From a virus (lineage: Duplodnaviria > Heunggongvirae > Uroviricota > Caudoviricetes): a DNA stretch of 27,882 bases. Positions 1 to 27,882 of this stretch are shown in pieces. The DNA is taken from IMG/VR virus record IMGVR_UViG_2698536647_000011, positions 1 through 27,882 of that record; one strand, 5' to 3'. How positions within the stretch are numbered: the stretch's first letter is position 1; each line of letters begins with the position of its first letter. The notes beneath the pieces are model-generated. The model was not told where the DNA came from and searched no databases. It saw only the letters and a list, made by a program, of their open reading frames with translations. Both the position numbers and the translations under genes were made by a program.

Positions 1-333
1 TTAAACGATGCTGATTGCAGTACCGGCGAACGCGTTACGTTTAATGTTGTCGTCGGTGACGGCAGATGGCCAGAGGACATCTTCAATACGGAAAGAGCCA
101 GATTTGTAATATGCCAGTTCCGCGCTGTTCTGGTCTGCGGTTACAGCCAGGATGCCCATTGCCGCGCCAGCATGAGCACCATCCCAGACGGTCAGCTTGC
201 CAGAAGTGGCATCCAGCATGAGCGGCGTCATGGCTGGAGTGGAAGCCGTCAGTTCGCCAGGACCATACGCAGTGTGCGCCGGGTCGCTGTTACCGAGCGG
301 CTGGTTATGTGTGAAAACTTCAGTAATTGCCAT
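1..333 (-). CDS. D: Head decoration protein (lambda gpD-like), complete 110 aa; stop codon at 1-3
   Basis: Translation [22 protein letters not shown]...FAGTAISIV closely matches my recollection of lambda gpD ([16 protein letters not shown]...[10 protein letters not shown]); same length. Confidence 0.9.
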
Positions 334-342
334 GATAGCCTC

Positions 343-756
343 TTAAACGGGGGTGTTTAACAAATCGTCAGCGGCATCAGAAGATGCGCTACCTGCTGGG
401 AGTGCACCGGGTGCTGTTTCCATCAAACGATCCAGCGCCGTATCGGTACGCGCCTGGGCACTTTGCGGTGCAGCAGCCAGAATGCGCTGTGCGCTCTCTA
501 CCGTCATACCAGGCGTTTCGGCCAGTGCTCGCGCCTGTGACTCACGCCCTTTAGCCTCATCGCAGTTCAGGATGCCCATGATGCGGCTATTCTCTGCAGC
601 TACTGCTGCAGTAACCTGCGCACTGACATCTACAGGGGCCGCTACGGAAGCAATGGTCGTGTCAACGGTAGTGACCTGTTCAGCTGAGGCAGTTGTCTGA
701 GTTGCTGCCTGGTCAACTGGCTTAGTGGTCACAGCTGAAGCAGAAGGTGATGGCAT
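343..756 (-). CDS. Nu3: Nu3-like scaffolding protein, in-frame internal start inside C (137 aa)
   Basis: Internal ATG at 756-754 preceded by strong RBS (GGAGGAACT then ATG); lambda Nu3 is known to be an in-frame nested gene sharing the C 3' end. Confidence 0.55.
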   Translation of the reverse strand: MPSPSASAVTTKPVDQAATQTTASAEQVTTVDTTIASVAAPVDVSAQVTAAVAAENSRIMGILNCDEAKGRESQARALAETPGMTVESAQRILAAAPQSAQARTDTALDRLMETAPGALPAGSASSDAADDLLNTPV

Positions 757-1686
757 AGTTCCTCCAAGGGTTGTTTTTTTGCGTCTGTCGAGTGCTTCGC
801 GCATCACGCCGAGCGCATCGGTATTGTTAACAAGTTCATCCGCCAGTCCGTTATCCAAAGACTCCTGGCCGGAGAATACTGCCGCTTCGGTGTCCAGCAC
901 GTCCTGAACAGACATGCCGGTATAAGCGGAAACCTTTTCGGCAAACATCTGACGAGTGGCATCGATACGCGTCTGGAAATCAGCACGCACATCTTTCGGA
1001 AGCTTTTCGTAAGGGTTGCCGTCGACCTTGCGATCGCCGCTGTAAATCAGCGTGACCTCAACGCCGTTAGTTTTGAGCGCAGCGCCATAGTTGCTGTGCG
1101 CCATCATGACCCCAATGGAGCCGGTTCTGGCCGTTTGTGTGACCAGCCGTCGCGATGCCGAACTGGCTATAAGCTGCCCTGCACTGCAGTTCATGTCATT
1201 GGCCAGCGCCCAGATGGGTTTGATATCGCGCATACGGGCTATAATGTCGGCGCAGTCAAACGCCCCGGACACCATTCCACCCGGCGTATCCATATCCAGA
1301 AGAATGCCGTCAACGCCGGGGTCACTGATTGCCTGCTGCAGGCGAGCAATGATCCCGTTGTAACCCGTCATGCCGGAATAAGGCTGAAGCGCACGGGTTT
1401 TACTGACCAGCGTGCCGGAAACCGGCAAGACCGCGATACCATTTGCCACCTGATAGCTGCGTGATGGACGGGGATCCATGTCATCATCCTCACCAAACAG
1501 CGCCAGCGGTTCGGCTATTTGTCCGGCATCAAGCGTGATGCCAGAGACGGTATCTGTCAGCCGGGTGATGCCCAACTGGCCAGCCAGCGCGCAAAAGAAA
1601 ACCCGCGCATAGGCGGGTTCAAGCATCAGCGGCTCATTAAAGGCCATACTGGCAATATGCGGAAGATTACGCAGCTCGTGCGCCAT
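343..1686 (-). CDS. C: Minor capsid protein C / prohead protease (S49 ClpP/SppA-like), lambda gpC-like
   Basis: 447 aa; [31 protein letters not shown]... is near-identical in pattern to lambda gpC; start overlaps portal gene 3' end as in lambda. Confidence 0.9.
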   Translation of the reverse strand: MAHELRNLPHIASMAFNEPLMLEPAYARVFFCALAGQLGITRLTDTVSGITLDAGQIAEPLALFGEDDDMDPRPSRSYQVANGIAVLPVSGTLVSKTRALQPYSGMTGYNGIIARLQQAISDPGVDGILLDMDTPGGMVSGAFDCADIIARMRDIKPIWALANDMNCSAGQLIASSASRRLVTQTARTGSIGVMMAHSNYGAALKTNGVEVTLIYSGDRKVDGNPYEKLPKDVRADFQTRIDATRQMFAEKVSAYTGMSVQDVLDTEAAVFSGQESLDNGLADELVNNTDALGVMREALDRRKKTTLGGTMPSPSASAVTTKPVDQAATQTTASAEQVTTVDTTIASVAAPVDVSAQVTAAVAAENSRIMGILNCDEAKGRESQARALAETPGMTVESAQRILAAAPQSAQARTDTALDRLMETAPGALPAGSASSDAADDLLNTPV

Positions 1687-3259
1687 CTTGCTCCTCCTCG
1701 TTTGATTTTTTCACTCCGGCCTCAAAAGCTGCAGCGGCCCATGCCGGTGGTTTCAGACCCGCAGCACGACGCTCCATGGTTTCCCGGACCTGCTGGGCAA
1801 AAATCTCCTGATAATCATCACCGCGTTTGGCGCACTCTTTTTCATACGTGCTGAGACCTGCCTCAATGAGCATGACGGCCTCCTGTACCTCTTTCAGCCC
1901 GTCAATTGCCATTCGACCAGAGCCAATCCAGTTGGCATTCCCCCAGGCTGTTCTCGCCTCCTGGAAACTGAACCGGGCTTTCGAAGGAAGCGTGACCACG
2001 CGGCGGACAATCGCCTCTTCAAGCCAGCAAAGAAACATCTGACAGGCCTGTCGGGATGCCACAAACTTGCGACGCCCCATAAAGTACGCCCAGGACTCGT
2101 TAGCACTTGCGCGTGCGGTCGAGTAGCTCATCTGCGAATAGTTTCGCGAAAGCTGCTCATACGACACACCAAGCCCAGCGGCAATATAACGCAGCAGGGA
2201 CTGTTCAAAAGTCGAGTAGCCGTTATCGGTATCCTGCGCCGACTGAAGGTTGAGAGAATCACCCGGCAACAGGTGTGGAACCCTTGCCCCACCCAGGCGA
2301 ACAGGCGCAGCTGAGTAATAGGACGCCATTTCACCGAGCCAGCCCGTAAGTTTGCTCTGCTGCTCTTTATTATCCGCGCCGAGAATAAAGTCCATCGCCG
2401 ATTGGGTATCCAGTTCACTCTCGATGGTAGCGGCATACATAGCCTTCACTATCGCGCTCTGGAGCTGGGTATTTTGCAGGGTATCGAGCATTTTCATCTG
2501 CTCCATCACGCTGTAAAACGCATTGGCCCCACGGGTCTGTCCATCCTCCATCGGTTCGAATACATGGATAAATGAAGGTCGACCGCCGGGTAGTTCGCGA
2601 GGAATGTAGGTCCAGTTCTGCGCCATCCAGCCGGGATAACCATCGTCGCTGACGTAATATCCCAGCGCAGCACCGCTATCATTTATTTTCACACCGGCGC
2701 GACAGTTCCGGGTATCACCGATATTATTCGGATTGCTGACGCGCTTCGGACTGACCATTTTGAACTGAGTACGGAAAAGACGCGTTGAATCGCTGTCCCA
2801 GGTCGCCTGCGTGCATAATTCACCGTTAAACGCGTGCATGGCCACACCTTCTCGGATCATCATCGTAAACGTTCGCTTACGCTCGGCATCAATCCCGCAA
2901 AAGTCGTCCTCGGCATACTCATTCCATGCAGCTTCCACATCCCGCGAGAATGCCCGTGAATCCTCCTCATTTATTCCCAGATAACGCCAGCTTGGTCGAT
3001 AACTGAGTCTGAAAAATGACCCGACGATGTGGTCCTGGTGGAGCTGCACGGCGTTTGCCGCGTAGCCATTATTTCGCACCAGATCGTCAGCGCGGGCATT
3101 TCCGCGAGAATAGTTGGGTAGGAGTGCGGCATCTGCACTTTCACTCGGCGGATTCCAGCCTCGCAGCTGCCCACCAAACCCGCCTCCACCGCCATGATAT
3201 CCTGCGTATTCCCGAAGGGATGTTTTCCCGTCAGGTCCCACCAAAGATGGTATTTTCAT
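1667..3259 (-). CDS. B: Portal protein (lambda gpB-like)
   Basis: 530 aa; ...[27 protein letters not shown]... and the long C-terminal half match lambda gpB closely from memory. Confidence 0.95.
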
Positions 3260-3462
3260 ACGTAAAACCCTGCTGGCCCCCGGCGTCGTGATGTGGTGCC
3301 AACCTGAGATTCAAGGTCAGCAATATATTTTTTGAGATCGCTGACTGAAGTGGCTGTAAATTCCACTCTTCGACCGTCTTTCTGTACCGTCGCCACGCGC
3401 TTTCCCATCATCAGGTCATGTAACGCAGCGCGCGCGGCATCCAGTTCAGTCTGTGTTGCCAT
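3256..3462 (-). CDS. W: Head-tail joining protein W (lambda gpW-like)
   Basis: 68 aa; ...[43 protein letters not shown]...[10 protein letters not shown] matches lambda gpW; start overlaps terminase stop (TAATG). Confidence 0.9.
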
Positions 3463-5384
3463 TATTCATCTCCAGATAATGCCCGCGCGTAATCCGCCAG
3501 GGTCTTGTTATTGTTACGGCTGCCTTCTTCCTCCAGCAGGCTGGCCAGAAGTGAATCAAGATTTAGCTGCCAGCGGGATATGCTTATACGCAGCGCCGCC
3601 AGTGCATAAACAAAGCAATCGAGCGCCTCATTTCGTCGTTTTTTGCTGTCCCATACGATCTTTTTCTTTCCGTCTACCCATTTTTCCACCTGCTCTTCAG
3701 CTGTTAGTTGTTGGGCCTCTGTTAGATCGTAGATTTCTGGGTTATTCGGGAAATGAACCGCTCCCGCCAGCGGCTCGTCTCTTTGCGCCACCAGCGTGAA
3801 ACGGTTATAAATCTGCTCTTTTGCGGTGTCTGTTCCTACCTCTGTGAGGTAAACACCATTCTTGTTACGCTTGCGTGGCATGTTCGCCACTGGCTTTCCA
3901 TAAACCGACGCCCCCTTTATAGGGATCACACGAAACAGACCGTGTTTTTTTGAGCGGTTGTAGACGATGGTGGGATCAATGCCGCCAATATCCCAGCAAG
4001 TGCGGGATATAACCATTTCGAGACCGTTCTGGCGCTTATACGTCCTGTTGATCGCTTCATCAACTCGAGCGAGAGTCGACTCATCATCATGACGACCCAT
4101 AATGATAATTTTGTCGATAAGCCAGCTTTCCTCTCCCGGCCCCCATCCCCAAACACGCATTTCGTAACGGTCAAGCTGGGAGTCAATACCCGCTGTCAGA
4201 TATGCCACTCGCTCCGGCACAGACGCTTCAAAGTGCTCTTTTCGTTCCGCTAAAACTTCAGCATCGGGTCGTTCACCTATTTTCGGTTCCCACGTTTCGC
4301 CCAGGGTCGTGTTAACGAAAGTTTTTCGCTTACCCGTATCACCTTTTGTTTTTATCCAGTCCTTGACGATCTGCACCCAGGTTGTGAACGGGCTATATGC
4401 GGTCCAGATGTGGAATGTAACGCTGTCAGGAGGTTCAATTTCGGTACCGGATGAAGAAAACCAGTTAAGGCCGTCTCGTGTCCAGATACCTGTTTCATCA
4501 CAAATATACCTGGCCTCCAGAAATTCCAGCTCCTGTTGTTTAATCACACAGGCATTGTGTTCACAGAGGTAGTAAACGCTGGCAGGTTCTCCCGGAGACC
4601 ATTTGAAGCCAAATGGTGTCTCTTTATCACCGAATTTCAGATACTGCTCTTCCCCACAGTGTGGGCATGGAACATGGAACCGAAGAAAATGTTCAGACTC
4701 CTTAGCAGCTCTTTCTATCTGGCACGTACCTTTGACTTTCGGTGTAGATCCGCGAATGGATTTCGGCCATACAGAACCCTCAATACGCTTATCACCCAGA
4801 AAGGTGGGAGAACCTTCTTTCTCGATGTCATCATCGAAAGCGGCGAGCTCGTCGTAGCCAGCCACATCAACTGATTTTTCACGGTAGTTTTTTGCAGCCT
4901 TACCGCCCAGGCACCAGAAACCACGACCATTCGAGAAACGCTTCATGCTCAGCGTATTGTCCCGGTGTTTTTTACCGTACCAGGGAGCAAGCGCCAGCAA
5001 CGTCGGAATATCACGAATGGTCGGTTCTACATGAGACTTCATGAAGTTTTCAGCATCACCGTCGGTTGGTAACCATATTAGGGAGTTACGCTGTTTATGT
5101 TGGATGAAATATGCGTAAACGCCGAGCAACATTTTTGAGTAGCCGACACGAGCCGATTTAACGACATTCACCTCGCGAATATAGTCATTACCCATCGCAT
5201 TCATAATTGCACGCTGAAATGGCAGTGTTTCCCAGCGCCCTTCCTGGTAGGCAGACTCTTTCGGGAGATAATAATTCTCATCTGCCCATTCAACTGCTGT
5301 TTGCGGTTGCGGCCGGTACAGCGAACGTAACCCCGCCCGCGCAGAGTGCTGCAGCCCCTTAACCTGACTGTTCGATATATTCAC
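3462..5384 (-). CDS. A: Terminase large subunit (lambda gpA-like)
   Basis: 640 aa, lambda gpA length and position between Nu1 and W; 5' end overlaps Nu1 3' end as in lambda. Confidence 0.95.
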
Positions 5385-5904
5385 TCAGCAACCCCGGTAT
5401 CATTTCATCCAGCGCAGCTGCCTTGTTCATGGCCTTAATGATGTCCTTCTTGAGGAAATCAATATGTCGGTTCTCCAGCTCCGGGAAGCGCCGCTGAACC
5501 GACAGAGGTATTCCATCGAGAATGCTGGCGATTTCTCCGGCTACCCGCGACAGCACGAACGTGCAGAATGCGGTCTCCACCACTTCAGCGGACTCTTTTG
5601 CATTTTTTAATTCCTGAGCGTCAGCCTGAGCTCGCGTAAGTCGGTGTCGCTCATATTCAATCGTGCCAGGTTGAAGATCGGACTCAGAAGCGATACGGAG
5701 ATCTTCAACTTCCTTCCGCAACTTTTCATTTTCTATAGCTGCATCGCGCGCACTGTACCATTCGATTGCAGCAGCAGATTCAAAGAGAACCTCATTACCT
5801 TTGCCACCACCGCGGACAACCGGCATACCTTGCTCCTGCCAGTTCTGAATCGTTCGGACGCTTACCCCGAAAATTTCGGATAAGCGTTTTTTGTTAACCT
5901 CCAT
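5359..5904 (-). CDS. Nu1: Terminase small subunit (lambda Nu1-like)
   Basis: 181 aa; MEVNKKRLSEIFGVSVRTIQNWQEQGMPVVRGGGKGNEVL... is near-identical to lambda Nu1 N-terminal winged-HTH region. Confidence 0.95.
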   Translation of the reverse strand: MEVNKKRLSEIFGVSVRTIQNWQEQGMPVVRGGGKGNEVLFESAAAIEWYSARDAAIENEKLRKEVEDLRIASESDLQPGTIEYERHRLTRAQADAQELKNAKESAEVVETAFCTFVLSRVAGEIASILDGIPLSVQRRFPELENRHIDFLKKDIIKAMNKAAALDEMIPGLLSEYIEQSG

Positions 5905-6149
5905 GGCTTACTCCTGGCAAAAAACAGAGAAAGGAAACAATCAACGGTAAACTTCCGTTTTCCTTGCTCAGCATTTCCTTTCTGGAGAGAGGACGTTTTT
6001 AACAAAAACAATGAGTAAACAAGAAGAAGAACGGAAATGGCATAAACCAGAAAATTTTCATAAATAGCGAGAATCTGCGCGGACGCCGCCCCGTAACAAG
6101 GCGGATCGCCGGAAAGGACCCGCAAACGATAATAATTATCAATTGCACA
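5905..6149 (-). promoter_or_regulatory. cos region (cosB, cosN, cosQ); cosN 12-nt cohesive end predicted at about 6080-6091 (GGGCGGCGTCCG on - strand)
   Basis: Reverse complement of 6060-6125 aligns base-for-base with the lambda genome end junction (...GGTCCTTTCCGG..GTTACG|GGGCGGCG.CC.|CGC...CGCTATTTATGAAAATTTTC); lies immediately upstream of Nu1. Confidence 0.75.
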
Positions 6150-6878
6150 CTATCGACGGCACTGCTGCCAGATAACACCACCGGGGAAACATTCCATCAT
6201 GATGGCCGTGCGGACATAGGAAGCCAGTTCATCCATCGCTTTCTTGTCTGCTGCCATTTGCTTTGTGACATCCAGCGCCGCACATTCAGCAGCGTTTTTC
6301 AGCGCGTTTTCGATCAACGTTTCAATGTTGGTATCAACACCAGGTTTAACTTTGAACTTATCGGCACTGACGGTTACCTTGTTCTGCGCTGGCTCATCAC
6401 GCTGGATACCAAGGCTGATGTTGTAGATATTGGTCACCGGCTGAGGTGTTTCGATTGCCGCTGCGTGGATAGCACCATTTGCGATAGCGGCGTCCTTGAT
6501 GAATGACACTCCATTGCGAATAAGTTCGAAGGAGACGGTGTCACGAATGCGCTGGTCCAGCTCGTCGATTGCCTTTTGTGCAGCAGAGGTATCAATCTCA
6601 ACGCCAAGCGTCATCGAAGCGCAATATTGCTGCTCACCAAAACGCGTATTGACCAGGTGTTCAACGGCAAATTTCTGCCCTTCTGATGTCAGAAAGGTAA
6701 AGTGATTTTCTTTCTGGTATTCAGTTGCTGTGTGTCTGGTTTCAGCAAAACCAAGCTCGCGCAATTCGGCTGTGCCAGATTTAGAAGGCAGATCACCAGA
6801 CAGCAACGCGCCACGGAAAAACAGCGCATAAAGCACTTCATTAGCAGCGCCAGATAGCGTAATGATTTTGTTACTCAT
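6150..6878 (-). CDS. Hypothetical protein (242 aa) abutting cos; no family recognised
   Basis: Long ORF; internal ATG at 6878 (MSNKIITLSGAANEV...) has RBS AAGGAAA; the annotated ORF start at 6917 lacks one. Confidence 0.55.
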   Translation of the reverse strand: MSNKIITLSGAANEVLYALFFRGALLSGDLPSKSGTAELRELGFAETRHTATEYQKENHFTFLTSEGQKFAVEHLVNTRFGEQQYCASMTLGVEIDTSAAQKAIDELDQRIRDTVSFELIRNGVSFIKDAAIANGAIHAAAIETPQPVTNIYNISLGIQRDEPAQNKVTVSADKFKVKPGVDTNIETLIENALKNAAECAALDVTKQMAADKKAMDELASYVRTAIMMECFPGGVIWQQCRR

Positions 6879-7263
6879 GGAATATTTCCTTTTAGGCGTG
6901 AGCCTGTCGCACGGCAATGCCGCCCGAGAGGTAAACGCAACCTAACGGCATCACCCAGGCTCACTACTGAAAGACTCTCTTTGATGTGCGCGTGCGATGC
7001 GCGTAGAAGACTGATTTATCAACCTGTCTTTATATCAGGATTCATTACCTGACTATTTGTGGGTAAAGTTCGTAGTGCGCTGATCGTGCAAAATGATTTT
7101 AGTTGGGAACAGTTCGCAACTCTGTCCCATAAAAATCAGCATATTCCCATCTATCCCATATCCAGCGCATTGACCATCGGGATACTGAAGGGAGATTCCA
7201 TCATCTCTTAGAAAGATCACCATCTCTTTTGTTTCAATTTGCATATAGCTACCTGGAGGATTT

Positions 7264-7878
7264 ATGAATGCAAGGATTTTCATGGACTATTACCATGAGA
7301 TTGATTTTCCATCTTTATTCGCGAGAGCAGTGGAAAGCGATGACGATGTGGGTACTACATTGCGCATTCACCTACTTTGTGAGCGCATGGTCGAAGCATG
7401 GATATGCGCATGCTGTGACTGCCAAGATCTCTTTGGAAGAGATAAAAACAAACTTTTAATCGAATGTAATACTAAAATATCCATGGCGGGAAACCTGGGA
7501 ATCCCCCCGGAACTTATGAAATCACTTAAAACCATCAACTCAATGCGTAATGACCTTGCACACAATCCATCAATACAAAGCATTGCTGATTCAAGGATCC
7601 AGAGCCTGAAGGATACTCTGACTGAATACTTTAAACAGCATCCAACGGAACCCAGCATGGAAGAATCAAAACTGGGTATTTTTAACGCCGAGAATCAATT
7701 AACCGAAGAAGTTTCCTTAGATAGTGACAGTTCAAAAAACAGACTTAAGTTAATCTTGCTGTTCAGCAAGTTAATGCAGGCGTTAATGCAATTAGTTGCA
7801 GCTAATCATAATGGGCGCTGGGATAACCAATTTAGCCAATTCGTTTACCATGTGACCATGAACGCAACAAAGAGATAA
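7264..7878 (+). CDS. HEPN-motif protein (204 aa), possible abortive-infection or RNase-type accessory gene; opposite strand to phage late genes
   Basis: Contains ...LKTINSMRNDLAHNPSIQ..., an R-x4-H arrangement as in HEPN RNase motifs; AT-rich codon usage unlike flanking phage genes; RBS GGAGGA 4 nt before ATG; followed by stem-loops at 7884-7902 and 7915-7935. Confidence 0.55.
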   Translation: MNARIFMDYYHEIDFPSLFARAVESDDDVGTTLRIHLLCERMVEAWICACCDCQDLFGRDKNKLLIECNTKISMAGNLGIPPELMKSLKTINSMRNDLAHNPSIQSIADSRIQSLKDTLTEYFKQHPTEPSMEESKLGIFNAENQLTEEVSLDSDSSKNRLKLILLFSKLMQALMQLVAANHNGRWDNQFSQFVYHVTMNATKR

Positions 7879-7946
7879 ATCCAAGCCCGTTTTGTACGGG
7901 CTGTTGCATTATCACAGGCACTCAGTGAATGCCTGCTGTAATGCCG

Positions 7947-8144
7947 CTAGTCGTCGAGTTGCAACACACCGTGATCCAGTGATTCTGAATAGGCGATAAG
8001 TCCGGTATAACCGGGGATAATCTCACCATTATCAGCTTCAAATTCAGGAATTGTGCCGGTGGTGATGGTGTATTGAGGCTGGCCATCTTCCTTCGCGAAG
8101 GCTGCCAGGTCTTCAATCTGCTTAGCTGTAAGAACTACTGTCAT
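7947..8144 (-). CDS. Small strongly acidic hypothetical protein (65 aa from second ATG)
   Basis: ORF with GAGGA RBS 6 nt before ATG at 8144; about 12 Asp/Glu versus 2 Lys; downstream of a terminator, so likely own promoter. Confidence 0.4.
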   Translation of the reverse strand: MTVVLTAKQIEDLAAFAKEDGQPQYTITTGTIPEFEADNGEIIPGYTGLIAYSESLDHGVLQLDD

Positions 8145-8161
8145 GCTCATTCCTCAGTTGT

Positions 8162-8186
8162 TAAAAAGCCCCGCGAGTGCGAGGCG
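8162..8186 (-). terminator. Intrinsic terminator after lysis cassette
   Basis: On - strand GCCTCGC-ACTC-GCGGGGC hairpin (7 bp with one G-U) followed by TTTTT. Confidence 0.5.
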
Positions 8187-8357
8187 ATTTGATTGAATTC
8201 TCGGCTCTTATCTCAGCGCAGCCCCTTACTGCGTGCCGGTTGCTCGGTGATGAGCATCAGCGATGAGACATTAAAGCCGACCGAAGGCCAGCGGCGTTCC
8301 TCATGTTGCCGACAGAGCCATATCGACAAGAGGACGAAAACTAGCAGCATGAATCGC

Positions 8358-8861
8358 CTATTGGTTATTCGACAGTCGCACTGATTCGTAAATCCGCTCA
8401 CACGTCATTCCTGCCCGGTAGCTTTCGTCAGATCGTCCAGCATAATATCGAGCTGCTTCTGCAAGGCTTCCGAGCATGTCGGCAAGCATTGCTGCGTTGG
8501 CTCCGGCTGTTTTGCTTCTGACGGAAGTGGCGAGATCTGCGGTGTGCTTTGCGGCGTCCATGTGGGTAGCGAGTTTTGTTGCTTCGGCGCGCAGCTGCTT
8601 AACAGTGGTAGCCAGGCCAGCAGAAGTAACGGCAGCGCTCGCTGCTTGAGCTTGAGCATCTTTAACGGCCTCATCCCGGGCGATTGTTCGCCCTTGTTCA
8701 ATCATACGAGCTGCGGTCTGTGCATTCGCTTCCTGTGAAGATTCCGCGCTATCCCGGTCAGCCCACTTTATTTTCCAGCTGCGGTTCGTCCACTCACTGC
8801 CAGCGAGAAACGAACCTACCAACGCAACAATCACAATGATGCAGATGCCACCCGGCTTCAC
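8358..8861 (-). CDS. Rz: Rz-like i-spanin
   Basis: Position after endolysin; N-terminal TM segment (ICIIVIVALVGSFLAG) then Ala/Gln/Arg-rich coiled-coil periplasmic domain; likely GTG start at 8861 overlapping endolysin stop. Start uncertain. Confidence 0.7.
   Translation of the reverse strand: MKPGGICIIVIVALVGSFLAGSEWTNRSWKIKWADRDSAESSQEANAQTAARMIEQGRTIARDEAVKDAQAQAASAAVTSAGLATTVKQLRAEATKLATHMDAAKHTADLATSVRSKTAGANAAMLADMLGSLAEAARYYAGRSDESYRAGMTCERIYESVRLSNNQ
8405..8659 (-). CDS. Rz1: Rz1-like o-spanin lipoprotein, embedded in +1 frame inside Rz
   Basis: MLKLKQRALPLLLLAWLPLLSSC lipoprotein signal with lipobox Cys, followed by Pro-rich short mature peptide; classic embedded Rz1 architecture. 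Alternative start at 8674. Confidence 0.7.
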   Translation of the reverse strand: MLKLKQRALPLLLLAWLPLLSSCAPKQQNSLPTWTPQSTPQISPLPSEAKQPEPTQQCLPTCSEALQKQLDIMLDDLTKATGQE

Positions 8862-9406
8862 TGGTCTATCCCCCAGCACGTCAGTGCGCTTTCCTGGTCC
8901 CGCCGTTCTACCTGCCCATAACATCCATCCTTCTGGCCCTTGGTCAGGCGGCAATCGCGGCCACCGTCTTTAATCCACCAGCGGATTGCCTCGCATGCAC
9001 CGATGCGGTCACCTGCGTTGATGCGCTTATAGAAGGTCGATGGGAAACATTTTCCGGGGCCGATGTTATATGGGCAGAAAGAAGCGATACCCGCTTTCTG
9101 TGGTTCGGTCAGTGGTACTTTGATATTTCGGTCAACCCACGCCAGCGCCTTGTCGCGTTCAATGGCGTTTACCTGGGCGCATTTCTCAGCTGACAGCTTC
9201 ATGCCCTGTACTACTGGCTTGCCATCAACCATTGTTGCACCACGGCAAATGGTCCAGAGTCCGCCGCCGTCGCGATATGCTGTCAAGCTGTTACCCTCTT
9301 TCTCATCCAGAAACTGATCGAGAATCACGGGTGCGGAAGCCCCGGCAAGAATCAAACCAACGACCGCTGCGCTCAATTTATTCTTCAGCTTTAGAGACAT
9401 AGCCAT
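8858..9406 (-). CDS. R: SAR endolysin (T4-lysozyme-like GH24 with N-terminal signal-anchor-release domain), phage 21 R-type
   Basis: N-terminal weakly hydrophobic Gly/Ala-rich segment (LSAAVVGLILAGASAPVIL) followed by E-x8-D-x5-T catalytic triad (EGNSLTAYRDGGGLWT). Confidence 0.9.
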   Translation of the reverse strand: MAMSLKLKNKLSAAVVGLILAGASAPVILDQFLDEKEGNSLTAYRDGGGLWTICRGATMVDGKPVVQGMKLSAEKCAQVNAIERDKALAWVDRNIKVPLTEPQKAGIASFCPYNIGPGKCFPSTFYKRINAGDRIGACEAIRWWIKDGGRDCRLTKGQKDGCYGQVERRDQESALTCWGIDQ

Positions 9407-9656
9407 TGCGCCGATCCTCCCGTTCTTTCCAGCGGAAATACCAGTTCACTGCACAGGTGATTACCGTGCATGCGATACCGACAATAATTGCCCAGTCGCT
9501 CAGGCTTAACCCTGCAATTCTGTCGGCCAACATCCAGGACACCTCTTTTGCTGTTTTTGCTGTTTCGGCATATGCCTTCGCTGATACACCGCAGCCGGTC
9601 AGCGTGGTGCCTGTTCCATATGAAAGTCTGCTGTAAATGGTGCTCATTCTGGTCAT
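9378..9656 (-). CDS. S: Holin, S21/pinholin-like, with dual-start motif (M-T-R-M)
   Basis: C-terminal ...WAIIVGIACTVITCAVNWYFRWKEREDRRNG resembles phage 21 S (…NLYFKIREDRRKAARGE) from memory; two TM segments; overlaps endolysin start; paired with SAR endolysin. Confidence 0.8.
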   Translation of the reverse strand: MTRMSTIYSRLSYGTGTTLTGCGVSAKAYAETAKTAKEVSWMLADRIAGLSLSDWAIIVGIACTVITCAVNWYFRWKEREDRRNGYVSKAEE

Positions 9657-9885
9657 AGCCTCACCTCCGATTTTTCGGATGGCGCTGTGTGTGTATGAAA
9701 AGGATCAGGCCCTCGGGACGATTTAACAAGAAGGCATGTCGATGATGGTTCCCGTGAGCCTGAAATAGAAAGCCCCAGCAAATGCCTAGGCTAAATGAGG
9801 TGCCAGATCATATATCTGGCCGTATAACCTTGCGTTTGGTATTATTAAATCGCCAAAAGTAACCCTTCAAACACAAGGATTTAAA

Positions 9886-10416
9886 ATGACAAAAAGGAAG
9901 TACCGATTTTATCATGCGGACAGGGGTAACTTGCTGAGCCCTGACATGACAATAATCCCTGTAAATGGCCTCTCTTCATTTGGAAAGCATTATCTCTCCC
10001 GGATAAATAGTGGAAATATGAGCGACGTGCTAGACGAAAATGTACAAAGAGAGATGCTGTATGAAAATGTGCGGATGGAAAATTTCCCATCCCGCCCAAG
10101 CCGATTCTCGTGCCTTTTTGGTGCGAACTCCATTCCTGAAGCGGAAAGCTTCGCCAGAAAGATAATCCCGCAACCGACCACCCCAATTAATATTTATGAA
10201 GTTTTTACTGAAAATTTTGTGATTCTCGATATGAATTGGATGGATTACATAACAACAGATTTCGGTAGTAGGGTTGAATATGCCCGGCAGTACTGGTATT
10301 CATCAATTACCCAGCACGCCCCACTTACCGGCGATAGGATGATACCAACCCTGGAAGTCCTGCTGCCGCTTCCCGTGGAAGTAGGCAAGCAAGTCAGTAC
10401 TGTCGCTTTTGATTAA
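9886..10416 (+). CDS. Hypothetical protein (176 aa), AT-rich accessory gene between Q and holin, antisense to late transcription
   Basis: Clean ORF with AAGGA RBS 6 nt upstream; low GC; no recognisable catalytic motif. Confidence 0.55.
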   Translation: MTKRKYRFYHADRGNLLSPDMTIIPVNGLSSFGKHYLSRINSGNMSDVLDENVQREMLYENVRMENFPSRPSRFSCLFGANSIPEAESFARKIIPQPTTPINIYEVFTENFVILDMNWMDYITTDFGSRVEYARQYWYSSITQHAPLTGDRMIPTLEVLLPLPVEVGKQVSTVAFD

Positions 10417-10585
10417 TCTGACAGTTCTGCTCAGGGAAATGGGCCAAAGGTTTATGTAAAGTCCAAAGCACTTCGGAAAGGATAGCTTTATATAGCTCAC
10501 CATCATTTGCATGATAGCGAAACCTTTCAGAAGGTGAGATTTCGAAAAGTACCTTTCCCTCATCTGAAACAATTCGGACTTTCAT
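10394..10585 (-). CDS. Hypothetical small protein (63 aa)
   Basis: Strong RBS (GGAGGA, spacer about 4) before ATG at 10585; 3' end overlaps the convergent 176-aa gene by 23 nt. Confidence 0.4.
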   Translation of the reverse strand: MKVRIVSDEGKVLFEISPSERFRYHANDGELYKAILSEVLWTLHKPLAHFPEQNCQINQKRQY

Positions 10586-10713
10586 CTTTCCTCCAAATTA
10601 GAAGCTACTGATTCAGTTATTACTTACTCCAGATACGACAAAGCCCCACCATTTCTGGCAGGGCTAGATTATTAAGCTGTGTGTCGAAGTGACCACTCTT
10701 AACACGTTAAACT

Positions 10714-10743
10714 AAAAAATGCGGACCGCACTAGCATTTTTTT
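10714..10743 (-). terminator. Weak bidirectional terminator-like hairpin flanked by A- and T-runs
   Basis: AAAAAATGCGGACCGCACTAGCATTTTTTT; short stem only. Confidence 0.25.
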
Positions 10744-10745
10744 AA

Positions 10746-10880
10746 TTATTTTTGCCTACTAACGACTGCATCCATCTCAAGGCGAACATCCAGCATTGAC
10801 AGACACCCCTCAATAAACCCTTCAGCAAGCAGCATTTCTATGCGTATCTGCTTTTCGCTTTTCTTCCGGTGCTTCGCCAT
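10746..10880 (-). pseudogene. Possible 3' remnant of a second Q-family antiterminator gene (44-codon ORF)
   Basis: ...KQIRIEMLLAEGFIEGCLSMLDVRLEMD... parallels the C-terminal segment of the intact Q upstream (ISTIRREVKQIINASLFCL) and what I recall of QuuD-type C-termini; no good RBS. Confidence 0.25.
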
Positions 10881-10940
10881 CTGCCGTTTTGAATACCGTA
10901 GAATATAATGCCCAACCAACAAATGATTGTCTGCGGCCGA

Positions 10941-10966
10941 AATAAAAAAGCCCGAGACAAGCGGGC
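10941..10966 (-). terminator. Intrinsic terminator (candidate late-operon terminator, second of a tandem pair)
   Basis: On - strand GCCCG-CTTGTCT-CGGGC followed by TTTTTTATTT. Confidence 0.55.
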
Positions 10967-11040
10967 AATATGGGGGTAAGGCAATGCCGGCTCGTTGGCC
11001 GAAGGGTCCCAGGCAGTGGGTTCTGTGTGCGGCGTACCGC

Positions 11041-11070
11041 AAATAAAAAAGCCCCGCACGATGGCGAGGC
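11041..11070 (-). terminator. Intrinsic terminator immediately downstream of Q (first of a tandem pair)
   Basis: On - strand GCCTCGC-CATCGT-GCGGGGC followed by TTTTTTATTT; shares the AAATAAAAAAGCCC core with the 10941 terminator. Confidence 0.55.
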
Positions 11071-11151
11071 TTGGCATTCATTCATGTCACACACAACAAC
11101 GGCAACATATACGATTTATTCTGCTCATTTGTTCATTGAAAAGCAAGCTCG

Positions 11152-11634
11152 TTATGAGGATTTTTTTGCAATTTTCCTCACATTTTCGCGATTGTTAAAC
11201 GCATTTTGCAGCGGTTGGTACAAGCAGAACAGTGAGGCATTGATGATTTGCTTCACCTCTCTACGGATTGTCGAGATGCTTGGGTGTTTATACTGATTTC
11301 CGCCACGCGTCTTCATCAGGCGAGGCTTACTTACTGCATGCTGCCATGATGCAATTCGGATCTCGCTGGAGTTACAAACGTAGTAGGCGAAGACAACCCG
11401 CCAGGCATTTTCATCCACATTCTTCAGATAGTGACGAATGACAGCATCAATGAGCATCCCGTCATCATCACTACATACCGGTCGTGATGCTTGCTGGGGC
11501 TCAACGGTAGCCATGAATCTGGCAATCATGTTGATCATCGCTTTATCAATCTTGCCGGTCTGGCACCATGCGCCCCACAACTGGAGCCACTGGTCTACCC
11601 ATTGATGCTGGTCGTTGGTTAATTCCAGTTTCAT
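11152..11634 (-). CDS. Q: Late-gene antiterminator Q (Q21/QuuD-type family, not lambda-Q type)
   Basis: 160 aa; position between nin genes and lysis cassette; ...WLQLWGAWCQ... and ...SRPVCSDDDGM... resemble what I recall of E. coli QuuD (ERWGAW..., SRPQCCDDDGM); RBS AAGGAAG. Confidence 0.7.
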   Translation of the reverse strand: MKLELTNDQHQWVDQWLQLWGAWCQTGKIDKAMINMIARFMATVEPQQASRPVCSDDDGMLIDAVIRHYLKNVDENAWRVVFAYYVCNSSEIRIASWQHAVSKPRLMKTRGGNQYKHPSISTIRREVKQIINASLFCLYQPLQNAFNNRENVRKIAKKSS

Positions 11635-11746
11635 TATGCGGCTTCCTTCTGTGGCTGGTTGGTTTTGGTCTGGCTGTGCTTTGCTACTGGGGGCATGCAG
11701 GCGCGCTTAACGCTTTCTGCCTGGTACCGCAGGAAATCGGCGTGGC

Positions 11747-12391
11747 TCATGCGGCCTCCTGTCGGCGTGCCCGGCGTTTTTCCAGCGCGCGGGCTTTGCG
11801 TGTGAAAATGGATTTGATGCGCTGAAGGTATGGGATATCGAACCGGCGCGGCTCGTTATCAGACTCAAGGCGCTCGACACGTTCCTGTCCGATACGCTCA
11901 ACCAGGCGGATCCGGTACTCGACAGCATTCCCACTCAGCTGCCGGTTGCATCGGGTGCAAGCGGAGTGGACGTTAAAAACGTTGAATTTGAGGTGTGATG
12001 CAGCGCCGCGCGAACGGTAATGGCTAGCATCAATGGCGCTGCCAGTCAGGTAATTGCTTTTGCCGATGAGTGGATTGCCGCAGCTGACGCATTCTTTCCC
12101 CTCGTCCCGGATCCGGATGTAGCGGTTAAAGGCCGATTGAGCCTCTTTATCCCACTGGGATTTAGACTTGAGTGACTCGCGCTTTTCTTGTCGGCGTTTG
12201 CGCCCGGCCTTCTCGGCTTCTTTCTGCTCCTTTATGCGCTTAGCAGCGGCTTTCACCTTCTCCTTTTCGCGTTCTTCCATCGCGAGGATTGTGCCGTGCT
12301 CCGGGCAGCACCAGCGGATCCGGATGTCGTGGAATTTCGGCACGAAGTATTCACCGCATACTTTGCACTTACGGCGGGATGGCTTACGCAC
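11747..12391 (-). CDS. ninG: NinG / Rap recombination protein
   Basis: 214 aa; N-terminal Cys cluster (RRKCKVCGEYF...WCCPEHG), Lys/Glu/Arg-rich linker and C-terminal ...SCG...GHY...RCN...RIGQE... match lambda NinG; GTG start with AGGAGG RBS. Confidence 0.85.
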   Translation of the reverse strand: MRKPSRRKCKVCGEYFVPKFHDIRIRWCCPEHGTILAMEEREKEKVKAAAKRIKEQKEAEKAGRKRRQEKRESLKSKSQWDKEAQSAFNRYIRIRDEGKECVSCGNPLIGKSNYLTGSAIDASHYRSRGAASHLKFNVFNVHSACTRCNRQLSGNAVEYRIRLVERIGQERVERLESDNEPRRFDIPYLQRIKSIFTRKARALEKRRARRQEAA

Positions 12392-12554
12392 GTTTCCTCC
12401 TCGCCGCGAGACGCAGCCATTTCTGATCTACCAGGCGGGCGGTGTAGCCTTTCATAGTCGGGATGTCGGAGGGCTTAATCGCGGGCTTGCGCTGGCGGCG
12501 CGCCGGAACGCGGAAGATTTCGTTTGTGATGACGCGGGAAAGTGGAGTAGACAT
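12384..12554 (-). CDS. ninE: NinE-like small protein (56 aa; below the ORF-track cutoff)
   Basis: Hand-translated: MSTPLSRVITNEIFRVPARRQRKPAIKPSDIPTMKGYTARLVDQKWLRLAARRKRA; ATG overlaps NinB stop (TGATG), stop overlaps NinG start; C-terminus resembles lambda NinE (...TAHLWDIRWLR...RARK) from memory. Confidence 0.5.
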   Translation of the reverse strand: MSTPLSRVITNEIFRVPARRQRKPAIKPSDIPTMKGYTARLVDQKWLRLAARRKRA

Positions 12555-13009
12555 CAGTCCTCCTGCTTATCGCGCAGCTGCTGGTACTCGCAGCTCTGCG
12601 GGATGGTCAGGTGGCAGCCGATATTCATCGCCCAGGCTTCGACTTTGCACAGGAATATGTACATCTCGCCGGTTTCCAGCTCCGACGTATGGCGGAGGGA
12701 TTGTACGGTAGTGACCTCCCCGGACACGACGTCTACCCGGTCTTTGCTTTCGTAGCCGAGATAGGTGTGCTTCATCGCGTCTTTGACCCACTCAGGCGTA
12801 GCGAAGGTCTTACCGCGGGCGATGAGGTACTCGCTGATTTCCGTGTACCACATGTGGCTGAGCGCGTTCTGCGACAAGCTGCGCTTCTCGCGCCACGGCT
12901 TAACCTGCAGGCGGAAGCATTGCCCGGCGTCCAGCAATGGCTGAATCTGCTGGCCGATGGCCGCGAAGTTGCCGCGATGGAGCTTGATGCCGTCTACTGG
13001 AAGAGTCAT
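12554..13009 (-). CDS. ninB: NinB-like recombination protein
   Basis: 151 aa; ...REKRSLSQNALSHMWYTEIS... parallels lambda NinB ...ERNRSLDQNRKLWACLGDVS...; AGGAGG RBS; nin-region position. Confidence 0.7.
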   Translation of the reverse strand: MTLPVDGIKLHRGNFAAIGQQIQPLLDAGQCFRLQVKPWREKRSLSQNALSHMWYTEISEYLIARGKTFATPEWVKDAMKHTYLGYESKDRVDVVSGEVTTVQSLRHTSELETGEMYIFLCKVEAWAMNIGCHLTIPQSCEYQQLRDKQED

Positions 13010-13096
13010 ACGGCCTCCTTAACGGAAACCGCAGAATACAGAAAATCGCAGGTGCATTTCTGCATCTGTGACAAGGTGAGAAGTTCATATTGTGGT

Positions 13097-13120
13097 CGCA
13101 TTTAAGTCCCCTTAAATGCG
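13097..13120. repeat. Perfect 10-bp inverted repeat with 4-nt spacer (CGCATTTAAG-tccc-CTTAAATGCG)
   Basis: Read directly; lies in a 200-bp non-coding gap upstream of NinB where lambda carries tR2; no U-tract on either strand. Confidence 0.5.
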
Positions 13121-13212
13121 CAGAAGTCACAATCGGGTGTTCAGGCCGACTGCGACTTAATTATGGCGGGATGATTTGAGAAAATCAATTTGCGAATAGC
13201 GACAATATATAG

Positions 13213-13410
13213 TTAAGGAATCCAGCCTTCGCCGCAATTTCCTGTCTCTCTCATCCACTCATGACCGCATTCCGAGCATTTGTAATAACGCTCGTTTGCT
13301 TCGCGTCCGTGATGGCTGAAGTTAACGGATTTATCGCCTTGCAAGACCATGCATGGAAGAGGCGGGTCCCTTCGTCCAAGGGGTTGTTTGTTACATACTT
13401 CACAAGTCAT
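13213..13410 (-). CDS. Small zinc-ribbon protein (65 aa)
   Basis: Two CxxC pairs (CEVC ... CSEC) typical of a zinc ribbon. Confidence 0.5.
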   Translation of the reverse strand: MTCEVCNKQPLGRRDPPLPCMVLQGDKSVNFSHHGREANERYYKCSECGHEWMRETGNCGEGWIP

Positions 13411-13528
13411 AAATCCCGGACCTCACACGTCATTCGCCTGTAAAAAATCATTATACCAAGAAAGATTTGGTTAAGATGCGAGCGGAATGTAAAACATGTG
13501 TATAGCTATTAAATCGGTCCTTGGCGAT

Positions 13529-13789
13529 TTATTTTTTAGCGTCAAACCCCACATGATGGGACGCAACTTCAGTAAATTTACGAACAACATCCATGGCGAA
13601 ATCACCTCTCTCAGCAATCTTCCAGACCCAATGTACCACCTGCTCTGCGTTCGTTAGGTGGGAAAGAGGAATTGAGTAAACCTGTCCATGGATGTCAATC
13701 ACCTCAAGCTCATCGAGGCACACCTTAACAAGATCATCAAGCTCCCTTTCTCTTTCAAGAATCGTTGTGATGCTCATGCTATTTTCCAT
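13529..13789 (-). CDS. Hypothetical protein (86 aa from internal ATG)
   Basis: AGGAGA RBS 6 nt before ATG at 13789; annotated start at 13816 would overlap the upstream gene. Confidence 0.45.
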   Translation of the reverse strand: MENSMSITTILERERELDDLVKVCLDELEVIDIHGQVYSIPLSHLTNAEQVVHWVWKIAERGDFAMDVVRKFTEVASHHVGFDAKK

Positions 13790-13805
13790 TTGAATCTCCT
13801 GAAAT

Positions 13806-14060
13806 TTATTTTGCATTTTGCTCAGTCATTTCAATGTAGCGAGGATCAGATGCCTTAGGCAATGCAACGCTCTGCTCGCGATAGTGCCGCACGCGATCCA
13901 TGAAATACTCTCGTAGATGCTCTGGTTGCTCACGAGCTACCTGCTCGGCGATAACTGGCATGTTTAGGCGTTCTTTGTACGCCACACCAGAAGCAGCAAG
14001 GTCAACGTTCACCTTGTCCTGTTCTTCTTTTGATTTTGCTGCGATGTTATGGCTAGACAT
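13806..14060 (-). CDS. Hypothetical protein (84 aa)
   Basis: ORF with GAGGGGG RBS; charged, helical-looking sequence. Confidence 0.45.
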
Positions 14061-14100
14061 GATGAATCCCCCTCAATGCTTTGAGAAGGATTATACAAAG

Positions 14101-14126
14101 AAAAACCGCCGAAGCGGTTTTGTAGT
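14101..14126 (-). terminator. Bidirectional intrinsic terminator
   Basis: AAAAACCGC-CGAA-GCGGTTTTGTAGTTTT; on - strand ACCGC-UUCG-GCGGU with U-run. Confidence 0.55.
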
Positions 14127-14152
14127 TTTCAAATATTCATCTCAATATCTGG

Positions 14153-14389
14153 CTAGTTGATATCAAATGCCAGTGGATTTGGGCGAACAGCGTTTATTTG
14201 TCCAATGGCCCATTGATGATTGTAGGCGGTTCCTACAGGTAGAAGATACCCGTAAGTACCATCTTTAAGCGTCACATGCATACACAAATGGTCTCCACCA
14301 TCTATATCGTAAATTGAGCCTTGAGGAATAAATTCCTCAGTTTTAATCAGTGTTATGCCGTTATTGCGTGGAAATATATAGTGATGCAT
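14153..14389 (-). CDS. Hypothetical protein (78 aa), AT-rich
   Basis: ATG at 14389 with GGAG RBS; low GC relative to neighbours. Confidence 0.4.
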   Translation of the reverse strand: MHHYIFPRNNGITLIKTEEFIPQGSIYDIDGGDHLCMHVTLKDGTYGYLLPVGTAYNHQWAIGQINAVRPNPLAFDIN

Positions 14390-14488
14390 TTTATAGCTCC
14401 TTTGTCGATTGGAGCCCAATTATATCAAGTTTAAATCTACGTCATTGAAGTAGCAGGATTTGTTACGTCCTGCCCTGAAACTCAGACT

Positions 14489-14716
14489 CTAAGCCGCTAT
14501 TTGTTTCGATTGGCATAGTTCCGGCAAATTAGCACGCACCAGCGCTTCAGCGAACGGCGGTGGCACCGCGTTACCGCAGCGGGCAACCTGTTTATCCTTC
14601 GCGTACTTCTTGCCCCGGTAGTCCTGGTCGATGATGTACCACTCTGGGAAGCCCTGCGCGCGGTATAGCTCGTGTGCAGGCGATCGAGTGATACAGGACC
14701 GTGCGCCGGGTGATTG
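14489..14716 (-). pseudogene. C-terminal remnant of a C5-cytosine DNA methyltransferase (last about 72 codons, no start)
   Basis: Hand translation in the frame not reported by the ORF track: ...ITRSPAHELYRAQGFPEWYIIDQDYRGKKYAKDKQVARCGNAVPPPFAEALVRANLPELCQSKQIAA*, carrying the conserved C-terminal motifs of C5-MTases (GFP...GNAVPPP); in-frame stop immediately upstream. Confidence 0.55.
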
Positions 14717-14740
14717 TTAGTTGTCATGGGTTAGTCCTCC

Positions 14741-15049
14741 TTAATCCCATTGCAAAACTGATGCGAAATATGCACCGCGACACGGCGTGTCACGAGGATG
14801 ATGCCAGCCTGAATACCCATCCTGACCACCAATTGGGCTAACTTTGTACCAGCACTGGTAATAGCGGGCGCTACTTGCAAAATCAGCCGCACCATCCGGG
14901 TCGATTACATCTTGTGACACAGAAGCCTGAATTATTTCCGCTTCCGTATAATCGCCGCGCATAACAATAAATCGCGCATCGTCCGAGCAAAGATAATCAC
15001 ATGAGCCGTCATGTTTACCTTTGGTGGTAGGTTTGATTAATTTATCCAT
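14741..15049 (-). CDS. Hypothetical protein (102 aa)
   Basis: ORF in co-directional early-right gene string; no family recognised. Confidence 0.5.
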   Translation of the reverse strand: MDKLIKPTTKGKHDGSCDYLCSDDARFIVMRGDYTEAEIIQASVSQDVIDPDGAADFASSARYYQCWYKVSPIGGQDGYSGWHHPRDTPCRGAYFASVLQWD

Positions 15050-15050
15050 C

Positions 15051-15422
15051 TCACTCCCCCTTCACGCCAATGCCAGCGGTGGCCGCTTCATGCGGGTGCT
15101 TTGCGTCCCATTCTTTCATGTACTCCTCAATTTCCCACGCCGTTTCACCGATAGTGCAAAGACCATCAATCACACGTTGGCGCTCCTCCGCTAAATTCTT
15201 CTGCTCCCGAGCCTCCAGTTCAGCAATCCGCTCCTCATACCGAGCGCCAACGGAAACGGCTTTATGGAAGGCTTCGCACCATTTGGACGATTGCGCCTGC
15301 ATCTTCTCCAGCTCATCCAGCAGCTCCAGCACGTCGCGAGTGGGAACCATGAAGTTCGGAATGAAGTTATCTTTCGCTTTCTCTGCTGTTAGGCGCAGCG
15401 CCTGTTTGTCGATGTTGCTCAT
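15051..15422 (-). CDS. Hypothetical coiled-coil protein (123 aa)
   Basis: ORF tightly packed with neighbours; Glu/Lys/Arg-rich helical sequence. Confidence 0.5.
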   Translation of the reverse strand: MSNIDKQALRLTAEKAKDNFIPNFMVPTRDVLELLDELEKMQAQSSKWCEAFHKAVSVGARYEERIAELEAREQKNLAEERQRVIDGLCTIGETAWEIEEYMKEWDAKHPHEAATAGIGVKGE

Positions 15423-15679
15423 TGGGCGGCTCCTTCTGTGCGATACATCATGATTGTCAGATCGCCTTTAGTCGCCAGGCGCACCGTTGTTCCTGGTTCG
15501 ATGCTGGACAGGTCAAACGCATCGTAAAATTCGTTTACTGCCTTCTGTCTACGAGATAGCTTTCTACGCTTATCCCACTGCTTTAGCGCAATGGAGATAA
15601 ACCACTGGCCCGTTTTGAACATGATGAATAACCACCCCATCAGAGCGAGACCAGTGTTTAGAATGTCCAGAATGCTCAT
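15419..15679 (-). CDS. Small membrane protein (86 aa)
   Basis: N-terminal hydrophobic segment (LALMGWLFIMF); overlaps neighbours by 4 nt (translational coupling). Confidence 0.45.
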   Translation of the reverse strand: MSILDILNTGLALMGWLFIMFKTGQWFISIALKQWDKRRKLSRRQKAVNEFYDAFDLSSIEPGTTVRLATKGDLTIMMYRTEGAAQ

Positions 15680-16119
15680 GACTGCACTCCTTTGCGAAGC
15701 TGTGCGGCGATGTCTTCGAGTACTCCATCAGCGAAGGAGCGATCAAAATCCCCCTCTGGCGCATCAGCCATAAACTCTGTAGATGTGAGAATCATCCGTG
15801 CGATGTCTGCCGCGTTCTTCGCCGTGTCATCTATAAACCCAGCCTCCCATGCGGCCAGCATCCTGTTAGCAACAAAGTGAGCGCCTTCCTTGTGGGCCTG
15901 CGCCCGCACTTCAGCCAGGAAAGCGTCCGTAGCAGGAGTTTCGCGTTTCGATGGCAGGTATGTGCCAGGATGTTTCAGGTCGTACACTTCCGCAGCCAGC
16001 GCCGCGAATGTGGTTTCAACCACGTTAAGCAGAGTCGTAACCTCTGTCGGTGACATGTGCTCACCACATTCAGCATTCACCCTGGCGTTTTTAATCAGAT
16101 CTTCGTATTTGTTGCTCAT
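15676..16119 (-). CDS. Hypothetical protein (147 aa from ATG at 16119)
   Basis: GGGGGAGGGAAGGGG RBS before ATG 16119; ATGA overlap with upstream gene stop. Confidence 0.5.
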   Translation of the reverse strand: MSNKYEDLIKNARVNAECGEHMSPTEVTTLLNVVETTFAALAAEVYDLKHPGTYLPSKRETPATDAFLAEVRAQAHKEGAHFVANRMLAAWEAGFIDDTAKNAADIARMILTSTEFMADAPEGDFDRSFADGVLEDIAAQLRKGVQS

Positions 16120-16460
16120 ACCCCTTCCCTCCCCCAAACCATCAAAATTCGCTTCATCGCCGCGCTGTTGCGGCACTCCTGGCAGATCACGTTTGCCTCT
16201 GTACGCTGCACCAGCTTCGAATTTCCCTTCGGCATAGCCGGGATTGTTTCTGGTGCGTATTTCATGCCGTAATCGGTCAGCCGATAAAGCCGCTGTCCGT
16301 GCTTGCCTTCGAACTCGATCAAGCCGTCTGCCAGCAGCGTGCTCACCGTTCCGGATATCTTTTTGGTGGTCATGCCGATCATGCTGGCAATACGAGCACT
16401 GTTCAGGCCCGGGTTGTTACGCAGGGCTGCAAGAATCTGCCCGCGGATTGTTATGGTCAT
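16116..16460 (-). CDS. Winged-helix DNA-binding protein (114 aa)
   Basis: MarR/wHTH-like pattern (...ARIASMIGMTTKKISGTVSTLLADGLIEFEGKHGQRLYRLT...). Confidence 0.5.
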   Translation of the reverse strand: MTITIRGQILAALRNNPGLNSARIASMIGMTTKKISGTVSTLLADGLIEFEGKHGQRLYRLTDYGMKYAPETIPAMPKGNSKLVQRTEANVICQECRNSAAMKRILMVWGREGV

Positions 16461-17311
16461 GCTGCCCCCTTAGAACGGTAAGAATCCCACGTGAATGACA
16501 GAGTGCACCCGCCGCCATCGCTCATGCGGTCAAGAACGCGCTCGCCGATGAATGCTGCCAGCTCTTCCCTTGTCTGGTTGCTGATCAGGATGGTCGGCTT
16601 CATACGCTCATAACGGGTGTTGATGATTTCGAACATGATCAGCTTCTCGGCCTCGCTGCCGAACTGGACGCCAACTTCGTCGATGATCAAAAGGTCCGGA
16701 GTGGTGAAGTGCGCAATCACGTCGTTCTCGCAGCGCTTCGCTGTTTTCGACCACGTTGATTTGAATTCGCGGGCAATCTTCAGCGCGGTGGTGAAAATTA
16801 CCGGGCTCTGGTGGTTCTCGATGACATAACGGGCGATCGCCAGGGCGAGGTGGTTTTTACCGGTTCCCGGCTTGCCGCACATCACCAGGCCACCACCCTG
16901 CTTCAGGCGCTCTGGCCACTTCGCGGCATACGCCTGGCAAACCCGCAGCGCGCGCTCTGACTCCTTCCCCACCGGCTGATAGCTTTCCAGCGTGCACGTT
17001 ACAAAGCGCTCAGGGATTTCGAGCTGGCGCAGCAGGCGATCGATGTTCTGCTGGCGCGTGCGGTCTTCCCACCGCTTTTTCTCGTCATACAGGAAGGTCA
17101 GCTCATCGCGAAGGCAGCCAGGACAACGAGTCGGCGGTGACGGCAGCTTGATCAGGCTGCTGGTAAGCACGCGTTTACGCTGTTCGTACTCGCCATGTTT
17201 CTCGCAAAGCACTGTTTCGAAGACGGTCTCGCAGTTAGGGAGCTGCTCTGGAGGTCTACCAAGGACTTCCAGCATTTTTTCGATAGCGTCGATTTTTTCG
17301 AGCAGTTCCAT
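16457..17311 (-). CDS. DnaC-like helicase loader (AAA+ ATPase, IstB/DnaC family)
   Basis: Walker A GKPGTGKNHLA and Walker B LLIIDEVG; ATG at 17311 with GAGGGA RBS (ORF-track start at 17329 is TTG). Confidence 0.85.
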   Translation of the reverse strand: MELLEKIDAIEKMLEVLGRPPEQLPNCETVFETVLCEKHGEYEQRKRVLTSSLIKLPSPPTRCPGCLRDELTFLYDEKKRWEDRTRQQNIDRLLRQLEIPERFVTCTLESYQPVGKESERALRVCQAYAAKWPERLKQGGGLVMCGKPGTGKNHLALAIARYVIENHQSPVIFTTALKIAREFKSTWSKTAKRCENDVIAHFTTPDLLIIDEVGVQFGSEAEKLIMFEIINTRYERMKPTILISNQTREELAAFIGERVLDRMSDGGGCTLSFTWDSYRSKGAA

Positions 17312-17313
17312 AC

Positions 17314-18183
17314 TCAGTCCCTCGCCCAAGATGGAATTTCAGTCTGGCCATAGTCCTTGCCAGCGAAGTTCTCAGATACGCGAGACTGATTGCGGGCTGG
17401 CTGCTTGATGCCTTTCGGCTCAAACAATCCCTGCCAGCCGTTCGCAATGCTCTGGTTGATGATTTCTTCAGGCTGATATCCGCTGCACTTGCAACGCTCG
17501 AGCAGGTTGATGGCCTGGGTAACCGTCTGCTGAGACTTGATCGGTTTCTTCAGGTCGCGACGATAATCGACCCATGACTTCCAGACTGAAACTGACAGCC
17601 ATTCAGGAAGGTCAACACCAGCCGGATCGAACGAAGCCGGTTTGGGGGATTTAGGGGGTTTATTAATATTGTCTTTATTGTCTTTTGTAATAGTGTCTTT
17701 TGTGTGTCCCCATTTTGGTGACAGGGTTGTCACTGTTTTGGTGACACTTTTTGTCACCACCGTAGGGACACTGTCACTACCATGGTGACAGTCACTACTA
17801 TGGTGACATTTTGGCGCAGGCTTAGTGCCCGGAATTACCCACTCACTCAGGTTTTTGTTGGGCCCGATCAGCATGCCGTCGGACACCAAAACATTCATCG
17901 CAATGAGTTCGTTTTTGGCAGCGTTAACCTTCTGGCGAGGTAGCCTGGTCAGCTCAGAAAGTTGTGAGTCTGCTATGCGGTCCATCTTTTTGTTGAACCC
18001 ATAGGTTTTGCGGCAAACAGCATGAGCTACCTTGGCCTGATTTTTGGTCAGGTTCGCGCCGATAAGCTCCTCATACAACTCGTTTGCCAGACGGGTGTAC
18101 CCATCGTCTGTATCGGCCACGCGTTGCTCCTGTATTCCCGAAACTACAGCGGGAAAGTTGAGAATTTCTGCGGTGTTTGACAT
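17314..18183 (-). CDS. O: Replication initiator protein O-like
   Basis: MSNTAEILNFP...DDGYTRLANELYEEL...LTKNQAKVAHAVCRKTYGFNKKMDRIADSQLSELT... parallels lambda O N-terminal domain; internal iteron origin. Confidence 0.85.
   Translation of the reverse strand: MSNTAEILNFPAVVSGIQEQRVADTDDGYTRLANELYEELIGANLTKNQAKVAHAVCRKTYGFNKKMDRIADSQLSELTRLPRQKVNAAKNELIAMNVLVSDGMLIGPNKNLSEWVIPGTKPAPKCHHSSDCHHGSDSVPTVVTKSVTKTVTTLSPKWGHTKDTITKDNKDNINKPPKSPKPASFDPAGVDLPEWLSVSVWKSWVDYRRDLKKPIKSQQTVTQAINLLERCKCSGYQPEEIINQSIANGWQGLFEPKGIKQPARNQSRVSENFAGKDYGQTEIPSWARD
17657..17815. repeat. Origin of replication: AT-rich tract plus at least four or five GGTGACA...TGTCAC iterons, inside the O gene
   Basis: Read directly: ...TTATTAATATTGTCTTTATTGTCTTTTGTAATAG... 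then GGTGACAGGGTTGTCAC, GGTGACACTTTTTGTCACC, GGGACACTGTCAC, GGTGACAGTCAC, GGTGACA; lambda ori likewise sits within O. Confidence 0.7.
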
Positions 18184-18220
18184 ACTTACTCCCGTTACTT
18201 GGCGTAACACAGTGTGATAA

Positions 18221-18262
18221 GGGCCTTTGAAGTTACCGCTTCAAGGGCTTTTTCTTTTCTTG
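18221..18262 (+). terminator. Strong intrinsic terminator on + strand, antisense to early-right operon; candidate 3' end of an OOP-like sRNA
   Basis: GGGCCTTTGAAG-TTACCG-CTTCAAGGGC (10-bp stem, one G-T) followed by TTTTTCTTTTCTT; sits between YdaT-like and O genes; TTGACA hexamer at 18177-18182, no clear -10. Confidence 0.5.
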
Positions 18263-18268
18263 TGCCTC

Positions 18269-18814
18269 TCATATAACCCCCAGCATCGATGTAACCATCG
18301 TCATCAGCGGTCCTACCTGCTCCGGCATGAGGCGGAACAGCGACGCTATACCCTCGCTTACCTCTTTGAGCTTCTGATGCTCTGGAGCGTCCAGCAGCAC
18401 GGCCTGTTTAGCCTCGGCACACTCTTTCATCGCAGAGGCGATCAGCGACATCGTGTCGTTCTGCGGCGCCAGACGGTTTCGGTACTCCAGCGGCAGGACC
18501 GACATGATTGCCGGGGCCAGCTGGCGAATGTTGTTGGCGGCGTATTCGGTATCGCCATCAATCCATCGAAACACTTTCTGCATCTGGCGGTGCGAGTCAG
18601 TCGGGATATCCAGACCGGTTCCGCCGGACGCCCGCCACTCTTCCACGATCAGCGCGGCGACAAATTCACGGCTTCGGCAATCAGCTGCCCAGGCGCGAAC
18701 AGCTGCGCGGATCCCATCGATGTTTAACGCCGTGGAATCAGGCTCCCGGCGATTCTGGTAAATCATCGCCGTTGGCGAAAATTTGTTACCTTGTTGATAC
18801 GCAAGTGAATGCAT
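18269..18814 (-). CDS. YdaT-like protein (Rac-type; occupies the cII position)
   Basis: 181 aa; ...QKVFRWIDGDTEY...APAIMSVLPLEYRNRL... resembles my recollection of Rac YdaT; AAGGGA RBS. Confidence 0.5.
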   Translation of the reverse strand: MHSLAYQQGNKFSPTAMIYQNRREPDSTALNIDGIRAAVRAWAADCRSREFVAALIVEEWRASGGTGLDIPTDSHRQMQKVFRWIDGDTEYAANNIRQLAPAIMSVLPLEYRNRLAPQNDTMSLIASAMKECAEAKQAVLLDAPEHQKLKEVSEGIASLFRLMPEQVGPLMTMVTSMLGVI

Positions 18815-18831
18815 TGCTTTCCCTTTCGTGG

Positions 18832-19065
18832 TTAGGCCGCAGTATCACGCGGCGATGCGAATACCAGGCTTTCTTTTAGGACCGGAGCCTGGCGGTGAAA
18901 ATTCTTCGTGCCTTTCTCGATAGCAGATGCCATTTCTGGAGATGCCCGGCGATTTCCGTAGGCGATCTGGTCCAGGTAACCTGGCGTCGTGTTAGCCAAC
19001 TTTGCGAGCTGCGCCCATTCGTCGGTAGTGGCGGCCTTGCGCCAGCGGTGTAGTTCAGTGCTCAT
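18832..19065 (-). CDS. Cro-like HTH regulator (YdaS/Cro family)
   Basis: 77 aa with HTH (WAQLAKLANTTPGYLDQIAYGNRRAS); divergent from cI across operator region. Confidence 0.7.
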   Translation of the reverse strand: MSTELHRWRKAATTDEWAQLAKLANTTPGYLDQIAYGNRRASPEMASAIEKGTKNFHRQAPVLKESLVFASPRDTAA

Positions 19066-19089
19066 TGGTGTCTCCGGGTGAGTCGTTTG

Positions 19090-19160
19090 ATTTGGAGTTT
19101 AGCGTTATGCTAAATACTACGCAAGCATCATTTAGCAATTTGCACATTTATCATTTTGCT
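19090..19160. promoter_or_regulatory. Right operator/promoter region (OR, pR/pRM) with TTTAGC-N5-GCTAAA-type operators
   Basis: TTTAGCGTTATGCTAAA (perfect 6-bp arms), TTTAGCAATTTGCACAT, ATCATTTTGCTAAAAGC between divergent cro-like and cI starts. Confidence 0.6.
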
Positions 19161-19181
19161 AAAAGCAGTAACAATGCAGGT

Positions 19182-19859
19182 ATGGAAAATAAAGAAATCA
19201 GAAAAGCCAACCTGGAAGCGCTGTACGAGAAGCGTCAGCACGAGTCTGGAATGACCAAAGCGCAGTTTGCCGAGCTCATCGAGACAAGTCCGGCTGCGCT
19301 TAGCCAGCTACTGGGACCAAACCCTCATCGCAATATCGGCGATAAGATGGCTCGCAAAATTGAAACTGCGCTTGATCTGCCTTTTGGCTGGATGGATGTT
19401 TTACACGCCAGTGAAGAACCTTCGAACGTTGCATTTCGAGGACTGAACGAGACAAAAGGAAGTTATCCTGTAATCAGCTGGGTAAGCGCGGGGCAATGGA
19501 TGGAAGCTGTAGAACCTTATCACCGAAGAGCGATAGATCGCTGGTATGACACGACTGTTGACTGCTCAGAAGATTCATTCTGGCTGGACGTTAAAGGGGA
19601 TTCTATGACCTCCCCGGCTGGACTGAGCATACCCGAGGGAGCAGCGATACTTGTTGATCCTGAAGTCGAGCCGCGCAACGGAAAGCTGGTTGTCGCGAAG
19701 CTAGAAGGCGATAACGAAGCGACCTTTAAGAAGCTTGTAATCGATGCCGGCAGACGCTTCCTAAAGCCCCTTAACCCCGCATATCCAATGCTAGAAATTA
19801 ATGGAAACTGCAAAATCATCGGCGTTGTGGTTGATGCCAAAATACTAAACATCCCATAA
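19182..19859 (+). CDS. cI: CI-type repressor (N-terminal HTH plus C-terminal LexA-like S24 autopeptidase)
   Basis: ...VKGDSMTSPAGLSIPEGAAILVDPEVEPRNGKLVVAKLEGDNEATFKKLVIDAGRRFLKPLNPAYPM... matches lambda CI C-terminal domain; no SD before ATG, consistent with a leaderless pRM transcript. Confidence 0.9.
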   Translation: MENKEIRKANLEALYEKRQHESGMTKAQFAELIETSPAALSQLLGPNPHRNIGDKMARKIETALDLPFGWMDVLHASEEPSNVAFRGLNETKGSYPVISWVSAGQWMEAVEPYHRRAIDRWYDTTVDCSEDSFWLDVKGDSMTSPAGLSIPEGAAILVDPEVEPRNGKLVVAKLEGDNEATFKKLVIDAGRRFLKPLNPAYPMLEINGNCKIIGVVVDAKILNIP

Positions 19860-19877
19860 CCTCACGCAAAACCCCTC

Positions 19878-19903
19878 AAGCCCGCCATCGCGCGGGCTTT
19901 TTT
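19878..19903 (+). terminator. Intrinsic terminator downstream of cI
   Basis: AAGCCCGC-CATC-GCGGGCTT followed by TTTTT. Confidence 0.6.
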
Positions 19904-19942
19904 ACGTCCCGAATTCCTTCGCTGTAAATTTTTAATCGCTTA

Positions 19943-20017
19943 TTAATCAATACGCTAAATAAAACCATTCAACAATTTAGCATTTTGCTATTGCGCATAA
20001 TTTAGCATCACGCTAAA
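19943..20017. promoter_or_regulatory. Left operator/promoter region (OL, pL) with three TTTAGC-N5-GCTAAA-type operators
   Basis: TTAATCAATACGCTAAA, TTTAGCATTTTGCTATT, TTTAGCATCACGCTAAA; same half-site as OR. Confidence 0.6.
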
Positions 20018-20029
20018 TTTATCCCATCG

Positions 20030-20753
20030 AAACGAAACATCGACAGCTGAGCGAAGTTAGCCAGCGGCGGACAGCAAGTCGCCTGCTTTTTAACAACATG
20101 CAGATTTACAGCGTCAATGACCTGTTAAGACCCCTACACGAAAACGTGCTGTATCACCGGGTGCGATCCGGTCGGTGAGAGAGTATCCCCGCGCGAGAGC
20201 GATAACGGCGTGAGAACGGGCAACACTGGCAGGGAGTTGGCGCTTAATGAACAAATCTTAGCTGCCCGGCTGGCAACCTACTGCCAATAACACAGCTTTC
20301 CCCGTATGAGAGGCTAACTGCGGGGCGCGGACTCGACGCGTAGTACAGGTGTAACCCGCAACACGAAGTTCGAGTGGCGTCCGTCTGGTAAGTGGCTACG
20401 GCCTGCAACTGGATGAAACGCCAAGGGTGACAGCCGGAGAGACGGCTCACAACGAAAAGAGCGCTGGCATGCAAAAAATAATCTCGCAGCCATTGCAGTA
20501 CCAAAAGCCAGGATGGAATGGCAAAACGCGGTAGTGCTCTTTTCGTTGTGGCGAAGTGCTTTGGGGTGAAGCGGCGTGGGAAATCGGTGACACGCAAAGT
20601 GGCGAACCGTACACACTGAATCACGGGGTTGGGTAGCAAGGTGGCCCACGGAAGCGCGAACGAGCGGACCGGAACACATCGCCGGGGTAACGTCCGGCCT
20701 TCACCACCAAAGCATTTCTCCCGCATCTGCGGGTAACGATAGAGGGTAAGGGG
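20030..20753 (+). ncRNA. Candidate long structured leader/ncRNA downstream of pL (no + strand ORF of 60 codons or more)
   Basis: About 700 bp, GC-rich; hand-checked ATG ORFs are all 27 codons or fewer; many short GNRA/GAAA-type hairpins; early hairpin GGCGGAC-AGCAA-GTCGCC then TGCTTTTT at about 20063-20091. Confidence 0.25.
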
Positions 20754-21050
20754 ATGATCGACGACATCAAGCGCATCGACTCAATGATAAATGCGCTTCG
20801 CAATATGAAACAGGACATCAAGCGTCAGCAGAAACTAAGTGAAATAAACAGTTTAGACCTGTCGCCGAAGCAAGCTCAAAAGCGCAATGCCGATGCTGAC
20901 TGGATTGCGATGGAACAGATTAAGCGTCGGCATGAGCTGCACGCTCTGTCTGTTGAGCTTGGGTTCGCTGAGCGCCGGGAAAGTTATGCTCCATTTGAAT
21001 TAACTGACGGGTGGCACCGATTCGACCACAAGCCGCGCGAACCTCAATAG
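20754..21050 (+). CDS. Hypothetical protein (98 aa), first ORF of early-left operon
   Basis: ORF with GAGGG RBS; charged helical sequence; not Arg-rich-motif N-like. Confidence 0.45.
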   Translation: MIDDIKRIDSMINALRNMKQDIKRQQKLSEINSLDLSPKQAQKRNADADWIAMEQIKRRHELHALSVELGFAERRESYAPFELTDGWHRFDHKPREPQ

Positions 21051-21213
21051 CCGCCTAACCAGCGGCTTTTTCATACCTGGAGTCATTTACGAGTGGCTCA
21101 AGTTATGACAACCGGCGGCCATCCACCGCCCATTGAAACACTGAATAAATGCGTTGAAGTCTTGTATTAACCGTTCCGCTGGCCTGGCGACAAGGGCAAA
21201 CGAGGGGATTGAG

Positions 21214-21483
21214 ATGAAAGGTAATACGAAGAAAACAGGCATGATCGGCTTTGGAGCATGCTGGGCACGTAAATTCTATTCACGCCAAAAGCCAATGCAA
21301 CTCCCAAGTTCTCGATCGAATGGCGGGAAAGGTTCAAACAGCCCTGAAGCAAAACACCATCGCCGCGCCCAGCAGAGATTCAACAAAACAGGCGGCATTC
21401 CTCGCGGCAAAGCCTACGTGAAAATGTACCGCCTGGGATATCGCAGCGAGAGCCGAAAAGACCTTATGCGAGCGACTCAATAG
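21214..21483 (+). CDS. Hypothetical highly basic protein (89 aa from ATG 21214)
   Basis: GAGGGG RBS 6 nt before ATG; Lys/Arg-rich low-complexity sequence; 3' end overlaps convergent gene. Confidence 0.35.
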   Translation: MKGNTKKTGMIGFGACWARKFYSRQKPMQLPSSRSNGGKGSNSPEAKHHRRAQQRFNKTGGIPRGKAYVKMYRLGYRSESRKDLMRATQ

Positions 21484-21757
21484 GTTTCAGGGCTAACGGC
21501 TGATCCTGTTCCGGCACATATCGCTCTTTGACAATAACAGCCAGTTTTTGCTTAGCCGCAGGGTCGTCATTAGATGTGACGAGTCTGTTTATCTGTTCTG
21601 AAAGTGAAAACCATCCGTGAGTATCGCAAACGTAAACCACTGATGGAACTTCACGAATAGTTGGTGGTTTTACTTTGATGTTAACCAACTGATTTGTCTG
21701 GTTAAAAGACAAAGAATCTTCACCACAAATAGGACATGGCTTAGTTACTGATTTCAT
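21464..21757 (-). CDS. Zinc-ribbon protein (YgiT/MqsA-N-like CPxCG...CxxH), antisense to early-left operon
   Basis: MKSVTKPCPICGEDS...VYVCDTHGW...; strong RBS (AAGGA, spacer 6). Confidence 0.5.
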   Translation of the reverse strand: MKSVTKPCPICGEDSLSFNQTNQLVNIKVKPPTIREVPSVVYVCDTHGWFSLSEQINRLVTSNDDPAAKQKLAVIVKERYVPEQDQPLALKPIESLA

Positions 21758-21936
21758 AGTTATTCCTTGCTGGCTGTGTGAGAACTACCAGCATACCACC
21801 GAGCCTGAAGTGGATAAAAGACAGGCACATAAGAGTGGGTTTCGCGGTGGTGAACTGCAGAGTTAAAACGCTCAACTGTGAAGATCAGCACCACGGCACC
21901 ACCAGCGAAGTTCACTCAGCAATAGTGGAGAACATC

Positions 21937-22143
21937 ATGGTTCATCAGCACTACGGTACACAGACAGTAAACCGCGGCGCAGTTCAGCCGGGGATGCTCG
22001 TCAAACACAAGGATTCAACCTGGACGGCATCAGCTAATGCTCGTGGTCGTTTGTATCTGCATCGCGGCGTTGAGATGACTTACACCAGGGATTTGCTGGT
22101 TGAAGTTTATCTGAACGGTCTGGGGAATGGCCTCAGCCATTAA
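21937..22143 (+). CDS. Hypothetical small protein (68 aa)
   Basis: ATG at 21937 with GGAG RBS; upstream part of the longer track ORF lacks RBS. Confidence 0.4.
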   Translation: MVHQHYGTQTVNRGAVQPGMLVKHKDSTWTASANARGRLYLHRGVEMTYTRDLLVEVYLNGLGNGLSH

Positions 22144-22176
22144 CGGAGAGTTGCCAAAACACTTTAAGGACAGGTG

Positions 22177-22335
22177 ATGAAAAAAGAATGTGGTTATTGC
22201 CACAAGCCTGTTGAAGAAGGCGCAGAAGTAAAGAGCACCTTGCTCTATCTCAACGGTTCGCAACTGGCACAGAAAGAAAAAGAATATTGCTCTAAGCAAT
22301 GCGCTGAATACGACCAGATGGCGCACGAAAGTTAA
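22177..22335 (+). CDS. Small Cys-rich zinc-finger protein (52 aa), possibly Rac YdaE-like
   Basis: Hand-translated MKKECGYCHKPVEEGAEVKSTLLYLNGSQLAQKEKEYCSKQCAEYDQMAHES; AAGGA RBS. Confidence 0.4.
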   Translation: MKKECGYCHKPVEEGAEVKSTLLYLNGSQLAQKEKEYCSKQCAEYDQMAHES

Positions 22336-22420
22336 ATAGCAGTCCTGAAATATGAAATGAAAAATTCGCCATTAATTTGGCGCGGCTTCTTACACCCTTA
22401 ATTTAACAACTGGAGATTTT

Positions 22421-22708
22421 ATGGAAATCGTAAAAATCGAAATGAACCTGAAAGCAGTGAATAAAGAAGTGGCTGCATTCAACTGCGAGAAGAAAGTATC
22501 AGGCGTTATTCACTCAACTACAAACGGTGAAACAACAGTCATTCTCGACGGTGGCTATGTGCTTGGCAAGTTTGATTGCCCGCACTGCGCCATTGAGGAG
22601 ATCAGCTTGCTGGTACTCAAAATCAGCGATAGCGATTACGCCGGCTGGGGAACCTACCGTACATACAAGCAAGATTTTATGAATGAGGCGATCGTAGCCG
22701 TCAGTTAA
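22421..22708 (+). CDS. Hypothetical protein (95 aa)
   Basis: ORF with GGAG RBS directly upstream of recE-like gene. Confidence 0.5.
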   Translation: MEIVKIEMNLKAVNKEVAAFNCEKKVSGVIHSTTNGETTVILDGGYVLGKFDCPHCAIEEISLLVLKISDSDYAGWGTYRTYKQDFMNEAIVAVS

Positions 22709-22848
22709 GCGAAAGCCCACCGAAGTGGGCCCGCCATGTCCGGCCTCACCGACCAAAGTTACACCGGAAACAACATTAAAACCAAAGTTAACCCAATGGG
22801 CGCTATCAATGGTCCGGGGATTCTAACACCCAAAAAAGAGGATCTCAC

Positions 22849-25800
22849 ATGGAATTTCCATATGTAGTTAAAGCCACGCAAAAGTCGGGAAAGCCTGATG
22901 CTTTTGTCTGGTTCACTGCAAAAACAGAGGCTCGCGCCAATCTGATGCTGGATGTTGCGCTGGAAGATGCAGGTATCGAAACAGGTAGGGGTAAGGACTA
23001 CGCCAAACCGATTCGCACTGATTTCCCAGTTGTCGACGGCCTGCCGAAAGAAGGTGAAGTTGATTTTACCTGGTGTGATCGCTACGAGCTTCAGGACGAT
23101 GGGCGCACCTGGCTGCCAAAAGCCGCTGGTGTGTCTACTGGTTCCGTTGACGCCCCCTACACACCTACTCCGACCGTAATCGTTGAAGATGCGACTGCGT
23201 CCGAAATTGTCCCGGTTGAAATCCGTACTCCAGCGGTCCGCTTTGCCGTCCATCTGATGAACGATAAATACCAAACCCACGTCACTAAAGAGCAGCAGTT
23301 GGCTGCCAGCGAAATGTCACTGGATGAAGGCAATACATATCTCCATAGCCTGCTTGTGGCAAGGAACGATGTGCCCGCGACCGCCAAACTCAGCCTGAAT
23401 GCTGAGTGGAAAATGATTCGGGCGGTTAAGGACATTTTCACACCAGACGAAGAGCACGAACCAAGATTGATCGCTGCATTCATGTCTGACTGGGTGAACA
23501 CGGATGCCGGTGACCGCAATCAACTGATAGAAGACTGGCGCAGTGGTAAGTTGCAGTTGCTCAAAACTGAAACCAGCAGCGGTGCTAACGTTACAACGGG
23601 TCAAGATCTCACTGTTGAGGACGGCATCCAGGCCGACGAGCACGGCCGGGCAGAAGGTGGCGTCGTTGATAGTGAAGTCGATACCGAAGAGCAATCCCAG
23701 CAGATACAGCAACCGAACCTGATCGTTGTTGCCACCCTGCCTTTCCGCCAGCGCGTACTGGCTCAGTTCATCGGTGATGGTGAATATCTCTATCACATCG
23801 ACGCAGGGCAGAAAAATGAGATTGTCCGCCTTGAGATGGACACCGATGACGCGTACGTCCAGAACCTGCTGCTGGCAGCTGAGAATGTGGAAGCATTCAA
23901 AAAAGCCATTGAGCACGATATTCATAAAGTCGTGAATGCCGTTAAGAAAGTCTTCCCTGTCGATGGAAAAATCCCTGAACTCGCAACCTTAATCCAGTTT
24001 TTGAAATTGTGGTTCGCTACAGATCACATCGACCGCGGTATCCTCATTCGCGAATGGGCCGCCGGTAATCGCATCAGTAGTGTGCAGCGTACTGATTCCG
24101 GCACTAATGCCGACGGCGGTTACGTCACTGACCGTGGACCTGACGCACACCACACACTGGACACTCTCGATTTAGAGATTGCGTGTGCCCTTCTGCCTAT
24201 GGACTTCAACCACTTCGAGATCCCGGGCAGCATTCTTCGTCGCGCTAAAGAAATCGTGACCAAAAAAGAAGAACCATGGAAATCATGGAGCAACATCCTG
24301 CGCAATCAGCCAGGCGTTCTGGGTGTTAACCGCACGGCTATTTTTAACCTGGTACGTATCGCACCGGAAAATATTCATTTAACTCCTGTCGCTCACCTGG
24401 AATTTGTTAACCAGACCATGACAGCCGCGTTCAATTCCGCGGTCGAGTTATTGCCGTTGCATGAGGCTGAACCCGCAGCACAGGAAATTCCCCAACCTGA
24501 AGGTAAGGAGTCTCCGCGCAAATCCTTCTGCACTCACGAAGAGAACCTGCAACGCGTGCGTGAAGAAGGAGCACGCCGCCGCGCAGAGGAAGCGGCAGCA
24601 CAACCGCAGAAAGTCGAACAAGAACTGGTTAAAAATGTCGGCAACGGAATATTCGACGTTACGGCTTTGCTGCAGAACTCAGCAACTCATGGCACGAAAA
24701 AGGCTACGGAGACCACCAGCAATGTGCAGGTTCAAGAAACTGTCAGTGATGAAAAACAAGCTGGTGATGAAGTACAGCCAGGCGAAAGCAGTCTGGAGTC
24801 TGGTGAAGAGTCAGATACCAGCCAGAAGGACGATGTAGACCAGAATACGGATTCTGTCGCCAAAAATAGCGATTCTGTAAGCCAAACCGAACCAGTTGCA
24901 GCACAAACCGAGCCAGAAGCGCAATCTGACGAACCAGCTGTTGTTTATCCCGCTTATTTCGAGCCAGGCCGCTATGAAGGGCTGCCAAACGAGGTTTACC
25001 ACGCCGCCAACGGCATCAGCTCAACCCAGGTGAAAGATGCGCGCGTTTCGCTGATGTACTTCAATGCGCGCCACGTAGAGAAAACCATCGTCAAAGAGCG
25101 CTCAGCGGTGCTGGACATGGGCAACTTGGTGCATGCGCTGGCGTTGCAGCCTGAACTACTGGACGCAGAATTCAGCGTTGAACCGGTGATCCCTGAAGGC
25201 GCATTCACAACGGCCGCGACCCTGCGCGCCTTTATCGATGAGCACAATGCCAGCCTGCCGGCGCTGCTGTCTGCCGACGACATCAAGGTGTTACTGGAAG
25301 AGTACAACGCCACCCTGCCGCCGCAGGTTCCGCTTGGCGCTAACCTGGAAGAAACGGCACAGAACTATATGGCGCTGCCAGCTGACTTCCAGCGTATTGA
25401 TGGTGACCAGAAGCAGACGGCGACGGCAATGAAGGCATGCATTAAAGAGTACAACGCCACCCTGCCGCCGCCGGTTAAAACCAGCGGCAGCCGTGACGCG
25501 CTGCTGGAGCAGTTGGCAATCATCAACCCTGACCTTGTGGCTCAGGAAGCACAGAAACCGGCACCACTGAAAGTGTCCGGTACCAAAGCAGACATGATCC
25601 AGGCCGTGAAGGCAGTCAAACCAGATGCCGTATTTGCCGACGAACTGCTGGATGCCTGGCGCGATAACCCGGAAGGAAAAGTGCTGGTCACCCGCCAGCA
25701 GCTGAGCACCGCGCTGAATATTCAAAAAGCGCTTCTGGCACACCCGACCGCCGGCATGCTGCTGACCCACCCTAGCCGAGCCGTTGAGGTGAGCTACTTT

Positions 25801-26238
25801 GGTTTTGACGAGGAGACGGGCTTGGAAGTTCGTGTGCGCCCTGACCTTGAGATCGACCTGGATGGCGTGCGTATAGGTGCAGACCTGAAAACCATCAGCA
25901 TGTGGAATGTTAAGCAGGAAAGCCTGCGCGCCAGGCTACACCGGGAAATTATTGAACGTGATTATCACCTGAGCGCGGCTATGTACTGCGAAACCGCAGC
26001 GCTGGATCAGTTCTTCTGGATTTTCGTCAACAAAGACGAGAACTACCACTGGATCGCCATCATCGAGGCATCCGCTGAACTACTGGAGCTGGGTATGCTC
26101 GAGTACCGCAAAGCGATGCGCAATATCGCAACCGGATTCGACACAGGTGAATGGCCAGCGCCAATCACTGCTGACTACACCGACGAACTGAACGACTTCG
26201 ACCTGCGCCGCCTTGAAGCGCTGCGTACTCAGGCATAA
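22849..26238 (+). CDS. recE: RecE-like exonuclease VIII (1129 aa) with C-terminal PD-(D/E)xK nuclease domain carrying a tandem-repeat insertion
   Basis: N-terminal ...[10 protein letters not shown]...[24 protein letters not shown]... and ...[37 protein letters not shown]..., C-terminal ...[19 protein letters not shown]..., ...[10 protein letters not shown]...IGADLKT... match Rac RecE segments from memory. Confidence 0.85.
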   Translation: [1129 protein letters not shown]

Positions 26239-26249
26239 GGGGAATGATG

Positions 26250-27362
26250 ATGGAAAACACGAATATCGTAACCGCTGAACAGCAGACTCCAAACACGATC
26301 TCAGCCAGCAATGCCATTTTCAACGTGCAGGCTTTAACCCAGCTTCAGTCTGTCGCCGGGTTGATGGCACAGGCAGCCGTAACGGTGCCTGAGCACCTCC
26401 GCGGCAATCCGGCAGACTGCATGGCCATCATCATGCAGGCGATGCAGTGGGGTATGAACCCTTACGCCGTGGCGCAAAAGACGCACCTGGTTAACGGTGT
26501 CCTGGGATACGAAGCGCAACTGGTTAATGCGGTGATCTCCAGCTCAAACGCCATCGTTGGCCGCTTTCACTATGAGTACGAGGGCGACTGGTCGAAATGT
26601 GCCAGCAGCCGCGAGATAACCGTTAAAAAGCCTGCGAAAGGTGGCGGGACGTACGACAAGAAAGAAATGGTACGCGGTTGGGAAAGTGCTGATGAACAAG
26701 GACTGTCGGTACGGGTAGGTGCCGTTATTCGCGGTGAAAGTGATATCACCTGGGGAGAGCCTGTTTTCCTCTCCAGCGTAATCACACGTAATTCTCCACT
26801 TTGGGTATCAAACCCGAAACAGCAGATCGCTTATCTGGCACTCAAATACTGGGCGCGCCTATATTGCCCTGCAGTTGTTCTTGGTGTGTACACCCCTGAT
26901 GAGATTGAACAGCGCACAGAAAAAGAGATCAACCCAACGCCGCAACGCGTTAGCCTGGCTGATATCTCAGGTGACACCGTCACAACCACGCAAAGCGCAC
27001 AGGAATCGTCGGTAAATGTCGACTCTCTTGCCGATGATTTCCGCGAACGCATCGAATCTGCTCAGGACGTGGATAGCGCCAAATCGCTGCGTGCCGACAT
27101 TGAAACGGCGAAAGCTACGCTGGGATCCGCACTATTCACCGAGCTGAAAAACAAAGCCGTAAAGCGTTATTACCTAGTGGATGCACGCAACAAGGTTGAG
27201 GAGGCTATTAAATCCCTGCCCCAGCCCGACGAGCCGCATGCAGCCGAACGGTTCGCTGAAGCCGAGCGCATGCTTGCATCTTCAAAGCGTCACTTAGGCG
27301 ATGAACTGCACGATCAATTCAGCATCACCCTGGCGGATATGAAACCGGAATACGTGGCCTGA
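26250..27362 (+). CDS. Single-strand annealing protein (Bet/RecT family), partner of RecE
   Basis: ...CMAIIMQAMQWGMNPYA... and ...NPKQQIAYLALKYWARLYCPAVVLGVYTPDE... parallel lambda Bet (...FIALLIVANQYGLNPWT..., ...HPKRMLRHKAMIQCARLAF...); third of three tandem ATGs has best RBS spacing. Confidence 0.8.
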   Translation: MENTNIVTAEQQTPNTISASNAIFNVQALTQLQSVAGLMAQAAVTVPEHLRGNPADCMAIIMQAMQWGMNPYAVAQKTHLVNGVLGYEAQLVNAVISSSNAIVGRFHYEYEGDWSKCASSREITVKKPAKGGGTYDKKEMVRGWESADEQGLSVRVGAVIRGESDITWGEPVFLSSVITRNSPLWVSNPKQQIAYLALKYWARLYCPAVVLGVYTPDEIEQRTEKEINPTPQRVSLADISGDTVTTTQSAQESSVNVDSLADDFRERIESAQDVDSAKSLRADIETAKATLGSALFTELKNKAVKRYYLVDARNKVEEAIKSLPQPDEPHAAERFAEAERMLASSKRHLGDELHDQFSITLADMKPEYVA

Positions 27363-27400
27363 CGAGACCGGGAGGGGTAACCCTCCCTCAAGGAGATTAT

Positions 27401-27643
27401 ATGCGACTGATCAATCGAGGAAGTAAGCAATCACCTTTAGCTCGCCAAGCATGCGACATCGCGCTGGCAGCTCACTTGCAAACATATGGCGACTATGGGC
27501 GAAGCAAGATGAAAGAGACTTATACGGTGAAGGTTGAAGGCGTGAAAGTCTGGGTGGAGGTGGTGAACCGAAAGGCGAGCTACGTGGCCACGGCGATGAC
27601 AGGCATGCGCCGTCTCCGCTCCCTGCCCGGGCAGGTTGGTTGA
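27401..27643 (+). CDS. Hypothetical protein (80 aa)
   Basis: Strong RBS AAGGAG 5 nt upstream. Confidence 0.5.
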   Translation: MRLINRGSKQSPLARQACDIALAAHLQTYGDYGRSKMKETYTVKVEGVKVWVEVVNRKASYVATAMTGMRRLRSLPGQVG

Positions 27644-27684
27644 AAAAGATTTTGAATGGCCCGAACGGGCAACTGGAGAGAGCT

Positions 27685-27882
27685 ATGGATGATATTTTGG
27701 TAACGTCAGACCTGACCAGTCGCTACAAAATTTCACGCAAAACCCTTTGGTCATGGCAAAGTGCAGACACAATGCCTCGGGGCTTCGTATGCCCGTTCCC
27801 ACCCCCTGACTGGCCCGGCAACCCTAACCGCTGGCGCTTTGAGTCAATCAAAGAGTGGGAGGATAAAAAGAAGATAAATTAA
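27685..27882 (+). CDS. AlpA/Xis-like small DNA-binding protein (putative excisionase or regulator), 65 aa
   Basis: ...RYKISRKTLWSWQSADTMPRGFVCPFPPPDWPGNPNRWRFESIKEWEDKK... fits the AlpA-family pattern; ATG 27685 with GGAGAG RBS; stop at window end. Confidence 0.5.
   Translation: MDDILVTSDLTSRYKISRKTLWSWQSADTMPRGFVCPFPPPDWPGNPNRWRFESIKEWEDKKKIN

Follow-up and report, generated by a model that had tools for sequence, protein, structure and literature searches.

A prophage RecE-family exonuclease encoded in a 27,882-nucleotide stretch of a Caudoviricetes virus genome (the window throughout) carries, nested in its C-terminal nuclease domain, a predicted helical module at a site where the RecE of the K-12 Rac prophage has a short loop segment. 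Comparison with homologous sequences argues strongly that this module consists of two tandem repeat halves and is derived from a SAP motif. As to its function, we lean towards a folded, SAP-derived and tandem-duplicated module which sits on the rim of the RecE ring and captures double-stranded DNA (dsDNA) at its mouth. RecE and RecT are the workhorse of recombineering. The case also documents a SAP motif which is nested inside a bacterial/phage nuclease fold and has grown by internal duplication.

The recE gene and the extra segment in its nuclease domain

The recE-family gene (Table 1) encodes an N-terminal Exonuc_VIII region (PF06630, 109.1 bits against a cut-off of 25), then an acidic linker and, at the C-terminus, the PD-(D/E)XK nuclease domain (PF12684, DUF3799, 39.4 bits against a cut-off of 26) which contains the module, and the protein matches PHROG 607 with an E-value of 1.7e-165. 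Among 62 aligned sequences the catalytic column of H762 is nearly invariant and those of D999, D1012 and K1014 are invariant, and all four residues align to catalytic positions of the K-12 RecE nuclease domain (3H4R) in the phmmer alignment. H762 has its counterpart in K-12 H652, and the remaining three are equivalent to residues which we take to be D748, D759 and K761 in K-12 RecE. The best PDB match of the AF2 model of the nuclease domain is also 3H4R (Foldseek, E-value 5.6e-10, target-normalised TM-score 0.60), and further PD-(D/E)XK nucleases come next.

Table 1. Location of the features discussed in the text, in window positions
Feature	Position	Strand	Residues or product	Description	Basis
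recE-family gene	22849..26238	+	1129 aa		ORF list, Pfam, Foldseek, catalytic columns
recT partner gene	26244..27362	+	372 aa		Pfam PF03837, 125.5 bits
Module	25171..25692	+	aa 775-948	replaces K-12 RecE 665-698	3H4R alignment, K-12 numbering, AF2
Repeat half 1	25189..25404	+	aa 781-852	helices H1a 789-802, H2 809-822, H3 833-841; strongly acidic	hhalign, AF2, charge count
Repeat half 2	25396..25644	+	aa 850-932	helices H1c 858-871, H2a 882-892 (+894-901), H3b 913-923	hhalign, AF2, conservation
Complete internal SAP-like unit	25417..25536	+	aa 857-896	TATAMKACIKEYNATLPPPVKTSGSRDALLEQLAIINPDL	family HMM positions 18-51, independent E 4.1e-5
Terminal SAP second half and tail	25549..25650	+	aa 901-934	AQKPAPLKVSGTKADMIQAVKAVKPDAVFADELL	family HMM, independent E 4.6e-11; Pfam SAP 14.2 bits
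Direct DNA repeat, copy 1	25298..25329	+		encodes (E)EYNATLPPQV, end of helix H2 in half 1	
Direct DNA repeat, copy 2	25445..25476	+		31/32 against copy 1; encodes (K)EYNATLPPPV, end of helix H1c	
147-bp unit between repeats	25298..25444	+	49 aa	copy number differs between alleles	

The recT gene adjoins recE downstream in the same orientation. The window RecT is about 100 aa longer at its C-terminus than K-12 RecT (269 aa), and similarly long RecT proteins accompany the RecE of Rac-SA53 and a RecE with a single SAP motif (locus L072). The last 1.3 kb of the window recE is 100% identical in phage mEp237 and in many E. coli prophages, and the same length is kept at 76-89% identity in HK225, Gifsy-1, Gifsy-2, SPN3UB, FSL SP-016, PHB10, several Klebsiella prophages and the Aeromonas phage pAEv1818. 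In the N-terminal part of the protein a segment of about 115 aa occurs twice, at aa ~139-250 and ~311-424 (window 23260-24120; local alignment score 121; common motif W..TD..DR..LI..W..G). The RecE of mEp237 (969 aa) is otherwise near-identical to the window protein from aa ~400 and has a single copy of this segment, which accounts for most of the 160-aa difference in length between the two proteins. The linker between the N-terminal region and the nuclease (aa 561-715, 24529-24993) is of low complexity, with a net charge of -20 and a pI of 4.3, and the window RecE is acidic over its whole length.

In a phmmer search against the PDB only 3H4R was matched, in two pieces which flank the extra segment and leave window residues ~771-942 facing chain residues ~60-91. 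Alignment with the translated K-12 recE gene sets window 775-948 (174 aa) against K-12 665-698 (34 aa), and the net gain is thus about 140 aa. The original prediction, which was made from the window alone, had placed about 170 extra residues inside the PD-(D/E)xK domain at 25200-25660; the extra residues are present and the site is right, but the net gain is smaller and the true span slightly wider (Table 1).

The distribution of the segment was examined in a search of 1.84 billion cluster representatives, which gave 2585 matches and supplied the diversity required; a separate protein search had yielded mostly near-identical Salmonella and E. coli fragments. Segment length was taken between two fixed core anchors, which are 170 aa apart in the window protein. 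Minimal, K-12-like forms (..FDKRTKAGKE..) have 19-31 aa between the anchors and proteins with one SAP-looking motif have 60-72 aa (for example P0241, MKAECKRQGLPVGGSKGDLIARLKEAYP). The expanded form measures 169-170 aa in 22 cluster representatives with identity down to 53%, and a longer form of 221-223 aa is found in P0121, P0166 and P0161, the last of which NCBI names as a Photobacterium protein. Stand-alone nucleases of 424-433 aa with 23-27% identity (P0219, P0235 and P0247) also have the expanded form, at 173-178 aa within slightly wider bounds. A scan of species-representative genomes, with a single module sequence as query, detected 67 loci, nearly all assigned by record title to Enterobacterales (about 50 species, among them Enterobacter, Kluyvera, Citrobacter, Klebsiella, Serratia and Pectobacterium), and in nearly all of them the match was 519-528 nt long. 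A module of the same length is present in Gifsy-1/2, HK225 and mEp237. Since length is nearly constant across the representatives and the genome loci, a large RecE subfamily has the segment as a conserved feature, and we reject a recent insertion confined to the window gene. It is extra in comparison with K-12 RecE, as the original prediction had it, yet it is a standard part of this widespread subfamily and not an insertion peculiar to the window gene. That the segment might prove standard in RecE homologues had been named beforehand as speaking against the prediction, and to this extent the prediction is half refuted.

Two contigs labelled Sphingomonas sp. and Streptomyces sp. (L062 and L066, NPDC collection) contain modules 58-60% identical to the enterobacterial one, which suggests either assembly contamination or unexpected transfer. 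In another clade (P0176-P0205) the same site is occupied by an unrelated repeat array whose units, for example GKPENQSLKPSDKVIAAVEDWIAA, are about 22-24 aa long, and the segment measures 58, 101, 139, 148 or 195 aa depending on the member; these repeats match no Pfam family.

Repeat halves, predicted fold and SAP kinship

The AF2 model of the nuclease domain, for which an alignment of 62 sequences was used, has a mean pLDDT of 96.2 and a pTM of 0.82, with every block of the segment at 89 or above. Eight helices are predicted in the module (aa 789-802, 809-822, 833-841, 858-871, 882-892, 894-901, 913-923 and 930-939), and all eight are unchanged when the module is modelled alone (pLDDT 91.1, pTM 0.68). 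Because pLDDT is high both for the domain and for the isolated module, the module is predicted to be folded. Predicted disorder in place of a DNA-binding fold had been named beforehand as an outcome that would speak against the original prediction; disorder did not appear, and with a pLDDT of 91-96 we reject a disordered linker. A Foldseek comparison of the module with the viral models of BFVD gave nothing significant (best E-value 0.049).

When a profile of 26 homologous modules was aligned to itself with hhalign, aa 781-852 matched aa 850-932 over 72 columns (probability 96.2%, E-value 2e-9). From this two-half periodicity each half can be read as three helices, H1 (ending in YNAxLP), H2 and H3. 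The element which recurs three times is only a helix end of 15-17 aa, ..E[YH]NA[ST]LP, spaced by 20 and 49 aa; its longer consensus TAxxhxAhIxE[YH]NA[ST]LP reaches z values of 4-9 in pairwise tests with shuffles. A second motif, PxPhK[TV]SG[ST][RK]...PD, occurs twice in the module (z 7.9). The three tandem units of 45 aa originally proposed are therefore not there: the spacing of the helix ends is uneven, the profile gives two halves of about 72-83 aa, and Tandem Repeats Finder reported no DNA tandem array in 24000-27000.

Divergence is somewhat quicker in the module than in the core, the mean identity to the window protein being 48.6% compared with 58-59%, and half 2 is better conserved than half 1. 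Conservation in the module is highest at the Asn residues which cap its H1-type helices and at the G-x-R/K junctions, where G880, R882 and G911 are near-invariant. The basic residues that are conserved (K855, K862, K866, K877, R882, K903, K913 and K921) are concentrated in half 2. As a whole the module is acidic, with a net charge of -11 to -12 and a pI of 4.4, half 1 strongly so, and the homologous modules are acidic without exception (26/26, net -3 to -15).

Kinship with SAP is most apparent in short relatives, in which Pfam SAP (PF02037, gathering score 23.9 bits) is nested in DUF3799 at the site of the module and scores above the cut-off (P0241 34.4, P0245 33.4 and P0263 29.6 bits); P0241 is named 'DUF3799/SAP domain' by IMG. 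The module of P0170 also passes, with 25.0 bits. The window protein stays below the cut-off with 14.0-14.2 bits (E-value 0.03-0.04, model positions 19-32 only), and for this reason we call the module SAP-derived and not a Pfam SAP domain. Pfam SAP matches 16 of the 26 modules at E<=1 (best 1.4e-5), and other modules of the set match SAP_new25, the LEM-type Thymopoietin family or Ish1. When eight modules were scanned singly, the Pfam SAP matches fell on the last SAP-type helix and one of the eight (P0170) exceeded the cut-off. In the 62-sequence alignment helix 1 of the short-protein SAP aligns to the first helix of the window module, AATLRAFIDEHN, and helix 2 to its last SAP-type helix, PLKVSGTKADMIQAVKAVKPD, which is followed in both by the tail PDAVFADE.

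A family SAP HMM was built from seven single-SAP segments, and its E-values relate to a target set of 26 sequences. In the window module it matches the lead-in and helix 1 (aa 774-801), one complete internal helix-linker-helix unit, and the terminal stretch of linker, helix 2 and tail (Table 1), the orthologue of the second SAP helix in the short, single-SAP relatives; its match at aa 805-821 is non-significant. The SAP-type glycine and basic residue at the junction of loop and helix 2 are retained, G880, R882 and G911 being at least 90% conserved and position 913 (K913) basic in 92%. The resemblance to SAP/HeH-like motifs which had been noticed in the sequence is thus borne out by the relatives, the family HMM and the modules at large, with the reservation that the window score itself is under the Pfam cut-off. 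Evolutionarily, as sequence comparison indicates, a single SAP (helix-extended-helix, H1-H3) at the rim-loop site very probably gained a middle helix, the resulting three-helix unit was then duplicated in tandem, and some lineages later gained further partial copies.

The RecE fold, the rim loops, the SAP motif and the automatic 'DUF3799/SAP' label are already known. Literature searches, incomplete in coverage and weak as evidence, returned no description of a SAP in RecE, DUF3799 or prophage exonucleases, nor of the expanded module. P0265 and P0235, two stand-alone DUF3799 nucleases with a SAP, have genes of 274-300 aa directly downstream (L073 3901-4803 and L074 4278-5102), where one would expect the gene for an annealing protein; these genes have no Pfam match, and an SSB gene is also present at one of the two loci.

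The direct DNA repeat and changes in copy number

A direct repeat of 25 bp had been reported at about 25300 and 25447, and it is indeed present: AAGAGTACAACGCCACCCTGCCGCCGC occurs twice as an exact match of 27 nt (25298-25324 and 25445-25471) and extends to 31 identical positions of 32, the copies being 147 nt apart. A third, weaker copy (75%) is found at 25238-25269. None of 100 dinucleotide-preserving shuffles of the window gave a comparable match, even with three mismatches allowed. Across species the length of the exact repeat with 147-nt spacing ranges between 10 and 32 nt, and its two copies co-vary by lineage (both encode EHNATL in L021 and L028), as would be expected if they undergo gene conversion or unequal exchange with each other.

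The unit delimited by the repeats differs in number between alleles. E. coli CUWW10 (NZ_CP182145.1) has two perfect copies of the 147-bp unit (L001 3399-3692) and a RecE of 1178 aa, and its recE differs from that of the window at 32 further positions; the perfect duplication either arose very recently or is an artefact of assembly. An additional, diverged copy of the 49-aa unit is present in P0012, and additional sub-units of 20 and 31 aa in P0013 and P0109. P0151 represents a deletion allele with 121 aa between the anchors, the missing part being precisely the 49-aa unit that separates the two EYNATLP motifs. Short identical DNA repeats which encode helix ends could serve as substrates for unequal recombination or gene conversion, and such exchange would occasionally add or remove one 49-aa unit.

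Possible role of the module and comparison with known systems

In K-12 RecE, residues 665-698 form loops on the rim of the tetramer, on the side where dsDNA enters, and are presumed to capture dsDNA (a later review from the RecE-structure laboratory); the loops are disordered and DNA was never visible in the crystals (PMC11611040). Because the module replaces these presumed capture loops, our analysis favours the capture of duplex DNA at the ring entrance as its likeliest role. In this reading residues 775-948 are an accessory domain, predicted as folded and wholly helical, which is nested inside the nuclease fold of RecE and would be situated, if the placement is transferred from the K-12 review, where the K-12 loops project from the rim. 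Four modules may crown the wide mouth of the ring, and the SAP-like loop/helix junctions, mainly those of the more basic half 2, may clasp the duplex by its backbone as it enters. Such contacts could assist the ring in locating and threading dsDNA ends and in retaining them during digestion of the 5' strand for RecT.

Caution is called for by the acidity of the module, which is unusual for a non-specific DNA binder. Since all homologous modules share it, and half 1 shows it most, a role in protein docking comes into consideration: the module could be a platform for the C-terminal domain of the long RecT, the N-terminal region of RecE or a host factor and not a DNA binder at all. We regard this as rather unlikely, because the module occupies the presumptive DNA-capture loop and its most conserved features are the SAP G-x-[KR] junctions and the cluster of basic residues. 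The long RecT C-terminus does not co-vary with the expanded module: a RecT of 358 aa also accompanies a RecE which has only the 72-aa segment with one SAP (L072), so that RecT length does not track the expansion and does not discriminate between DNA capture and protein docking.

It is less probable still that the module is mainly architectural and has no ligand of its own, its role being to stabilise the ring of four subunits or to gate it, perhaps by covering the mouth of the channel like a lid. The nuclease domain is confidently modelled as one body (pTM 0.82) and strict conservation of length fits packing constraints as well as ligand binding; on the other hand, the module alone still folds (pLDDT 91) and natural alleles with +49, -49 and +51 aa exist, which a tightly packed element should tolerate poorly. 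That the segment is a neutral product of slippage or unequal crossover tolerated in a surface loop appears very improbable and is largely refuted by the conservation data, for although short identical DNA repeats, copy-number variants and the unrelated array in the same loop of another clade would suit it, the distance between the anchors is constant (169-170 aa) in the 22 representatives, the architecture is recognisable in the 23-27% identical nucleases, where module and core are conserved to about the same degree, prediction of the fold is confident, and certain Asn, Gly and Arg positions show little or no variation.

We may tentatively suggest that the rim loop of the RecE family is an evolutionary hotspot for substrate capture, in which lineages independently grew different repeat arrays (SAP-derived three-helix units of the Gifsy/mEp237 type in one, 22-24-aa 'GKPE...KPSDK' units in another clade) and in which unequal recombination between short identical repeats, plausibly through the recombination system that the gene itself encodes, is still altering array length. 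Were this possibility true, changes in the array would adjust the way in which DNA ends or partners are engaged by the ring. RecE proteins with no SAP, with one SAP and with the two-unit module, together with alleles that have one 49-aa unit more or less, constitute a natural series for testing what the rim element adds to end binding, to processivity and to the efficiency of recombination. For structural work, too, a SAP-derived domain with a predicted fold is more tractable than the disordered K-12 loops.

Among known systems K-12 Rac RecE (3H4R) is alike in fold, catalytic residues, gene order with recT and position of the accessory segment in the chain, although identity between the nuclease domains is low (phmmer E-value 8e-5). 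Its rim segment of 34 residues is largely disordered and charge-neutral, whereas the 174 residues of the window protein are confidently predicted as helical, acidic and built from SAP-derived repeats. Single-SAP DUF3799 nucleases (P0241, P0245 and P0263), which belong to the same nuclease family, and the 72-aa single-SAP RecE proteins (P0148 group) have the SAP nested at the identical site, and the lead-in ..PEGAFTT.. and the tail ..PDAVFADE.. are common to these relatives and the window module; they possess one helix-linker-helix unit within 60-72 aa, in contrast to the eight helices and two tandem three-helix halves of the window protein. Eukaryotic SAP domains (PF02037; Tho1 1H1J, Hcc-1 2DO1 and PIAS1 1V66) are single, basic, free-standing and about 35 aa long, while the motifs of the window module are fused in one acidic domain, nested in a catalytic fold and separated by longer Pro-rich linkers. 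The rim loops of lambda exonuclease (Arg45), another toroidal 5'-3' exonuclease, contact downstream duplex DNA (PMC11611040), but they are short, carry neither SAP motif nor repeats, and belong to a trimer with subunits oriented oppositely to those of RecE. Ku70 resembles the window RecE by analogy only, as a SAP motif attached to a ring which threads onto dsDNA ends. The core protein is unrelated, and in Ku the SAP hangs from the C-terminus by a flexible linker instead of lying within a catalytic domain. The Ku70 SAP domain is reported to aid loading onto DNA ends (PMC10681742).
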